A DNA stretch of 64,000 bases. Origin: Bdellovibrionales bacterium (lineage in GTDB: Bacteria; Bdellovibrionota; Bdellovibrionia; Bdellovibrionales; JAGQZY01). The notes below the pieces were generated by a model. It ran no database searches. It saw nothing but the letters and a program-made list of their open reading frames with translations, and was not told the origin of the DNA. Positions 1 to 64,000 of the stretch are shown piece by piece. Position 1 is the first letter of the stretch. The number at the start of each line of letters is the position of its first letter. Location of the stretch: the NCBI GenBank assembly GCA_964230645.1, contig CAXRHT010000002.1, positions 192,001-256,000 on the forward strand, read 5' to 3'. A program made the translations under genes and the position numbers.

Positions 1-874
1 TTTTAACAAGCTTTGCCTGAGCCAATTGGTAACCAGCCAAAGGTTTAGTGAAAATAACTCGCTCTTTGGCGTAGTTAAGCGCCTCATGATAGCAAGTGTT
101 TGCCGCCCCAAGAACTCCCCAGGCAATCCCATAGCGAGCCTGTGTAAGGCAGCTAAGTGGGCCCTTTAGACCTTCCACTCCTGGCAGAATGGCATCTTCA
201 GGAACCACACAGTCCTGCATATGTAGCTCACTGGTGGTACTCACACGAAGGGAGAATTTTCCTTTCATCGTGGAGGTGCTAAATCCATCGGTTTTGGTTT
301 CAACAATAAAGCCACGCACCTTGCCATCAAGTTTGGCCCACACAATGGCGACATCGGAAACACAACCATTTGTGATCCACATTTTATTTCCGTTGAGTTT
401 GTAGCCACCATCGACTTTTTCAGCCGTTGTTAGCATTCCTCCTGGGTTAGATCCGGCGTCCGGCTCAGTGAGTCCAAAACAACCGATCATTTCTCCTTTG
501 GCAAGACGGGGAAGGTACTTATTTTTTTGCTCTTCAGAGCCAAAAGCATAAATAGGGTACATCACAAGAGAGCCCTGCACGGAGCAAAAAGAACGCACCC
601 CAGAATCTGCTCGTTCAAGCTCTTGCATCATGAGTCCATAGGAAACATCTCCTAATCCCGGGCAGTCGTAGCCTTTGATGGTGGGACCAAAGAGTCCAAG
701 TTCAGCAAACTGTGGAACAAGGTCCATAGGAAACTTTTCATCTCGGTGACATTCCTGAAGACGAGGAATGATCTCTTTTCCGGCGAATTCACGCACGGTG
801 TTTCGAACCATTAGCTCTTCTTCCGTTAGTAAGCTGTCAAAATCCATATAATTGAGCGATTCGTAAGCGGCCAT
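1..874 (-). CDS. gcdH: Glutaryl-CoA dehydrogenase-like acyl-CoA dehydrogenase (3' end outside window)
   Basis: Not in the ORF track; read manually from ATG at 874 (AGGAG upstream): MAAYESLNYMDFDSLLTEEELMVRNTVREFA...SYGLMMQELERADSGVRSFCSVQGSLVMYPIYAFGSEEQK...GCFGLTEPDAGSNPGGM...GNKMWITNG...ARYGIAWG. These are typical GCDH-subfamily motifs. Confidence 0.88.
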   Translation of the reverse strand, partial: MAAYESLNYMDFDSLLTEEELMVRNTVREFAGKEIIPRLQECHRDEKFPMDLVPQFAELGLFGPTIKGYDCPGLGDVSYGLMMQELERADSGVRSFCSVQGSLVMYPIYAFGSEEQKNKYLPRLAKGEMIGCFGLTEPDAGSNPGGMLTTAEKVDGGYKLNGNKMWITNGCVSDVAIVWAKLDGKVRGFIVETKTDGFSTSTMKGKFSLRVSTTSELHMQDCVVPEDAILPGVEGLKGPLSCLTQARYGIAWGVLGAANTCYHEALNYAKERVIFTKPLAGYQLAQAKLVK

Positions 875-1006
875 CAGAACTCCTTTTTGTGAGCATCGAT
901 CACATATTGCCATCTTACCAGAGATTTGAAAAAATAACGTGCTAGGCCCCTTTTGAGTATGCAGTGCAGTACGAAAAGGAGCCAGGCACCTAAGAGAGGA
1001 GTCGCT

Positions 1007-3217
1007 GTGAGTGCATTTAATCGCGCCGAGGTTGTAGACAAGAATTTTTTGAAGTCCGTTAAAGATCGGCATTTCCCAGAGGCCAAAACTCACTGGGAGT
1101 TTTCAGGCTCCTCACTCACGGGACCTGAACTGATTGACTTGTTTGAGACCCAAGTGATGAGTCGGCTCCTTGATCTTCGCGCTAGAGAACTTAAAAAAGA
1201 CAACCTTTGCTACTACACCATCGGCAGTGCTGGACATGAGGGCAATGCCGCTTTTGCCAAAGCCTTCAATCTCACTGACATGGCGTTTCTCCATTACCGC
1301 AGTGGAGCCTTTTATCTTCAGCGCGCCAAACAAAAAGGGGGGAGCACGCCTCTCTACGATATGCTCCTTTCTTTTATGGCCTCAAAAGAAGACCCCATCT
1401 CAGGGGGGCGTCATAAAGTTATTGGCCACAAAGACCTTTTTATCCCCCCTCAGACAAGTACGATTGCCTCGCATTTGCCAAAAGCTTTAGGAGCCGCACT
1501 TTCCATAAGTAAATCAAAAGATCTGGGACTTGAGCCTTATCTCCCACACGACAGCGTGGCTCTTTGTAGTTTCGGTGATGCTTCAGCCAATCATTCAACC
1601 GCCCTCGGTGCGATCAACACGGCCTCCTGGGTGGCCTACCAAAACATAAAACTTCCCCTGGTTTATTTTTGCGAAGACAATGGCCTTGGGATTTCTGTCA
1701 AAACTCCCAACGATTGGATTAAAAGAAATTTCTCCGATCGTCCAAGCCTTCTCTATTTAGAGTGTGACGGCTTGAACCTTATTGATGTTTACCAGACCTG
1801 TCGGCAGGCGGCCTCTTACGCTCGTAACCGCAAAAAGCCTGTTTTTATCCGCATGCGAACCATCCGCTTATTAGGGCATGCGGGCTCGGATGTGGAATCC
1901 AATTACCACAGTCTGACATTTATCAAGGACACCGAAAAAGACGATCCTCTTTTACATAGCGCGAGACTCCTTATTGAAAACAATCTTCTCTCCGCTGAGG
2001 AAATACTCAATCTTTATAAAAACATGAAAGCGCGTATTAAGCATGTCTCCGAGGAGGTGACTACCAGGAAACCTCTCAGTGACATCACTGAAATAGAGGC
2101 GAGCATCACCGCTTGTGATCACCCAAAAGAGCCCATGCCAGAATCAAGTCATGGGGATAGAGAAAAAATCTTTGATCGTGAATTCTCTAAGCTTGAAACC
2201 CCACAGCATATGGCAAAACTCATCAATTGGGGTCTAACGGACATCATGTTGCAGTACCCTCAGACCGTGGTTTTTGGTGAAGATGTGGCTCAAAAAGGCG
2301 GGGTTTATCACGTCACCGACAATTTAAAAAACCGCTTTCGCTCAAGAAGAGTTTTCAATTCCCCCCTTGATGAGCAGTCGATCCTTGGCACAGCGATTGG
2401 CTTAGCCCATAACAACTTCCTACCCATTCCTGAAATTCAATTCTTAGCTTACGTTCACAATGCCGAAGATCAGATAAGAGGGGAGGCGGCCACTCTCGCT
2501 TTCTTTTCTAAGGGACAATACACCAATCCCATGGTGATTCGTATAGCCGGTCTTGCTTACCAAAAAGGCTTTGGGGGTCATTTTCATAACGATAATTCAT
2601 TGGCTGTTTTTAGAGACATTCCAGGTCTTATTATCGCCGTTCCAAGCCACGGGGCCGACGCGGTAAAGATGCTACGCACCTGTGTGAAAATGGCCCACGA
2701 GCAGGGAAGAGTTTGTGTTTTTATTGAGCCCATTGCACTTTATATGACAAGAGACCTGCATGAAGAAGGCGATAAACTTTGGACTTTCGAGTATCCAAAG
2801 CCAGGCGAGGTGAGTGAATTAGGAGAATTTGAAGTCTATGGGAAAGGGGAGGTGGCTTTGATCACCTATGGAAACGGCACCTATTATTCCCTTCAGGCTC
2901 AAAAAGTATTAAAGGATCAACATAAGATTGATTGCGAAGTGATTGATCTTAAATGGATTGCACCGATTGATTATGAAAAATTAAAAGAGCAACTTAGAGG
3001 CAAAAAGAAAGTTCTGTTTGTCGAAGAGTGCCGAACCACCGGCTCACTGGCGGAATCGGTAGTGGCTCGATTAGCCGTTCTTAACACAGGGAGCGAGTTT
3101 AGAATCCACGGCGCCGCAGATTGTTTTATCCCACTGGGGCCTGCTGCCACAGCAGGCCTTCCCTCCAAAGAATCAATCGTTAAGGAAGTCTTAGATTTTA
3201 CCGGGAGTTCGAAATGA
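1007..3217 (+). CDS. Fused alpha/beta E1 of a TPP-dependent 2-oxoacid dehydrogenase
   Basis: YYTIGSAGHEG, TPP motif FGDAS...EDN, and beta-part motifs VFGEDVAQKGGVY, NSPLDEQSILG, EIQFLAY. GTG start at 1007 follows AGGAG; the ORF track starts at 953. Confidence 0.9.
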   Translation: MSAFNRAEVVDKNFLKSVKDRHFPEAKTHWEFSGSSLTGPELIDLFETQVMSRLLDLRARELKKDNLCYYTIGSAGHEGNAAFAKAFNLTDMAFLHYRSGAFYLQRAKQKGGSTPLYDMLLSFMASKEDPISGGRHKVIGHKDLFIPPQTSTIASHLPKALGAALSISKSKDLGLEPYLPHDSVALCSFGDASANHSTALGAINTASWVAYQNIKLPLVYFCEDNGLGISVKTPNDWIKRNFSDRPSLLYLECDGLNLIDVYQTCRQAASYARNRKKPVFIRMRTIRLLGHAGSDVESNYHSLTFIKDTEKDDPLLHSARLLIENNLLSAEEILNLYKNMKARIKHVSEEVTTRKPLSDITEIEASITACDHPKEPMPESSHGDREKIFDREFSKLETPQHMAKLINWGLTDIMLQYPQTVVFGEDVAQKGGVYHVTDNLKNRFRSRRVFNSPLDEQSILGTAIGLAHNNFLPIPEIQFLAYVHNAEDQIRGEAATLAFFSKGQYTNPMVIRIAGLAYQKGFGGHFHNDNSLAVFRDIPGLIIAVPSHGADAVKMLRTCVKMAHEQGRVCVFIEPIALYMTRDLHEEGDKLWTFEYPKPGEVSELGEFEVYGKGEVALITYGNGTYYSLQAQKVLKDQHKIDCEVIDLKWIAPIDYEKLKEQLRGKKKVLFVEECRTTGSLAESVVARLAVLNTGSEFRIHGAADCFIPLGPAATAGLPSKESIVKEVLDFTGSSK

Positions 3218-4221
3218 GTAAAAAAAGAATCGTCGTAGTCTGTCCTGGAAGAGGTTCATACACCAAAGAAAATCTAGGCACCCTCATTGATAGAACGTCC
3301 ATGAAAGAAGAACTTAGACTTCTTGATGAAGAAAGAACAAGGCTCAATTATCCCTCACTGAGTGAACTCGATGGGGCCGAAAAGTTTAAAACTTCAGTAC
3401 ACACAAAAGGGGAGCATGCCTCTCCTCTAATTTATGCTTGCAGTAAAGCCGACTTTTTAGAGATCAATCGAGAGGATTACGAAGTGGTCGCCATCGCCGG
3501 AAACTCCATGGGATGGTATTTAACTCTAGCTTTCTCAGGCGTCCTTGATGAACTCGACTCCTATCGCTTAATACAAACTATGGGCTCAATGATGGAAGAG
3601 GGACTCATTGGCGGACAAGTCATTTACCCAATTATCGATAAAACCTGGAACATTGACCCTAAAAAAGAAAAGCTTATTAGCAATATTTTAAAAGAAATCA
3701 ATGAAAGACAGGAGTGCGAGGTTTTTGTCTCCATCCACTTAGGAGGCTATAAAGTTCTTGCAGGTAACAAAGAGGGCGTAAAACAACTTCTAGAAAAACT
3801 CCCCAAACAAGAAAACTACCCCTTCCAACTGGTCAACCACGGCGCTTTTCACACCCCTCTATTAAAGGACATCTCAGAAAAAGCCGAACACGGCCTATAC
3901 CAATTAAAATTCAGCAAACCTAAAGTTCCCATAATTGATGGCGAAGGAAAAATCTGGCAACCCTATTCCACTGATCTAAAAAACCTTTACGATTACACCT
4001 TAAAAACCCAGGTCCTTGAAACCTACAATTTCACTAAATCCATAGAAGTCGCCCTAAAAGAATTCGCCCCCGACCACCTGGTCCTATTAGGCCCCGGCAA
4101 TTCTTTAGGAGGAGCCATCGGCCAAATCATGGTCCAAAACCAATGGAAAGGAATAAAAACAAAAGAGGACTTCTCAAACCTACAGCTAAAAAAACCTTTT
4201 CTTATCTCACTGGGGTTATAA
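3214..4221 (+). CDS. FabD/ACP S-malonyltransferase-like acyltransferase
   Basis: CPGRGS (cf. FPGQGS), GNSMG nucleophile motif (cf. GHSxG), GAFHTP. ATGA start overlaps the E1 stop region. Confidence 0.8.
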   Translation: MSKKRIVVVCPGRGSYTKENLGTLIDRTSMKEELRLLDEERTRLNYPSLSELDGAEKFKTSVHTKGEHASPLIYACSKADFLEINREDYEVVAIAGNSMGWYLTLAFSGVLDELDSYRLIQTMGSMMEEGLIGGQVIYPIIDKTWNIDPKKEKLISNILKEINERQECEVFVSIHLGGYKVLAGNKEGVKQLLEKLPKQENYPFQLVNHGAFHTPLLKDISEKAEHGLYQLKFSKPKVPIIDGEGKIWQPYSTDLKNLYDYTLKTQVLETYNFTKSIEVALKEFAPDHLVLLGPGNSLGGAIGQIMVQNQWKGIKTKEDFSNLQLKKPFLISLGL

Positions 4222-4254
4222 ACAAGAACAAAGACAAACCTAAGAAATCTTCTA

Positions 4255-4440
4255 GAATCATTTTGTCATCTTTTGAAATCTTGGATATGGGAAAGTTATA
4301 CCGCAGGCTCGAGCAACGAGCGCTGCGTATCTTGGGTTGCAGCACGAAGTGATGCAATCCGGGAGACGAAGTGCACCCGCTTGCATGCCTGAGGGATAGC
4401 TTTCCCATATCCAAGATTTCAAAAGATGACAAAATGATTC
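4255..4440. repeat. Long hairpin / MITE-like element with 41-bp perfect terminal inverted repeats
   Basis: GAATCATTTTGTCATCTTTTGAAATCTTGGATATGGGAAAG (4255-4295) is the exact reverse complement of 4400-4440. The interior is also an imperfect palindrome. It lies between convergent genes. Confidence 0.9.
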
Positions 4441-4443
4441 GGG

Positions 4444-4800
4444 TTACTTGCACCCAGGCAGGTCAAAGCGCTCGATACGCTTTTTCGTGCAGTAGCCTCT
4501 AGGATCTTTGGAGTTGTAATCAAGAAACATGACTTCCAATTTACCAGCCACGACCTTCATATAATTGATCCCGCAGTATTTCTTAGAAAACACAGCCACC
4601 TTGTTATTTTTAGAGCAAATAAGGTGAGCTTTCACATTATTAGGACGTTGAATGGGCTCTCCGAGGTATTTAGACTCAGCTTTAATCATTTTGCCTTGAG
4701 GGGCCTTCACACTCCATTGACGATCCTTGAAAAAACCATTGGGATCATCTTCAAGAGTAAAAATAAAAGGAAAAAGAATTAAGAGGATTATTTGCATCAT
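4444..4800 (-). CDS. Small secreted hypothetical protein (4 Cys)
   Basis: Hydrophobic N-terminus; ATGA overlap with the upstream peptidase-like gene. Confidence 0.65.
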   Translation of the reverse strand: MMQIILLILFPFIFTLEDDPNGFFKDRQWSVKAPQGKMIKAESKYLGEPIQRPNNVKAHLICSKNNKVAVFSKKYCGINYMKVVAGKLEVMFLDYNSKDPRGYCTKKRIERFDLPGCK

Positions 4801-5519
4801 GTTCCTCCTGTGTTACCGCGAGGGGAGGGGCAAGATAAGTGTAAATGGTCATTATGAAGATGATTGTTCGGCTCTTCAGACCCCTGACAGGAGATCATCC
4901 CCTTACAGGTGGGATCTTTAGGTCCCTCGTATTCTTTCACTTTGTCTCTCCAACAGGCGACAAACTTATCATAGGCTTCACGATTATTGGCACGCCCCTG
5001 TTTGGATAAATCCATACTCAACTGCGAACCATCACTTTTGCGACATTTAATACCAAAAAGATCGAGAGCATCTCCTGAGCTATGACGGCTCGGAGAGCCT
5101 GGTCCATCCGGGGTATTTTTCTTTCTTTTCGCATGTCCACCCACACCACAGAATCTCACAGCACTGTGACAACCCATCTCTTCCACACATTCCCTGATCC
5201 ATGCATCAATAAAATTGGCGCACTCCTGGGAGACCCGTGGGCCATTACTTTCTGGGGTAGGAGTTTCATCGCATCCATCTTCACAGAAGGCAATTTTCCG
5301 CTGAGCGGGATCATTATCATGGCATTGTAGTTCAAATCCTGGCAGAGGAGCTCCCTCATAACTATCCAACCTTACAAACGCGTTGGTACCGATATTTTCA
5401 AAATCACGATTGGTAAAGTCGATTCTTTCAGAAGAGGAGTTTCCCTGAGTGGTTTCAGCCATCCCTATGTAGGAGTAACCAAGGCCTAGAATTATCAATA
5501 AAGGGAATAAATATCTCAC
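4797..5519 (-). CDS. Secreted extensin-like / M15 (LAS-type) metallopeptidase-fold protein
   Basis: Signal peptide; SRHSSGDALD (H-x6-D) and HNDHLHL (HxH) metal motifs; several Cys. Confidence 0.7.
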   Translation of the reverse strand: MRYLFPLLIILGLGYSYIGMAETTQGNSSSERIDFTNRDFENIGTNAFVRLDSYEGAPLPGFELQCHDNDPAQRKIAFCEDGCDETPTPESNGPRVSQECANFIDAWIRECVEEMGCHSAVRFCGVGGHAKRKKNTPDGPGSPSRHSSGDALDLFGIKCRKSDGSQLSMDLSKQGRANNREAYDKFVACWRDKVKEYEGPKDPTCKGMISCQGSEEPNNHLHNDHLHLSCPSPRGNTGGT

Positions 5520-5739
5520 AACCTCAACAATATCGCCTTAGGGGCTGTTTTGTAACGGTTTCCTTCTATTTTTTCATTTTTATGTTTCAAATAGAGATCA
5601 AGGTCTAGTTAGGTTTTGATCAATTCGCACTTATTTCATGTAAGTTCTTACAAAGGCTCGCCACTGGCCTGACAGAAAAGGTCCAATTTGTTAATGCCAG
5701 TGGTGGACAAGTGTTCTTAAGCTGTTACCCTTTTGCTCT

Positions 5740-6354
5740 ATGGAAACAGCACATTTTACATCCATTCAAACAGAAAAAGACCTCTCCCTCTTCAAGCATC
5801 TGGCAGGGCATTATGTAGGCGTTGATCTTCCGATGAGTTACCTCGAGGATGCTCTCGTAATCGCTTTAAAGGACAAATTTGATGACCGCCTTTATGGTGG
5901 CTTTGTTATGTCTTATAACGGCAATATACGTTGCCTAGAGCAGCTTCCTGAGACCATTCAAAAGCATCATGATTTGATCCGTAAAAACAGAGATCATTGC
6001 TTTGAAATCAATGGTCTATGGCTTGATAAAAAGGCCGCCCCTCAGGGCTCACGCCTTCAGCTTTATCTTGAATGCATGAAGCAATCCATTCGATTAGGCC
6101 TTAAGGGAAAGCACAAATACGTTTACGCCTACAGTTCTGATAATCATAAGTTGCGCCAGTTTTACAAAAACTTTAACTCTTGGAAGATTTACGAAGGGCC
6201 GGTAAGACCACTGCCTGGCTGTGAAAATCCGGGTTCAGAAGTGGTGGAAATGGGCTGTATGAAACGTCTGCCTCTAACAGTTCTTAGAAACCCAAACTTT
6301 TTGGTGGACCGTGCCTTTAATCGCACCAGCCGAAAACTCAAATGGATCAGCTAA
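5740..6354 (+). CDS. Hypothetical protein, possible GNAT-fold
   Basis: 204-aa ORF; FEINGLWL and YVYAYS...LRQFY pattern loosely resemble GNAT motifs. Confidence 0.5.
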   Translation: METAHFTSIQTEKDLSLFKHLAGHYVGVDLPMSYLEDALVIALKDKFDDRLYGGFVMSYNGNIRCLEQLPETIQKHHDLIRKNRDHCFEINGLWLDKKAAPQGSRLQLYLECMKQSIRLGLKGKHKYVYAYSSDNHKLRQFYKNFNSWKIYEGPVRPLPGCENPGSEVVEMGCMKRLPLTVLRNPNFLVDRAFNRTSRKLKWIS

Positions 6355-6358
6355 AACC

Positions 6359-7528
6359 ATGACTCAAACACTCAATGATCTTCTGACAAACTTTTCAAGA
6401 ATCACTCAGGCCACCCCTGTGGATAGCCAAGAGATTTTAGATCTTAGTGCACGAGTGCAAATGCTGACAGAATCAGGAGGTCTAAAATTTGACCGCAATC
6501 CTGACTTTTTTGCTCTGTCTAAAATTCAAGGGGAGCGCAGCTACACCTTCCTTTTTCGAAACTCCGATGGCAGCCTCAAGGGTTATGGCTGCATCTCTAT
6601 TACTCCAATGCTGGTCAAAGGTAAAAAACAGTATTTGGGATATACGAGTGATTTGCGTTTTTCTCCAGATATGGAGAAAGAGACGAAAATTCAGTTCTAT
6701 CAATTTTACGAAACCTTGATTAGGGAATTTAAAAATATCAAGGAGCTTAACTCCTGCGAGTACATTATCTCTAGTATTCTTGACGGCAATGCGGCCGCAA
6801 AAAGTGTTATGGTGAAGAAAAAGGGGCAAAACAAAGGACAACTCATCCATCGTCCCTTCTACTCCTATACTAGCATTAATGTGATCGGAGCCCTTCCTCT
6901 AAGCTCCACGAAAACTTTTGTGCAAAAGGGTAGTGAGAGTGTTAAAGACGAAATTCTCGATTTTTTAACTGCCTCTGAGGGGCAGGAAATCACTTGGACG
7001 AAAGATGAAATCCTACGTCGACAGAAAAATCATGATTTTTCATGGGAAGATTTCTTGCTGATCAGAAACTCCAGAGGAGAGATTAAGGCTTGTTGCACAG
7101 TTCTTAGTGATTTTCGCTACCGCAAGGCTAATGTCGCAAACCTCACCCCAAGTATTCGCTTAAGCCAGTGGGTGGCTTCCGCTCTTGGACGGCCGAAAAT
7201 AAAAGAAAACAAACCCCTTCGCCTAGGTTATGTGAGTTTCTTAAAGATTAAGGAAAAAGACTTAAGCCGACGGGCCGAAATTCTCAAACAATTCTTTAAA
7301 GCTATCTATAAAGAAGAGTCCCGATTACCAAAATCCGAAAGGTTTCATTCTATCACTGTGCATGAGCCCACAAGCTTTAATATGGGAAGGCGTCTGTTAA
7401 AAAAAGGATTTTTAAATGTGGAGCTTCCCGCCACTCTTTATCAAGTGATCCACGAGACTGAACTTAAAGACGAAAATAAAATCAAAAAAAGTGCTAAAAG
7501 ACCCGACTTTGACATCGTCTTTCATTGA
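6359..7528 (+). CDS. GNAT-like acyltransferase
   Basis: RNPDFFAL, GYGCISI and LGYTSDLRF motifs; ATG 4 nt after the previous stop. Confidence 0.55.
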   Translation: MTQTLNDLLTNFSRITQATPVDSQEILDLSARVQMLTESGGLKFDRNPDFFALSKIQGERSYTFLFRNSDGSLKGYGCISITPMLVKGKKQYLGYTSDLRFSPDMEKETKIQFYQFYETLIREFKNIKELNSCEYIISSILDGNAAAKSVMVKKKGQNKGQLIHRPFYSYTSINVIGALPLSSTKTFVQKGSESVKDEILDFLTASEGQEITWTKDEILRRQKNHDFSWEDFLLIRNSRGEIKACCTVLSDFRYRKANVANLTPSIRLSQWVASALGRPKIKENKPLRLGYVSFLKIKEKDLSRRAEILKQFFKAIYKEESRLPKSERFHSITVHEPTSFNMGRRLLKKGFLNVELPATLYQVIHETELKDENKIKKSAKRPDFDIVFH

Positions 7529-7719
7529 CGTTTATTGTTACTCTGCCTTGTAAAAGGCGTTTTTTCTCAGCTTGAGACAGACCCCAAAATCTTTAATTAA
7601 TTTTAAGACCTTACGAGAGTCTTATCCCGTAAAAGTCTTTGCAGTAGAGTCTCCTAAGCATTGTTTCATTCTGAATCAATGTTTTTTAACCTCCTCTTTT
7701 TATTCATAAAAAAAGCCGC

Positions 7720-7735
7720 TGGCACAGCCCTTGCT
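7720..7735 (+). promoter_or_regulatory. sigma54 -24/-12 promoter
   Basis: TGGCAC-AGCCC-TTGCT, an exact consensus about 45 bp before the ATG at 7782. Confidence 0.75.
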
Positions 7736-7781
7736 CTTTAAAGGGGTGTTGAGAGAAATTTTTATCCCTAAGGGGGGAATT

Positions 7782-9209
7782 ATGAAAAACATAGCAGGAA
7801 AGCTTAAAAACATTGTTTTATTTATCAGTTTTGGAACCATGTCAGGTTGTGGAGCTCTTTTTGAAGGACTCAGCCAGGACGCCAATTTCGCCACTTATAA
7901 TGCGATTCACTCCGAAGCCGAAAATCAATTTATAGGTAACGACTCTGTTGACGGTGGACTTTTCGGTGACGAATCGGAAAGAAATATCGACGCTCCGAAA
8001 ATTGATGACCAATCAGAAACTAACAATGGTCAACCTCGAGTGACTGTGGATATTCCGCCCATTCGAGAGCCTGAGCTCTTACCCGAAACTCTTGAAATCA
8101 GCATGACCCCAAAGTCAATTTGCCAGGCCGGAGAGGTCGATGCCATTCGACTCTCTATGCATTGCTACCCGGATTTTCCATTAATTTTAACTAGAAAAGA
8201 TAGCACTGGTGAAACTATTATTGAAAACTTTGGTTCACAAGCTAGTAATGGTGAAGGTGGCCGTGAAGAGGCCATCCGCAGACTACGCAGTAACGACTGG
8301 ACAAGTGAAATCACTGGTTATGAATTTGATCTTTTTCTTTGCTTAGACAGTAATGGTGATAACAGCTGTATGGATGAGCAAGTGATGGATCTGAACCAAA
8401 TGAACGCGGATTTACTTTTATCTATCTTGAACTTTAATAAAATCAATAAAGGCAACAAAGTGGCTGAGAGAAGACAGTCTCTGAACCAAATTTGCTCTAA
8501 TGAAGTGATGAAAAAGGTAGAAAACGGTCTTGTTTTTTATCACCAGAGTTTTCTAGACTCCACTCAGGAAGATGTCATCAGTGCGGCTCGTTTGAATATT
8601 CATGACTTGACCGCTGACCGCATGGCTGAGTTCGTTAAAAACTTTAATGAAGAAACGCAAGTCATGGAATTCGAAACAGGGACCTCGGTTTCTTTTTCTC
8701 TAGTAGAAGCTGACAAAAACGCTTGTGATAAAATCGACAAAAGAATCCATGGTTGTTATGTCTCCGGAACAACGGTCCATATCTCTGAAGAAAACACTAT
8801 GCCGATTGAAGAGCTTCAGGTCGGATACCCAATCCTTCGAGCTAACGGAACGGTAACCAAGATCGCTAAGGTTGTGAAAGGTCCTGAGGAGAAAAAAGTC
8901 ATAAAACTAAAACTGGCATCCGATGAAACTGTAACCTTAACCGAAAATCACCCAGTTCACACTAAAACAGGAATCGTGCTCGCTAAAGACCTTGAAGAAG
9001 GACAAAGACTTCTCAACAAAAAAGGGGAGTGGCAAATTCTAACCAGTCTCACTAAAGAGAGTTACCATGGACTTGTTTACAATATTGAACTTGAGGGAAG
9101 CTCCAAAGTTGAGGACCATCTTCTCTACAGTGGTGGTATTGTTACTGGAGACCTTTACCTGCAAAATAAAGACAATTCAGAAAAAAAGAACTTAGCTTTG
9201 ACGAAATAA
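7782..9209 (+). CDS. Lipoprotein with C-terminal Hint (hedgehog/intein-like) domain
   Basis: Lipobox-like MSG|C; Hint block A G|CYVSGT (Cys codon at 8754), block B TENH, block F VYNI; no terminal His-Asn. Confidence 0.8.
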   Translation: MKNIAGKLKNIVLFISFGTMSGCGALFEGLSQDANFATYNAIHSEAENQFIGNDSVDGGLFGDESERNIDAPKIDDQSETNNGQPRVTVDIPPIREPELLPETLEISMTPKSICQAGEVDAIRLSMHCYPDFPLILTRKDSTGETIIENFGSQASNGEGGREEAIRRLRSNDWTSEITGYEFDLFLCLDSNGDNSCMDEQVMDLNQMNADLLLSILNFNKINKGNKVAERRQSLNQICSNEVMKKVENGLVFYHQSFLDSTQEDVISAARLNIHDLTADRMAEFVKNFNEETQVMEFETGTSVSFSLVEADKNACDKIDKRIHGCYVSGTTVHISEENTMPIEELQVGYPILRANGTVTKIAKVVKGPEEKKVIKLKLASDETVTLTENHPVHTKTGIVLAKDLEEGQRLLNKKGEWQILTSLTKESYHGLVYNIELEGSSKVEDHLLYSGGIVTGDLYLQNKDNSEKKNLALTK

Positions 9210-9236
9210 ATTCTTTGAACTAACAGAAGAGTTGAA

Positions 9237-9266
9237 GAGCCCGTTTTTTAAATCGGGCTTTTTTTT
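9237..9266. terminator. Intrinsic terminator between convergent genes
   Basis: AGCCCG...CGGGCT stem followed by a T run. Confidence 0.7.
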
Positions 9267-11052
9267 ATTCGACTTTCTTTTTCACAAATTCAGGTTGTAG
9301 AGCCACAGAGCGGAACATATCATAAATGCTCCCTTGGCTCTCTAGCCTTCCGGCCTCAAAAAGCTCTAAGGGTGCACAGTCATCCTCTCCAAATTTTGAA
9401 TTCTCAGCTGTAGCAAATTTCCAAACAGTTTTAGCAAAACAGGCTTCTGCCTGAATGTTCGAGGCCACATTTCGAGCCAAATCCACCCCATCGCCAAAGC
9501 TTGCACTCTCACCATAGGGTAAGGTCGCCTGAGTCTGAGAATCGATGGGTTTGGTGGTTAAAACTTCTCCAGCCGAGCCACTGCCTTCTGGATGATAAAC
9601 TTGAGCTTGGCTACGAAAACGCCCGAAGGAATCAAAGTTCTCGAAAGCAAAGCCAATGGGATTAATCACTGTTTTGTGACATTGTACACATGTGGAATCG
9701 GGCTGTTCGGTGATGGCCTTAGTGCGCTCTCTTTCAGTAAAATGATCCTCTAAAACCACACCATCAGGGGTGTTGTTGTCTGCAGGAGAGGGGAGCTCTC
9801 CACACATGAAACGTTTATAGACATGCACACCCCTCATGATAGGGCGGGTACTTTCAAGACCCGTAAAAAGAAAGTGGGCTTGAGTTAAAAGACCGGCCCG
9901 CTCATCCCTAGGGGCCTCGATAAGGCTATTAAGGTCATAACTGCCATTCCATTTTTCCGTGCTGTAGATTTCTGCTAGATCATCGGTTCTTGGGAAAACA
10001 AGGTTACTTGTCATAAGCTCACTAAAGTTGGCATGCTGTTCCCAGATCAAGTAATCAAAATAGTCGTAAACTTCTTGAATAAGGTTGCTTCTTTGCTGAG
10101 AGTAAGAAAGACCGTGATTAAATCCTAACAGAATATCTTTCATAGCCTCTGTGGAGTCATTAATGGAAGGCGTTTCGTCGAGTTTAAGCCACTGATTGGC
10201 AAAGGCTTTGGTTAGTCTTTGCCGAACCTTAGGAAGTGATAAAAGACGATCGACTTGTTTTTTAACGCCCTGCTGAGTGGAAAGCTCACCTTTTTGTGCT
10301 GCCTGAAGAAGTTCGTCGTCGGGGAGACTGCGCAAATAAAAATAGGAAAGTTTAGAGGCGATTTCGTAATTTGAGAGCCGCACAAAGCCGTCTTGATCCG
10401 GACTGCTGCCATCCCCGAATTCGACCAATTGAGTAAAGGATGGCGAGCTTAGAATGAGTACTATTAAATTCCTGTAGCCTTCTGATTCCCGAGCTTGATA
10501 GGCATTGAGAAAAAAACTCACCTGCTCATCAGACAAGGGACGTCTAAAAGCCCTTTGACCAAAAGATCTAATAAAAGAAGTCGTGCAGGTATAATCACTG
10601 GCATCACTTGAACAACTTCCCGCTATTTTCGCTAACAATGCAGGGTTTGCAATTATAAAGTCAGCTAAACTTTCTGATAATTCCATATATTTTTCAATAT
10701 GAGTTTGAGTAAGAGAGCGATCATAAAGGTTCATTTCTTCGTGATGCTCTTCTGGCAGATTAGCAATTTCTTCACTCGCATCACTCAAGAGACTACCCAC
10801 CTCTGTGGAGGTTAGGTAGTTGCTAAACAAATCTTCAATGGAATAAACGAGCTGTTCATGGGTGATTCTTTTTGTCTGGGAGGAAAGGGGATTGCGTTTG
10901 TCACTGGGCTGACAACTTAAAACTTTATTAGCCGGACTTAAACTAGGAAGGAAATTATCGTTCACGGCAAAATTACCGTCAAAACATCCCGATAACATTA
11001 AGAGGATCAAAGTAAATCCAATAGAAAACACAATGCGACTCAACTGCTTCAT
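9265..11052 (-). CDS. DUF1592/DUF1595/DUF1588-type lipoprotein with a CxxCH
   Basis: LSG|C lipobox; FGQRAFRRPL, YEIASKLSYFYLRSLPDDELL, RAGLLTQ, TRPIMRG, CVQCH, INPIGFAFENFDSFGRFR. Confidence 0.85.
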   Translation of the reverse strand: MKQLSRIVFSIGFTLILLMLSGCFDGNFAVNDNFLPSLSPANKVLSCQPSDKRNPLSSQTKRITHEQLVYSIEDLFSNYLTSTEVGSLLSDASEEIANLPEEHHEEMNLYDRSLTQTHIEKYMELSESLADFIIANPALLAKIAGSCSSDASDYTCTTSFIRSFGQRAFRRPLSDEQVSFFLNAYQARESEGYRNLIVLILSSPSFTQLVEFGDGSSPDQDGFVRLSNYEIASKLSYFYLRSLPDDELLQAAQKGELSTQQGVKKQVDRLLSLPKVRQRLTKAFANQWLKLDETPSINDSTEAMKDILLGFNHGLSYSQQRSNLIQEVYDYFDYLIWEQHANFSELMTSNLVFPRTDDLAEIYSTEKWNGSYDLNSLIEAPRDERAGLLTQAHFLFTGLESTRPIMRGVHVYKRFMCGELPSPADNNTPDGVVLEDHFTERERTKAITEQPDSTCVQCHKTVINPIGFAFENFDSFGRFRSQAQVYHPEGSGSAGEVLTTKPIDSQTQATLPYGESASFGDGVDLARNVASNIQAEACFAKTVWKFATAENSKFGEDDCAPLELFEAGRLESQGSIYDMFRSVALQPEFVKKKVE

Positions 11053-11100
11053 AACCCAAAACTCATTTCGTGAAATTCTCTATTATTTTACAATGATACT

Positions 11101-11127
11101 TATTCGGCGGAAAGTGAGCGTCGCTTA
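11101..11127 (-). promoter_or_regulatory. sigma28 (FliA)-like promoter of the DUF1592 gene
   Basis: Minus strand reads TAAG-N15-GCCGAATA. Confidence 0.6.
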
Positions 11128-11221
11128 AGTGCCTCAACCTTTAACGATGAGTGTTTCAAAAAGAGAAGGCTTTAGTTTTTCCATAAAAAGTCGATTAAAA
11201 TAGGGTGATTACGGAACTCGG

Positions 11222-12787
11222 GTGGATATGAAGTACAACAAGCTGACAAGACGTTATTTTTTACAAGGATTGGGAGGCACAATGGTGGCCCTTCCTATTT
11301 TGCCATCACTGCTACCAAAGGCCCACGCACAAGTGCCTTCACCTAGTAATCTCATTATTATAGGTTCCGAGCACGGGGGAACAGGGTACCGAGATTGGTA
11401 TCCGCAAGCTTTGCGCGACCCTTTAAATCCTCTGGCAAGTCTTACGGAACAGCAACTCTTTACCGGTTCTGCTGCTGACGGGATGGATCACAAGATTAGA
11501 CACGCAAGGCTCAATACGCTCCTCACTGCTGAACCAGGACACCCTGGAGGGGATGTGGACTCTGGGCAAGCTCGCCTTTCTTATGTGCTTAACAGCCAGT
11601 TCAATCCCTACATTGATAAAATGAACCTTTACCAGGGCATTGATATTGGCCCTGAGTACCAAGGACACGGTGTGGGTGTTATCTCAGGCAATATCTCAGG
11701 TGTGTCCAATTCTGCAACTTACCGTAATTTACAAGCAACTCCTTCTTTGGATCAATTTCTCGCGGCTCATCCCAATTTTTACGGTGGAGCGAGTGATCAC
11801 TCCGTGGGTTCTATTATTATTGCCGGGCGTTCGCTTTCTTGGGACCCCAGTTTTCAAAGACTTCCCTCCAACGGCGGCAGTGCCAACGGATTGTTTAACA
11901 ATGTGTTTAGTAAGTACGATCAAGACCCTCAAGCCATAGCCAAAAGACAACAAAAGAAGTTTTTAGTCGATAAGGTGCTTGAGGACTACAACAATCTAAT
12001 GAGTGGTGCCTATGGACTTGGAAGGAAAATATCCAGTGAGGATCGTCACAAAGTCGAAGGGCAAATCGAAAGTCTCTTTAATATTCAAAAGAAAGTCACA
12101 GGCGCCTCCAATAATTGCAGTCTTGTGGGTGCTCCAGCCTCCAACGATTGGGACACTCGACTTGATTTAATTGTGGCTGCTATGAACTGTGGAGCGACCA
12201 GACTTGCCACTCTCTGGAGTCCGGTGATGTCGAATATCCCTAACTATCATCAGGATGTGGCTCACCAGGCAGGAAGTGATGCGGGGAGAAGACTGGATCA
12301 CTCCAATAATTTCCGCAGTCAAACCAATACGATTGTTGCTAAGCTTATTGAGAAAATGGATGCCGTCGACGTAGGAGGAGGTAAGACTCTTCTCGATCAA
12401 TCCCTTGTCTACTGGCAACATGAGAGTGGCGTGACCACTCACAGTGGTTATAGTGTGAACTTGGTCTCTTTTGGTTCCGCCAATGGCTTTTTAAACACAG
12501 GCTATTTCGTAGATTACAGAAACCTTTCGAATTACGGTTTAGCGAATAATAAAAAATTTGAAACAAAACCAGGTTTGTTGGTAAACCAGTGGTGGACCAC
12601 AATTTGCCAGGCCATGGGAATGAGACCTCAGGATTATGAAAGTGGTGGTGAGCCAGGCTATGGAACTTTTCACCGTAGTACTCGCTATCCTTATGGAAGT
12701 GCCGGCTGGCATGGGCATCGAGATCATCTCCCTTATCCAGAAAGAATCTACCAAGCCACAGGTAATACTCTTCCTATCATCACTTGA
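11222..12787 (+). CDS. DUF1552-family Tat-exported protein
   Basis: TRRYFLQGLGGTMVALPIL Tat signal; PSLDQFLA, LVDKV...ISSEDRHK, DLIVAAMNCGATR, GKTLLDQSLV. Start is GTG 11222 or ATG 11228. Confidence 0.8.
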   Translation: MDMKYNKLTRRYFLQGLGGTMVALPILPSLLPKAHAQVPSPSNLIIIGSEHGGTGYRDWYPQALRDPLNPLASLTEQQLFTGSAADGMDHKIRHARLNTLLTAEPGHPGGDVDSGQARLSYVLNSQFNPYIDKMNLYQGIDIGPEYQGHGVGVISGNISGVSNSATYRNLQATPSLDQFLAAHPNFYGGASDHSVGSIIIAGRSLSWDPSFQRLPSNGGSANGLFNNVFSKYDQDPQAIAKRQQKKFLVDKVLEDYNNLMSGAYGLGRKISSEDRHKVEGQIESLFNIQKKVTGASNNCSLVGAPASNDWDTRLDLIVAAMNCGATRLATLWSPVMSNIPNYHQDVAHQAGSDAGRRLDHSNNFRSQTNTIVAKLIEKMDAVDVGGGKTLLDQSLVYWQHESGVTTHSGYSVNLVSFGSANGFLNTGYFVDYRNLSNYGLANNKKFETKPGLLVNQWWTTICQAMGMRPQDYESGGEPGYGTFHRSTRYPYGSAGWHGHRDHLPYPERIYQATGNTLPIIT

Positions 12788-13409
12788 TATCGTACTGCCA
12801 ACCAATGGACCAACGGGCTGTGCCGATGTTGTGTTGGTAGGCCGCCGAGATCACGATGGCATTTTTAAGGTTGTAGCGCGTGATCATTGTTAAACCATAC
12901 CCATAGTAAAATAAATTCTCATCTTCGGCAGAAATATCTCTTTGTACGGGAGGCTGCCAGAAGGTCATACGGTACCCCACGGGAAAATAAAGTCCAAGCT
13001 CAGTTCTGAGACTTGAACGATAAAGAACCGTCGGGGAGAATTGAAAGTCGGTAAAATTTTGGTTACCGAAATCCTCGTTAATAGCCCCTTGTGCAAGGCC
13101 TTTTGCTTGACCGAAAGTCACTTTTGCGTTCAAGCCGTAAATCCAATGAATGTTTTTTCGGCTGGGCTTTACGTAATTGGCGTTAAGTTCCACTCCTTTA
13201 TAGGAGACATTCATTTTTTCAGTGGCACCACGTTGGTAAAGCCCCACTTCCTGCTGCCAAAAACCAACCCCCATTCCCACTTGAAAGGACTTTTTGGTGA
13301 GGTAGCGGTAGAGACGCTTTTTACTGGCATTCCCTTTGGCTTGGGCTTGCAAGCTCAATGCCCCCGTAAAGAAAATGAGCAAAATCATTTTTAAAAATTT
13401 GAATCTCAT
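12780..13409 (-). CDS. Small outer-membrane beta-barrel-like protein
   Basis: Signal peptide (AQA|K), alternating amphipathic strands, C-terminal WSIGWQY. Confidence 0.6.
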   Translation of the reverse strand: MRFKFLKMILLIFFTGALSLQAQAKGNASKKRLYRYLTKKSFQVGMGVGFWQQEVGLYQRGATEKMNVSYKGVELNANYVKPSRKNIHWIYGLNAKVTFGQAKGLAQGAINEDFGNQNFTDFQFSPTVLYRSSLRTELGLYFPVGYRMTFWQPPVQRDISAEDENLFYYGYGLTMITRYNLKNAIVISAAYQHNIGTARWSIGWQYDIK

Positions 13410-13419
13410 AAATCCATCC

Positions 13420-14574
13420 TTAGAGAGATAAATGCACTTGCATCAACAGGGCCCAGAAGTCATTGGGTGATTGACTTGAACTTAAGATTTGTCTGGTATT
13501 TTGTGCTTCCACACGAAATTCATAACGCGATCGAGGAAAAGCAAGCAGCCCAATACCCGTTCGAATGGTATCTGGCTGCTGACTTGAAAGTTCGGATTTA
13601 AAGGCCTCGCCAGTAAAGAAGAGGTGATATCCCCGCGCAAACTTTTGCATCACCTCAGAGAAGAGATAATAACCCAACTGCTCACTGATCGGGGTGGTGT
13701 CTTCAATTAAGCCCACTTCAAAAAGGATGGAGGAGCCATGCCCCAAACCATTGCGTGAGTGTATAGCAAGACGCTTCCAATCGACAAACTCATTGGAGGA
13801 AACAAGAGAAGAAAAACCCACCCGCCAAGCTTCGGCCACGTCAAATTCCATGAGTGTTGAAAAGCCTTGATGGCGAAGCTCCGCTTCCTGAAACATATTT
13901 CCAAGATAAGTGTGTAAGGTAAATTCGAAGCCTTCATCCACCCAGTGGGCCATCACCCCGTGGGTTTGATCGTTTTGCCCGTTGCCGGTCATGGCTCGGC
14001 TAAAAGCCGTGTGATCGACAATACGAATGCCGTAGGCTTTGTCCATCATCCCAACGAAAAGAAAAAGTTTCTCCATGGCCTGCCAGCGAAAATAGTGAGA
14101 GCGTGAAATCCAGTTTTCGATATCATCAGCTGTGGGCTGTCCTTGAAACCTTCTCGGTGTGGGAGCATATCCAAAAGACCCAACAAACATAAACTCATAA
14201 GATTGATCGAAGATTAAAGCGAGGTTTGCTTCAGCCTGCATTAAGACGTCGTCACTGGTTTCTGAGCTGCTCCCTGGATTGGATTGAAACCATAAGTATC
14301 TCGCTTTGAGACCCGGCTTCAGCCAGTAGGGGAGCTCCGTTTTTCCTAAAAAACCTGAGGACTCACCAAGCTCCTCGCTCGACTTATCTCCAGCCCACAA
14401 TCTCCCACCTATTTCAGCGGCCCACAAAGCTCGACCATAGTCGTTGATCGCTCCATTTCCTTGGCTGTTGTAGTGGCAGGTTAAACAGGAAGTGTATTTG
14501 TAACCTATAAATTCCGGATAAGCTTGGGATAAAGGCCCAGAAAGGATTAGAAACAGGAAGCAAAAGAGTCTCAC
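13420..14574 (-). CDS. Cytochrome-porin fusion (N-terminal CxxCH plus beta-barrel), Cyc2-like architecture
   Basis: Signal SQA| followed by YPEF-x7-CLTCH...INDYGR; the remainder looks like amphipathic beta-strands. Confidence 0.65.
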   Translation of the reverse strand: MRLFCFLFLILSGPLSQAYPEFIGYKYTSCLTCHYNSQGNGAINDYGRALWAAEIGGRLWAGDKSSEELGESSGFLGKTELPYWLKPGLKARYLWFQSNPGSSSETSDDVLMQAEANLALIFDQSYEFMFVGSFGYAPTPRRFQGQPTADDIENWISRSHYFRWQAMEKLFLFVGMMDKAYGIRIVDHTAFSRAMTGNGQNDQTHGVMAHWVDEGFEFTLHTYLGNMFQEAELRHQGFSTLMEFDVAEAWRVGFSSLVSSNEFVDWKRLAIHSRNGLGHGSSILFEVGLIEDTTPISEQLGYYLFSEVMQKFARGYHLFFTGEAFKSELSSQQPDTIRTGIGLLAFPRSRYEFRVEAQNTRQILSSSQSPNDFWALLMQVHLSL

Positions 14575-14671
14575 GTGCAGAATACCTCGAAGAAATATTT
14601 CATATTAGCTCCAGATTATACTAAAATAAAAACTGATGAAAAGTAACTATTTAATACAAAGTGGGAACCCA

Positions 14672-15211
14672 ATGAAAAACTCTTATAAAATCGCTCTTTC
14701 TTTTTTAATCCTTTTAGTTTCCTTTCAAATCAATGCCGCTGAACTCAAAGTGGATGTGGATTTAAGCCCGGCGGGAGACTTTGTTGCTAAAACCTCCAGT
14801 GTAAAAGGTAAAGCTTTTCTTAAAAAATCAGGTGGTAAGGAGTTACTCGCAGCTAAGGGCATTGTTATTGATTTACGAACTATTAAAACGGGCGTCAGTC
14901 TCAGAGACAAGCATTTGAAAAAATATTTAGAAGTGGATAAGTACCCCACTGCAACTTTACTTAAAGCCAAAGGTGGTAACGGTAAAGGTATTGCTTTAAT
15001 CAAAATCAGAGGAAAAAAAATAAAAGTAAAAGGGGATTATGAAATCAACGGCAGTGAGCTTACGGCTAACTTCCCTGTTAAACTCTCTCAACTCGGCATC
15101 ACAGGCGTTCGCTATATGGGTGTGGGCGTTAAGGACGAATTAAAAGTTCATGTGACAGTTCCAGTGGCTCCCATGGCTGAAATGAGAAAGCCGGCAAGCA
15201 AAGGAAAATAA
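14672..15211 (+). CDS. YceI-family lipid/polyisoprenoid-binding protein
   Basis: Signal peptide; IKTGVSLRDKHL...LEVDKYPTA; IRGK; FPVKLSQLGI. Confidence 0.8.
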   Translation: MKNSYKIALSFLILLVSFQINAAELKVDVDLSPAGDFVAKTSSVKGKAFLKKSGGKELLAAKGIVIDLRTIKTGVSLRDKHLKKYLEVDKYPTATLLKAKGGNGKGIALIKIRGKKIKVKGDYEINGSELTANFPVKLSQLGITGVRYMGVGVKDELKVHVTVPVAPMAEMRKPASKGK

Positions 15212-15217
15212 AATTCC

Positions 15218-15589
15218 ATGAAACGATTTTATATTTTTCTAATGACAGGCCCTTTTGTTTTTTTGTTAAGCGCCTGTTTACAAACTCAAAATTCAAGCTC
15301 CCAGGACGGAGAGCAGTTTGAAGAGCAACCGACAGGGAATCCTGCCTTTCTAGCCGCACGAACGGTGATTGCAAACAACTGTGCGGATTGCCACGGTTAT
15401 CATAACCAAAGTGAAGAACAATTGATTGCTACCAACTTTGTGATTCCTGGAGACCCTGAGGCCTCAATGATATTTTATCGCATAAAAAACAGTTCAGGGT
15501 CGCAAGGCCCTAAAAATATGCCTCAAACCGGGGAACTCTCCGAAGCCGAATTGCAAATTATTTTTGATTGGATTGACGGAATTGAGTGA
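15218..15589 (+). CDS. Cytochrome c lipoprotein (planctomycete-type cytochrome domain)
   Basis: LSA|C lipobox; NCADCH; VIPGDPEAS; distal NMP; IFDWI. Confidence 0.85.
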   Translation: MKRFYIFLMTGPFVFLLSACLQTQNSSSQDGEQFEEQPTGNPAFLAARTVIANNCADCHGYHNQSEEQLIATNFVIPGDPEASMIFYRIKNSSGSQGPKNMPQTGELSEAELQIIFDWIDGIE

Positions 15590-15750
15590 TTTCTGTGAAC
15601 GATCTTAAATAATCACTGTTAAAAAGATTACATTTTAGTTTCTTAAACCCCTCAAAACCTCTTTAACGTTGTTTTTTAGCCATTCAGTGTGCTAGACCCC
15701 TAGGCAATCTAAGCTCGCTTGAAAGAGTTTAAATACAATTAGGGGGAATT

Positions 15751-17304
15751 TTGCGGACCATAATCTTTTTCATTGTCTTTTCAAGTATACAGGCCTCGGC
15801 CCAAAGCGACGTCCAAGCCGACTACAACGATCTTTACACCCAAATCTTAATAGAAAAGCCACAGTGGCCAAAACAACTGAACTCCCTTGAAAATCAAGTG
15901 AATCAAAGCGAGCAAGTCTACAGCGAGTCTCAAGTTACATTGCAAATTGAGAAGCGACAAATCACAGAGCTTTCGCGAGACCTAGAGTCTCAAAAACTTC
16001 ATCTTGAGTTTCTCAAACGGGTGGAGCCCCTTTCTTTAAATGAAAAGCAAAAGATAAAACAAAATGTGGTTCAATCAGGTGAATTTAGTGCTGTCAGTCA
16101 GGTGAGCCAATCCTCTTTGCAACAAAAGGCCTCCCAAATTTCAGGTCAAGCTCAAGCCAAGCAAGACCAGATCGATCAAAACAATCAGAAGATCTCAGAT
16201 CTTAAACAAACCTCTGAGTACCAAGGGTATTTAGCTCGCAGGGCTGATCTTCGCCGCCAAAAGGATCAAAAAAATTCTAAAGTAAACAGCGTCCGCCAAC
16301 AAATTCGTGATCAACAGAGTAAAAAACGTCAATTGGAATTTGATCTTTCTAATTCTGAGCAAAGAGAAGAAAGAGCCAGGATTCAAGTCGTTGGCATCAA
16401 TCAAAGAGAAATTCCAGCACTGCGTCGAGAAAATCAAAGTCTACAATCTACAATCAGAAACTTACGTCAAGACATTCAACAAAAAAGACAAACAAGACAG
16501 CAAGTAGAAAGACGCCGCGACCAAACCAAGCGAGACATTCAACAAAAACAAAATCAATTAAATAAACCTGACGCCAATAAGCCAGCCATTCAAGCGGAGA
16601 TTCAACAGTTACGGCAGCAACTGAGACGACAAAACAGGAGAATAGAAAACCTGACTCGTCAGATCCAAGACAGCCGCCAAAAAATAGCTCAAGCTGAACG
16701 AGAGCAGGAGCGTAACGAGAGAAGGATCTCACAACTGCAAAATGAAGTGATTCGCCTCGAAAGACAGATTGCCAATGAAGACATTTTACAAATCCGTTTA
16801 GATGGAGATATTAGAGAGGCGACTCGCGAAATTGCCAATCTTCAAAGAAGAGAATCTCAACTTATTAGTGACATCAGCCTTATCAATAGCCAGATTTCCT
16901 CCGTTCAAGCTCAAATCAATCAGTACCACAGCACAAATATTGCACCCATTGAACAGGTTATTGGTGGTCTTGAAAGTGACAAAGAAGGACTTGAGCGTCG
17001 ACAAAGGGCTCTTTTGAAGGCGAGAGAAAATTTAATAACTCAAGATCAGAATATCTCCTCTGCTAAAAATAAAATTCCTGATCAAGAGAGCTTGATCCAA
17101 GAGAAGCAGAACTTTTTAGATACGAAAAAACAAAGTGTCGGGAACCTTGAAAAGAAGACCCAGGATCTCAAAGATAAAAGAGACCAAAACATCAAATCTT
17201 ATAACAGTCTCATCGCCAGCATTGATCAAAAAAGAAAGAAGTTAGTCCTACTTAAAGAACAATTAATTAAAAATATCGAATCACTAAAAAATGGGGGAAA
17301 CTAA
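15751..17304 (+). CDS. Secreted long coiled-coil protein
   Basis: Signal peptide (ASA|Q); Q/R/E-rich heptads throughout; no ATPase motifs. Confidence 0.75.
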   Translation: MRTIIFFIVFSSIQASAQSDVQADYNDLYTQILIEKPQWPKQLNSLENQVNQSEQVYSESQVTLQIEKRQITELSRDLESQKLHLEFLKRVEPLSLNEKQKIKQNVVQSGEFSAVSQVSQSSLQQKASQISGQAQAKQDQIDQNNQKISDLKQTSEYQGYLARRADLRRQKDQKNSKVNSVRQQIRDQQSKKRQLEFDLSNSEQREERARIQVVGINQREIPALRRENQSLQSTIRNLRQDIQQKRQTRQQVERRRDQTKRDIQQKQNQLNKPDANKPAIQAEIQQLRQQLRRQNRRIENLTRQIQDSRQKIAQAEREQERNERRISQLQNEVIRLERQIANEDILQIRLDGDIREATREIANLQRRESQLISDISLINSQISSVQAQINQYHSTNIAPIEQVIGGLESDKEGLERRQRALLKARENLITQDQNISSAKNKIPDQESLIQEKQNFLDTKKQSVGNLEKKTQDLKDKRDQNIKSYNSLIASIDQKRKKLVLLKEQLIKNIESLKNGGN

Positions 17305-17305
17305 A

Positions 17306-17881
17306 ATGAAGAAGCTATTATTGACTCTTGCTCTCTTGGTAACAAGTCTTACAGCTAAGGCACAAATCACTGATGAAATTATTGTTGATGCCAACGAGAC
17401 AGGAAAAGCCTGGAATGCCGAAACGACTGTGGATCATGAAATTTGGAACAAGCCAGCCTGTTCCGCCTACACCATGAGTGAAGACCGACAGTCCACACTC
17501 GAAGTGGTGGCCTTTTACGATCAAAACACTGACACTTTCTCAGAGCCTGAAGTGAATGTTATCACAAACGCCAACTTTAGCTTTTTAGATGTGGTTGTTT
17601 CAACCGATGGAACTTCTAGGCAGTTCCAACTTCTCCCTATCCAGCCATCCAATCAAAGTCTTGTTGGAGCAAGAGTGCTTTTTGAAGATCGGGAAGACCT
17701 AGTCTCAGCGATCCGCCGTCATTTAACTTTAACGGCTCGCTATCTCGATACTGCGGGTGAAGTGAAGACGGTGAGCTTTTCTCTGAGAGGTTCCAGTGAT
17801 GCGGTTTCTGCCCAATTTGATTATTGTGAGCTTGAGTTTTTACCTGAGCTTGAACTGCCATCTCCTCTCAGCCTAAACTAG
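17306..17881 (+). CDS. Secreted protein, possibly IalB-like
   Basis: MKKLLL...AKA| signal; C-terminal FSLRGSSDAV resembles the IalB-family SLxG motif; 2 Cys. Confidence 0.55.
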   Translation: MKKLLLTLALLVTSLTAKAQITDEIIVDANETGKAWNAETTVDHEIWNKPACSAYTMSEDRQSTLEVVAFYDQNTDTFSEPEVNVITNANFSFLDVVVSTDGTSRQFQLLPIQPSNQSLVGARVLFEDREDLVSAIRRHLTLTARYLDTAGEVKTVSFSLRGSSDAVSAQFDYCELEFLPELELPSPLSLN

Positions 17882-17885
17882 TCCA

Positions 17886-18263
17886 ATGAAACGTGTTCTA
17901 GTTTTTATTTTTCTGGTCAGCACTTCTTATGCCCATGCTTGCAAGAGTCCGTCAAAGGACTTTGCTCGTGACTTCTTTGACAATGAAAGCCATTGGATTG
18001 AAGTTCAAAAAGGCAACCTTGAAGAGATTGAGCCTAATAAGACCATCGAAGTGATGATTGATTTCAATCAATTCTCAAGAAGTAAAGCCTACACGGGGGG
18101 CGAGCTTTTAGGACACCTCGAAGAGGTCTGCCACACAAGTAACCCTAATGAACTCTTAGTTAAGGCAAAAAACTATAGCTTTAAAGTTCGGCAAAAAAGC
18201 TTTGGACTTGAAATCAAAGTTCTCTTTTTTACTTACTACCTAAGACCACTCTCTGTTCTTTAG
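17886..18263 (+). CDS. Small secreted hypothetical protein
   Basis: Signal peptide (AHA|C); 4 nt after the previous stop. Confidence 0.65.
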   Translation: MKRVLVFIFLVSTSYAHACKSPSKDFARDFFDNESHWIEVQKGNLEEIEPNKTIEVMIDFNQFSRSKAYTGGELLGHLEEVCHTSNPNELLVKAKNYSFKVRQKSFGLEIKVLFFTYYLRPLSVL

Positions 18264-19069
18264 TAATTGGTAATTTCACGCTCGCCCAGGGGTTGTCTTG
18301 GGCGATTGTTCTCCTGATATTTCGCTCGAAAACGCTCAATCTGCTCTTTACTAAGTTGTAAAGGGGTATTGAAAACAAACCACTGCACGCCCTCTAGGCA
18401 AGGTGGGTGAGTGAGTGAGCCTTCATAATGATAAAAGGTTTTACGAGGAGGAATCAATTGCTCGGGATTGAAGCGAAAGGCACTTGAGGATTGATAATTG
18501 GGGAGATTGTTGGTTTTTTGCCAAAGATCATCAAACCAAGCACTCCCTCTGCCTTCGACCACAAAAAGGCTTATAATGGCCTGTCTTAAGCCATTGGAAG
18601 AGCGGTGATAAAATTGCAATTCCATGGGCAGTTGGTTACCTGACAAGCTGTGCTCGCTGGGAGAGCGTACTTCAATTTTTTCAAGGAGAAAATCTCTACC
18701 TTGATAGCTGATTTGACTTTGGGGAGTTAAATCCACTCTCAAGGTGTAACCGGCATCAATGATCGTAGCATTCCCCGGTTTATAATCGATGGTCAATGGA
18801 TTGGGTTTTTGAGGGCGATGCCAAACGAGATTGACTGGTGACTGCTGCTCACCTGAGGAACACATATCGTATTGTTTATTAAGATTCGCCCAATTCTGAG
18901 GCCCTCTTTTTCCCTCACTGTAGTCCCAACTCCAAATATCTTTTTTACCTTGATTGGCTCCAGGTGGTGGTTGAGGAGCTTGTGGTTTTACCTCCTCTAC
19001 GGGAGGTCTTGATGAACAAGAAACAGTTAATAAGGCAAAACAGAAGAATCCTAGTAAAGCTGCACGCAT
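18260..19069 (-). CDS. Alpha-carbonic anhydrase-fold lipoprotein lacking the Zn-binding histidines
   Basis: WDYS..GPQNW, C..GEQQSPVN, PSEH, YEGSLTHPPCLEGVQW, NNRPRQPL. The HxH position reads EVR and ELH reads ELQ. ATG at 19069. Confidence 0.85.
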   Translation of the reverse strand: MRAALLGFFCFALLTVSCSSRPPVEEVKPQAPQPPPGANQGKKDIWSWDYSEGKRGPQNWANLNKQYDMCSSGEQQSPVNLVWHRPQKPNPLTIDYKPGNATIIDAGYTLRVDLTPQSQISYQGRDFLLEKIEVRSPSEHSLSGNQLPMELQFYHRSSNGLRQAIISLFVVEGRGSAWFDDLWQKTNNLPNYQSSSAFRFNPEQLIPPRKTFYHYEGSLTHPPCLEGVQWFVFNTPLQLSKEQIERFRAKYQENNRPRQPLGEREITNY

Positions 19070-19144
19070 GTTTGTGGCCCCTTTTGGTATAACTCTATTA
19101 TGACTGAAGAAATTAAAAAGCAAAAGTGAGGCTCAAGACTTAGG

Positions 19145-19882
19145 TCAAGCCTCATCCTCGTCGACAGGACCAATTTTGGGCTGAAGCCAGGCGACGAGAC
19201 CATAAAGTGGGAGGGTGTCTAGTAATGCCACTGTCCATTTGAAAAGATAATTACTAAGGAGAAGGGTCACAAAGGCATTGATTGTGATTCCACCATTTAA
19301 GAGGCTCTGCCCAAAGGTGACACCAATCACAACCACCGAATCGAGCAACTGGGAAACCATAGTGCTTAAATTGTTTCTTAACCACAAGGCTCTGCCTCCG
19401 GTTTTCTTTTTGATGAAATGAAAGATTTGAACGTCTACGAATTGAGCTAGGATATAGGCCATCATTGAGGCAAAGACGGCTCCGGCTGAGCAGGAAAATA
19501 GAATATCAAACATTTCTACTCGTCCCTCTATAACTTTGCCAGTGGCTAAGAGAATGGGGTCTTTAAGACTCAAGGTCTGCCAAGGAGGTTGTGCTTCAGG
19601 GGAGACGGCCGGGAATTGCGAGGCTAAATAAAGAAAACCAAAGATAAAAAAGTTTAGACCCAGTCCCACCCACACCACAAAGTTTGCTCGTTTTTTTCCG
19701 TAGAGCTCACTGATCAAATCCGTGACCAAAAATGTGAGCGGGTAGGGAAGCACACCCACAGCAAGTGTAAAGGGCCCCAGCTCTACAAAACGAGTGATCC
19801 CCACAATATTGAGTAATGTCATAAAGCAAAAGAAAAGAGCACTAAGGATAATAAATATTTTTTCTCTCTGGGGAAATTCCAT
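19145..19882 (-). CDS. yhhQ: Queuosine precursor transporter (YhhQ/VUT family)
   Basis: GVLPYPLTFLVTDLISELYG, ASMMAYILAQFVDV, LWLRNNLSTMVSQLLDS. Confidence 0.85.
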   Translation of the reverse strand: MEFPQREKIFIILSALFFCFMTLLNIVGITRFVELGPFTLAVGVLPYPLTFLVTDLISELYGKKRANFVVWVGLGLNFFIFGFLYLASQFPAVSPEAQPPWQTLSLKDPILLATGKVIEGRVEMFDILFSCSAGAVFASMMAYILAQFVDVQIFHFIKKKTGGRALWLRNNLSTMVSQLLDSVVVIGVTFGQSLLNGGITINAFVTLLLSNYLFKWTVALLDTLPLYGLVAWLQPKIGPVDEDEA

Positions 19883-20114
19883 TTATCAACTCCGCTCTCG
19901 ACTTTCAAAAGTCACTCGGAAATTTAACCGAAAGCCAATACATTCGTGTCTATTTATGAGACGTCTGTTTGTACTTTTTACCAGTTTTAGTAGTTTATGG
20001 AAGGATTTTTACTTAAAAATGATTCAAAAGTGGACCCAAAGACTAGGTTTTGCTAAATTTAAGAAGGATCGCGTAAGAGCCTTAATGGGGGACTCTTTTA
20101 TTCCGATACAGGAT

Positions 20115-20438
20115 ATGATGAAACAGTTTTCAATACTTCTATTTGTCTTTTTATTTTCGACCACTCTGTGGGCACAGTCTTCTGATGAAAAGAAGCAAGA
20201 AAACCCTTGTGATGTCGAATCCAATGATCCGAATCTCAATCGCATTGGCTGTGAGGACGGAACTTCCGTAAACGAAATGCAAGTTCTCTACAATGGTTTC
20301 CAACCTTATGCTGTTGTTGGCGATGCCGTAACTCTTGGAGGGCCAACGGAAACTCCTTTTCGCCCTGAAGGCAGTAACGGTATTAGTAACTCTCAAAGTG
20401 GTAACACCTCTCCCTCTGGAGACGGCTCTTCCCAATAA
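20115..20438 (+). CDS. Small secreted hypothetical protein
   Basis: MMKQFSILLF...LWA| signal; preceded by sigma28-like TAAT-N15-TCCGATAC (20083-20109). The ORF track over-extends it to 19794. Confidence 0.65.
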   Translation: MMKQFSILLFVFLFSTTLWAQSSDEKKQENPCDVESNDPNLNRIGCEDGTSVNEMQVLYNGFQPYAVVGDAVTLGGPTETPFRPEGSNGISNSQSGNTSPSGDGSSQ

Positions 20439-20548
20439 AAAATTAGGGACCAAGGTTTCATTGCCAAGGTCCCCATTCTGTCTTTCCAGGTGTTTTCTTT
20501 GCTGAATATTCCAGTTGATTCTACAGTGTTTTCCTGGCTGGTCTGATG

Positions 20549-21100
20549 TTAGTCACGTTGCTGTTGTTGCCTTCTTGCCTCTCGCTCCGCTTTGTTTTTA
20601 TCGTAGGCTTGTTCATCCCACATTTTTCCAAAGCGAAGACTGGCTAATTGTACGCAGCCCCTTCCGTAGGTCACATTTCCAATACCCGCTGAAACTCCCA
20701 CACTGTCGAAGTCAGCCTGTACAGAAACAGCCAGTGAACTGTGTCCCGGAACAACGGGTCCCACTTCTGCAAGAGCAATCAGTTGTTGAACATTCTTTCG
20801 GGTAAGATCAAATCCTAGATCAGCTGACACCAAAGAGAGATCAATTTCCATAGCACAGTGACCGATTCCAATATTAGCCCCAAACATTGGGATGACAATG
20901 TTAGAAGCATATCGTTTTCCGTCGGTTCCATTACAGGTAATTGTTCCCCTAGTCTCTGAACCCCCAATAAGAACCAGTGATGTATTGGTTCCGGCAGTGT
21001 TAACAGAGCAAGAGCTAAATTTAGGTCCACTCGCTTGAGCCTCGAAGCTCACAATTAGAGCCACAAATAGAGCAGCGGCTGTCGTAAAAATGTTTTTCAT
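20549..21100 (-). CDS. Secreted hypothetical protein
   Basis: Strong SD AAGGAGG, signal peptide (AQA|S), 4 Cys. Confidence 0.75.
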   Translation of the reverse strand: MKNIFTTAAALFVALIVSFEAQASGPKFSSCSVNTAGTNTSLVLIGGSETRGTITCNGTDGKRYASNIVIPMFGANIGIGHCAMEIDLSLVSADLGFDLTRKNVQQLIALAEVGPVVPGHSSLAVSVQADFDSVGVSAGIGNVTYGRGCVQLASLRFGKMWDEQAYDKNKAEREARRQQQQRD

Positions 21101-21460
21101 AATGTCCTCCTTCTCAGTTGGTAAACTGAGTTCTATTGTTTGGCTTTTAAATAGGGCCCATATCCAAAAGCATTCCCTTGACCCGATCCGTCTTGGTTTG
21201 AAACCTCACTTATCGAGTCAGGGGCATCATGCAATTTTGATTTGTGTTTTTGAACCCAAAGTTTGAATTGCAGTAAATGTTCAATGATTCCAAATTGGAA
21301 CCAGGCTTAAGTGGCTAAAAATCCGCAAAAAATTTATGACATTTTTTCCTGTCTAACATTTGACGGCTGACTCAAAGAATGTGCCAAGGTCGAGTCGAGG
21401 CTCAATTTTTTACTTTATTCTACCTCCACACGAAAAAGAACAATCTGTCGGGATCAGGCT

Positions 21461-21487
21461 TAAGTACTTTCCCTTAATTTCCGAAAA
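21461..21487 (+). promoter_or_regulatory. sigma28-like promoter
   Basis: TAAG-N15-TCCGAAAA just upstream of the ATG at 21514. Confidence 0.5.
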
Positions 21488-21513
21488 TAAATAAAGAGAA
21501 CAAGAGGTCTTTT

Positions 21514-21945
21514 ATGAACCAAAATGACAAAGTTAAAACGATCACCTACCTTCCAGGAGAATTTATCCTCAGAGAAGGAGCCAAGTGTGACTCTCTATTC
21601 ATCGTTAAAACAGGTCAGGTTCAAATCTACCGCCTTGATTCACGTAAAAATAAAATCGTTATGGGAATGGTTCAGTCCGGTGAGTACCTAGGGGAAATGG
21701 CTCTTCTATCGTCAAAACCTCATTCCGCCAACGCCGTTGCATTAACAAGAACCGAGTGTGTGAAACTTTCAAGTCATGTATTAGAAGAAGAACTCAAGAA
21801 AGTTCCCAAATGGCTTTCCGCTCTCACAAGAGGCCTCGTGTTTAAACTCAACAGAACCAATGAAGTTCTACGCAGAAACGGTATCAACGACGAATCCCTC
21901 ACAACCGCAATCCGCGCCATCCAAGACAAAGAAAAAGCCGCCTAA
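21514..21945 (+). CDS. Stand-alone cyclic-nucleotide-binding domain protein
   Basis: GEFILREG, LFIVKTGQV, GEYLGEMALL, HSANAVA; no HTH domain. Confidence 0.85.
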   Translation: MNQNDKVKTITYLPGEFILREGAKCDSLFIVKTGQVQIYRLDSRKNKIVMGMVQSGEYLGEMALLSSKPHSANAVALTRTECVKLSSHVLEEELKKVPKWLSALTRGLVFKLNRTNEVLRRNGINDESLTTAIRAIQDKEKAA

Positions 21946-21959
21946 CCGCATCACCCCAG

Positions 21960-22086
21960 GGTACCTGCTTCCCATTGGTAGCAATGGGGCGTCAGAATAA
22001 GGTGAAGGCGATACTTTCAAAACGCAAAAAACTCCAGGTAGATCGTCAAATTAACGCAATAGCGCTACCAATGGGAAGCAGGTACC
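21960..22086. repeat. MITE-like element with 23-bp perfect terminal inverted repeats
   Basis: GGTACCTGCTTCCCATTGGTAGC (21960-21982) and its reverse complement at 22064-22086; between convergent genes. Confidence 0.85.
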
Positions 22087-22105
22087 TTTTGGTGAAGTGG
22101 GGGAG

Positions 22106-23509
22106 TTACTTTTGGGACATTGGGACCTTTAGTTTTTTTGAAAAGTAGGGGGAGGTCTTTTTTACTCCCTTGGAGATTACCTGGATATTGAGGTTTTCGT
22201 CTAAACTGGAATCAACCACGAGGTAGTTGTGCTCTTTTGTTGAAACGATCCTTCTTGGATTGTCGAGCCAACTTTCTTTTTCTGAGTCCGAACGAAAAAT
22301 GAAACTATGGATGGGACTTGAGGTAATCTCAAACGTTTCGTAGCCGAGGAGATCTTTTTCAATTTTAGCAATCTCTGAGTAGTGGATATCTCCTGACAAA
22401 AATACCACAGGTTGTTTAATGTTTTTCAAGTCTTTGAGGAGTTTTTGAAAATGTTTGGGATGATCAGCGATAAAGGTTTCATTGAGCTGCTTTTTTGAGC
22501 CGTCATCTCTTGTTACTACTGTGGCTTTGGTAAAAAACTGGCCACCATTGGCTAACCAAATAGGGCCCTTTGCTTCTTTGATCTCTCTTTCAAACCACTG
22601 ATGCTGAGCCTTTCCCCATTGTCCGAAAAGCGCTGTTTTGGATGGGTCCCTAAAATAACGGTTATCCATAAAGATAAATTTCTGACCAAAACCTTGGAAA
22701 CTAAACGAGACCCCATTTTTTGAAATATCAATGGATCCTTTTACAGGCTCGCCTCCAAAAAATGCGGTGTAGATTTTTTTAGCAGCCACTTTGCTTTTAA
22801 AGTTTTTATCCGAATTATTGGTTCCGAAGTCATGATCATCCCAAACTGAAAAAATAGGAATGAGTTCTCTGTTTTGAAAAAGAGGAATTTTGCGAAAAGC
22901 ATCGATATAACGTGTCCATATGTCGAACTCACTGGCCTCTTCTCGTTTTACAAAGTCGAAGTCATCGACATAGACCTGATCTCCGAGTAGCACCATGAAG
23001 TCGGCTTCTTGCTCCATCATTTGATCCCAAATGCGAGACCGTACATGTTCGTAGGCATGGGAATCAGACATACAGGAACCAAGGATAAAACGAGTTTTTT
23101 TATTTTTAAGTGGAAGAGTTTTAAAAGTGCGCCAGTCAATAGCGTAGCGACGAAATTTATTCACCATACTAATTTGGTAGGTTTTACCTGGATCTAAATC
23201 TTTAATAAAAACTCGGTCCACCTCCCAATGAATTCTAGGCCCTTTAGTGGTTTTAATGACCTTTAACTCACGCCCTTTTTTCCAGCTATCTACCTGACCC
23301 TTTTGGTATTCAGAAACATAGTAGGTGAGCCTGGAATAACGGGGTCGTAGAATATTAATGCTGGTCTCTTTATCAGTTGTCATGGTTTGAAAGACAGAGA
23401 CCCAGCCTGGGGCCTTGGTACGATCACCTTCTACACTGGTGAAACTACTGACTGTATTAGACTGACAATGGGTCAGGACTAGGAAGACAAGGGGAAGTAA
23501 CGATCGCAT
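22106..23509 (-). CDS. phoD: PhoD-family alkaline phosphatase/phosphodiesterase, probable lipoprotein
   Basis: GSC, LGDQVYVD, WDDHDFGTNN, DNRYFR, LSGDIH. Confidence 0.85.
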   Translation of the reverse strand: MRSLLPLVFLVLTHCQSNTVSSFTSVEGDRTKAPGWVSVFQTMTTDKETSINILRPRYSRLTYYVSEYQKGQVDSWKKGRELKVIKTTKGPRIHWEVDRVFIKDLDPGKTYQISMVNKFRRYAIDWRTFKTLPLKNKKTRFILGSCMSDSHAYEHVRSRIWDQMMEQEADFMVLLGDQVYVDDFDFVKREEASEFDIWTRYIDAFRKIPLFQNRELIPIFSVWDDHDFGTNNSDKNFKSKVAAKKIYTAFFGGEPVKGSIDISKNGVSFSFQGFGQKFIFMDNRYFRDPSKTALFGQWGKAQHQWFEREIKEAKGPIWLANGGQFFTKATVVTRDDGSKKQLNETFIADHPKHFQKLLKDLKNIKQPVVFLSGDIHYSEIAKIEKDLLGYETFEITSSPIHSFIFRSDSEKESWLDNPRRIVSTKEHNYLVVDSSLDENLNIQVISKGVKKTSPYFSKKLKVPMSQK

Positions 23510-23602
23510 ATAGACTCCTTTAAACTAAAAGGAGTCTTTTATAACGAAAGCCCTTTGAAGACAAAAGTCTCTCAGGGTATTTCCCTTAAAAAATGAGTAG
23601 GT

Positions 23603-24244
23603 TCACTGACAGACTGTTTTTTGGCCTAAGAGACCTTCTTTGAGAGAATCGTCTGATGCGTCGGGTCCAAAGAGACTGTTCTGCACAATGCGCGAGTACT
23701 CCGCACTATAGATGGGAGGATAAGTCTCATTGCCGTTAACTTCGAATTCAAAGCGGTTCGGAAAGGCAATAATGTAAAGAGATTCATTCTTTTTAACATC
23801 GCGAAAATAACTCAAAAATTGCTTGTGGAAACTGTCAAGGGCTGCACAGCGCTGGCCACAAAGACGATGAAACTCATCATCCCAAGCATCCACCAAAGTT
23901 TTCTTACTGGCATTTCTTAAAACGTGAACTATGCCTACCTTGTGTTGGTTGGACTTTACAATTGCAGCTCCGTTTTGAGAGGGGCGCTCCAGGTAAAGAG
24001 CGCCATAAAAAGCCTTGAAGAATAAAACCTTTTTTAGTCCAACCCCATTAAGAAACAAACGTCGGTACTGACCGGAATCATCTTTCACTTGGGTTTCCTC
24101 TAAAAAGGCGATTCCTCCGTCGCAATAAACCTTGGCTTGAGATTGAAAACTGAAAAACAAGACACTCACGAAAAAAAGTTTTAACACCACACCCCTCCCT
24201 GGATACTTTTTGGTTATTTCACCACGAAAATAAAGGCCAGACAA
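23603..24244 (-). CDS. Chalcone-isomerase-like secreted protein
   Basis: LFLNGVGLKKVLFFKAFYGALYL and LKEGLLG. True start is probably GTG at 24187-24190 after GGAGG. Confidence 0.75.
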   Translation of the reverse strand: MSGLYFRGEITKKYPGRGVVLKLFFVSVLFFSFQSQAKVYCDGGIAFLEETQVKDDSGQYRRLFLNGVGLKKVLFFKAFYGALYLERPSQNGAAIVKSNQHKVGIVHVLRNASKKTLVDAWDDEFHRLCGQRCAALDSFHKQFLSYFRDVKKNESLYIIAFPNRFEFEVNGNETYPPIYSAEYSRIVQNSLFGPDASDDSLKEGLLGQKTVCQ

Positions 24245-24472
24245 GGCTCCTTTGATTCAGGTTAAGACACAAGCGTTACAAAATAGTACAGCTGATCACT
24301 CTCTTTTAAATTTATTAAAAAAATTATTAAACTCGCCGATTTTTCTTTAATAAATCGTTTCAAAACATTGAAAAATGTTGGTTTTTCTTAAATTGATACG
24401 TCTAAATCTTAGGGGGCTGTAAATGGACTTGGCGCTAAAAAAAATTTTAGATAGCCGTATTAGATCTGAGTT

Positions 24473-24488
24473 CGGCACGGGACCTGCA
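24473..24488 (+). promoter_or_regulatory. sigma54 -24/-12 promoter
   Basis: CGGCAC-GGGAC-CTGCA (GG-N10-GC) upstream of the 24579-29568 operon. Confidence 0.6.
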
Positions 24489-24578
24489 ATATCTAAGAAT
24501 GGGTCGCCTTGTGGTGGGAATAAGAAAAACTAAATAAAATGAAACCATAAGAGCAAGAATTAATGCAAAGGGGTATTA

Positions 24579-26240
24579 ATGATTTGGGTGCGTTCTGTTT
24601 TTTTAAACAGTCAAAAATCTAAAATATTGTTGTCGCTAATGGCAATCTTCATGACCTTTCCATCACTAGCTCAAGTTTCTGTAAACCCATCGACAACAAC
24701 AGGCAGTATGTCTTTTAATCTCAACTCAGATCAAATCCTTTCAGTGCGCCTGCAAGTTACTGATGCGGATTACACCAATGAGGGACAGCTATTTGTAAAC
24801 GGGCAGGGACCTATTGAACTCTTTGATGGTGTCGATTCTGCCAACAATGACAAAACGATCTATTTTAATGTCAACATCGGCAACAATCAGGCCGATTGGT
24901 TTAATTATAATGGGGCGAGAAACGATTTAGAGTTTCGCTTTTTTGATGACCCTCAAAACGCGGGTGTTAACGATGGTTTTACTATTATATCAGTAAAGCC
25001 CATCACCGAGCTTCCTAAGAAAGTCTATGACGCTGTTCCTGTAAGAACCGACGGTGAAATTTCACAAGCTCGCTTCAAAGCACTTGATATTTATAAAAGA
25101 CTTGTCGGTGTGCGTGTTCCCATCGACCACCCAATATTAGTCGAAATGGAAGAATTAGTTGCAAGGGGAGACCTTACGGGTGCTGCTCAGATCGCCACGA
25201 ACGAGCCCGGGTTTTATAACCTTGTGGTCAGAGACTTCGCTGCGCGAATGTCGACAAGAGATCAAAGTATTAATGAAGAATTTAATGATTTTATAGCGAC
25301 CTTTATTGGTGTGACCAGAGATGATATTGATGCAAGACAGCTATTGACCGGGAGCTTTTATTATAAAGGTTCTATTGATGCCCCAGTAGACGCAGATATT
25401 ATGGACGACATTCTCGGCTCCAATGATCACTATCAGCAACTCGCTGGGCAAAACTACGATTTTGCTACCGTTCTTGAAAGAGAGAACACCCAATATATAA
25501 GAACAAATAACGATGACAATTATATCGAGCATCCCGATGCTGCGGGAGTGATTACCTCTCGAGCCTTCATGGGCGCTCATGCCATTGATGGAACGAACCG
25601 TCGTCTGGTTGAATACACTGTGAAGCAATTTGCCTGTTTTGATCTTGAGGAATGGGCTGATGCCACAGCTCCAGACACTCGCGTGGGACCCGATATTGAT
25701 CGTTTCCCTGGGGGAGAGGGATCGAAGTATTTGACGACCTGTAAAGCCTGTCACTCAGTGATGGATGGTTTCCGTGGAGCTTTTGCAAAATATGATTTTG
25801 ATAACAACTATGTACGCTACCGCACCGATGGACGAGATAGAAACACCAATGGAAATAACCTTGGTCAGAGAATCGAAATTTCAGGAATCGATAATAAGAT
25901 GAACCAAAACCATTCGACTTTTAGCAATGGTTACATCACTCGTGACAATAGTTGGATTAACAACGCTCGAAGTCCTGCGAACGTTCAGAAGTTTGGATGG
26001 CGGGGAGTGGTTTCTGCTGGTAACGGTGTAAAACAGTTTGGTCGTGCCATTGCCAATTCAAAAGCCTTTTCACGATGTATGACCAAAAAGGTTTACCGTG
26101 AACTCTGTCGTAGGCCTGTTGCTTCCTTTGAAACTTCAATGGTGGAGTCGATGGCTCAATCTTTTGAAAGCAGCGGTTATAAATTGAAAAAACTCTTTGA
26201 AGATATAGCAGTCAGACCGGAATGTTTGGGGGTCAGATAA
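24579..26240 (+). CDS. Secreted protein with CxxCH and DUF1585-like C-terminus
   Basis: IYKRLVG, AAGVITSRAF, GTNRR, CKACHSVMDGFRGAF, FSRCMTKKVY...YKLKKLF. Confidence 0.75.
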   Translation: MIWVRSVFLNSQKSKILLSLMAIFMTFPSLAQVSVNPSTTTGSMSFNLNSDQILSVRLQVTDADYTNEGQLFVNGQGPIELFDGVDSANNDKTIYFNVNIGNNQADWFNYNGARNDLEFRFFDDPQNAGVNDGFTIISVKPITELPKKVYDAVPVRTDGEISQARFKALDIYKRLVGVRVPIDHPILVEMEELVARGDLTGAAQIATNEPGFYNLVVRDFAARMSTRDQSINEEFNDFIATFIGVTRDDIDARQLLTGSFYYKGSIDAPVDADIMDDILGSNDHYQQLAGQNYDFATVLERENTQYIRTNNDDNYIEHPDAAGVITSRAFMGAHAIDGTNRRLVEYTVKQFACFDLEEWADATAPDTRVGPDIDRFPGGEGSKYLTTCKACHSVMDGFRGAFAKYDFDNNYVRYRTDGRDRNTNGNNLGQRIEISGIDNKMNQNHSTFSNGYITRDNSWINNARSPANVQKFGWRGVVSAGNGVKQFGRAIANSKAFSRCMTKKVYRELCRRPVASFETSMVESMAQSFESSGYKLKKLFEDIAVRPECLGVR

Positions 26241-26241
26241 T

Positions 26242-26880
26242 ATGAACTTAAAAAAGTCTTTAATCAAACTTACAAGTTTTTGCTTGGCCTTTGGGATGAT
26301 CTCAGTGACATACCAGAACTGTGGGTCTCCGGATGCCAACAACGGTGGTGCGGTGAGTTCATCAGCAGACAATGGTGATATCATCCCTATCCCAAATACA
26401 AAAACAGCTTCCATCCAGAGAGCCTCACGAGTTCTTGACAATTTGGTGTCCTGTCTTGGAACCGGAGAGCCCAGTAACGACGCTAGGGATGCTTGGCAGA
26501 ACAACCGAGGCACTATTTCAGAGGAAGGTTTAGCGAACTCGATGACTCAGCCTATGGCCAAAGCCTTGGTGTCTATTTCAGCGGAGGTTTGTGATGACCT
26601 TATGAATCAAGAAAGATCACTGGATGTGGATCAGAGACGTATCTTTCTTGAAATTGACTTTGATAACGGTGGAGTGGCTCGCTCGGATTTAGGATTAGCA
26701 GCCAAACGTCTGGCCAGATCTTGCTGGGGACGCAATGCTACTGATGATGAGCTGGGAATGATTATTTCGAATATCGACTCAAATTTTTCATCCGGAGAGG
26801 ACAATCGCGACACAACTCGCTTGAAAGCTGTTTACTTATGTACAGCAATGGCGGCTTCCTTTTCCACTTTTGAAATGTAA
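26242..26880 (+). CDS. Lipoprotein, DUF1595-like helical domain
   Basis: YQN|C lipoprotein-type signal; LARSCWGRNATDDE resembles FGQRAFRRPLSDEQ in the 9265-11052 protein. Confidence 0.65.
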   Translation: MNLKKSLIKLTSFCLAFGMISVTYQNCGSPDANNGGAVSSSADNGDIIPIPNTKTASIQRASRVLDNLVSCLGTGEPSNDARDAWQNNRGTISEEGLANSMTQPMAKALVSISAEVCDDLMNQERSLDVDQRRIFLEIDFDNGGVARSDLGLAAKRLARSCWGRNATDDELGMIISNIDSNFSSGEDNRDTTRLKAVYLCTAMAASFSTFEM

Positions 26881-26890
26881 CGGGGTAACA

Positions 26891-28381
26891 ATGAGTGATA
26901 AAAAGATAAAAAAAGAAATGATGGCCGAACAACAAGAGGCCAAACGCAAAGAGCTAGAGAAGAATTACAAGGACTACTGTCTCTCCCACAATAAGCGGCC
27001 TATGACCCGCAGGGATTTACTCAGTGCTGGTGTCTATAGTTTTGCAGCCTCAATGACATTACCCACTTTGGCTGGAATGATGGCGCCTCGAACCGCTTTC
27101 GCTCAGGCAGCCAACTGTCCTTCGGCCAGCAGTGGCTCGAGCATGATTCCCTTTGTCACTTTAAACCTTTCAGGAGGAGCGGGCTTAGCGGCCAATTATG
27201 TTCCCACCGATGCTGGTGGAAACCTTCTTCCTACTTATAACAAACTCGGAATGGGGAATAGCTCCTTAAACATCGAAACTGAGTTTGGCAATGTGCCTTT
27301 TGCTGGAGATGACGGAACGGGAGTTTTGATTTCAAAACTTCTCACAGAGTTAAGAAACAATTCGACTCCCGCAACACTTGCCAATACGGCTTTTGTAGCG
27401 ATTCCGGTTCGCTCGCGCGATGACTCTAGCATGAATCCTTTTGACGCCTCAGGTATGGTCGCTAAAGCTGGTCTTGTGGGATCGGATCTTCCAAATCTTG
27501 GAAGGAGAGCCAGTGACACAGGAACTCGCCAAATGTATGCGAAGATAAAACCGCCCACACCTCTTATCGTCGGAAACTATGATGATATTGCCAGTGCCTT
27601 GGCTCTAGGAGCCACGGGCCCTCTATCTAATCTAAACGATGAAAAAAAGGTTTCACTAGTGAAATTGGTTAATAACCTGAGTGATTCTCAGGTTCAAAAA
27701 GTGAATGCGGATGCGGGTGGACGAATGCTCGCCAACCTTGTGCGCTGTTCAACTGGTAAAAACGTGGAACTTTCACAAAAACCCCAACCCACAGTGGATG
27801 TAAGACAAGACGCCTCTCTGGCTTCCGTTTGGGGAGTCGACGGTGGCACAAACTCTCGTGACGAGAGTGTGGTTTTTGGTTCTATGGTGAATGCCGGTCT
27901 TTTAGGCTATGCAGGAACTGTAAACTTAGAAAGGGGTGGTTACGACTACCATAATGGAACTCGTACCACAGGAGATGACCGAGATGGTCGTGCCGGTGCC
28001 GTTATTGGAAGAATTTTAGAAAGTGCCGCTGCTTTAAATAAAAAAGTTTTTATCTACGTGACCTCTGATGGAGCTGTCGTGTCACCAGAAAGTGACGACC
28101 GAGCTGCACCTTGGAGAAGTGACCGAGGATCCGCAGGAATGGCTTATATTCTTGCCTATGATCCATCCGGACGCCCTCAAACCAGCGGACACCAAATTGG
28201 TCAATTTACCGCAGCACAAGCGGCTGATGACAAGTTTGTAACAGGAAACAATCCAGAGCTGGCCGCGTCGGCCGCTGTGGCTAATTATTTAAAATTTAAC
28301 AACCGAATGGATTTAATAGAACCGGTGTTAGGAAGTACGTTTACTTCAGCTCAGTTAGCTCAAATTTTAAAATTTGGCTAA
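26891..28381 (+). CDS. Tat-exported DUF1501/DUF1552-like protein
   Basis: MTRRDLL Tat motif, AFA|Q cleavage; LNLSGGA, RSRDD..NP, GGYDYH, VTSDG. Confidence 0.7.
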   Translation: MSDKKIKKEMMAEQQEAKRKELEKNYKDYCLSHNKRPMTRRDLLSAGVYSFAASMTLPTLAGMMAPRTAFAQAANCPSASSGSSMIPFVTLNLSGGAGLAANYVPTDAGGNLLPTYNKLGMGNSSLNIETEFGNVPFAGDDGTGVLISKLLTELRNNSTPATLANTAFVAIPVRSRDDSSMNPFDASGMVAKAGLVGSDLPNLGRRASDTGTRQMYAKIKPPTPLIVGNYDDIASALALGATGPLSNLNDEKKVSLVKLVNNLSDSQVQKVNADAGGRMLANLVRCSTGKNVELSQKPQPTVDVRQDASLASVWGVDGGTNSRDESVVFGSMVNAGLLGYAGTVNLERGGYDYHNGTRTTGDDRDGRAGAVIGRILESAAALNKKVFIYVTSDGAVVSPESDDRAAPWRSDRGSAGMAYILAYDPSGRPQTSGHQIGQFTAAQAADDKFVTGNNPELAASAAVANYLKFNNRMDLIEPVLGSTFTSAQLAQILKFG

Positions 28382-28413
28382 TCGAAAGCAGAAGCTAGAG
28401 GGGCAAAAATAAA

Positions 28414-29568
28414 ATGAGTACGTCGATGGTTAAATATTTTATTGCGGCTGTGGTTTTGGTCACACTTTTCCAAAACTGTTCGGCCACCCATGAAAGTAGC
28501 TCCACACTGAGCTCGTTTCAAGCTTGTAATTTAATCTTGAAAGATGAGTTCGTGAAAGGCTATCAAAAGTTTCTTCAAACAAATTGTAACAGTTGCCACG
28601 TCTCCAATGGCTCTGGGAACGGAGCCTTTGCTGACTCGAGTGTCGATACAGCTTTTGACGCTTTTATTTTTCGTGGCTACGAACTTGTGGGTGCAAGAGC
28701 GCTGGACCCCAACCATCAACCTCCTTTTACCGGAAGCCAACACCAAAGTGCACTCAGTGAGCTTGAGGGCACCTGGAGTAGCGCGCAAGCTCAAGTGGAT
28801 GTTTGTGTGGCAAATTCAGGTGGCGGTATAGGCGGTGGTATTGATGATGGACTCGTGCCGGAAGACCCCACACCCACTCAAGGTAATATTACCACTTTTA
28901 TAAAAGCCTTAGAGGCTGATAAAGACGAGAAAACTTTAAGCTGGAATCTTGAAAACGAAATTGCCGATCCAAGTGACCTCTCCTTCCCAGGAGCGACTCT
29001 AGAAATTGATGTGCGTGCGATCACCTCATCAACGGGAGACAAGAGTTATGTGATTTCAAACCCAAGACTCACAGCCGGTAGTGAAGCTCTTCATATCACT
29101 TTTATTGAATTTTCGATCAATAATAAGGTTGTTACTAATGCCACCAGCTACCACACAGTGAACCGAAGAGTTCCCGCAGGGGAGACTCGTGATCTTGGAG
29201 TTGGGGGAACGATTTTTAGCTATAATATACGTGCAACCGATGTGCTTGCACTTAAAATTGGCCGGCTTGAGACCATCGAGTTTGATCCTCCGACCTTCGA
29301 TGAGCTTATCGCTCCTACCGGTGTGCTTGGAGCCAATTGTTTGTCCTGTCATGATGGGAGTAACGGCAATTCCACTCCTCAAGGAGGTTTTGATATCTCC
29401 TCTCGTGACGCTATTATCAGTCAGTTAATGGTGTCACCTTATAGTCCTAATAATTCTGAAATCTATAAAAGGATGAACGATTTACAAAGGCCCATGCCTC
29501 AAGGAGGACTATTGCCTGTAGACCAAGTGGATCAAGTTCTCTGGTGGATTCAAGACGGAGCAAGGTAA
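28414..29568 (+). CDS. Diheme cytochrome c lipoprotein
   Basis: FQN|C signal; CNSCH and CLSCH; C-terminal PYSPNNSEIYKRM...PMP...WWIQDGA. Confidence 0.8.
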   Translation: MSTSMVKYFIAAVVLVTLFQNCSATHESSSTLSSFQACNLILKDEFVKGYQKFLQTNCNSCHVSNGSGNGAFADSSVDTAFDAFIFRGYELVGARALDPNHQPPFTGSQHQSALSELEGTWSSAQAQVDVCVANSGGGIGGGIDDGLVPEDPTPTQGNITTFIKALEADKDEKTLSWNLENEIADPSDLSFPGATLEIDVRAITSSTGDKSYVISNPRLTAGSEALHITFIEFSINNKVVTNATSYHTVNRRVPAGETRDLGVGGTIFSYNIRATDVLALKIGRLETIEFDPPTFDELIAPTGVLGANCLSCHDGSNGNSTPQGGFDISSRDAIISQLMVSPYSPNNSEIYKRMNDLQRPMPQGGLLPVDQVDQVLWWIQDGAR

Positions 29569-29686
29569 TAAGTATATATAATTTACTCGGAATCATTTAA
29601 ATAATTTGCCTAATAGGCTATTTCTTCCTAAAACCCCGGTCATCGAAGCACTCAAGCTTCTCAAGACAGCAAAACCGGGGGAACCT

Positions 29687-30193
29687 ATGAAACATTTAAT
29701 TTTAACGGCCACACTTTTAATGGCGAGCTTTAATCTTCAAGCTTATGCTGACGTCAGTGAAGGCAAAAATTTTGGAGCCGAACTCACTTACTTTCAAATC
29801 AACCACGACCATCTTTGGGGAATAAACGAGGGATCGATTTTGATTAGTGAGCCAGCAGGAACAATCACTCTTTCACTCAATCAAGATCTAGGCTGTAAAC
29901 CAAATCAACCCTGTATCACTCTTATGCCAAACTCTTATGACGTTGAACTAGAGATCATTTCCGAAGAGTTTGATTCCTGTAACGCCAAAAAAATCACGGC
30001 GATCAACGACAACACCCCTGTCGATGGCCTTTATGAGGAGGTTGTAGTTTACGATTATTCAACAGCCACCTGTGAGTATTTTATTCAGAATATGACTCAA
30101 GTGACCTACACCACTATCGCACCTAGAACTCAGGAAATGCAAGAGTCTTACCTCCATGGCGAACCCTTAAGAGAGCTACCTATTTCCTTCTAA
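29687..30193 (+). CDS. Secreted hypothetical protein
   Basis: MKHLIL...AYA| signal; CKPNQPCITLMP motif. Confidence 0.7.
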   Translation: MKHLILTATLLMASFNLQAYADVSEGKNFGAELTYFQINHDHLWGINEGSILISEPAGTITLSLNQDLGCKPNQPCITLMPNSYDVELEIISEEFDSCNAKKITAINDNTPVDGLYEEVVVYDYSTATCEYFIQNMTQVTYTTIAPRTQEMQESYLHGEPLRELPISF

Positions 30194-30220
30194 AATTAGT
30201 TTAAGATGTTGTTTGTTTGC

Positions 30221-30260
30221 AAAAAAAAGCCCCAGGCCAGATAATGACTTGGGGCTTTTT
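30221..30260. terminator. Bidirectional intrinsic terminator
   Basis: AAAAAGCCCCA...TGGGGCTTTTT between convergent genes. Confidence 0.7.
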
Positions 30261-30283
30261 ACTTTCAGAACTTATTTATAAAA

Positions 30284-30619
30284 TCATCCACCAAACTGAA
30301 TGCCACCATCGTCTTTCTTCCAGCACTCAATTGTTAAGGCGTGACCTTCAATCATAGCCTCTAAGATCTCTCTCTTTTCTTTGCACTTGTTGAGAACTTC
30401 ATTAACGTTGGCCGTTTCAATAGCGTTTAAAATCAAAGCGTTGAGTTGTGTGTGAGCGGTTCTTTGACAAGAGTAGAACTCAGCACAAGTGTTAAACTGA
30501 TTCACACTAGGGTCACACATATCATAGTTGGCTTCACAGGCTTTATAATCTAGACCCGCAGCGAAAGCTGTATTGAAAATAGCAAAGCTAATTAGAATTA
30601 TCGATAATACTTTTTTCAT
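30284..30619 (-). CDS. Small Cys-rich secreted protein
   Basis: AAGGAG SD, signal peptide (AFA|A), 6 Cys. Confidence 0.7.
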   Translation of the reverse strand: MKKVLSIILISFAIFNTAFAAGLDYKACEANYDMCDPSVNQFNTCAEFYSCQRTAHTQLNALILNAIETANVNEVLNKCKEKREILEAMIEGHALTIECWKKDDGGIQFGG

Positions 30620-30818
30620 GACAAAGCTCCTTTAAAGTTTGACCCAATTTATGCTTATTTTATGTTTAATCCTAATTTTAAAATAGAAGGCTATAAGAAG
30701 TTCACAAATGTCAAAAAATTAGAGAAAACATCCCCTCTTTCTACCTTTCGTTGCAAAAACCAAATCAAAAAAAGCCATTCAAGGGGGAGTTTTTTTAAAA
30801 GGTCTGTTCAAGCCACGA

Positions 30819-30952
30819 TCCCCATGGTTCCATTTATAATAATTCTCTAAAGGGCTCTTGTGAGCGTGACGCGTTTTCGCCCGCAGGGCGAAACACAAGC
30901 AAGGCATGGATGCCGGCCCTGTAGAGATTTATTATAAATGGAAGCATGGGGA
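30819..30952. repeat. Long hairpin / MITE-like element (37-bp arms, 3 mismatches)
   Basis: 30819-30855 pairs with 30916-30952; internal hairpins TTTCGCCCGCAGGGCGAAA and GGCATGGATGCC. Confidence 0.85.
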
Positions 30953-30978
30953 AACGAGGACTTCGATCGAGCTCTCAC

Positions 30979-31084
30979 AGATCCTTCGGCTTCGCCTCAG
31001 GATGACAATGGAGGTTTGCCTCAGGACGACAATAGGAGGGGAGTCTTAGGACGACAATAGGAGGAGGGGGGCCTCAGGGCGACA
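30979..31084. repeat. REP-like cluster A
   Basis: AGATCCTTCGGCTTCGCCTCAGGATGACA followed by three degenerate CTCAGGACGACA half-copies. Confidence 0.85.
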
Positions 31085-31106
31085 TTTCGACGACGTCGGG
31101 CGAGAC

Positions 31107-31844
31107 CTATCGACTCACCTTAAAATCATGCTGAAAATGGGTCTTCTCCTGAGAGCTTAGGATTTCGTACATTTGTTTTTTCGAGAATTTTTCAGGTTTC
31201 AACCAGTCACTGATTTTAGTTTCCTCGAGAAAAATGGGGCAGCGGTCGTGTCCCATTTCATCGATTTCTTTGGGAGGATCGTTGGTGATGATTGCAAAAG
31301 ACGAAAACTCGATTTCTCCACTTTCAGAGCGCCATGTATCATAAATCATTGGAGCCCACATGAGATCATGGTCGTCAGGATAAAAAGTGATTAACTTTTT
31401 TTTGCCTTTGACCTCGACCCATTCGAAAAAACGAATAAAAGGAAATAATCCATGATTCTGTAAGAAAATGGAGTTCCAGGTTTTTCTTTTTTCAAGGGAG
31501 TCAATGCGAGCATTGAATACGTTGTATTTTGATGGAATCTCTTCATCGGAAAAAGAAGGACGCACACGGTAGCGCATAGGTTTGATGACACGTTCGCCTT
31601 CTTCCATAACAATCACGGGGGCAAAATAATTGGGGTAAACTCTTCCGTTCTCACCCACTTCTTTAAAGACCGATGAGCTGGGCTTTCGTTTAAGACCCAT
31701 GATTTTTTTTATTTCTTCGGGTGTTTTTTGACTCTCTTTTTCCTGCAGACCGTGGAGATCTTCAAAAGCCTTGTGACTGATGGTCGCGTCAAAACGTCCA
31801 GCCAGTTTTTCAAGATTTCTTTCGACTTGCACTGAAAAACAAAT
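31107..31844 (-). CDS. SOS response-associated peptidase (SRAP/YedK/HMCES family)
   Basis: VFNARIDSL, FFEW, SFAIIT, GHDRCPIFL. The N-terminal Cys-Phe-Ser lies upstream of the GTG used by the ORF track, directly after ATT at 31844. Confidence 0.85.
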   Translation of the reverse strand: MCFSVQVERNLEKLAGRFDATISHKAFEDLHGLQEKESQKTPEEIKKIMGLKRKPSSSVFKEVGENGRVYPNYFAPVIVMEEGERVIKPMRYRVRPSFSDEEIPSKYNVFNARIDSLEKRKTWNSIFLQNHGLFPFIRFFEWVEVKGKKKLITFYPDDHDLMWAPMIYDTWRSESGEIEFSSFAIITNDPPKEIDEMGHDRCPIFLEETKISDWLKPEKFSKKQMYEILSSQEKTHFQHDFKVSR

Positions 31845-32012
31845 AAATCCTCCCTCGGAGCTTTTTTTATACGCAATCTTTATAAACTAGTAAATGACGC
31901 TCGCTGTTTTTCAAGGGTTTTGAACAAACTTGCACGAACTTTCAAAAACTCAAGCAACTCTCCTCTCAATAGCCACTGTAAGCTTGATACTTACCTAAGA
32001 GGAGTTAAAAAC

Positions 32013-33185
32013 ATGTCCACCCATTCGAAATCCAACTATTCATCCTATTTTGAACCTCTCAGTGTGGGTTCACAGAAATTTAATAATCGTGTCTTTATGG
32101 CGCCGATGACAAGAAATCGGGCCGACCACTCCAAAGGGACTCCTTCCGGGTTGAATGCTCTTTATTACACCCAACGAGCCTCGGCAGGGCTTATCATTTC
32201 TGAAGCCACCCAGATTAGCCAAGAAGGTAAAGGTTACGCTTGGACCCCTGGAATCCACAACGAGGATCATGTTACTGGGTGGAGGACTGTCACGGAAGCG
32301 GTCCACAATGCTGGAGGTAAAATCTTTTGCCAACTTTGGCATGTGGGTGCGATTTCACACCCAGTTTTTCAACCAGGTGAGGAAGCTCCCGTTTCCGCTT
32401 CGCCATTTAAACCGGAAGGGAAAGCCTTTGTCGGCGACCATCATCCCGATGGCCCCCAAGTAGATCATGTGGAGGCTCGTGAACTGAAGAAATCAGAGAT
32501 TCCAAGATTATTAGAAGACTATAAGAAGGCCGCTGAGTACGCCAAGAAAGCCGGCTTTGATGGAGTTGAGATTCACTGTGCCAACGGGTATCTCATCGAT
32601 CAATTTATAAGAGATTCAGTCAATAAAAGAACGGATGAATACGGCGGAGAGGCTAAAAATCGCGTTCGCTTAATGAGCGAAGTGGTGGATGCTGTTTTAC
32701 AAGTGTGGTCCGGTGATCAAGTGGGTGTTCGTCTTTCACCCATTGGAGGCCTTGGAGGCAGTTATGACTCAAACCCAAAAAATACCTACACCACCGCCGC
32801 AAAAGCTCTCTCAGGTAAGGGCTTACTCTATCTTCATGTAATAAGGCCCAACTCCCATACTGCTAAAGGCGATGAGGATGGTAACGAAATCGTTAAGTCT
32901 ATGAGGAAAGCCTTTGGCGGCTGTCTCGTGGTTAATGGCGAAATGAGTCCTGATGAAGGGCACAAATGGATTGAAAGCGGGGAGGCGGATGCCGTGAGTT
33001 TTGGTCGACTGTTCCTCGCCAATCCTGATCTACCCGAGCGCATCCAAAGAGGAGGCCCCTTTAATGAAGCCAAAAAGGATGATTTTTATGGCGGAGGCCC
33101 GAAAGGCTATATCGATTATCCCACGCTAAACAAGGTGGAGCCTCCTTACAAAGAAAAAACAACAGAACTAAGTCAAAGTCTTTAA
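32013..33185 (+). CDS. nemA: Old yellow enzyme-family alkene reductase (NemA-like)
   Basis: NRVFMAPMTRNRA, YYTQRASAGLIISEAT, QLWHVG, GFDGVEIHCANGYLIDQF, FGRLFLANPDLPER. AGGAG SD before ATG 32013. Confidence 0.9.
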   Translation: MSTHSKSNYSSYFEPLSVGSQKFNNRVFMAPMTRNRADHSKGTPSGLNALYYTQRASAGLIISEATQISQEGKGYAWTPGIHNEDHVTGWRTVTEAVHNAGGKIFCQLWHVGAISHPVFQPGEEAPVSASPFKPEGKAFVGDHHPDGPQVDHVEARELKKSEIPRLLEDYKKAAEYAKKAGFDGVEIHCANGYLIDQFIRDSVNKRTDEYGGEAKNRVRLMSEVVDAVLQVWSGDQVGVRLSPIGGLGGSYDSNPKNTYTTAAKALSGKGLLYLHVIRPNSHTAKGDEDGNEIVKSMRKAFGGCLVVNGEMSPDEGHKWIESGEADAVSFGRLFLANPDLPERIQRGGPFNEAKKDDFYGGGPKGYIDYPTLNKVEPPYKEKTTELSQSL

Positions 33186-33205
33186 ACCAAGGAAAGGAAG
33201 AATTT

Positions 33206-34630
33206 ATGTTAAACCAAGAAAAAATAAACAATGAAAAAAGAAGAGTCACTAAAAGAAGTGATGACTACTATGAGTCCATCAACCCAAGCACTGAAAAAGT
33301 GATTGAGACTTATCCTTACGACACTCTAGCAGGGCTCACTGAGAAATTACAGGTGGCTCACGCCGCTTTCCAAGATTGGAGTCAGGTTGAAATTGAAGAT
33401 CGCATCACCCCTATCGAAAAGTTTGGTAAAATTTTAAAAAAGAGAAAAAAAGAATTTGCCCGAGCCATGACTGAGGAGATGGGAAAACTCTATAATCAGG
33501 GGCTTGCCGAGATCGATCTTTGTGTGGCCATCTGTGAACACGCCGTTAATGAAGGACCGGAGATTCTTGCAACCGAAGAAAAAACTCTTGAAAATGGTAG
33601 AGCACTTGTAGCCTATGAACCGCAAGGAGTTATTCTTTCCATTCAGCCCTGGAACTTTCCCTTTTATCAAGCCATCCGCTATGCCGTTCCTAACATTACG
33701 GCCGGAAACACCACTCTTCTAAGCCATGCACCCAGTGTATGGGGATGCGCAAGACTTGTCGAAGAGGCCTTTAAAGAAGCCGGACTTCCAGAGGGAGTTT
33801 TTCAACTTATCTATGCCAAAGACGATGACATTGAGAAACTTTATGAGCAAAGAGAGGTCAGAGGTGTCACCTTCACAGGAAGTGCTGACACGGGAGCGAT
33901 CGTTGCCGAAAAGGCCGGCAAGCACTTGAAGAAAACGGTGCTCGAGCTCGGAGGTAATGATGCTTATATTGTTACAGAAAGTGCTGACATTAAAAAAGCC
34001 GTGAAAGCCTGTACTCAGGGCCGAATCTTTAACAACGGTCAAACTTGTACTGCCGCCAAGCGTTTTATTGTCCTTGAGGGTGTCTTTGACGAGTTTAAGA
34101 AAGCTTTCGTTAAAGCCATCTCCGAAACACAAATGGGAGATCCTATGGAGAAAACCTCAAAGCTTGGTCCTATTGCTAGAAAAGATCTTCTCGATAAGCT
34201 CAACGATCAAGTGCAGGAGTCTTTAGATCTTGGGGCCACTTGTTTGACAGGAGGTCATGTGGCTAAGCGTGATGGTTATTTTTTCGAACCCACAGTACTT
34301 ACTGATTTGGAAGAGGGGATGCCAGCTTATGACGATGAACTCTTTGGTCCCGTGGCCAGTCTCATTAAAGCCAAAGATCTTGATGAAGCCATAGAAATCT
34401 CCAACAATTCAAAATATGGCCTCGGTGGAGGAATATTTGGTTCGGAAGAAGAGGTTGTGGAAGTGGCTAAGAAAAAGCTCGATACCGGGGTTGTTAACGT
34501 TAACGGCTTCAGCCTTGCTAAACCTCATCTTCCCTATGGAGGAGTAAAGGATTCGGGTTATGGTCGTGAGCATGGTAAAAGTGGTTTCAAAGAGTTTGTG
34601 AACACTAAAACCGTAATGATTCATCAATAG
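33206..34630 (+). CDS. NAD(P)-dependent succinate-semialdehyde dehydrogenase-like aldehyde dehydrogenase
   Basis: QPWNFPFYQ, FTGS, VLELGGND, NNGQTCTAAKRF, ELFGPV, PYGGVKDSGYGRE. Confidence 0.9.
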   Translation: MLNQEKINNEKRRVTKRSDDYYESINPSTEKVIETYPYDTLAGLTEKLQVAHAAFQDWSQVEIEDRITPIEKFGKILKKRKKEFARAMTEEMGKLYNQGLAEIDLCVAICEHAVNEGPEILATEEKTLENGRALVAYEPQGVILSIQPWNFPFYQAIRYAVPNITAGNTTLLSHAPSVWGCARLVEEAFKEAGLPEGVFQLIYAKDDDIEKLYEQREVRGVTFTGSADTGAIVAEKAGKHLKKTVLELGGNDAYIVTESADIKKAVKACTQGRIFNNGQTCTAAKRFIVLEGVFDEFKKAFVKAISETQMGDPMEKTSKLGPIARKDLLDKLNDQVQESLDLGATCLTGGHVAKRDGYFFEPTVLTDLEEGMPAYDDELFGPVASLIKAKDLDEAIEISNNSKYGLGGGIFGSEEEVVEVAKKKLDTGVVNVNGFSLAKPHLPYGGVKDSGYGREHGKSGFKEFVNTKTVMIHQ

Positions 34631-34656
34631 CTTTTGACTCAAAAAATTGGTTTTAG

Positions 34657-34684
34657 AAAGGGGCTTTTTAAAAAAGCCCCTTTT
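34657..34684. terminator. Intrinsic terminator
   Basis: AAAGGGGCTTTTT/AAAAAGCCCCTTT palindrome after the aldehyde dehydrogenase gene. Confidence 0.75.
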
Positions 34685-34780
34685 ATATTTTTTACAGAAA
34701 ACACAGGGAAATGGCCTGAGAATTGACTCTAAACCCTTGGCTGGGTAGCTCTTTAATTAAGCCAAAAAAGGGAGTCATTT

Positions 34781-35359
34781 TTGCCACGAAGATTTTTGTC
34801 ATCCTTAATTCTTACTCTAGTAACCGTATTATCAGCTAACCTTAGCCAAGCGGAATTTGAACTTCCCACCAATTTATTTCTCAATGATTTAAGCTGGGGA
34901 AAGACAAGTCCCAGTCGACGAAACAAGGTCGGTATTCGCTGCACAGCCTTAAGAGATTTTGATAAATACTCCCTGCTTTTTCATGAGGACTCTGGAAATC
35001 TCACTCCCTATGTGAGACTCAATAGACGAGGCTCCTGTCGATTGGCTTTTGAAGAGTTTGAAGAATTACTCTCTGAAAATGAAGTTCTTTCCCAGGAACT
35101 CGCCTTTTTGATCGAACAAATTCCTGAACAAGTAGAATTAATCCTTTCTAACTTAAACCCTTGGAGAGTTCGCTCAACTCAAGTGCGAATTTTGGTACGT
35201 CCTGAGAAAGATAAGGAGCTATGGGGGATGAGTGGTCTTATTCAGGGGCTCACTTTGCAGTGGCCCCGAAAGTGGGATTTGGCCTTACATATTGAATTTC
35301 GCTTTTTCCGAGACGGGGAGAAACCTTTGACTCGGATCATTCCCTTAAGTGATCTTTAA
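34781..35359 (+). CDS. Secreted hypothetical protein
   Basis: GGGAG SD, TTG start, signal peptide (SQA|E). Confidence 0.55.
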   Translation: MPRRFLSSLILTLVTVLSANLSQAEFELPTNLFLNDLSWGKTSPSRRNKVGIRCTALRDFDKYSLLFHEDSGNLTPYVRLNRRGSCRLAFEEFEELLSENEVLSQELAFLIEQIPEQVELILSNLNPWRVRSTQVRILVRPEKDKELWGMSGLIQGLTLQWPRKWDLALHIEFRFFRDGEKPLTRIIPLSDL

Positions 35360-35928
35360 AGAGAGCTTGGGATCTCCGCGCAAGCGATTCTAGCGCCTGA
35401 GGCTCCCGAGGGTTGCGAGACAAAATCGTCAGGAAACTCGTGGAGTACCAACGAGCGCCCTAAAATATTGTGGAGCTTATTTCCAGTGATTGATATTTCA
35501 ATAAAGTATTGATTAAAAACGGCCACTCCTTTTTTATTAGCGACGACATTTCCCAAATCTCCGACATGATGCTCATCCGCTGAGGGGGCTCCATGGGAAT
35601 TTTTCTCAGGATTGAAATGTCCACCAGCGCTTTTGAAGTCAGCACTTGAGCAGTCGCCCTTTTCGTGAATATGAAAGCCGTGGCGAGAGTCAGGTTTCAG
35701 ACCTTTAAACTTGGCAACAATTTTTAATCTTTTCTCCTCCTGAACCATTTCAATTTCCCCTCTAACGGAACTCTCTTTTTTTGTTTGAACTTTTAAGTCC
35801 AAAGAGGGGAGACCATTGTCGGAAGTGAGATTTTGCTCACTAACTTTGCCAGTAGCAGCACAACCCATTATTAACAAACACAAAGAAAGGGCACTGAGGC
35901 CCCTCGAGTAATTAGAAATATTTTTCAT
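35356..35928 (-). CDS. sodC: Cu/Zn superoxide dismutase, lipoprotein
   Basis: HGFHIH, GGHFNP, HVGDLGN, LVLH, GARIAC; IMG|C lipobox. Confidence 0.92.
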   Translation of the reverse strand: MKNISNYSRGLSALSLCLLIMGCAATGKVSEQNLTSDNGLPSLDLKVQTKKESSVRGEIEMVQEEKRLKIVAKFKGLKPDSRHGFHIHEKGDCSSADFKSAGGHFNPEKNSHGAPSADEHHVGDLGNVVANKKGVAVFNQYFIEISITGNKLHNILGRSLVLHEFPDDFVSQPSGASGARIACAEIPSSL

Positions 35929-35946
35929 CGAATCCTCATTGCATAT

Positions 35947-36525
35947 TTAGTGAAAGGCGTGACGGAAACCAACAAGGACTGAACCAGCATCAAAGACATC
36001 TTGGTCAAGTCCCACATTCGGTGAACCTGGAAGACTTTTTTCTTCATCGTAGTTGAGAAGAAAGTTAAACCGGTACTCGACAAAGAAAGAAGATCCAGAG
36101 TTCTCCTCAGGCCCAACCAAAGCGCTTAGTCCAAAAGATACAGGAAGAACAAGAAGACTGCCATCATAGAGATCTTCACTCACGATCAATGTTCCAATAC
36201 CAATTTTGCTATAAGAAGAAAGAATATCTTTATAAAGAGCATTCTCTGATTGTAAGGAGACTGTGATTTCCGCAGTTGATTTGTCCTCATCAGAAATGGA
36301 TTGCATATCACGACCGACAATGTCGAGTGTTAAACGGGCAAAGGCCTTTTCATGCCAGTCGAATAAATAGGGTGTAAATCCACTGATCCTGTAAACACCT
36401 TCGGTGTAAGATTGGGACCCAGCCCCGTATTCAAAACCCCAACCATTAAGAGCTTCATTCTCACTGGATTGAGCCCAGAGTGAAGTTGAAAACAATGCTG
36501 CACAAATAGTAAGCAATAAACGCAT
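35947..36525 (-). CDS. Small outer-membrane beta-barrel-like protein
   Basis: Signal peptide, amphipathic strands, FFVEYRF, C-terminal VLVGFRHAF. Confidence 0.6.
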   Translation of the reverse strand: MRLLLTICAALFSTSLWAQSSENEALNGWGFEYGAGSQSYTEGVYRISGFTPYLFDWHEKAFARLTLDIVGRDMQSISDEDKSTAEITVSLQSENALYKDILSSYSKIGIGTLIVSEDLYDGSLLVLPVSFGLSALVGPEENSGSSFFVEYRFNFLLNYDEEKSLPGSPNVGLDQDVFDAGSVLVGFRHAFH

Positions 36526-36741
36526 AGATATCTCCTGTTTTTATATTCCAGAGTTAAGATTACGAGTATCCATGCTTTAGAACATAGTCATCAGGTGTTT
36601 AAATTGTGTAAATCTCTTTAAAAATAAAGCCAGCAAGTGTGACTCATTATTAACAATGTCTCAAACTCCGCAAAAAGTAACATGAGCCCTTTTATGACAT
36701 TCTTGTGAGCACGTTGAATACTAAATGAAAGGAATCATTTT

Positions 36742-36876
36742 ATGGCTAACTCAAACAAGAACTACAGCAGTGATGGTAGAAAAACAGGAAAAAAAGGTTT
36801 ACCCAATGACAAAAACGAGCGTCGTCCTTCAGAAAAGCGCGATTCCTCTAAAACCCAGCACACAAAACAGTCGTAA
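36742..36876 (+). CDS. 44-aa hydrophilic small protein (below ORF-track cutoff)
   Basis: AAAGGA SD before the ATG; MANSNKNYSSDGRKTGKKGLPNDKNERRPSEKRDSSKTQHTKQS; followed by a terminator. Confidence 0.6.
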   Translation: MANSNKNYSSDGRKTGKKGLPNDKNERRPSEKRDSSKTQHTKQS

Positions 36877-36906
36877 AAGACCTAAAGCTTTGAAAGCTGT
36901 TTTTGT

Positions 36907-36939
36907 AAAAGGCCCAATCTTTCAAGATTGGGCTTTTTT
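36907..36939. terminator. Bidirectional intrinsic terminator
   Basis: AAAAGGCCCAATCTT-TC-AAGATTGGGCTTTTTT. Confidence 0.8.
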
Positions 36940-36945
36940 ATTTCA

Positions 36946-37842
36946 TTAAAACACAACGGCGGGCAATTCAGGAACTGTTCGAGGTGCGCCATATTCGTGG
37001 CTTGGTAACTGAGGAACCTGCGGATCGGCGGGAATAAAAGGCGTTCGGTAAGAACTTTGTCGATGATCACAAGTCGCTGAAAAGTTATTTTCGCCAAAGG
37101 TTTCCTTCATAAATTCGAGAGCTTTTTGGCAAGAGCGATCTTGAGTTCTGCCGCCTAGAGAATCAAAGGCTTGAGGCATTGTCACGTAAGCGGCAATGAC
37201 TTCCGCAATTTCTTCCCCACGATCTCTGGTACAGTAGTTTGTTAACCGGCAAACTTCCCCATTCATATGCTGGAGATATTTGTTCATGATCTCAGAGTTA
37301 TTGTTTCCGGCAATATAGTGACCTATCTCATGGGCGATCAGGGCATGATTGTCTTGTCCACCACAGGAACTGGTGTGACCTGTCCCAGTTTGATTTTGAT
37401 TCCCACCAGTCAGTTGAATTTGGTTTCCTATACGTCGAGAATTGGTAGCCGTAGACTGAGGATTGGCAAAAACGATTTCAATAGGATCACCATCTTCTAG
37501 GGCAGTCATGCGGCCGTCTCCTATACGATCAATAGCCTCAACCACTCGTGCCACAGCCACAACTCTAGGGTCATTATAATCAGAGAAAGGTTGCATATTT
37601 TGGGCTCGCCCTCGCTCTTTCGGATTGTTCCCTGTATAGAGTTCGATATTATTGCGCTGAAGCAAATTGGGAATGGACTGGGGGGTACCTTGGGCTAAAC
37701 ATCTTCCAAGACCCGCATCGGTATTCAGCTTAATAAGGTCTCGGCAATTATTTTCGTTGGCATTTTCTAAGGAACATCCATAAGCCGAGTAGACTTTTGC
37801 AGAACTCAACAGAACAAATAAGACCACAAAAAACCGTTTCAT
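36946..37842 (-). CDS. Secreted HExxH zinc metallopeptidase-like protein
   Basis: Signal peptide; IAHEIGHY followed by EEIAE; multiple Cys. Confidence 0.7.
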   Translation of the reverse strand: MKRFFVVLFVLLSSAKVYSAYGCSLENANENNCRDLIKLNTDAGLGRCLAQGTPQSIPNLLQRNNIELYTGNNPKERGRAQNMQPFSDYNDPRVVAVARVVEAIDRIGDGRMTALEDGDPIEIVFANPQSTATNSRRIGNQIQLTGGNQNQTGTGHTSSCGGQDNHALIAHEIGHYIAGNNNSEIMNKYLQHMNGEVCRLTNYCTRDRGEEIAEVIAAYVTMPQAFDSLGGRTQDRSCQKALEFMKETFGENNFSATCDHRQSSYRTPFIPADPQVPQLPSHEYGAPRTVPELPAVVF

Positions 37843-38069
37843 AGTATCCCCCCGGCTTACTTTTAATTTTAAGACACTTCCTTTCTTATCCCAAACAGTT
37901 AGAGCCTTTCGAAGAGTTTGTGTTTCAAAAGGGGACAGATGGCAGGCCTTTCTTACTCAGGTCGAGTTTAGACCTTGTTTTCTGGATCGCATAAAAGCTT
38001 TAAGTTTCGGAAATGGCTGGTTTTTTAGCTCGGTGGGCTGGACCTTTCTCAAAAAGAGGTCCGGTAATC

Positions 38070-38098
38070 TTGACTTACTTACATATAACTTACATATT
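38070..38098 (+). promoter_or_regulatory. sigma70-like promoter overlapped by direct-repeat operator (ACTTACATAT x2, 11-bp period)
   Basis: TTGACT at 38070-38075; repeats at 38077-38086 and 38088-38097; near-identical inverted copy at 63107-63129. Confidence 0.7.
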
Positions 38099-38124
38099 TA
38101 AAGTCTTAAGAGGGGAACAGGTCT

Positions 38125-38766
38125 TTGATGAATCCAGCCGCTTTGTTTTTAAAAGAAGAGGACAGAAGAAAGCTTTGTCTGCTTGAGGATAAAAAAGAAC
38201 TCAATGCAAAAGAGCTTGAGAGCCCGCAAACCCCTTTGGCTTCTTTGAATGCTTTCCTAAAAGCACAGAGCTTTAAACACCAGCTCAGTGAGTGGGGTAC
38301 ACCCCATGGGAGTTTTTCAAAGCTCTTACCAAGCCTAATCGCTGCAAGCTTACAAAAAGAAGTTCTATGGCTGAGTGACCAGCAGGACTCGCTTATCTAC
38401 CCGCAAGCCTGGCGGGAGTTGCACTTTGATTTGAATCAAATTTATTTTTTAAGAGAAAAACGTGTTTTACGCAGTCTTCGCACCTTAATTCGTGAAGAGA
38501 GCTTTTCTTTTATTATGATCGACTCTCATCACTTCTTTTCAAAATCGGACCTTCACTTTTTGTCGCAATCTGCCCGCTCACAAAGAATGACTCTTTTTCT
38601 TTTTCGTCCTTATTTTCTAAGTGCCAAAAAAGGCAATCCCTTTTGTCGATTGCGTCTGAATAGCTCTTATGAGCTATCCAGCCAAAAGTTTCATTTATCT
38701 TTTATTAAAGGCGGGGAGAGAAAACGACATTTTAAAGCAAGCTTTGGTGAGGTTTTTAGTGGCTAA
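38125..38766 (+). CDS. imuA: ImuA-like protein
   Basis: First gene of the cassette; LSEW, VLWL..IYPQAW...LNQIYF, FIMID and RLRL resemble a degenerate RecA/SulA-type fold. Confidence 0.65.
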   Translation: MMNPAALFLKEEDRRKLCLLEDKKELNAKELESPQTPLASLNAFLKAQSFKHQLSEWGTPHGSFSKLLPSLIAASLQKEVLWLSDQQDSLIYPQAWRELHFDLNQIYFLREKRVLRSLRTLIREESFSFIMIDSHHFFSKSDLHFLSQSARSQRMTLFLFRPYFLSAKKGNPFCRLRLNSSYELSSQKFHLSFIKGGERKRHFKASFGEVFSG

Positions 38767-40228
38767 GCTTCTCTCCCTTTTTAATTACGAAAAATCAAAA
38801 GAGGTTTTTCTTCCTTATCTGATCTTCTCAAGCTCTCAAAAAAAGAACCTCGACTTTCTCTCACCAAGCCTTATGAGAATCAGTGAAGACCTTTTTGTGA
38901 TCGATCTACAAATCACCCAAAGCTATTGGGAGAAACGAGCCAAAAAAGAGAGCAAAGAGCCCCAAGAACTCATTGAAGAAGTGTTTCAGTCTTATTTGCC
39001 TGAAAGTCCAATTCAACTCTTTTGCGAGCATCCTTTTCAAGGTCTTGTTTTTTTTCTTTATCTTAAAGAGCAAAACTCCAAAGGTTTTTTTAGCACTCAC
39101 TCCCTTTTTGCCCGTAAAATTTATGACAATATGGGTTGGCACTCTTGGATCTGGGCGGCTCGCCTGATCAATGACTGTTTTGAAGACAATAACTCCCTTG
39201 TTAAAGATAGAAAAAACTTCTCGTCTCAACTAAGACGTTTTTTAAGCTTTATTGAACGCACCGACCTCACTGAATTTTCCGACCTTAAACAGGCTCACTT
39301 TCACGAGATCCAGCGCCGCTTCCAAGGTTTTCTTGGGAAACTTTGGCTATGGAGCTTCCCGCAAGCCGAAGAAAGCGAAGACCTCAGCCTTTTTTCCCAC
39401 TACGAAAAACTAAAAGGCTTTGCTTGGATTCCCTATGAAAACAGTCCTAAACCACAGACTAAGACCTGGCTTGAGTACCCCTTGTCTTACTGGGAGGAGA
39501 TTAAACCTCTTTTGCTTTGTGATTTTGAAAAGCTAAGTCAGAAAAAAGAGCTACAAAGTCCCTATAAGCTTTTAAACATTGAATGGAGCTTTACTCTTTA
39601 TGATCTCAGTCAGCTTAAACAAAGTATTCCTTTCAAACATCCTCTTTGCCTCAGTTTAGAAAGGAAAAAGGATTTTGCCACTCTTACAGGTCAGTTCTCC
39701 TTTGCCTTTGAACAATTCAAAGAAACACTCAAAGAGAAAAATCATGATCTTGACGTTATTAACACCCCTCTTATTCTGGGATGGACTCTTAAGGTTTCTC
39801 AAAGGGTGCAAATTCGCGAGAAAAATCAGAATTTTATCTTTGAAAGTAATAGTGAAGTCCAGAGTAGTGCTGAGGAGCTAAAAGAGCTTAATAACAAATT
39901 ACAAAAGCCCCTTGAGTCTTATGTCGCTTTAGAGCACTTTATCCCCGGTCTTGATTTTATCTCTCAAGACCTCCACGAGAATGACAATCCTCTTTTTAAT
40001 GAAAAGCTTTTAATGCCAAAGCCTTTTTACCTATTTCCAAAGGAAAGAAAACTTTCGGCCTCTGAAATTGTCAGTTCGCAATTTCTTGATCGCAGCAGTC
40101 AAGACTGGTGGAACAGGGAAGAGACTTTGGATTCTGTGCGCGACTGCTTCATTTGCCAATTAAAAAATAAAGAGCTTGTCTTTGCTTTTCGCAATTTTCA
40201 AGGAGAGTGGTTCCAGTATGGCTACTAG
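38759..40228 (+). CDS. imuB: Divergent ImuB-like protein
   Basis: Lies between imuA and dnaE2; IQRRF; C-terminal DRSSQDWW...RDCF...FAFRN..GEWFQYG matches the ImuB C-terminal signature. GTG start at 38759. Confidence 0.7.
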   Translation: MAKLLSLFNYEKSKEVFLPYLIFSSSQKKNLDFLSPSLMRISEDLFVIDLQITQSYWEKRAKKESKEPQELIEEVFQSYLPESPIQLFCEHPFQGLVFFLYLKEQNSKGFFSTHSLFARKIYDNMGWHSWIWAARLINDCFEDNNSLVKDRKNFSSQLRRFLSFIERTDLTEFSDLKQAHFHEIQRRFQGFLGKLWLWSFPQAEESEDLSLFSHYEKLKGFAWIPYENSPKPQTKTWLEYPLSYWEEIKPLLLCDFEKLSQKKELQSPYKLLNIEWSFTLYDLSQLKQSIPFKHPLCLSLERKKDFATLTGQFSFAFEQFKETLKEKNHDLDVINTPLILGWTLKVSQRVQIREKNQNFIFESNSEVQSSAEELKELNNKLQKPLESYVALEHFIPGLDFISQDLHENDNPLFNEKLLMPKPFYLFPKERKLSASEIVSSQFLDRSSQDWWNREETLDSVRDCFICQLKNKELVFAFRNFQGEWFQYGY

Positions 40229-43200
40229 CCAAGATTTTGAAATTCATGAGTGGCTCACTAAGAGCAACTTTAGCTTTCTTATGAGCTCAGCTCATCCTCA
40301 TCAACTTATTCAGATGGCTTTGGGCTGTGGCTATAGCTCTTTATGCCTTAATGACTTTGATGGCCTTTATGGTAGCGCTCGTCTTTATAACGAGAAAAAA
40401 AGTATCTTTGAAAAAACGGGAAAAAGTATCAAGCTGAATTATGGCGCAGAGATCCACCTTCTTAGTGATCACGACAGTCCCTTATTAAAGCAGAAAACTC
40501 TTGTGTTAAATGTCTTTAATAAAAAAGGCTACACTAATTTATGTAAGCTTTTAAGTCTTTCCCATAAAGACTCAAAAACCAAGGCCTTTATTTCCTTTGA
40601 AACACTTCTTACACAAGATCTCTCTGGTCTTTTTGCCATTGTACCCATGAGAGGAGGATTTGATTTTTTCTTAAACAACGAAGAAAAGCTTAAAAAATTA
40701 AAAGAAAAGATGACGGGTGAAGTCTATTTGGCTTTAACTAAAAGTTTTCATCACTCCAGTGATCATCTTATTAAAAAGACTCTTGAGCTTTCTCAAAAAG
40801 TCGAAATTTCGCCTCTCTTTTCCCAAGATATTTTTATGAACCATCGCTCAGAAAAAGCTTTCCACGACCTACTTACAGCCATTCGAGTGAATCAAAGAGT
40901 GGATGAGTGTTTAGAACATCACCTCCCTAATGGAGAACGTTCCTTTCACTCCGCCCAACACTTTTATGAAATCTATCGACACTTCCCAAACTTCAAGAAA
41001 GTTTTCTTTCAGATGAAAGAGCTCAATGAAAAAGCTCAGTTCTGTCTTTCTTCTTTGCGCTACCATTATCCAAAAGAGTTTATCCCTGAGGGTCATTCGG
41101 CTCAGTCCTTTTTAGAGCTTAAGGCTTGGGAGGGAGCGCGTAAGCGCTACGGTGAGCATATCCCTACACCTGTTGTCACCACCATCAGTCGGGAGCTTGA
41201 TTTGATCGAAGATCTCGACTTTGCCGACTACTTTTTAACCGTTTGGGATATCGTGGCCTGGGCGAGAAGCCAAGACATTCTCTGCCAAGGAAGAGGCTCG
41301 GCCGCTAATTCATCTGTTTGTTATGCTCTCGGGATCACCTCTTGTGACCCCAGTCTCTTTGATCTTTTGTTTGAGCGCTTTGTAAGTAAGGAAAGAGGAG
41401 ATCCTCCGGATATTGATGTCGACTTTGAGCATGAGAGAAGAGAAGAGGTCATTCAGTACATTTACCGACGCTACGGCCGCAAGAAAGCCGCTATGGTGGC
41501 TAACGTTATTAGCTTTAAAAGTAAGGGCGCTTTACGAGCCGTGGGTAAGGCTTTAGGCGCCCCTGAGCCTTTATTAAAAAAGGCCTCTGATCTGTGCCGA
41601 ACGGTGGCCTTTAGAAAAGAAAGTCTTAACACTGTTATTAGTGAGGTGAAAAAGGGGAGTGAAGTCTCTCAAGCTTTTCCTTCTTTTTGGAAGTTTTGGT
41701 CCGAGTTCTCCGAAAAAATTCATGGCTTCCCTAGGCACTTGGGGCTACACTCAGGCGGCTTTATAATCTCTCAAAACCCGATTGATGAATTGGTACCAAG
41801 GGAGCCTGCCACCATGGAGGGCAGAACCGTTATTCAGTGGTGCAAAGATGATATTGAAGAACTGGGCTTTTTTAAAATTGATTGCTTAGCTCTTGGAATG
41901 CTTACAGCTTTGAGAAAAGCTTTTAAGTTGGTAAAAGATCACTATCAAGTCGACCTTGATCTTTACAACTTACCGCAAGAAGACAAGGCCACCTACCAGA
42001 TGATTCAAAAAGCCGACACCGTCGGTGTTTTTCAGATTGAATCACGGGCCCAAATGTCCATGCTTCCAAGGTTAAAGCCAAAAACTTTTTACGATTTGGT
42101 GATTGAAATCGCTATTATTCGGCCCGGTCCCATCCAAGGAAATGTCATTCATCCTTATTTAAAAAGAAGGGATGGCCTGGAGCCGATCACCTATCCTGAT
42201 GAAAGAATCAAAGATGTGCTGGCAAAAACTCTTGGGGTGATTCTTTTCCAAGAACAACTGATGAGAATAGCGATTGCATTGGGTGATTTTACCGCAGGCG
42301 AAGCCAATGAGCTGAGAAAACATATTGGTTCATGGAACTCCAAGGCTTTTAATAGAAACCTTAACCCCTATATTAATAAACTCTTTAGCGGCTTAAAAAA
42401 GAGAAACATCAATCCTAGTTTTATTAAACAGATGGTAGAGCAAATGAAAGGCTTTGCCGAATATGGTTTCCCTGAGTCCCATGCCATTTCTTTTGCTTTT
42501 ATTGCCTATGCCTCTTGTTATTTAAAGTGTCACTATCCTGCGGCCTTTTTCACTTCCGTGCTTAACTCCCAGCCCATGGGCTTTTACTCACCCCACGCTC
42601 TCTTGCAAGCGGCTAAGAGAAAAAACATTTCTATCTTACCTATTTGTGTGAATCATTCCACTTGGGATCACCAGCTTGAAGCCCTTCCCGGTAAAGAGGG
42701 GAGGCCCACCCAGTACGGTATTCGTTTAGGCTTTAGTTTGGTCTCAGGGCTTTCTAAAAAAGCTGTGGAAGCTCTTGTTAGAGTCAGAGAGGCTGAGGGT
42801 CCCTGGAAGGAGTTAAATGATTTTATCCATAGCACTCCCATTTACCGAGACGATTATTCAAGCCTTGCCGCGGCTAATGCTTTTGCTTGCTTTGGCTTAA
42901 GCCGCTTTGATGCTCTCTGGAAAGTGGAAGCCGTTCCCTATAAAGAGCTAGTGGATGTCGAGGAGCGTAAACTACAGTGGAAAAGTAAAAATAGCTTTGA
43001 AAAAGCCCAACTTGATTTCCGTGCCACGGGCACAAGTCTTGAAACTCATCCTGTACAGGTGATTCGCAAGTCTTATTGGTCTTATGAGATTGCGAGTCGT
43101 CATATTTCATTATCCTCAGAGCTTGAAAAAATGCGTACCAATGCTCATGTCCATGCCTTCGGCATGACACTCATAAAGCAAGCTCCTCCCTCGGCTAAGG

Positions 43201-43472
43201 GAATGGTTTTTATCACTCTTGAAGATGAAAAAGGTTTTATCAATCTAGCTTTTGATCCCAAAACTTATCGAAAGTTCCACCAACTCATTGAAGGCCATGG
43301 TTTTCTTTGCATTAGTGGGAAGCTACAAAAAGCCTCCAACTACCATTCTATTCTCGTGGAAAGAGTGCATCCGGAAAGACGCACTGACATTAAAGAGCTT
43401 CCTTTAGAAAAGTCGAAAGAACATCAACAGCAAGGTCTTAAGTTAAAACTTAAGCCTCGTAACTATTTTTAG
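40218..43472 (+). CDS. dnaE2: Error-prone DNA polymerase DnaE2 (ImuC)
   Basis: SNFSFL, QGRGSAANS, LLFERF..ERGDPPDIDVDFEHERREEVIQY, PRHLGLHSGG, GVFQIESRAQM, YGFPESHA, LNSQPMGFY; C-terminal PRNYF (cf. SRDFH). ATG at 40218. Confidence 0.95.
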   Translation: MATSQDFEIHEWLTKSNFSFLMSSAHPHQLIQMALGCGYSSLCLNDFDGLYGSARLYNEKKSIFEKTGKSIKLNYGAEIHLLSDHDSPLLKQKTLVLNVFNKKGYTNLCKLLSLSHKDSKTKAFISFETLLTQDLSGLFAIVPMRGGFDFFLNNEEKLKKLKEKMTGEVYLALTKSFHHSSDHLIKKTLELSQKVEISPLFSQDIFMNHRSEKAFHDLLTAIRVNQRVDECLEHHLPNGERSFHSAQHFYEIYRHFPNFKKVFFQMKELNEKAQFCLSSLRYHYPKEFIPEGHSAQSFLELKAWEGARKRYGEHIPTPVVTTISRELDLIEDLDFADYFLTVWDIVAWARSQDILCQGRGSAANSSVCYALGITSCDPSLFDLLFERFVSKERGDPPDIDVDFEHERREEVIQYIYRRYGRKKAAMVANVISFKSKGALRAVGKALGAPEPLLKKASDLCRTVAFRKESLNTVISEVKKGSEVSQAFPSFWKFWSEFSEKIHGFPRHLGLHSGGFIISQNPIDELVPREPATMEGRTVIQWCKDDIEELGFFKIDCLALGMLTALRKAFKLVKDHYQVDLDLYNLPQEDKATYQMIQKADTVGVFQIESRAQMSMLPRLKPKTFYDLVIEIAIIRPGPIQGNVIHPYLKRRDGLEPITYPDERIKDVLAKTLGVILFQEQLMRIAIALGDFTAGEANELRKHIGSWNSKAFNRNLNPYINKLFSGLKKRNINPSFIKQMVEQMKGFAEYGFPESHAISFAFIAYASCYLKCHYPAAFFTSVLNSQPMGFYSPHALLQAAKRKNISILPICVNHSTWDHQLEALPGKEGRPTQYGIRLGFSLVSGLSKKAVEALVRVREAEGPWKELNDFIHSTPIYRDDYSSLAAANAFACFGLSRFDALWKVEAVPYKELVDVEERKLQWKSKNSFEKAQLDFRATGTSLETHPVQVIRKSYWSYEIASRHISLSSELEKMRTNAHVHAFGMTLIKQAPPSAKGMVFITLEDEKGFINLAFDPKTYRKFHQLIEGHGFLCISGKLQKASNYHSILVERVHPERRTDIKELPLEKSKEHQQQGLKLKLKPRNYF

Positions 43473-43474
43473 AT

Positions 43475-43782
43475 TGTCATTCTGAGTGTATTGTCACTAA
43501 AGCATCTTTGTCATTCTGAGCGCAGCGAAGAATCTAACACCACTAAGTTCGCGTACTATTGAAAGTCCTCAGCAATAGGTCCTTCACTTTGCTTAGGACG
43601 ACAATGGGGAGTATTTGTAATTCTATCCTGATGTCGTTCGAAACAACTTGTCATTCTGAGCGTAGCGAAGAATCTTTCGCTACTAAGTTCGCATTTTCAA
43701 TCATAGTCTTCGGTAAAAGGTCCTTCGCTACGCTCAGGACGACAGTGTCGCTTTGCTCGGGACGACAATTTGCTAGGACGAC
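43475..43782. repeat. REP-like cluster B (two ~95-bp REP doublets plus half-sites)
   Basis: TGTCATTCTGAGCGYAGCGAAGAATCT...AGGTCCTTCGCTACGCTCAGGACGACA units at 43509-43603 and 43649-43744. Confidence 0.9.
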
Positions 43783-43797
43783 GATATAAAGTTACGA

Positions 43798-43962
43798 TTA
43801 AACCTTGCCTCTTCGGTCCAAGCGGTAGCGTTGGATGATTCTTTTCCACGCCTTATCCGTCGCTGAAGCTTTGGTGTCGCCCTCGTGCATATAAGTGTGA
43901 ATAAGGATTTCGGCCAATCGTTTTTGATTTTCGGTAAATTCAATGGTGTCGGATAGTTTCAT
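43798..43962 (-). CDS. 54-aa small protein
   Basis: AGGGAGGG SD before ATG 43962; FTENQKRLAE...ATDKAW resembles a widespread YTDKQKRQAEHI...ERRAWAT small-protein family (from memory). Confidence 0.55.
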   Translation of the reverse strand: MKLSDTIEFTENQKRLAEILIHTYMHEGDTKASATDKAWKRIIQRYRLDRRGKV

Positions 43963-44116
43963 TATACCCTCCCTGGAAAAGTAGTATGCCAAAAGCCCAA
44001 TCCAAAGAAATGGTGAATATGCGAATATTTTTTGCAAGATTTTTCACATTTCGCCCCGTCCCAGCCTTTAGAGAAGCTATCAATTCTGCTCTGCCTCCCT
44101 TAATCTCTAGGGAATC

Positions 44117-45172
44117 ATGAAATGGCTTTTTTCAAAATTAGAGCTGGGAATCAATTTTCTCATCAAAAGAATCCGCACGCTTATGGGCCAAAGGGGCTCT
44201 CATGTGGTGGTGCCTTACACCGGGTACGCCAACCTTAAGCAAGTTCACCTAATGGGTCGGGTGGTCGAAGAGTTTCATCCTCATGATTTCACCAAAGATT
44301 TTAAACGAATCCAGCACTTCTACCAGGTGGTAAAGCTCTTCCTCACCTTCAAGGTTCCCCATAAAACCGTTTATATTAAAATTAACGAAGAACTCTTTGA
44401 GGCCAAAACCAATCATCAGGGTTATTTCTATAAAACAGTCACCTTAAAAACACCTCTTGACCTCAACCCTAAAGAAGAGGGACGCCACCGAGTCTACTAC
44501 TCGCTTGAGCCATTTTCGAGTGAGCCTAAGCGGGTCTGGCCGGGACGCTACAGTCTTCCTGAAGAAGATACCAAACTCTTGGTTGTCAGTGATGTGGACG
44601 ACACCATTATAAAAAGCCGCGCCACTAGCTTTTTACAAATTGCACTCAGAACACTTTTCTTTCCGGTCGATAAAAGAAAGACCTTCGATGAGGCCAGTCA
44701 GTTTTATAATGAATTACAGCAGGGGCATTATACAGGGCTTAAAGGCCTTTTCTTCTACGTTTCAAGTAGTACATGGAACATCTATCCTGTTTTATCCGGT
44801 TTTTTAGAGCACAATCAATTCCCTGAAGGCTCCCTTATTCTTAATGACAACCAAACCAAATCCCAAGTGGAAGGCTCAGAGCTCAAACATCAACACAAAA
44901 AAGATCGCATCGAAGAAATCATGAGCCTTTATCCAAACCTTAAAGTTCTCCTTATTGGAGACGCCGGCCAAGAGGACCCCAAACTCTATTTATCTTTAGC
45001 TAAAAAACATGGGAACCGCGTCTTTGCTATTTTAATTCGCGAGTCCTGGTGGCACTCCAAGTTCTCCTTGGATGAGAGTTTCCGTTTAAAGGCTAAAAAG
45101 ATGAATGTTCCTTTTTATAGTTTTCAGAGTCTGACCGAGCTTGAAGATGAACTCTCACTAGCCCGCCCTTAA
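44117..45172 (+). CDS. App1-family (DUF2183) HAD-type phosphatase
   Basis: VVSDVDDTII (DxDxT), FYVSSSTWNIY, LIGDAGQEDPKLY. Confidence 0.85.
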   Translation: MKWLFSKLELGINFLIKRIRTLMGQRGSHVVVPYTGYANLKQVHLMGRVVEEFHPHDFTKDFKRIQHFYQVVKLFLTFKVPHKTVYIKINEELFEAKTNHQGYFYKTVTLKTPLDLNPKEEGRHRVYYSLEPFSSEPKRVWPGRYSLPEEDTKLLVVSDVDDTIIKSRATSFLQIALRTLFFPVDKRKTFDEASQFYNELQQGHYTGLKGLFFYVSSSTWNIYPVLSGFLEHNQFPEGSLILNDNQTKSQVEGSELKHQHKKDRIEEIMSLYPNLKVLLIGDAGQEDPKLYLSLAKKHGNRVFAILIRESWWHSKFSLDESFRLKAKKMNVPFYSFQSLTELEDELSLARP

Positions 45173-45618
45173 CGTAAAGAACTATTAAAAGCCTTGTCGG
45201 TGATCCAAAGGGGGCCGATCAACAAAAATGTTAGATCTTCAAAAAAAGAGGGTTTAGCCGCTTCATATTTGTGACCAATAAACTGTAAAAGCCACGAACC
45301 CAAAAAGATACCAATCTGTGTATAGAGTTGGGTATAGGGATCAGGATAATAACGAAAGCTAAAGACCATAATTAAACTAATGAGAACGAGTACGATGCCT
45401 AGGTTTAAATTGAGCCTCAGATAGAAAAAACCACAAAGAGCCACTAAAAGGTAGGCCAAAGAAAAAGGAAGATTTAAAAAGGGTTCTTTAGAAAACACAT
45501 CAAATAAACCCAAAGTAGAATAGGTAATTAGGGGAACACAAAAATAATGAATCCATTTATTGCCCGGGTGTTGGTGGTTGTGGGCGTATTCCGATAACCA
45601 CTGATCAAGGTTTTTCAT
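45169..45618 (-). CDS. DUF962/Mpo1-like membrane protein
   Basis: YAHNHQHPGNKWIHYFCVP, QFIGHKYEAAKPSFFED, LLIGPLW. Confidence 0.88.
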   Translation of the reverse strand: MKNLDQWLSEYAHNHQHPGNKWIHYFCVPLITYSTLGLFDVFSKEPFLNLPFSLAYLLVALCGFFYLRLNLNLGIVLVLISLIMVFSFRYYPDPYTQLYTQIGIFLGSWLLQFIGHKYEAAKPSFFEDLTFLLIGPLWITDKAFNSSLR

Positions 45619-45750
45619 ATTTTATCTATTCCACAAAGGCATTTTAGACACAAGCAAAACACAAGCTTTGCGAAAACTTGACCATTTTTTGGTTTCAGAC
45701 CGTGAAATTTTGACTTTGTAGGGGAGGGGAGGATAGCCATTGCCCCATAA

Positions 45751-46052
45751 TGTCGTCCAAAGCGTAGTCCACTGTCATCCAGGGCTTAGCTCCACTGTCG
45801 TCTAAAGAGTAGTGACACTGTCGTCCTGAGCGTAGCGAAGGACCTTTACCGAGGACTACGTTTTAAAACGCAAACTTAGTGGCGATAGATTCTTCGCTAC
45901 GCTTAGAATGACAGTAGGCTCAGAATGACATTTCACTCTACATTGTCGTCCTGAGCGCAGCGAAGGACCTTTGCCGAGAACTACGTTTTAAGACGCAAAC
46001 TTGGTGGCAATAGATTCTTCGCTACGCTCAGAATGACAGTAGAATCAGAATG
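45751..46052. repeat. REP-like cluster C (two ~95-bp doublets, inverted relative to cluster B)
   Basis: Units at 45819-45913 and 45944-46038; degenerate TGTCRTC half-sites at 45751, 45773 and 45796. Confidence 0.9.
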
Positions 46053-46067
46053 AAAGTTCACTCAGCC

Positions 46068-48029
46068 TCAAAAGTTATCCGGACGCATAGGGGGAAGAGG
46101 ATCAGTGGGTGGATTCACCGTGGGAATCCCGACAGAGTCATCATTGTCATCACCCTCCTCTTCTTCACCCAAATCTATGCCAGGATAGTTGATTGCAAGT
46201 TTTGGGAGTCCTGGACAAAGCTTTTGTTCATCGACTTTAAAAATTAAATCAATAGCTAAATTAAAAAAGCTTTTTTCGCCTTCGTAACCATGACCATTTT
46301 CTAAATGGTAGGCGATTTCAGAAGGCCTTTTTAAAAGGTTCTCATTATCTCCCTGCATGAGAACAGCTGAACGTAAATGAGTCCCATTTCCAAAAGCATC
46401 TTCTTCATCTTGGTGGACAATGTGGCAAGCATTGATCGCTGCAATACCGTGATCGGCTAGGGACTGGATTTCTCCGTATTCGCTGACACCGTTGCGGTTT
46501 TCATCCACCCAGATTTTGAGTTGATTGTCGTAGATGTCTTTATCCCAGGGACCTATGTATCGATTGCGAACGTTTGAACTCTCGCAATCTTTTCCGGCAT
46601 AAACTCTTAAGGCCTCAAAACCGTTTTCATAAGTCTTACCAGCCACCATCATGTTATCTCCAAACATTTGGGTGGAGCTTCGAACCTGGCCTTGGTCATC
46701 CGGAAGGACTAAAAATCCATCAGATGATTTCAATCGAACATCGAGGTTCACACGAGGGTCAGGATTCACACCTTGGTTGTAATCCTGGTAATCTCCACCG
46801 ATCCAAGCTGTACGATGAGCCTGACCTTGACCTTTATCATCGTCTTCAAGGGCTGCCATATTAAAATAGGTTCCCCAGCGCACACTAGAGGTTTTAACTC
46901 CATTGCCATCAAGGTCAATCACAATGGGTGTGTATTGTGATGAAAGAAGAGTTCCGTCCACGTCATGGGAAAGAATATTGTTAACCAACTGAACAGCGCC
47001 TTGAATCGGGTCGAACTGATAACCATTGACTGTTTCAGGAAGACTAAGATTTTTAGTCACATCATAATAGTTTTTATGAACCTCACAGACGTTAAGGATA
47101 TTATCAATGGAGGAGTCGATCTCAACTCCTCGGGTGGTGTCTTCTGAGAGTCTCACAATATCGTGTTTCATTTGTTCTGACCTAAGATCAGCCATATAGA
47201 GTTTTATGATTTGCGGTTCGCCATTCTCTAACGAGGGAACCGGCTGAAATAAACGGTTGGCGTATTCTCCAGCAAAGGCCTGATCAGATGCACAGCGGCC
47301 GACCTTACAGTAACCAATGTACATATAGTGAACCATATGCCGAATCAAGTTCACCTTGCTTTTTGTGTTCTTTTTCTTTCTTAACAGATCGGCCATAGCA
47401 GGAATATCAGACTCGTCCACATCAATAAAATCAAAGTAGCCTCCTTTAACAACCAAACTTTGAGGATCGACTTTTAGAGTGCTAAAAAAACAGCGCTCAC
47501 CCGTGCGGTACTGCCTGGCCACCTCGGTATTATCGACCGGGTAATAAGCGTTTTTACCAGAAGCAAATTTATTACTCTTTTTTCCAGCCACAGGGATATA
47601 ACTGACACCCCCGTTGGTTTCACTTAAAACCGCTCTTTGGTTGGCATACTTTGCGAGAACATCATGTTTTTTCCCAAAGGAATAAGAAAATTTAACAGGA
47701 ACAGTGGAACCAGTAGGATCAGCGGCCGCTTCATTTAAGGCCATTTGTTTTTCCATTTCATAAAGACCTGGAGTGGTGCAATCTCGCACCGGAATTTCGA
47801 TGGCTTCTGAGATTTGATCGACATGAAAAGGGCGCGAAGGGGGGATTGCGTCTAAGCTGGAATGAACATCACCCACGTGATCGTGAACATTGAAGGTTTG
47901 ACTTAAAGCTGTTGATTGTAAAGCTCTCTGTTCGGTTAGACTCGTACTTTTACCCTGACTACAAGCACTGACTATAAAAGGAAAACTTAAAAAGAATAGG
48001 GCCTTAGAAAAAGACTTTAAATCTGACAT
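46068..48029 (-). CDS. Lipoprotein with C-terminal FrpC-type self-processing-module-like Ca-binding domain
   Basis: VSA|C lipobox; TPIVIDLDGNG, TAWI, DGFLV, MFGDN, NGFEAL, LKIWVDENRNGVS..GEIQSLADHGI. GAGGAG SD before ATG 48029. Confidence 0.75.
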   Translation of the reverse strand: MSDLKSFSKALFFLSFPFIVSACSQGKSTSLTEQRALQSTALSQTFNVHDHVGDVHSSLDAIPPSRPFHVDQISEAIEIPVRDCTTPGLYEMEKQMALNEAAADPTGSTVPVKFSYSFGKKHDVLAKYANQRAVLSETNGGVSYIPVAGKKSNKFASGKNAYYPVDNTEVARQYRTGERCFFSTLKVDPQSLVVKGGYFDFIDVDESDIPAMADLLRKKKNTKSKVNLIRHMVHYMYIGYCKVGRCASDQAFAGEYANRLFQPVPSLENGEPQIIKLYMADLRSEQMKHDIVRLSEDTTRGVEIDSSIDNILNVCEVHKNYYDVTKNLSLPETVNGYQFDPIQGAVQLVNNILSHDVDGTLLSSQYTPIVIDLDGNGVKTSSVRWGTYFNMAALEDDDKGQGQAHRTAWIGGDYQDYNQGVNPDPRVNLDVRLKSSDGFLVLPDDQGQVRSSTQMFGDNMMVAGKTYENGFEALRVYAGKDCESSNVRNRYIGPWDKDIYDNQLKIWVDENRNGVSEYGEIQSLADHGIAAINACHIVHQDEEDAFGNGTHLRSAVLMQGDNENLLKRPSEIAYHLENGHGYEGEKSFFNLAIDLIFKVDEQKLCPGLPKLAINYPGIDLGEEEEGDDNDDSVGIPTVNPPTDPLPPMRPDNF

Positions 48030-48092
48030 TGACTCACTCCTCACGCAACTGAAGTTCTACTTTGTTGAGGTTTTTCTACTGACTTATTCAAT

Positions 48093-48108
48093 CGCAATAT
48101 TTGAACCT
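48093..48108 (-). promoter_or_regulatory. Possible sigma54 promoter
   Basis: Minus strand AGGTTCAAATATTGCG (GG-N10-GC with TTGC). Confidence 0.4.
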
Positions 48109-48383
48109 TCACACCTATCGACCTTGGTCTGGAGCGAGTGTAAAAATAAACTAAAAATCGCCTAAATTTGCGCCAGTTTGATTCGAAAATAACGACTTTG
48201 CTCAGGAATTTACCAAAAAAAAGAGAAAAGAAACGAACACTCTCAAGCCATTTAAAATTCCCAAATGTCCCTGAGGTTTTAGCGCGTCTTATCTTGAGAT
48301 TTTATTTTCGTGGGCCCTAAAGAAAAAACGAGTCTTTTTTCAACCTCAGTCGTTATACTTTAAAGACATAAAAGGGAGGACCC

Positions 48384-48674
48384 ATGAGAGGTTTTTTGAA
48401 ACTTGTAGTGCTTTTGCTTTTAAATATTAGTTTCCTTGCTTCAACGGCTTTCGCCGATCAAGGCGACCGACAGGCTCGCCAACAAAATCGTAAAGAGAAC
48501 AGAGCGGAAAGACAAGACAATCGCCAGGAGAGAAGAGTGAACCGCCAAGAACGCCGATCGGAGCGCCGTGACGCGAGAAAAGTGCGTCGCGCCAGCCGCA
48601 AAGATCGACGCGGAGCTAGGCAGGATCAACGCAGTCAAAGGCGAAGTGATCGACAACAAAAACGTCAGAAATAG
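48384..48674 (+). CDS. Small secreted Arg/Gln-rich low-complexity protein
   Basis: GGGAGG SD, signal peptide (AFA|D), repeated R(Q/K)ExR units. Confidence 0.75.
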   Translation: MRGFLKLVVLLLLNISFLASTAFADQGDRQARQQNRKENRAERQDNRQERRVNRQERRSERRDARKVRRASRKDRRGARQDQRSQRRSDRQQKRQK

Positions 48675-48681
48675 GTTTCTA

Positions 48682-48877
48682 TGTGGTCTTTTGGGAAGAC
48701 ATGTCTTTTTGAGTGAGGACATGTCTTCTTGAGCAAAAACATGTCGTCTTGAGCGCAGCGAAAGACCTAAGATCCTTCGCTTCGCTCAGGATGACAATAA
48801 CTTCGCTCAAGATGACAATTGCGTTGCTCAGGATGACAATGCATAACGCCCAGGAGAACAATGGATAACGCTCAGGA
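48682..48877. repeat. REP-like cluster D (central doublet with tandem half-sites)
   Basis: Central doublet 48742-48796; left half-sites at a 20-bp period (48702, 48722, 48742); right CTCAGGATGACAAT copies end at 48796, 48817, 48838, 48860. Confidence 0.9.
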
Positions 48878-48951
48878 GGCGGGGCCTTTTATTTTTCTCG
48901 CTCAAAAGATCGGGCTATGCTAGTGTGAAATCACACTTGAAGGCGGCCCCT

Positions 48952-49356
48952 ATGATTCGAAGTTTTTTAGTCTCATTGATTTTGTTTCTAGTCCTTGATT
49001 GGCTTTGGTTCACGGTATTTATGAAGAAGTTTGCTCTTGAACAACTTCGTCCGATCTTAAAACTCAATGCCGATGGTTCCATGAATGCCAATATGGTCGC
49101 AGCCGCTGGAGCCTATCTCTGCATGACCATCATAGTAACTTTGTTTTTAGAGAGTAAACTCACCGGTCCGTTCTTCTGGCAAGGCTTCTTTTATTCGGCC
49201 GCCATGGGATTTTTAGTCTTCGCGATTTTTGATTTCACCAATCTCGCTCTATTTAAAAGCTACCCGGTGAGCTTTGTGATCACAGATATCCTTTGGGGTA
49301 CTTTTCTTTTCTCAGTCGTTGGATTTTGCCTTAAGCTTTCAAAACAGGTGGCTTAG
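48952..49356 (+). CDS. DUF2177-family membrane protein
   Basis: LDWLWF, AAGAY, FAIFDFTNLALFKSYP, DILWG. Confidence 0.85.
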   Translation: MIRSFLVSLILFLVLDWLWFTVFMKKFALEQLRPILKLNADGSMNANMVAAAGAYLCMTIIVTLFLESKLTGPFFWQGFFYSAAMGFLVFAIFDFTNLALFKSYPVSFVITDILWGTFLFSVVGFCLKLSKQVA

Positions 49357-49549
49357 ATCCTTAAAAAGGGGAGTTTAGCCAATCCATCCCACTAAAGTGT
49401 GTTAATTTGATTTTCATATCCAATTTGGTGCTAGCTGCCGGATTTTTTTGGGGCCAAAAATCATAAATGGCCTGATTTTCAGGCAAAATTTACGACTCCT
49501 AGACATAAAATACTGTGCATTTCCAGGCACTTGAAGAATTTCCTCTTAT

Positions 49550-49617
49550 TTTTAAACAAACGTTTGATTTTGTTTTACATCCCATTCAGTCTCTGTTAAT
49601 TTTAAACAAACGTTTGA
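49550..49617. promoter_or_regulatory. Duplicated palindromic operator, probable TetR site
   Basis: TTTTAAACAAACGTTTGA at 49550-49567 and 49600-49617, each containing the palindrome CAAACGTTTG, just upstream of the efflux operon. Confidence 0.7.
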
Positions 49618-49636
49618 ATAATGTAGGAGTTGAAAT

Positions 49637-50956
49637 ATGTCCCTCAAGCTGTTTGGATCAGTCGGTGTTTTTATTATCCGTTTGAGCCTTCTAATACTAA
49701 TAGCCTTCCCCGCGATGGCACAAACCCGAGTCCTAGGACTCAATGAAGCTCTGGAACTTGCTAAAAAGAACAGTGAAGACCTGAAGCTAAAGAAAGTAGA
49801 CACTCAAAAACGGTCCCAACAGTACGATGAAGCCTTCGGTACCGTTCTTCCTCAGGTTTCTGTGGAAGCCAGCTACCAACGTTATTTCAAACAACCCGTA
49901 TTCTTTGGAAACCGTATTCCGATCCAAGACCAAGTCCAATCAGGTATCGTAGTTAACCAACTTTTATGGGCTTTCGGAAGAGTGGGAAGTTCTTTGGAAG
50001 CGGCAAAAGCGGCTGTTGAACTGGTCAAACACGAAAAAGAATACACACTGGTTCAAGTTGAGTATTCGACAAGGCTGGCTTACTACAGTGTCCTTTTCGC
50101 TAAAGACCAGCTCGAAGTGGCTAAGAAAAATTTAGAAAACTCCCAGGAAAACTTGCGAATTCTGGAAAGAAAATTTCGCGGTGGAAGACCCCCACAATCC
50201 GACTTATTAAGACTGCGCTCAGACATTGCCTCTCAAGCTCCAATGGTGCGAACAGCAAAGAGTCAGTACGATCAGGCTCGCATGACCTTAGCTCAAGTTT
50301 GTGGGCTCTCTGATTATGAAAATATCAAAATCAATACAGCTGACATTGATCGTATGACTCAACTCAGTCGCAATGCTCTGGCCAGTGAGCTCAAAAAAGA
50401 TCATCCCAAAATTAAACTTCTTAAAGAGCAAATTCATTATTCTGAAAAAGTAGCTGACTCTATGTCAGCGGCCAATTTACCAACGATAAATCTCACCGCA
50501 GGCTACAACTATGCCGGTGCTTCTACATCAACGATTGCCGGGGAGGACCTATTTGATTCCTCTTATGCCGCTTTGTCTCTACAGTGGAACTTATGGGATG
50601 GAGGATCAACTCGGGCGAAATACAAACAGTCTGTCTCCGATCGAATGGCGGCCGAATTGCAACTGGCCAAAGAAAAAGAGCAACTCAATTTATCCTTGAG
50701 CAAAAAGTTTAATGATTACGTTACCCTCAAGGAAAATCTTGATGAAACAAAAAGTGCTGTCAAATTGGCCGAGCGATCTTTTGCCATCTCTCAAAAAAGA
50801 TTCTCCTCAGGACAGACAGCCATTACCGAAATCAATACCAACCAATTTTCCCTCAACCAAATTCGCTTGAACCTTGCAAATATTCGCTATCAGCTTCTTA
50901 GCACTCATGCTGAAATTGAAATGATCGCTGGTCGCACCTCGGAGAACTCCCTATGA
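49637..50956 (+). CDS. TolC-family outer-membrane channel
   Basis: LNEALELAKKNS, AYYSVL, LPTINL, LQWNLWDGG, AERSF..SQKRFSSG. Confidence 0.88.
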   Translation: MSLKLFGSVGVFIIRLSLLILIAFPAMAQTRVLGLNEALELAKKNSEDLKLKKVDTQKRSQQYDEAFGTVLPQVSVEASYQRYFKQPVFFGNRIPIQDQVQSGIVVNQLLWAFGRVGSSLEAAKAAVELVKHEKEYTLVQVEYSTRLAYYSVLFAKDQLEVAKKNLENSQENLRILERKFRGGRPPQSDLLRLRSDIASQAPMVRTAKSQYDQARMTLAQVCGLSDYENIKINTADIDRMTQLSRNALASELKKDHPKIKLLKEQIHYSEKVADSMSAANLPTINLTAGYNYAGASTSTIAGEDLFDSSYAALSLQWNLWDGGSTRAKYKQSVSDRMAAELQLAKEKEQLNLSLSKKFNDYVTLKENLDETKSAVKLAERSFAISQKRFSSGQTAITEINTNQFSLNQIRLNLANIRYQLLSTHAEIEMIAGRTSENSL

Positions 50957-51663
50957 AGAAAATAAATATTCTTAGAATTGTGATTTACCTGGGCCTGATG
51001 GCCGCTTTTGTCTTCTACATTCAAATTGAAAAACAAGAAGTTGTTGAAAGTCGGGCCCGCGAAGCCATCACCTTGATTGGTGAGAAAATGGAGCACGGCA
51101 CCCCCGTTGATGTTCAAGAAGTTCATTCTCGCTCCCTACCAGAAACCCTGCGAGTGAGTGTGACCGAACTTAATAGCGAGAGTAAAACTTTGACCTTTTA
51201 TTTTGATCGCTCTCAAAAAACAAAATTACGCCAGGGCCAAGAGGTTTTAAGTACAAATGAAGACAAAACGGTGGGAGAGCTTTCCTCGCTTTCAAATCGA
51301 CTTTCTTCCTCTCTGGGGCTTTATAAGGGAAAAATTAAACTTTCTGAAAAAGCGGATATGAACGATTTAAAATTAAAGTCCCTAGATGTGGTTGTTGGAA
51401 CGAAGAAAGGAAGCCTCGCTGTACCTATGGCGGCCATTCTATATGACCGAATGGATGGCCCCTATGTATGGATCAGTGATTCAGGTATTGCTAAAAAGCA
51501 AAAAGTGAACATTGGACAAAGTTACAATCTTGAGTCCGAAATTACCTCAGGGGTTGAAGAAGGCACGCGAGTTGTGATCAATGGTGCCAAAAAATTGGAA
51601 GCGGGCGAAAAACTAAGAGTGAGACGTTGTGTTGATTGTGCAGGAGTGGTGAAAAATGATTGA
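50953..51663 (+). CDS. Short periplasmic adaptor (MFP)-like protein
   Basis: N-terminal TM, PVDV, LAVPMAAI, EITSGVEEGTRVVING; only 236 aa. Confidence 0.7.
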   Translation: MKKINILRIVIYLGLMAAFVFYIQIEKQEVVESRAREAITLIGEKMEHGTPVDVQEVHSRSLPETLRVSVTELNSESKTLTFYFDRSQKTKLRQGQEVLSTNEDKTVGELSSLSNRLSSSLGLYKGKIKLSEKADMNDLKLKSLDVVVGTKKGSLAVPMAAILYDRMDGPYVWISDSGIAKKQKVNIGQSYNLESEITSGVEEGTRVVINGAKKLEAGEKLRVRRCVDCAGVVKND

Positions 51664-54600
51664 ATTATCAGTAAAAAGACCGGTTACAACTCTAATCTTA
51701 ATTCTGGTTTTTGTCTTATTGGGGCTTGTTTCTTTTACAAACCTCAACGTGGAACAATCTCCTCGAATTGATTTTCCTCTGATTAGTGTGAATGTCACTT
51801 ATTTCGGTGCCTCTCCTGAAGAGATCGAAACTCAAATCATTAAGCCAATTGAAGACGCTATTGTCGAAGTCTCTGAAATTAAGAAGATTAAATCACGAGC
51901 CTTTGAAAACTTCGGTTATGTATTGATCGAATTTAATCTCTCAGCTGACGTAAACGTGAAATCATCAGAGGTAAAAGATAAGGTCGAGGCCATTGTCAAT
52001 GAATTACCTGACGGCATTGAGAAGCCAATCGTTGAAAGAATCGATCCCTTTGCCACCCCTGTGGTGAATATCGCACTGACTAGTGACAAGCATTCTCCAC
52101 GCGAGCTTTATGAGTACGCTGATAAAAACCTAAAGAATCAATTTACAAAAGTTTCTGGTGTGGGAGCGGTGGATCTTTTTGGGGGAGAAGAGCGTGAAAT
52201 AAAAGTAGAGGTTGATCCTGTGCAACTTCAAGCCAGGTATCTTTCGATCATGGATGTGGTCAGTGCTTTGAAATCACAAAATATCAACCTTCCGGCCGGA
52301 AAGATCGATAACAAAGTCACAACTTTTAGTGTGCGCTATGAAGGCGAATTTGAAGATGTTGAAGCTCTAAGAAAACTCACCTTAAAAAATAGGGACGGTG
52401 TCACCTTTACCCTAGGTGATGTGGCCCTTGTTTATGATGGTTCTAAAAAGATTGAAACGATTTCTCGTTTTAACGACAAGCCGGTTGTTTCAATGTCGGT
52501 AAAAAAGATTTCTGATGGTAACGAAATCAATGTGGCTCGAGGGGTTAAAGACATGATCCCTGAGATTGAAAAAACACTGCCTGAGGGGATGGACCTTGAG
52601 GTTTCCTTTGATGGTTCTAAAAAAATCGTCAGTGAAACCGAAAACACCATTCAAAGCATTATTTTAGGAGTTATTCTCACAGTTTTTATTCTCTTTATAT
52701 TCTCCGGAAACTTTCGTCTAACCATCATTGCCTCAGTGGTGATTCCATCTTCTCTGATCTCCGGCTTTCTGTTGATGGATTTTTCTGGCTTTACCATTAA
52801 CTTTATTTCCCTTCTCGCTATGGCCACAGCCCTTGGAACATTAATTGCCAACGCCATCGTTATCATCGAGGCCGTTCTTACCCAACTCCAAATGGGAAAA
52901 GATCCTCAAACAGCGGCCATCGATGGAACCAAAGAAGTTCTTGTGCCCGTTCTTGCCTCCTGTGGAACAAACCTTGTGGTGTTTACTCCTATTGCTTTTA
53001 TGGGAGGTATTGTCGGTCAATTTATGCTTCAGTTTGGAATGACTGTGGTTTATGCCACGCTTTTTTCTCTTCTCGCTTCTTTCACTTTAACACCCATGAT
53101 GTGTGGACTTTTGCTTAAACCAATAAAAAAAGGCGAGGAAAAACAGAATATCATAGTGAAGACGACCGATCGTGTGGTGGGTTTCTTTTTAAAAGAATAC
53201 CGAGTCCTTTTTAACCTTATGTTTAAACATCCTATCCTCTGGACACTTTTTATTATTGCTACAGTGATTGGTGGCTTTAAGCTGGCACCCTATGTAGGAA
53301 ACGAATTCATCCCTATTTCAGATGAGGACCGTATCGAAATTCTTCTAACCCTACCGCAAGGGTCGACTATTTGGGAGACCAGTGAGGCCTCAAAAGATGT
53401 GGAAGCCTTACTTAAAGATATTCCTGAGGTGGATTCACAGGTTGTGATCCTAGGAGAAAACGGTACTGAAAATGGACGAATCATAGTGAACCTCAAACCT
53501 TCCGAATCAAGAGAGCGAAGTGATGTGGATCTTATTGATCAACTCACTCCCCAGGTCGCAAAAATCCCCAATATGGAAGTGGAGTTTCGGCGAGGAGATG
53601 GCGGCGGGGGAGCGGAAGCCGATATCTCCCTTAACATCGTAGGCAAAAACTACGATGAGATGGTTGAGGTCTCAAAGAAAGTTATGAAGGAAATGAAAGC
53701 CTCCGGCTATTTTCGCTCACTCACGTCTTCTTATAAAAACCCGAGCTCTGAGCTGACCTTTATCCCAGATCTAAAAAAAATGGAGCAGTATGGTGTTAAT
53801 GGCTCCATCATCGGTGGCACGATCCGTACAGCGATTTATGGTGACGACACCAACGTCTTTCGAGAAGACGGGGAGGAGTATGATATTCGAGTGGAGATGA
53901 AAGAGAGCTACAAACAAACGGCTGATGCTTTTTCTAAAATCAATATTCTCACAAACTTTGGATTAGTACCCATCACCCAACTTGGAACGATCAAACGAAG
54001 TGCTGCCACGCCTAACCTCTGGCGCCGAGATCGAAACCGAATCATTCAAATCAACGGTTATTTGGCGAAATCAACAGCCGGGGTTGTGCAGGCTGAGCTT
54101 GAAAAAACTTTTAAAGATATGGATTTTGGTAAAGAAAACTCCTATATGTTTGTTGGAAACTCAGAAAGCCAAGAAGAAACAGGTAAAGAAATCGGAAAAG
54201 CCTTTGGGCTCGCTATTATTCTTACCTTTATGCTCCTTTGTGCGATCTTAAATTCCTTTGTGCACCCCTTTACGATCTCTTCTTCGATTATCACCTCTTA
54301 CGCAGGTGTCTTTTTACTTCTTTTCCTTGGGGGGTCTTCTATTAATATTGCCTCCATGCTCGGAATCGTCATGCTTGTGGGACTTGTGGTTAATAACGCT
54401 ATCCTTCTGATCGACCAAACCCAACAGATTGTTGACAATGGAGAGAAGGACTTAAAAGAAGCCCTCTGGAGGGGAGTGGAAGATAAATTTCGAGCCATTC
54501 TTATGACCTCAATTGCCATTGTTGCTGGTGTTCTCCCGCAGCTGTGGTCACCGGACCTAGCTAAAGCCTCTATGGGTTTTGTTATCGCTGGTGGAACTTT

Positions 54601-54694
54601 GGCTTCAATTGTTTATACCTTTTTACTGACTCCTATTGTCTACTATGCCTTAGAGAAAACTAGGACCTTTGTGATCCGTAAGGTGGTCTCATGA
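51656..54694 (+). CDS. RND (AcrB/HAE1-type) transporter
   Basis: SVKRPVT, GASPEEIE, IPSSL, TINFISL, GGIVGQF, SFTLTPM, NNAILL, RAILMTS. Confidence 0.93.
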   Translation: MIELSVKRPVTTLILILVFVLLGLVSFTNLNVEQSPRIDFPLISVNVTYFGASPEEIETQIIKPIEDAIVEVSEIKKIKSRAFENFGYVLIEFNLSADVNVKSSEVKDKVEAIVNELPDGIEKPIVERIDPFATPVVNIALTSDKHSPRELYEYADKNLKNQFTKVSGVGAVDLFGGEEREIKVEVDPVQLQARYLSIMDVVSALKSQNINLPAGKIDNKVTTFSVRYEGEFEDVEALRKLTLKNRDGVTFTLGDVALVYDGSKKIETISRFNDKPVVSMSVKKISDGNEINVARGVKDMIPEIEKTLPEGMDLEVSFDGSKKIVSETENTIQSIILGVILTVFILFIFSGNFRLTIIASVVIPSSLISGFLLMDFSGFTINFISLLAMATALGTLIANAIVIIEAVLTQLQMGKDPQTAAIDGTKEVLVPVLASCGTNLVVFTPIAFMGGIVGQFMLQFGMTVVYATLFSLLASFTLTPMMCGLLLKPIKKGEEKQNIIVKTTDRVVGFFLKEYRVLFNLMFKHPILWTLFIIATVIGGFKLAPYVGNEFIPISDEDRIEILLTLPQGSTIWETSEASKDVEALLKDIPEVDSQVVILGENGTENGRIIVNLKPSESRERSDVDLIDQLTPQVAKIPNMEVEFRRGDGGGGAEADISLNIVGKNYDEMVEVSKKVMKEMKASGYFRSLTSSYKNPSSELTFIPDLKKMEQYGVNGSIIGGTIRTAIYGDDTNVFREDGEEYDIRVEMKESYKQTADAFSKINILTNFGLVPITQLGTIKRSAATPNLWRRDRNRIIQINGYLAKSTAGVVQAELEKTFKDMDFGKENSYMFVGNSESQEETGKEIGKAFGLAIILTFMLLCAILNSFVHPFTISSSIITSYAGVFLLLFLGGSSINIASMLGIVMLVGLVVNNAILLIDQTQQIVDNGEKDLKEALWRGVEDKFRAILMTSIAIVAGVLPQLWSPDLAKASMGFVIAGGTLASIVYTFLLTPIVYYALEKTRTFVIRKVVS

Positions 54695-55323
54695 CAAAAG
54701 AAGCGAAGAATACCAAAGAGTTGATTATGGAAAAAGCTTCCGAACTTTTCGCTATGACAGGATTTCAGGGAACCTCCATTCGTGAAATCGCCCAGGTTTG
54801 CGATGTGAATGTGGCCTCGATTAATTATTACTTCGGTAGCAAACAGGGCCTTTATGTTGAAATTTCAAACCGCTCTTATGACTGGCTTGAAAACGGCTTA
54901 AGGGAGATTGGAGAGAAAACAGAGAAACTCGATGACTTTGTGGTGAAATCTTTTGAATTTATGATTTCAAAGCCTGAGGTGATTTGTACCTCTGTGCGCC
55001 TCATTCTCACCGACGGACTCGATGATCCCGAAAATAGTCATTGTCAATACAAAGGCTATAATGGTCCTCCCGGCTCAGAATTCTTTTATAAAATGATACA
55101 AAAAGAATTTGAAGACAATCTACCCGAAAAAGCCACTGACTTTCTGGTGAAAAACCTTTTCTCGCAAGTCATGCACTACGCCATGATTTACTCTTCTCCT
55201 CGTTTTGATGAAATGAAAAAGAAGGTGAGTGGACTGAGTAAGAAATCAATTTGTGAAAATTTGATGCATCACACCCGCGCTGTTACGGCCTATGTTAGTT
55301 CTAATAGAGAGATGAAGCTCTAG
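54691..55323 (+). CDS. TetR/AcrR-family regulator
   Basis: TKELIMEKASELFAMTGFQGTSIREIAQVCDVNVASINYYFGSKQGLY. Confidence 0.92.
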   Translation: MTKEAKNTKELIMEKASELFAMTGFQGTSIREIAQVCDVNVASINYYFGSKQGLYVEISNRSYDWLENGLREIGEKTEKLDDFVVKSFEFMISKPEVICTSVRLILTDGLDDPENSHCQYKGYNGPPGSEFFYKMIQKEFEDNLPEKATDFLVKNLFSQVMHYAMIYSSPRFDEMKKKVSGLSKKSICENLMHHTRAVTAYVSSNREMKL

Positions 55324-55331
55324 AGAATTAT

Positions 55332-55526
55332 TGTCATCTTGGGGAAACACACTGTCATCCTGAGGAATCCCATTGTCATCCTGAGGAATCCCATTGTCAT
55401 CCTGAGGCGAAGCCGAAGGATCTATGGGCCCTCGTTCGATCCACGGTCCTACAGATCCTTCGGCTTCGCCTCAGGATGACATTTCCAAATCGTCTCAGGA
55501 TGACAGTGTGTTTCCTCAGGATGACA
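55332..55526. repeat. REP-like cluster E (central doublet with tandem half-sites)
   Basis: TGTCATC starts at 55332, 55353, 55374, 55395 (21-bp period); the doublet arms 55395-55423 and 55453-55481 are perfect inverses; right copies end at 55505 and 55526. Confidence 0.92.
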
Positions 55527-55667
55527 TTGAGGCGCAAGACCACATTAAAACCAAAGGGCTTTATTGTAATTTTTTTAAAAAAGTCAGCAGCCCTTACCAT
55601 CCCCTGATTTCACCTTTCCATTTTAACTTTGTTAATTTAGTGTCCGAATTTCTTTAGGGACAATGAA

Positions 55668-57290
55668 ATGACGATTGAGAATAAGCCGGGAAACTGGTGG
55701 AAAGGGGCCTCTCTTTACCAAGTTTACCCCCGTAGTTTTAAAGATAGTAATCAAGATGGCGTGGGTGACCTTAAAGGTCTGACCGAAAAACTTAATTATA
55801 TCGCCTCCCTTGGGGTGCAGGGTATCTGGCTAGGCCCTGTCTTTCAAAGTCCGATGGTGGACTTTGGCTATGACGTTTCTGATTATAAAAAAATCGACCC
55901 TCTCTTTGGAAGCGAAAACGATTTCGGCGAATTGGTGGAGGAGTGCCATAAACGGCAACTAAAAATTATTGCCGATCTTGTTTTAAGCCATACCTCTGAG
56001 CAACACTCTTGGTTCAAGCAAAGTGTGGAAAATCCCTTGGGCCCTTATGGTGATTGGTATGTGTGGAGTGATCCCGTTGACGGTGGAGAGCCCAATAACT
56101 GGCTTTCTGTTTTTGGAGGTTCGGCTTGGAGCTGGAATGAAAAAAGGCAGCAGTATTACCTACATAACTTTCTTAAAGAACAACCTGACCTTAATTTCCA
56201 TAACCCTCAAGTGAGAAAAGCCATTTTAGAGGTGGCCGAGTTTTGGCTCAATAGAGGCGTGGATGGTTTTAGACTTGATGCCTGCAACTGCTATTTTCAC
56301 GATGCTAGCCTTAAAAGCAACCCTGTGAGCCTTGAAAACACGGGCCACGTTCAAGATGAAAACAACCCCTACTTCAAACAAGTGCATATCTACGACAAAA
56401 GTCAGAAAGAAAACTATGACTTTATGGTGGAGCTTCGAAAACTCAGTGATCGCTATTCCAATCGCTTTTTAGTGGGTGAGGTTTTTTGTGACCGCGAAGT
56501 GGAGACCACAAAACTTTACACCGAAAATGCCTATCCTCTTCATTCTGCTTACAATTTCTCTCTCTTGCAAAATCAAAGAGAACCCGGCCTTTTTCGCTCC
56601 ACAGTCTCCACCTACTATAATATCTGCGAGGAGACCTCTTGGTCTTTATCCAATCACGATGTCACCAGAGTGGTCTCCCGCTGGAAAGATTCAAAAAACC
56701 TTGAGGACCGAGCAAAGTCCTATCTTACCCTATTGACCGGTTTACCGGGAATGATTTTTCTCTATCAAGGAGAAGAATTAGGACTGGAAGAAGCCAATTT
56801 GAGTTCTGAGTATCGTTTTGATCCTTTTGGTGAGAATATCGATAGCCCTTATCCTGGACGAGATGGCTGCAGAACACCTATTCCCTGGGTAGAGAATTCT
56901 CCTTTCTGTGGCTTTAGTGACAGCGAACCATGGTTGCCGATTGCAAAAAGCCATGAGTCACTAAATGTGCAGTCGCAACTAAAAGATCCTCACTCGGTTT
57001 TAAATTTTACTAAAACGTTATTGAAGTTCCGTAACGAAGAGCCTGTTTTTTCCAAAGGCAATATTCAATTTTGGTGTGATGATGAAAGTCTTTTGGCTTA
57101 CTCACGCAGCTTTGAGGGAAAAACCTATTTGGTTCTTTCTTCTTTTGCAACCAAAGAGCTTCGTCTTAAAGATGTGGAGGTTGTTAAAATAAAAACCGAA
57201 TTAAGTGCTGGTATTGAGTTGGACGAAAAGGGCACTCTTACTTTAAAACCGGGTGCCTTCGGGGTCGTCGCCATCGGAAGAGTGCGGTAA
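55668..57290 (+). CDS. GH13 alpha-glucosidase
   Basis: WWKGASLYQVYPRSFKDSNQDGVGDLKG, DFGYDVSDY, QPDLN, GVDGFRLDA, VGE, SNHD, YQGEELG, RDGCRTP. Confidence 0.93.
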   Translation: MTIENKPGNWWKGASLYQVYPRSFKDSNQDGVGDLKGLTEKLNYIASLGVQGIWLGPVFQSPMVDFGYDVSDYKKIDPLFGSENDFGELVEECHKRQLKIIADLVLSHTSEQHSWFKQSVENPLGPYGDWYVWSDPVDGGEPNNWLSVFGGSAWSWNEKRQQYYLHNFLKEQPDLNFHNPQVRKAILEVAEFWLNRGVDGFRLDACNCYFHDASLKSNPVSLENTGHVQDENNPYFKQVHIYDKSQKENYDFMVELRKLSDRYSNRFLVGEVFCDREVETTKLYTENAYPLHSAYNFSLLQNQREPGLFRSTVSTYYNICEETSWSLSNHDVTRVVSRWKDSKNLEDRAKSYLTLLTGLPGMIFLYQGEELGLEEANLSSEYRFDPFGENIDSPYPGRDGCRTPIPWVENSPFCGFSDSEPWLPIAKSHESLNVQSQLKDPHSVLNFTKTLLKFRNEEPVFSKGNIQFWCDDESLLAYSRSFEGKTYLVLSSFATKELRLKDVEVVKIKTELSAGIELDEKGTLTLKPGAFGVVAIGRVR

Positions 57291-58837
57291 TGGCGTTTTT
57301 TGACCTCTCTGTTATCGCTATTTATTTTGTTGTCGTCTTTCTTATCGGTGTTTGGGTTTCACGCTCTCTTGAAACATCTGAAGATCTCTTTTTAGCAGGA
57401 AGATCCCTTCCTTGGCCGGCTATTGGCTTTTCCCTTTTTGCCTCGAACATATCAAGCTCCACTATGATTGGCCTTGCGGGAGCGGCCTACTCCACAGGAA
57501 TCGCAGTGGCCAACTATGAATGGATGGCCTCCTTTGTACTTTTGGTCATGGCCTTTTTCTTTATACCTGTTTTTTTGCGCGCAAAAATCACCACTCTCCC
57601 TGAACTTCTAGAAAGACAGTTTGAGCGCAGAGCCCGAGTCTACTACTCATTGATTACTATTTTACTAAGTATCATTGTGGATACGGCGGGTGGGCTCTAT
57701 GCGGGATCACTGGCATTGAAAGTGTTCTTTCCTGATCTTCCCATTTGGCAGACCTGTGTGGCTCTCGCTCTTTTCGCAGGACTTTACACAGCGATCGGAG
57801 GGCTCAAAGCTGTTGTGTATACTGACTTTATTCAGGCCATTGTTTTACTTGTTGGCTCCTTTGTTCTTACATTTCTTGTTTTCCAAAGGCTCGATTTTTC
57901 CTGGGCCAGTGTTTTAAGCTCTGTTCCTCCCAACCATTTATCTTTGTTTCGTCCACTCGATGACCCGCATCTACCATGGCTTGGAACGATTTTTGGCCTT
58001 CCTGTTTTAGGGTTTTGGTACTGGTCGACCAATCAATACATCACTCAAAGAATCCTCGCGGCTAAAGACACTGAAAACGCCCGTTGGGGTGCCGTACTTG
58101 GTGGCTCCCTAAAACTTATTCCTCTGTTCACTATGGTTTTGCCAGGAGTAATGGCCATTCAACTTTTTCCCGACCTTCCTCATCCCGATATGGTCTATCC
58201 CACCTTAATAAAAGAAATTCTCCCTGTGGGTCTGACCGGTCTTGTGGTGGCAGGCCTGATTGCCGCCATTATGTCGAGCGTGGACTCAACTCTTAACTCA
58301 GCCTCCACCCTTGTTATTCATGATTTTGTGCTTCCCGCAAAACCTGGCATCTCCTCAGTTCAACTTTTAAGACTCAGTCGACTGGCCACAATCTTCTTTA
58401 TGGTGGTCGCAGCCCTTTGGGCTCCTTTTATAGGTGAGCTGGGTGGACTTTATTTTTATTTGCAGCAGTCTTTTTCAATTTTAGTTCCACCGGTTGTTGT
58501 TCTTTTCGTTATGGGTGTTTTTTCGAATAGAAAGGCCTATGGACTTGGCTTTTCCACCTTAGCCTTTGGACACTCTCTGGGTCTCCTATTTTTTCTACTG
58601 AATCAATTTGATTTAATAACTATTCACTTTAGTATTTCAGCTGGAATAGTGACGATTTTAAGTTTTGCGTTTTTCTTTTTATTAAGTGAGGCATCAGAAA
58701 CCCCTAAAGACAAAGACTTACGTTTTTATAAAGAAGACATTCTACCCACTAAAGAGGTGGCCTTTTATCAAGACTACCGCCTCTATGCACTGGTAACCTT
58801 TGTGCTTTTATCATTGATTGTGATTTACTTTCGGTAG
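57290..58837 (+). CDS. Sodium:solute symporter (SGLT-like)
   Basis: FLAGRSL, SLFASNISS, GGLKAVVYTD, WYWSTNQYITQR, AAIMSSVDS. Confidence 0.92.
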   Translation: MAFFDLSVIAIYFVVVFLIGVWVSRSLETSEDLFLAGRSLPWPAIGFSLFASNISSSTMIGLAGAAYSTGIAVANYEWMASFVLLVMAFFFIPVFLRAKITTLPELLERQFERRARVYYSLITILLSIIVDTAGGLYAGSLALKVFFPDLPIWQTCVALALFAGLYTAIGGLKAVVYTDFIQAIVLLVGSFVLTFLVFQRLDFSWASVLSSVPPNHLSLFRPLDDPHLPWLGTIFGLPVLGFWYWSTNQYITQRILAAKDTENARWGAVLGGSLKLIPLFTMVLPGVMAIQLFPDLPHPDMVYPTLIKEILPVGLTGLVVAGLIAAIMSSVDSTLNSASTLVIHDFVLPAKPGISSVQLLRLSRLATIFFMVVAALWAPFIGELGGLYFYLQQSFSILVPPVVVLFVMGVFSNRKAYGLGFSTLAFGHSLGLLFFLLNQFDLITIHFSISAGIVTILSFAFFFLLSEASETPKDKDLRFYKEDILPTKEVAFYQDYRLYALVTFVLLSLIVIYFR

Positions 58838-58849
58838 GGGATAAGACAA

Positions 58850-59794
58850 ATGAGCGTTGAAAGTAAAATTTTATCTATAGACATAGGGGGCACTAAAATT
58901 CGTGCCGGACTTTTCTATAATAACAACCTAGAGTCAGTAAAAAGCATCCCCACTCCGCAAGGAACGACCTCAGAGTTTCTGGGAGGGCTTGTTTCTTTTT
59001 TGCAGAATAGCTATGACATCAAAGCGATTGATCTTGTTTCCATTGCTTCAGCGGGTCCCGTTGATACTCAGAACGGGGTCCTTCTTAATCCAGCCAATAT
59101 CGGTGATGGCTCTGAAAGCTGGGGCTTTTTCGAACTAAAGCAAAACCTACAAGCCATTCTTGATAAGCCGGTCCTTGTGGAAAATGACGCCGCCATGACC
59201 GCCTACGGTTATTTTTTTGAAAACCAGAAACAAAATTCTAATTTCGTGATGATGACTCTTGGTACGGGCGTGGGAGTTGGCACGATTATTTATGGAAAGT
59301 TACAAAAATCCGCAAAAGGAATGCATCCAGAGCTTGGACATTTAGTTTTAAGAGAATCCCATGAAGAGAATCTCGGACAGGTGAAAGGTTATGAAACGGT
59401 TGAAACCTGTCTTTCCGGCTTCCATTTTTCTAGACGGGTAGGACAAGAAACAAAACAAAAGCTTAATGGGGAAGACTTGATTGCTTTGAGTTCAAAAGAC
59501 CCTCAAACCTATACCCCATTCTGGGAGCAGTACGCTAAAGATATGGCAGCCTTTTGGTGTAATCTGACCCACATTTATTATCCCGAGAAATTTGTTCTCG
59601 GAGGAGGATTTATCAAAGGAGCTCAAGAATTTTTTCTTAGTAAGTCTGTCGATTATTATAAAAGGTATCTGCAAAAATCTCAGCACTCAAATCCATCCTT
59701 GCCCGCGATCGAAGTGGTCAAAAATCTTGACGAACTCCCTCTGCTTGGAGCGGCGGCTTGGGCTCTAAAAAATCAAAAAAATACAAGCCTTTAG
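58850..59794 (+). CDS. ROK-family sugar kinase
   Basis: IDIGGTKI, VENDA, LGTGVGVG, ELGH, VLGGG, LLGAA. Confidence 0.88.
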   Translation: MSVESKILSIDIGGTKIRAGLFYNNNLESVKSIPTPQGTTSEFLGGLVSFLQNSYDIKAIDLVSIASAGPVDTQNGVLLNPANIGDGSESWGFFELKQNLQAILDKPVLVENDAAMTAYGYFFENQKQNSNFVMMTLGTGVGVGTIIYGKLQKSAKGMHPELGHLVLRESHEENLGQVKGYETVETCLSGFHFSRRVGQETKQKLNGEDLIALSSKDPQTYTPFWEQYAKDMAAFWCNLTHIYYPEKFVLGGGFIKGAQEFFLSKSVDYYKRYLQKSQHSNPSLPAIEVVKNLDELPLLGAAAWALKNQKNTSL

Positions 59795-59888
59795 CCGAAA
59801 TGATTAAAACCACCAGCAAGATTCATCTCTAATTTCTCACTACGAGACAACGACAAAGAAATATTCAACAGAATCCAGGGCATAAGCT

Positions 59889-59915
59889 TAAAACTAGTAG
59901 GTGAAAAACCGATAA
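59889..59915 (+). promoter_or_regulatory. sigma28 (FliA)-like promoter
   Basis: TAAA-N15-ACCGATAA, one mismatch to TAAA-N15-GCCGATAA. Confidence 0.65.
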
Positions 59916-59922
59916 AAGTACC

Positions 59923-62900
59923 ATGAAATTCCTGCTGGTCTGCTTTGTGTTTTTTCTCCCTTTTACTTTTGCTGAGGTAACTTTAGCAGGTTCAACAAAA
60001 CAAAAGCATTCACCTAGAAAAATAGAATGGGGCTACAAGAAACTACCTATTTTAAAAAGACAAAAGAGGGATTACTTACCAAGACGCGTTCGTGTGGGAC
60101 GGAAAACATTTTTAAAAGCCCGCATGCAAAAAGGTTCCGCCACCCATCCTTACTGGGGCATTGAACAGCTTTATACCGATGTTCGTTTAGAGAAAATTGT
60201 GGCGGTGAAAAAACGAGTGGTCGTTAGTGGTGAAAATGTTGTGGGTGGTTGGAGAAAGTTAAATAAAGGCTATGTGCTTCATCTAAAAAGAGGCCAACTT
60301 GTAACAGCCTATTTCACCCAAGGATTAGATCACAGAGAGCGTTATTACTTGGAAAGAAAACTGCGCCGCGCTCATAAAGTCGCCCATTGGACCGAGCTTT
60401 TTTTCAAATCCGCTTATGCCAGTGAAGTGACGGGTGGAGGAGGCACCGGTGCAACTGACCCAGCTCGCCCCAGAGAACTAACAGGAGATGATTTTGGCCC
60501 AAGACAGATCGCTGTGCACACGGCGAAGTGTGTGGGCTCCTCGGTCGCTGAAGGGGCTGTGGAGGCAGTGGGAAATTCTTGGGAAGGCTTAAAGAGTGCG
60601 GGATCTTCGGTGCGCGATGCAGGCTCAGCCCTTGTGAACGATTTTCGAGGTTCCATGCAAAATGTTGGAAATTGGTTATGGGACCGGGGTGAAGCCGTGG
60701 TCGATGCCGGAGGACAGGCCGTAAACTATGTCGGCGAGGCGATCATAGATCCCAGCATGGTTCGCGATGACATCATGAATGCGGTCAACCAAACAGTGGA
60801 GGTCGCCCAAAGACTTTATCAAGCTCTCGCCAACACCATAACTGGCTGGGATGAACTGCCCGGCCCCATCAAAGCGGAAATAATGTGTATGGGAATTCTC
60901 ATCGGAGGCCCCACTTTGGCTGCAGGTCTACTAGCTTGGACCGGTGTGGGATCGGCTATGTCGGCAAGGCTTGCCGCATGGGTGGCCGGTTTTGCAGGGA
61001 GAGTGGCGGGAGTCCTTCCACAACTGATGCAAATTTGGAACAGTGCTAGTGGAAGTGTTCAAGAAAAAATGACTCAAATTAGACAGACTTGGACAAACTT
61101 TATGGAGGATGAGTCTTCAGGCTCTCCCACTCCCGTCACAACAGCTGGAGCGGCTAGTGGTAATGGAGATTATGTGGGATTTCGAAATCGATATCCCGAT
61201 GGGAGTGCTCGTAACCAAGCCATGGCCGCTAACCGCGCTTTGAACGATAGCGAAAGAATCTCCGCCATTGAGGAACAACTCGGCGTCACTCTGACAGCCT
61301 CCCAACGACAAAGACTTCTTGAAATTCATAATGTGCAATGTGCTTCTCAGACCTGTACGGCTCAGGAGATCAGAGACTTAAAAGATCTCCGCGGTGTCAT
61401 GGCGATGTTCCCCGATGTTCCAAGGGAAAGAGTTCTTGATCTTTACCGCTCAAACCTACTGGGAGGAGAAGAAGTGGATATGTCGGAATTTGCCGATCTT
61501 CTCAATCAACCCGCTTTTCCAAGAGCCCCTAGACAGACTCCTGATGAAATCGCGGCGGCTCGGTTAAGCGGAATGCAAAGCGACTTAAACAGTATTGACG
61601 AGAGAATCGCCCAACTTCAAGCCAATCCCAATCACTCCTCTATCGAGATGGCGGACCTTAGACGTCGAAGGAACTTACTTCTCAGTGCCATCGCAAGAGA
61701 AGAGGTGGAACAAGCCGATGTTGACATGAGTGAGTTTGAAGCTCTCTTGCAACAACCCGTTAATCTTTCTCGTAGAGATGCTGATGCTCCGGAAGGGGAA
61801 GCTGTAGAAATTGATCCCGATTCACGCTTGGCTCGTGATGCCTATGGAGCGAATGCCGATGAAGACGATCAAATGGGTGACGTGATGGCAGCAGTGAATC
61901 AAGAGATCACAGACGCTGACCGCGAAGAATTTCAGGCTTTACTTAGAATGACAGGAATTGAAAGACCGATTCTGGAAAGAGCCCACGATAGATTTGAAAG
62001 AGCCACCGAGACGGCTCCTGAATCTGCTCGTTATGTTTCGCCTTCCACAGGTGAAATGACCGACGTTCGCGTGATTGGGGTAGGTGAGGGTGAAGGACTG
62101 GATCAATTGGTTCGAGTTCGAGTTCGCACAGAAGATGGTCGTGTGGTAACTAGAAATGTTCGCATGGGATCTCTTGTTCCCGACGGAGAGGCTGACACTC
62201 TACAAGCCATAAGTGGCCCCAATGGCACTCAAGGTATTGTCGATGAGATGGCAAGGAACGCAACCAGTGACCGTGAAAGAATTAGAGAATTGGACCGGGA
62301 AATAGAGCAAGCCTCAAGAGATCGGGACATGGCAGCCTCAATAAAACTGACCAATGAACGCGACGAACTAGCAAGAAGAGACACCCCATTAAGAAACAAT
62401 GAGGTCGATGCCATTCAAGCCGTATCAGAAGCCTTTACTGCGGAAGGTGTGGCCGAGCGTATTCCTCTTAATGTTTTACCCAATGGACAGATCCAAATAC
62501 GGCCGGGCTACAATGGGCGAGAGTTAAGTTTCACGCCAGAAGAGATGAGAGACTTTCAAAGAGTGCAGTCCTATGTGGATGCAAGAAGGGGAGCAGCAAG
62601 GGCCGAAGAAGACCAGGCTTTATTTCAAAGAGTGAGTGAACTCAACCCCAATGAACTTTTAAGGCAAAGAGCTTTGAACCGCCAACGACAACTCACCCGT
62701 GAGATGGCAAGCTTTACTAACAATCGATCAAGGCCTTATGAGATTCCTCGTTTTGCAGAGTACAGACAGTATGACCCTAGAAGCCTTTCACAGGCCTACG
62801 GATCTTCAAGCTCCATTCGCCAAGCTCTCGAAACGGTTGATACAATTATTCGCTCACCCAGTCCCACTTTAGGGACACAAGACATCACTCAACTTAATCG

Positions 62901-63033
62901 TGCATTGGGAACTTTAACGGATCGAAGATATCAAAATATTATCAACGAAAACCCAGCGCTCAGAGACTACCTTAACTTCGCCGCCAACCGAGCAGCGGAA
63001 TCCTCACTTCGTCATATGCGAGACGGACTTTAG
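59923..63033 (+). CDS. Large secreted hypothetical protein with internal hydrophobic Gly/Ala segment
   Basis: 1036-aa ORF with signal peptide; internal repeat VDMSEFxxLLxQP x2. Confidence 0.75.
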   Translation: MKFLLVCFVFFLPFTFAEVTLAGSTKQKHSPRKIEWGYKKLPILKRQKRDYLPRRVRVGRKTFLKARMQKGSATHPYWGIEQLYTDVRLEKIVAVKKRVVVSGENVVGGWRKLNKGYVLHLKRGQLVTAYFTQGLDHRERYYLERKLRRAHKVAHWTELFFKSAYASEVTGGGGTGATDPARPRELTGDDFGPRQIAVHTAKCVGSSVAEGAVEAVGNSWEGLKSAGSSVRDAGSALVNDFRGSMQNVGNWLWDRGEAVVDAGGQAVNYVGEAIIDPSMVRDDIMNAVNQTVEVAQRLYQALANTITGWDELPGPIKAEIMCMGILIGGPTLAAGLLAWTGVGSAMSARLAAWVAGFAGRVAGVLPQLMQIWNSASGSVQEKMTQIRQTWTNFMEDESSGSPTPVTTAGAASGNGDYVGFRNRYPDGSARNQAMAANRALNDSERISAIEEQLGVTLTASQRQRLLEIHNVQCASQTCTAQEIRDLKDLRGVMAMFPDVPRERVLDLYRSNLLGGEEVDMSEFADLLNQPAFPRAPRQTPDEIAAARLSGMQSDLNSIDERIAQLQANPNHSSIEMADLRRRRNLLLSAIAREEVEQADVDMSEFEALLQQPVNLSRRDADAPEGEAVEIDPDSRLARDAYGANADEDDQMGDVMAAVNQEITDADREEFQALLRMTGIERPILERAHDRFERATETAPESARYVSPSTGEMTDVRVIGVGEGEGLDQLVRVRVRTEDGRVVTRNVRMGSLVPDGEADTLQAISGPNGTQGIVDEMARNATSDRERIRELDREIEQASRDRDMAASIKLTNERDELARRDTPLRNNEVDAIQAVSEAFTAEGVAERIPLNVLPNGQIQIRPGYNGRELSFTPEEMRDFQRVQSYVDARRGAARAEEDQALFQRVSELNPNELLRQRALNRQRQLTREMASFTNNRSRPYEIPRFAEYRQYDPRSLSQAYGSSSSIRQALETVDTIIRSPSPTLGTQDITQLNRALGTLTDRRYQNIINENPALRDYLNFAANRAAESSLRHMRDGL

Positions 63034-63035
63034 TA

Positions 63036-63063
63036 GAAAACAGGGGCTAAGCCCCCTGTTTTC
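63036..63063. terminator. Intrinsic terminator
   Basis: GAAAACAGGGG...CCCCTGTTTTC stem. Confidence 0.7.
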
Positions 63064-63084
63064 GATCTGATCGTTCAAAAAGCC

Positions 63085-63129
63085 TTGAACTTCTAAGAAA
63101 TTCGATATATGTATGTTTTATGTAAGTAA
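63085..63129 (+). promoter_or_regulatory. sigma70-like promoter with inverted copy of the imuA operator
   Basis: TTGAAC at 63085-63090; ATATGTATGTTTTATGTAAGTAA at 63107-63129. Confidence 0.65.
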
Positions 63130-63154
63130 TTTGCGCCTAACCGGAGGCCTCAAC

Positions 63155-64000
63155 ATGGATGTACAGAAAAAACTTGAAATACTGGCCGATGCGGCCAAAT
63201 ACGATGCTTCTTGCGCCAGCAGTGGATCTAAAAGAAAAGCTAAAAAAGGGTTCTTGGGAGACTCCAACTCTGTTGGAATTTGCCATAGCTACACACCCGA
63301 TGGACGATGCGTTTCTCTTTTAAAAGTTCTTTTTAGCAATCACTGTATTTATGATTGCAAATACTGTGTGAACCGAGTGACAAGCGATGTCCCACGCGCC
63401 AGTTTTACGGTGCAAGAAATCGTGGACCTTACCATCAACTTTTATAAAAGAAACTATATTGAAGGCCTCTTTTTAAGCTCTGGAATATTCAAGGACTCAG
63501 ACACCACAATGAACCAACTCACGGAGGTGGCTAGAAAGCTCCGTGTAGAGGAAAGGTTCAATGGCTACATTCATCTTAAAGCTGTGGCCGGAGCCAGTGA
63601 CGAAGTTCTGGCTGAGGCCAGTCTTTATGCCGATCGGCTCAGTGCCAATATCGAACTCTCTGAAGATCAGGAACTAAAAGAATTAGCCCCAGGAAAAACC
63701 CATGCCTCCGTTTTTCAAGCCATGGGAAAACTCAAAGAGGTAAAATCTGAGGGAGCCACCGAACAGAAGAGCCGACTTCCCTCTGCTTTAAAAAATCGCC
63801 TCACGCCAGCCGGACAAAGCACACAAATGATCGTGGGAGCCACGGGGAGCGCAGACCGAAGTCTACTTAAAAGGTCCAGTGAGCTCTATTCACGCTTTGA
63901 ACTCAAAAGAGTCTATTACTCCTCCTACAGTCCAATTCAAAAAAGCTCTCCTCTTCTTCCCTCCAAACAACCGGAACTCGTTAGAGAGCATCGACTCTAT
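63155..64000 (+). CDS. Putative DNA modification/repair radical SAM protein (TIGR03916-like; truncated by window end)
   Basis: Not in the ORF track; GGAGG SD, MDVQKKLEILADAAKYDASCASSG...GICHSYTPDGRCVSLLK...NHCIYDCKYCVNR (CxxxCxxC)...NFYKRNYIEGLFLSSG...AGQSTQMIVGA. Confidence 0.9.
   Translation, partial: MDVQKKLEILADAAKYDASCASSGSKRKAKKGFLGDSNSVGICHSYTPDGRCVSLLKVLFSNHCIYDCKYCVNRVTSDVPRASFTVQEIVDLTINFYKRNYIEGLFLSSGIFKDSDTTMNQLTEVARKLRVEERFNGYIHLKAVAGASDEVLAEASLYADRLSANIELSEDQELKELAPGKTHASVFQAMGKLKEVKSEGATEQKSRLPSALKNRLTPAGQSTQMIVGATGSADRSLLKRSSELYSRFELKRVYYSSYSPIQKSSPLLPSKQPELVREHRLY

Follow-up and report, generated by a model that had tools for sequence, protein, structure and literature searches.

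A predicted monohaem cytochrome-porin of Cyc2-like design in Bdellovibrionota and its conserved genetic neighbourhood

The Cyc2 cytochrome-porins, which comprise Cyc2 of A. ferrooxidans, Cyc2PV-1 of Mariprofundus, Cyt572 of Leptospirillum and Cyc2TAG1 of Ghiorsea (10.1101/228056 = PMC8406198; PMC13692758), are the closest described systems to the locus analysed here. According to Keffer et al., the motif AxPxFAR[Q/K][T/Y] upstream of the CxxCH haem site is unique to Cyc2, OprP provides the structural template for the barrel, and the function of distant Cyc2 homologues is uncertain. Crystals of YceI proteins contain isoprenoids or ubiquinone-8 according to PMC9113575, which also describes BcnA (YceI) and LcoA (cytochrome b561) as a lipid-peroxyl detoxification pair whose mutants show more lipid peroxidation. 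The window, that is, the whole stretch of 64,000 nucleotides analysed, carries the four open reading frames that an earlier note on this DNA had described, all of them at the positions given there:

12780..13409, minus strand: predicted 8-strand outer-membrane barrel of 209 aa with an OmpA/OprG-like fold and no Pfam family
13420..14574, minus strand: predicted monohaem cytochrome-porin (haem porin) of 384 aa with CxxCH at residues 30-34 and a predicted barrel at residues 85-384
14575..14671, no strand: divergent intergenic gap with one sigma-70-like site facing each way
14636..15211, plus strand: secreted YceI-family protein of a short subfamily with a likely start at 14672
15218..15589, plus strand: monohaem cytochrome c lipoprotein of 123 aa (PF13442, E 9e-6, just below the cut-off)

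The haem porin and its relation to Cyc2

A signal peptide of about 18 aa, judged by eye, is followed in the haem porin by YPEFIGYKYTS-CLTCH and then by AINDYGR; this is the order of motifs read from the sequence before, with a spacer after CLTCH of seven residues rather than the six originally counted. The CxxCH site, of which the composition of the protein predicts 0.0007 by chance, shows no variation among 120 close homologues; it is present in 49 of 49 paralogue-type proteins and in 119 of 120 full-length representatives (50% identity), the sole exception being N-terminally truncated. The 658-aa protein P0268 was left out of this set, as it looks like a single read-through fusion.

The barrel-like region proposed in the earlier note was predicted by AlphaFold2 as a 16-strand barrel with a mean pLDDT of 87. 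The best structural match of the model (VIA; Foldseek was also run) is OprP (Z 23.8, rmsd 3.5, 292 aligned), practically level with other 16-strand porins, which lie within about 1.5. Around the haem the model is of low confidence (pLDDT <50 at residues 14-29), and the haem-ligand assignments are therefore drawn solely from conservation and strand alternation. The second ligand would be either H188, placed in the long loop behind strand 5 (conserved in 113/119 haem porins and 49/49 paralogue-type proteins), or H381, which faces the lumen from the last strand (109/119 and 46/48). Met112 is equally conserved, but it alternates with membrane-facing residues and was judged an unlikely ligand. Searches of Pfam, NCBIfam and PDB sequences with the haem porin returned nothing, and the ESM Atlas yielded unnamed clusters from Bdellovibrionota and Myxococcota, the nearest named one being Porin_O_P, a label carried by 12% of its members.

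Comparison with Cyc2 was based on a proxy of 59 metagenomic motif-defined sequences, which is biased to PSFARQTG; these proxy proteins are themselves recognised by neither Pfam nor NCBIfam. The designation "Cyc2-like" holds for the design, namely an OprP-like porin of 16 strands to which one haem-c site is fused, but not for membership of the family, since the defining motif PxFAR[QK][TY] occurs in 0/81 locus proteins and 0/169 database proteins. The seven residues between F22 and C30 equal the spacing in Cyc2-motif proteins, as had been noticed, and the AR of the Cyc2 motif is indeed not conserved: the family reads YPxFIGYxY and has only A-x-P-x-F in common with Cyc2. The proxy HMM gave a best E of 0.22 on 120 haem-porin family members. 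Profile-profile alignment yielded 78.8% probability (E 1.7e-5) over a match limited to 33 columns of the haem region, and the barrel profiles did not align (0.8%). A profile of the haem region scored the Cyc2 proxy only slightly higher than other CxxCH proteins of the window's genome (median 7.3 versus 4.05 bits), and a wide haem-porin profile matched 16 of 120 Cyc2-motif loci at E <0.001. The haem domains of the two families may share an ancestor. None of the other three proteins of the set found a match in 120 short Cyc2-motif loci.

Composition and conservation of the locus

The second small barrel announced downstream of the haem porin lies 10 bp from it and is predicted with eight strands (pLDDT 92); among 113 close homologues of the haem porin, 111 have it as the immediately following gene. 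The YceI protein matches PF04264 with E 3.4e-12 and 47.4 bits, above the curated cut-off of 23.7, contains the conserved motifs TG-x2-LRD-x-H and YMG of its short subfamily, and shares 49% identity with its positional counterpart in B. bacteriovorus; the match to the solved YceI structure 2x32 is weak (E 0.15). Six base pairs separate it from the cytochrome gene, the product of which shows as invariant features the lipobox Cys20, CxxCH at 55-59 and Met101-Pro102, with Met101 retained in 52/52 cytochrome lipoproteins, suggesting His/Met ligation of its haem. A link to Leptospira via NF047812 was rejected as weak (34 bits versus a cut-off of 100; 4/52 cytochromes at E <=0.001), and the excerpted literature on LIC11211 yielded no connection with haem.

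The divergent gap is below 100 bp, as the earlier note had it, measuring 61 bp to the first ATG of YceI or 97 bp to the ATG at 14672. Its sigma-70-like sites do not exceed regional chance (four found, 5.1 expected), and a sigma-28-like core is absent from it. General sigma-28 control found no support, the core being located upstream of 8/52 YceI and 11/71 cytochrome genes versus 89/739 others, with none in the window.

Relatives of the haem porin were detected in 185 of 301 genomes (61%) of the phylum Bdellovibrionota. The four genes co-occur elsewhere, as the idea of a module demanded, and the set is conserved in several gene orders, with 12 arrangement classes among 100 loci, so that linkage persists despite rearrangement. 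The cytochrome is present in 71/80, 19/20 and 17/20 loci and YceI in 53/80, 16/20 and 20/20, the last 20 being of the paralogue type; only the two 20-locus sets are independent of the search profiles, because these were built from the first 80 loci. Of the 47 long loci, 17 lack YceI. Apart from the small barrel, all frequent partners of the haem porin are of redox-protein or quinone-carrier type. The same genome encodes two haem-porin paralogues of 21-24% identity, both of which repeat the cytochrome-YceI-barrel trio. These two paralogous loci and a DUF1585-like/Tat operon are additions to the earlier note. Further genes associated with the set in the window are:

9265-11052, minus strand: DUF1592/DUF1588/DUF1595 haem lipoprotein, adjoining the four-gene set
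11222-12787, plus strand: DUF1552 protein, adjoining the four-gene set
24579..29568, plus strand: associated four-gene operon, counterpart of Bd2532-Bd2529 of B. bacteriovorus HD100

The operon encodes a secreted CxxCH protein with a DUF1585 C-terminus, a lipoprotein, a protein with a twin-arginine leader and a dihaem cytochrome lipoprotein, and its counterpart directly adjoins the four-gene set in B. bacteriovorus. In 26/80 and 11/20 loci the barrel has such a module at a distance of no more than about 7-8 kb, versus 5.6% of random 15-kb windows, a background taken from the window's own, itself module-rich genome. The nearby modules are of three types, scattered over a quick barrel tree of 63 rows that implies 14 changes of module presence, at least 10 of them forced by well-supported branches. 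No module was found near the 20 paralogue-type barrels. The DUF pair at 9265-12787 is a related module type and a looser associate, because no more than 4-5 of 81 loci have it next to the barrel. The idea that the barrel requires DUF1588 was discarded, DUF1588 proper occurring in 73 of 301 genomes versus 185 for the barrel, with 63 in common (hand count).

Expression in B. bacteriovorus and possible functions

The haem porin corresponds to Bd2525 (Q6MK85; 38% identity) of B. bacteriovorus HD100 and the four-gene set to Bd2525-Bd2528. Each of the four proteins is documented by 12-15 unique peptides and was seen at all 11 time points. The mRNA of the Bd2525 barrel belongs to the growth phase (RPKM 2.8 in attack and 61.6 in growth phase, from 11 and 73 reads), and those of YceI (6825 versus 51) and the cytochrome (3966 versus 12) to the attack phase. 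Microarray data on host-independent growth agree, with Bd2525 up 3.4-fold and Bd2527-28 down 8- to 10-fold. Bd2527-Bd2532 share attack-phase expression, FliA-type promoters and a protein dip at 3-4 h; the barrel gene is not co-transcribed with the Bd2529-Bd2532 module. None of the HD100 tags searched was found in the 109J transposon-sequencing supplements (PMC6561027).

We tentatively favour, at somewhat less than even chances, an inward electron conduit across the outer membrane. One haem, likely bound covalently, would plug the periplasmic end of the predicted porin. The membrane is too wide to be bridged by a single haem, which obliges the donor to come into the pore, as Keffer et al. argued for Cyc2. 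A small soluble reductant would pass electrons to the barrel haem, from where they would probably reach the neighbouring cytochrome lipoprotein and, onwards, the haem-copper oxidases of the cell. YceI would act as a quinone-carrying periplasmic shuttle and the small barrel as a likely fixed membrane partner, with presumed physical contacts within the set. A second His ligand would place the potential of the barrel haem below that of a His/Met cytochrome, favouring inward flow, with the ligands of both haems assigned from the sequences. The genome, which is 99.6% complete, encodes a cytochrome c assembly protein and two haem-copper oxidases and lacks RuBisCO, in agreement with the predatory or heterotrophic host supposed before; attack-phase cells, which swim but do not grow, would gain extra energy or redox poise from it rather than live by iron-based autotrophy. 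Fe(II) is one candidate donor, although the charge-neutral family (9.6% acidic, 10.2% basic), set against the net acidic Cyc2-motif proteins (7.7%, 5.5%), makes a weak point against a cation. Partner linkage, the conserved His, the OprP-like design and the HD100 proteins count for the conduit; the expression of barrel and YceI/cytochrome mRNAs in different life stages and the absence of YceI from the long loci mentioned above count against it, as does the need for a donor that enters the pore.

Electrons might instead flow outwards in a c-type counterpart of BcnA-LcoA: YceI-bound quinol and the cytochromes would hold the haem of the barrel in its reduced state, ready to quench oxidants such as lipid peroxyl radicals at the outer membrane. 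The peroxidation phenotype of the BcnA/LcoA mutants (PMC9113575), the very high attack-phase transcription of YceI and its standing as the most constant partner across both subfamilies, with every paralogue-type locus included, speak for envelope protection, as does the lack of a cytochrome b561 in the locus, the single PF01292 match of the genome (G000:C2:1323659) lying more than 1 Mb away. Nevertheless, this reading appears unlikely, as membrane lipids can be reached without a porin lumen and the long loci without YceI are hard to accommodate. Moreover, a His/Met cytochrome more readily accepts electrons from a bis-His haem than donates to it, which weighs against outward flow if the ligands are assigned correctly.

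The module enrichment, the scatter of three module types over the tree and the shared regulation of Bd2527-Bd2532 would suit a barrel that acts as redox sensor, or as gated entry for the substrate, of a larger oxidoreductase in the periplasm. The DUF1585-like haem protein and the cytochromes would form this enzyme together with the lipoprotein and the Tat-exported protein, and the barrel haem would control or prime the passage of an organic substrate instead of carrying current. This explanation, which is compatible with the conduit and could extend it, seems distinctly unlikely on its own in view of the module-free paralogue-type loci, the restricted occurrence of DUF1588 proper, the separate transcription of the barrel and the kinship, hence non-independence, of the loci counted. 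That the protein is a very divergent true Cyc2, oxidising dissolved Fe(II) for energy, is improbable: the shared architecture, the F-to-C spacing, LxxYGR versus LTxFGR, the 16 matched Cyc2-motif loci and the little sequence common to Cyc2 barrels themselves (Keffer et al.) stand against the missing motif, the unaligned barrels, the lack of RuBisCO and partners unlike those of Cyc2 in PMC10654088 and PMC13741234. The hosts, moreover, include obligate predators such as B. bacteriovorus, whose cultures receive no added iron donor for energy.

What this analysis adds is the constancy of the partner barrel, the extension of the operon and the record of expression in HD100. The presence of cytochrome-porins is used to mark iron oxidation; here 61% of the sampled Bdellovibrionota genomes encode a distinct family built to the same plan. 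HD100, a genetically tractable obligate predator expressing all parts, makes other roles of single-haem porins directly testable, bears on the respiration of attack-phase predators without feeding, and ties widespread DUF1585/DUF1592/DUF1552/DUF1501-type modules to a testable locus. More speculatively, and unlikely at present, predatory bacteria could have an electron-harvesting machine of their own at the outer membrane, which couples a two-barrel haem porin to a quinone shuttle, to cytochromes with one and two haems and to a DUF1585-like/Tat enzyme. It would take up electrons from the environment during the hunt, its periplasmic half being turned on by the flagellar sigma factor when attack-phase cells starve; if true, this would be the first functional handle on Planctomycete-type PSCyt/DUF1501 modules.

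Comparison with known systems

The haem porin resembles Cyc2 in design and forms a separate family. It shares with Cyc2 the signal peptide, the single N-terminal CxxCH, the 16-strand barrel with OprP as top structural match, and the length criterion of >=365 aa. It differs in a GxGNG insertion before P/A-L, so that [PAS]-[LI] stands 8 and 9 residues after the His, whereas PxL lies four residues after CxxCH in Cyc2, and in a conserved lumen His at position -4, where 48 of 59 Cyc2-motif proteins have Trp. The fixed 8-strand partner barrel, YceI and the lipoprotein cytochrome, as well as predatory, non-autotrophic hosts, further distinguish it. With OprP/OprO and general 16-strand porins (2o4v, 5oyk, 1e54) it has the fold in common (Z 22-24, TM about 0.55-0.6) at 8-10% identity, the N-terminal haem domain setting it apart. 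No outer-membrane haem porin linked to PSCyt/PSD modules was found in the available part of PMC5615132; going by the modules described there (DUF1585, DUF1588, DUF1592, DUF1552, DUF1501), the operons next to the set belong to this Planctomycete type or are remotely related to it. The locus differs from BcnA-LcoA in its c-type haem partners of the outer membrane and periplasm and in lacking an inner-membrane b561; it resembles that system, as far as the excerpts describe it, in a secreted YceI genetically tied to a haem protein, with quinone carriage proposed.

Architecture of the four-gene locus

The four reading frames described in the earlier note were recovered at the positions claimed for them:

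12780-13409, minus strand, small barrel of 209 aa, 10 bp downstream of the haem porin
13420-14574, minus strand, haem porin of 384 aa
14636-15211, plus strand, YceI protein, on the opposite strand to the barrels
15218-15589, plus strand, monohaem lipoprotein of 123 aa

Haem porin and YceI are separated by 61 bp or 97 bp, according to which YceI start is taken. The sole slip in the observation concerned the spacer following CLTCH, which had been given as six residues and comprises 7. Searches of Pfam and NCBIfam yielded no family for either barrel protein. Judged by sequence, the haem motif of the haem porin is not a chance occurrence (0.0007 expected). Its conservation had been set beforehand as a test, and CxxCH is invariant in 120/120 close homologues; it is likewise kept in 119 of 120 full-length representatives and in all 49 proteins of the second, paralogue-type subfamily.

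Both barrel assignments were borne out by structure prediction. AlphaFold2, supplied with a 120-row alignment, modelled the haem porin as a 16-strand barrel (mean pLDDT 87, pTM 0.84), with a poorly resolved haem region (pLDDT <50 at residues 14-29). The Foldseek matches of this model were 16-strand porins, and a wide structural search ranked OprP at the top (Z 23.8, rmsd 3.5 A, 292 aligned), with OmpT, Omp32 and chitoporin not far below it. For the 209-aa protein the model is a barrel of 8 strands (pLDDT 92), similar in structure to OmpA, Ail and OprG.

Conservation of the gene neighbourhood

The haem porins fall into two subfamilies, YPxFIGYxY, to which the protein of the window belongs, and [FY]PxxxRHGY. 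The small barrel directly follows the haem porin in 78 of 80 YPxFIGYxY loci, the other two stopping at a contig edge. A search of the phylum found it behind the haem porin in 111 of 113 places with E <1e-70 (99 by the first small-barrel profile, 12 on inspection) and absent in two; in the reverse test, 99 of 102 small-barrel matches lay directly behind a YPxFIGYxY-type haem porin. The cytochrome is present in 71, YceI in 53 and the complete set in 49 of the 80 loci; in 20 hand-picked loci from distant families, searched with neighbour profiles derived from the 80, the numbers are 19, 16 and 15, so that the claimed co-occurrence of the four genes holds elsewhere. Divergent, convergent and co-directional units occur, in 12 classes across 100 loci. 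One locus (L244, genome G269) keeps the small barrel, cytochrome and YceI, with no haem porin match within 10 kb.

The [FY]PxxxRHGY subfamily is accompanied by the small barrel in 0/20, YceI in 20/20 and the cytochrome in 17/20 loci. The genome of the window (G000) carries two such haem porins, each ordered cytochrome-YceI-barrel:

G000:C3:762633-765116 and G000:C1:53833-57111 (loci L082, L083), paralogous cytochrome-YceI-haem porin operons

The latter copy includes a trihaem lipoprotein, and a small barrel-like protein of another type comes after it. At G000:C1:740229-741332 (minus strand) a cytochrome lipoprotein and YceI are paired for a fourth time, with no adjoining haem porin. At G000:C3:655117-656610 (plus strand), without YceI alongside, a secreted protein of 497 aa, which has a pair of CxxCH motifs at the N-terminal end and is barrel-like towards the C-terminus, was matched by the wide profile of the family (E 1.3e-15) and is, on these sequence features, a dihaem variant of it. 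Elsewhere, a 21-haem, 560-aa protein is convergent with a paralogue-type operon (L235, genome G247), and a tandem pair of haem porins encloses a cytochrome (L239, genome G130).

A further neighbouring module consists of a protein with a twin-arginine leader and a secreted CxxCH protein whose end is DUF1585-like. It lies near the haem porin in 26/80 and 11/20 loci, as against 5.6% of random windows in the window's genome, and is scattered over a quick barrel tree of 63 loci of >=14 kb, in which kin are not independent. Two copies are present in the window:

9265-12787, module pair abutting the four-gene locus
24579-29568, commonest module type, 9 kb from the four-gene locus

Also in the window are a lipoprotein-like protein ending in a Hint domain (7731-9209, plus strand; PT-HINT, score at the cut-off) upstream of a DUF1592 gene and, between the two haem operons, an alpha-carbonic anhydrase (18260-19123, minus strand) and a lipoprotein (22106-23509, minus strand) with WDDHD, a motif known from PhoD-type phosphatases.

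The haem porin has 340 homologues in a 90% database, matches 1190 clusters at 50% identity (E up to 0.001) and occurs in 185 of the 301 genomes sampled from the phylum. The 80 named loci comprise 78 labelled as Bdellovibrionota taxa, cultured Bdellovibrio among them, and two labelled "Proteobacteria bacterium"; one Myxococcota-dominated ESM Atlas cluster was also matched. The window's genome (99.6% complete) encodes a cytochrome c assembly protein and two haem-copper oxidases, and RuBisCO was not found in it. It contains 62 ORFs with CxxCH and 11 DUF1588 matches, an expanded family with many lipoproteins paired with DUF1552-like genes.

Expression in B. bacteriovorus HD100 and published record

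The HD100 orthologue of the haem porin is CAE80324 (Q6MK85, Bd2525; 38% identity, best match in the window's genome).

HD100 genes, with RNA-seq RPKM in attack/growth phase (available part of PMC3627812)
Bd2525, haem porin, 2.8/61.6
Bd2526, small barrel (identified from its position and length), 196/67
Bd2527, YceI, 6825/51
Bd2528, cytochrome extended at its N-terminus, 3966/12
Bd2529-Bd2532, DUF1585-like operon, 721-2677/0.7-10

The same source gives FliA sites for both operons, Bd2527-28 and Bd2529-32; an upstream motif search gave no support for FliA control as a general feature of loci of the family. Microarray data are consistent with the RNA-seq pattern (accessible part of PMC2797640). 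In the accessible proteome data (PMC12546842), all eight proteins were found at 11/11 time points, on the strength of 5-35 unique peptides each. Bd2525 remained steady (log2 5.06-5.44); Bd2527-Bd2532 dropped at 3-4 h and then recovered. Since all eight are detected and transcribed, they are real proteins that occur together in attack-phase cells. The barrel and its partners are not co-transcribed, and this argues against their forming a simple stoichiometric complex.

In the open-access literature no description of the family or locus, no paper joining Bdellovibrio and YceI, and no relevant main-text mention of the accessions or of Bd2525-Bd2527 was found; related articles provide Cyc2, Mtr and PSCyt background only. 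The available sections of PMC13692758, PMC13741234, PMC5615132 and PMC5406399 do not describe the family, and those of PMC10654088 and PMC12442345 do not mention Bdellovibrio. Magnetotactic Bdellovibrionota carry Mtr homologues, with no Cyc2-like protein mentioned in the accessible text (PMC13200544). The figshare alignment and tree of Keffer et al. could hold remote members.

Possible electron flow and relation to Cyc2

Besides CxxCH, H188, H381 and M112 are conserved across both subfamilies. By strand alternation M112 would face the membrane and H381 the lumen, near the periplasmic C-terminus, and the model places H188 within the long loop after strand 5. The cytochrome lipoprotein has an invariant Met101 (predicted His/Met cytochrome). 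A bis-His barrel haem would be expected to have a lower potential than this cytochrome, and inward flow would therefore be favoured; measured Cyc2 potentials spread widely (-130, 208 and 560 mV in the parts available). The haem porin may act as an inward electron conduit fed by a soluble donor, a reading that we prefer tentatively and at somewhat less than even chances. Outward flow serving redox protection of the envelope, by analogy with the YceI protein BcnA and the cytochrome b561 LcoA (available part of PMC9113575), would run against this potential order and seems unlikely. A haem-gated entry port serving the DUF1585-like/Tat enzyme, the module of which recurs beside the haem porin, is rather doubtful, and a true Fe(II) oxidase is improbable.

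In the definition of Keffer et al. (bioRxiv 10.1101/228056, PMC8406198; accessible parts), a Cyc2 protein has a signal peptide, a single CxxCH, AxPxFAR[QK][TY] and PxL four residues past the haem site, with a 16-strand, OprO/P-like barrel. The Cyc2-like reading of the earlier note stands for the architecture, which the haem porin shares; unlike Cyc2, the family lacks AxPxFAR[QK][TY] and PxL at +4. An HMM built from a Cyc2 proxy (59 complete motif-bearing metagenomic proteins, out of 80 loci) failed to detect the family (best E 0.22). Profile-profile comparison of the proxy with the 170-row family alignment confined the match to 33 haem-region columns (78.8%), the barrel reaching 0.8%. Because the wide profile weakly matches 16 of 120 Cyc2-motif loci, the haem domains of the family and of Cyc2 may possibly share a common origin. 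By the published test the haem porin is not a member of Cyc2, and in design it works like Cyc2.

Follow-up and report, generated by a model that had tools for sequence, protein, structure and literature searches.

The window, that is, the whole 64,000-nucleotide stretch of Bdellovibrionales DNA analysed here, contains an imuA-imuB-dnaE2 cassette and, at its right-hand end, the beginning of a radical SAM gene, each preceded by a copy of one short tandem repeat. The features relevant to the analysis are listed below, where G000 stands for this genome.

38070..38098, plus strand: sigma-70-like promoter TTGACT-17-CATATT, from a consensus scan (9 of 12 matches)
38078..38097, plus strand: predicted LexA operator of imuA-imuB-dnaE2, with TTACAT at 38079-38084 and 38090-38095 (period 11)
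38128..38766, plus strand: imuA, divergent RecA-fold protein of 212 aa from ATG, weak profile match to RecA (E 0.005)
38669..40228, plus strand: imuB, divergent Y-family-polymerase-fold protein, longest frame 519 aa
40176..43472, plus strand: dnaE2 (imuC), error-prone DNA polymerase, NF004225 at 1092.5 bits (cut-off 939)
63107..63126, minus strand: predicted LexA operator of the radical SAM-UdgX operon, with TTACAT at 63125-63120 and ATACAT at 63114-63109 (19.9 bits)
63155..64000, plus strand, cut by the window end: putative DNA repair radical SAM gene, TIGR03916 at 414.5 bits (cut-off 343.5)
G000:C2:256411-257793, after the radical SAM gene: TIGR03915-UdgX fusion, TIGR03915 and TIGR03914 both above cut-off

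The gene labels of the original prediction were confirmed. The dnaE2 and radical SAM genes exceed the cut-offs of their families, and imuA and imuB, which have no Pfam or NCBIfam match, were assigned through protein models: that of imuA (pLDDT 82) matches RecA (E 1.7e-9), and that of imuB (pLDDT 69) matches Dpo4/Dbh/Pol IV (E 1.3e-7). The true start of imuB probably lies later than that of its longest frame. RecA-like, Y-family-like and DnaE2 genes are thus consecutive, as in an imuA-imuB-dnaE2 mutagenesis cassette. A 298-aa frame (36946-37842), which begins like a signal peptide and matched no family, is divergent from imuA, 236 bases from the first repeat; relatives differ in this frame, and it is unlikely to be a target. 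In two loci of the same genus (L129:980-1702 and L130:1053-1772), a gene for an SOS-response-associated peptidase (SRAP; PF02586 shown for L129) is divergent from imuA and may share its box. On the other side of the window, a terminator-like hairpin (63043-63055) just before the second repeat closes a 1036-aa frame (59923-63033) with no Pfam or NCBIfam match.

The two sites are identical at 21 of 23 positions when 38075-38097 is compared with the reverse complement of 63107-63129, a figure that was recomputed and agrees with the one first given. Site 1 is a perfect tandem of ACTTACATAT (units 38077-38086 and 38088-38097, period 11). Site 2 departs from it by one mismatch per unit and is reversed relative to its radical SAM gene; it reads TTAC-N7-ATAC, so that the pattern TTAC-N7-TTAC, originally described for both sites, applies to site 1 alone. 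As for the proposed overlap with sigma-70 promoters, site 1 stands directly behind TTGACT and occupies the spacer and -10 element of the predicted, consensus-type promoter, and TTGACA is found at the same offset in the same-genus imuA leaders L128-L131. At site 2, the consensus scan called no promoter, and a TTGAAC is present at 63085-63090. The 10-mer unit alone is barely enriched in the window (6 matches with at most one mismatch, compared with 2.4 expected; 3 of 100 shuffles scored as high), and the evidential weight comes from the tandem.

No other copy had been noticed initially, which is correct for the window but not for the genome. Across the whole 3.78-Mb sequence, only four places lie within four mismatches of site 1: the two in the window and two that overlap each other upstream of lexA. 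A further 2 places have five mismatches, 10 have six and 63 have seven. The six places with up to five mismatches are the two window sites, the two overlapping copies on contig C3, one copy on C2 and one more. The C2 copy is located 9 bases before a gene encoding a 726-aa FAN1-HTH/VRR-NUC/exonuclease protein. The radical SAM operon lies 25 kb from the VRR-NUC nuclease gene here; in another genome of the genus (L150/L266, G008:C16:13147-16661), the two are divergent neighbours with one common box of 25.2 bits.

We scanned the genome with a 20-column matrix trained on other genomes, using 48 distinct lexA-leader sites chosen for TACA in both halves. The rare motif is found at DNA-damage genes, and its top five matches were imuA (26.5 bits, the best in the genome), the VRR-NUC nuclease (24.3 bits), lexA (23.8 and 22.9 bits) and the radical SAM gene (19.9 bits), the three non-lexA matches being independent of the training set. 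The sixth score, 15.6 bits, is well below these. It falls at the start of a 153-aa gene, FliG-like by eye (G000:C1:243569), and was judged a chance match, since the reversed matrix yields 3 matches at 16 bits. At 18 bits or more, the reversed matrix gave none, while six permuted matrices gave 0-5 matches at 18 bits and 0-1 at 20 bits. The possibility that the motif is common in unrelated promoters, raised with the original prediction, was checked as well: only 5 of the 3033 upstream regions of frames of at least 150 aa reach 16 bits. No matrix site was found upstream of recA or dinB in this genome, and the regulon therefore appears small. We also considered each 11-base unit as a worn TTAC-N3-GTAA palindrome, an idea discarded because matrix positions 9-12 read T, A/T, A, C/T rather than GTAA. 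The palindrome occurs in neither strict nor loose form at the four loci, and no TAC-N3-GTA was found within 150 bases of any of them.

One LexA was found in the genome. The protein scores above the TIGR00498 cut-off, contains an HTH domain and an S24 peptidase, and retains intact Ala103-Gly104, Ser138 and Lys175, which align with the cleavage-site and catalytic residues of E. coli LexA. Its closest named records (82-86% identity) come from Bdellovibrionales and Pseudobdellovibrionaceae assemblies. The two overlapping copies in the lexA leader form three units (G000:C3:442087-442117), an arrangement indicative of self-regulation. With this protein as query, no LexA was found in 35 of 251 genomes, most of the listed ones being small genomes (1.2-2.4 Mb) of family f5; G001 and G012, from the genus studied here, likewise yielded none. 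The core of the original prediction is supported, namely an SOS-type operator in the form of a direct repeat, common to both loci and with the half-site of the Bdellovibrio bacteriovorus box. On this sequence evidence, the TTACAY repeat of period 11 is very probably the operator of this genome's LexA, and we treat its copies as candidate sites.

The scan of relatives suggested with the original prediction was positive for lexA and for the region upstream of dnaE2, positive in part for the radical SAM gene and dinB, and almost entirely negative for recA. The lexA leaders came from 78 genomes, this one included, drawn from the better matches to its LexA; TACG-type LexA (see below) and the closest named LexA records fall outside this sample. 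A direct repeat was present in 73 of the 78 leaders, comprising 44 of 46 in f10, the family that holds Bdellovibrio, and 29 of 32 in other families. The TTAC-N3-GTAA palindrome was present in 33 (strict) or 39 (loose) of the 46 f10 leaders and in none of the other 32. The lexA leaders of genus g3 (L014-L016) carry at least five units in the 11-base register.

The imuA operator is kept at the same place in four same-genus orthologues (L128-L131, 26.5-28.6 bits), and a fifth (L142) scores 18.6 bits. Upstream of dnaE2, at least 18.6 bits were reached in 15 of 20 regions (20 fetched, one of them too short, and L101 added); of the five low-scoring regions, two (G034 and G024) have TACG repeats and three begin with a second lexA carrying TACGG repeats. 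The radical SAM family is present in 10 of 55 genomes, and 5 of these 10 have the box, always reversed as at site 2; the other five gave no match at 11 bits. Among 30 genomes, dinB was found in 22, with 10 leaders reaching 16 bits and 12 without a box, and recA in 29, with only 2 upstream regions at 16 bits. In B. bacteriovorus, Campoy 2005 reportedly described lexA and the imu cassette as LexA targets and left recA out. Canonical regulons have the motif upstream of recA, but the scarcity of the box at recA agrees with the title of that paper, going by which such a site is no requirement in this order. The only distant VRR-NUC orthologue (G049) lacks the box. Of 121 genomes of the class, 94 contain an exact YTTACAY-N4-YTTACAY; the matches total 282, compared with 49 for the backward control, and each of the 27 genomes of genus g25 has 3 to 9 of them. 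As these genomes are kin, the counts reflect spread rather than independent trials.

Two papers (PMC8565304, PMC3323433) give the B. bacteriovorus LexA box as TTAC-N3-GTAA, a motif attributed to Campoy et al. 2005, which is cited in PMC3901139 as well. Loci of g25 whose LexA proteins are 99.6-100% identical to proteins named B. bacteriovorus place this motif in a larger array: their lexA leader reads TTGAC followed by TTAC-N7-TTAC-N3-GTAA-N8-GTAA, and the imuA leader of G060 reads TTAC-N7-TTAC-N3-GTAA-N7-GTAA. The palindrome of B. bacteriovorus-type lexA and imuA leaders accordingly occupies the centre of a pair of direct repeats that face each other, with half-sites on both flanks. It was found in f10 only, beside direct repeats. 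The dinB leaders contain no palindrome (0 of 22), and in all six Bdellovibrio (g25) genomes dinB has a lone repeat on the gene start (22.6-27.8 bits), reversed relative to the gene. On these sequences, we lean towards regarding the TTAC-N3-GTAA of B. bacteriovorus as the junction of two facing direct repeats. The original prediction had offered a switch from palindrome to direct repeat in this lineage as one explanation. That idea finds no support: the direct repeat is general in the class and present in B. bacteriovorus itself, and the palindrome was seen in one family only, where it accompanies repeats.

Other repeats were noted in B. bacteriovorus-type genomes. Exact copies precede a 'mobile mystery protein A/B' pair and also lie next to genes of HipA-like and MqsA-like type (L111:1501-1517, L113:1501-1517 and L117:1501-1517), making SOS control of island toxin-antitoxin modules possible. 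A weaker repeat (L106:1501-1517) is found in 4 of 4 such genomes between a gene for a DpaA/LdtF-like peptidoglycan enzyme and a divergent fliL, both assignments being below curated cut-offs.

The letters of the box vary with the LexA type. In G034 and G024, which have a divergent LexA, the lexA box reads TACG, as do the imuA repeats. The residue aligned with E. coli Asn41 is Asn in 75 and Phe in 3 of the LexA rows with TACA repeats (n=78, including 11 Balneola-type rows), and Gly in 15 and Ser in 8 of those with TACG repeats (n=23); a further 15 rows, in which no repeat was called, did not enter the count. Within Bdellovibrionota, this sorting corresponds to a single split of the tree (66 hand-chosen rows, recognition helix excluded), and for this reason the setting of the box letters by residue 41 is put forward as a hypothesis rather than a result. 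Three genomes (G082, G106 and G094; L135, L137 and L144) encode two LexA types; their second lexA, with TACGG repeats, stands at the head of the imu cassette, and the TACA-type lexA is located elsewhere.

By analogy with the established SOS mechanism, from which binding, repression and damage induction are inferred, LexA would occupy a head-to-tail pair of TTACA(C/T) half-sites that are spaced by one helical turn (11 bp) and so lie on the same face of the DNA. The bound repressor would block RNA polymerase at the lexA, imuA-imuB-dnaE2, radical SAM-UdgX and VRR-NUC promoters. Upon DNA damage, LexA would leave its sites after a self-cleavage likely stimulated by RecA, and ImuABC, the radical SAM-UdgX proteins and the nuclease would be made. 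For alphaproteobacterial LexA, it has reportedly been proposed that one DNA-binding domain of the two-fold dimer turns on its linker so that both halves of a direct repeat can be contacted. A dimer that turns a domain in the same way would likewise read the direct repeat here.

An alternative is that LexA has two binding modes, TTAC-N3-GTAA being the true, and perhaps the strongest, dimer site in Bdellovibrionaceae and the direct repeats a second mode. The palindrome, which comes from experiments, is the published motif (PMC8565304, PMC3323433). Its 3-base centre is kept in f10, with 37 facing pairs at this spacing in lexA leaders and a strict palindrome in 5 of 6 Bdellovibrio imuA leaders, and may be a real binding site. 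The right-hand pair has period 11 in 20 of 38 f10 arrays and period 12 in 14, that of B. bacteriovorus lexA included, and two f10 leaders (L205 and L211) have the palindrome with only a degenerate repeat. However, the palindrome is missing from the lexA leaders outside f10, from the four loci of this genome and from the dinB leaders. The two facing repeats at imuA of G173 (L127) are spaced by 16 bases instead of 3, and f10 LexA hardly differs from the LexA studied here in its DNA-binding helix. We therefore hold a two-mode LexA to be unlikely; if it were true, the window sites would still be LexA operators and the published motif would stand.

The identity of the DNA-binding protein may also be questioned. 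Period-11 direct repeats are typical of other winged-helix regulators, and recA has no box, as could be the case if a different repressor or activator controlled lexA together with the repair genes in a LexA-independent damage response. Such a non-LexA regulator, also contemplated in the original prediction, is disfavoured because lexA itself carries three copies, multi-copy arrays there being a mark of self-repression, and because the letters of the box follow the LexA type and residue 41, albeit through one tree split within Bdellovibrionota. Furthermore, Balneola LexA binds a like repeat (PMC7739468). This makes a different regulator very unlikely. Less probable still is a repressor-free reading, in which the repeat belongs to a promoter class (as a sigma-factor element or a conserved spacer) or has arisen by chance. 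The first unit does follow directly on TTGAC at imuA and lexA, with the second overlapping the -10 element, but the box is reversed relative to the gene in all five radical SAM operons that carry it and in the six Bdellovibrio dinB leaders, so it cannot be a sigma element, and its rarity among the upstream regions of this genome also speaks against this reading.

Read as a LexA operator, the repeat gives a class of predatory bacteria its probable SOS operator. This reading can be extended to a wider proposal, to which we give even chances: that Bdellovibrionota LexA reads direct repeats as a rule, the B. bacteriovorus palindrome being only a junction; that the regulon is larger than published, including dinB, radical SAM-UdgX, VRR-NUC and island toxin-antitoxin genes; that residue 41 sets ACA or ACG; and that the Balneolaeota box is convergent. 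The operator reading itself offers a testable revision of a motif that has served since 2005 to illustrate LexA diversity, and it predicts LexA targets, dinB first among them, that a palindrome search does not see. The lone, triple and facing arrays, which near-identical proteins would read, are good material for studying how a two-fold dimer reads a direct repeat.

Among the closest known systems is that of B. bacteriovorus. This species belongs to the same order, its LexA is 61-63% identical to the one described here, the recognition helix is nearly identical (ASFNSVQNYLK in f10 LexA, ASNNSVQNYLK here) and the half-site is the same, but its box consists of inverted half-sites 3 bases apart, of which the four loci of this genome have none. 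We found no report of a direct repeat as a Bdellovibrionota LexA box in listings of open-licence literature; in PMC13148647 and PMC3789691, Bdellovibrio is named solely in the reference lists. Alphaproteobacterial LexA also reads a direct repeat of period 11, given as GTTC-N7-GTTC in PMC8565304 and PMC3323433, and its regulon contains imuABC and a UDG-linked repair system; the letters of its half-site differ from TTACA(C/T).

A further close system is the Balneolaeota box, the direct repeat TTACACATATTTTWTACATA, validated by gel shift (Kilic et al. 2020, PMC7739468); the probes listed for Balneola vulgaris LexA in its supplement 3 fit (T/C)ACAT-N6-TACAT, again with period 11. It is on account of this closely similar repeat that the original description as a new SOS box is not supported: the kind of box is already known, and it is its use by Bdellovibrionia that was not encountered in the literature listings. 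Both boxes repeat an ACA(C/T) core at period 11, and both LexA proteins have Ser39 and Asn41 (E. coli numbers). The Balneolaeota regulon (PMC7739468) likewise includes lexA, translesion polymerases and a radical SAM protein, and also an SOS peptidase; it contains recA, unlike the regulon described here. The halves differ too: both start with (C/T)TTACA here, but in Balneola the first is usually CACA. Our matrix consequently gives no more than 2.2-14.9 bits to 17 Balneola-type loci from a metagenome scan, one of which encodes the protein named B. vulgaris LexA. A recent transfer of lexA between Balneolaeota and Bdellovibrionia was considered and finds no support in identity, as the B. vulgaris-type protein is 31% identical to the LexA of this genome and E. 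coli LexA 34%. No Balneola-type protein is among the 150 clusters nearest to this LexA (best 35%). In a quick tree of 45 rows with long branches, the Balneola and Bdellovibrionia proteins fall on separate branches, which favours separate origins, although their union in one clade was not rejected (AU p 0.09).
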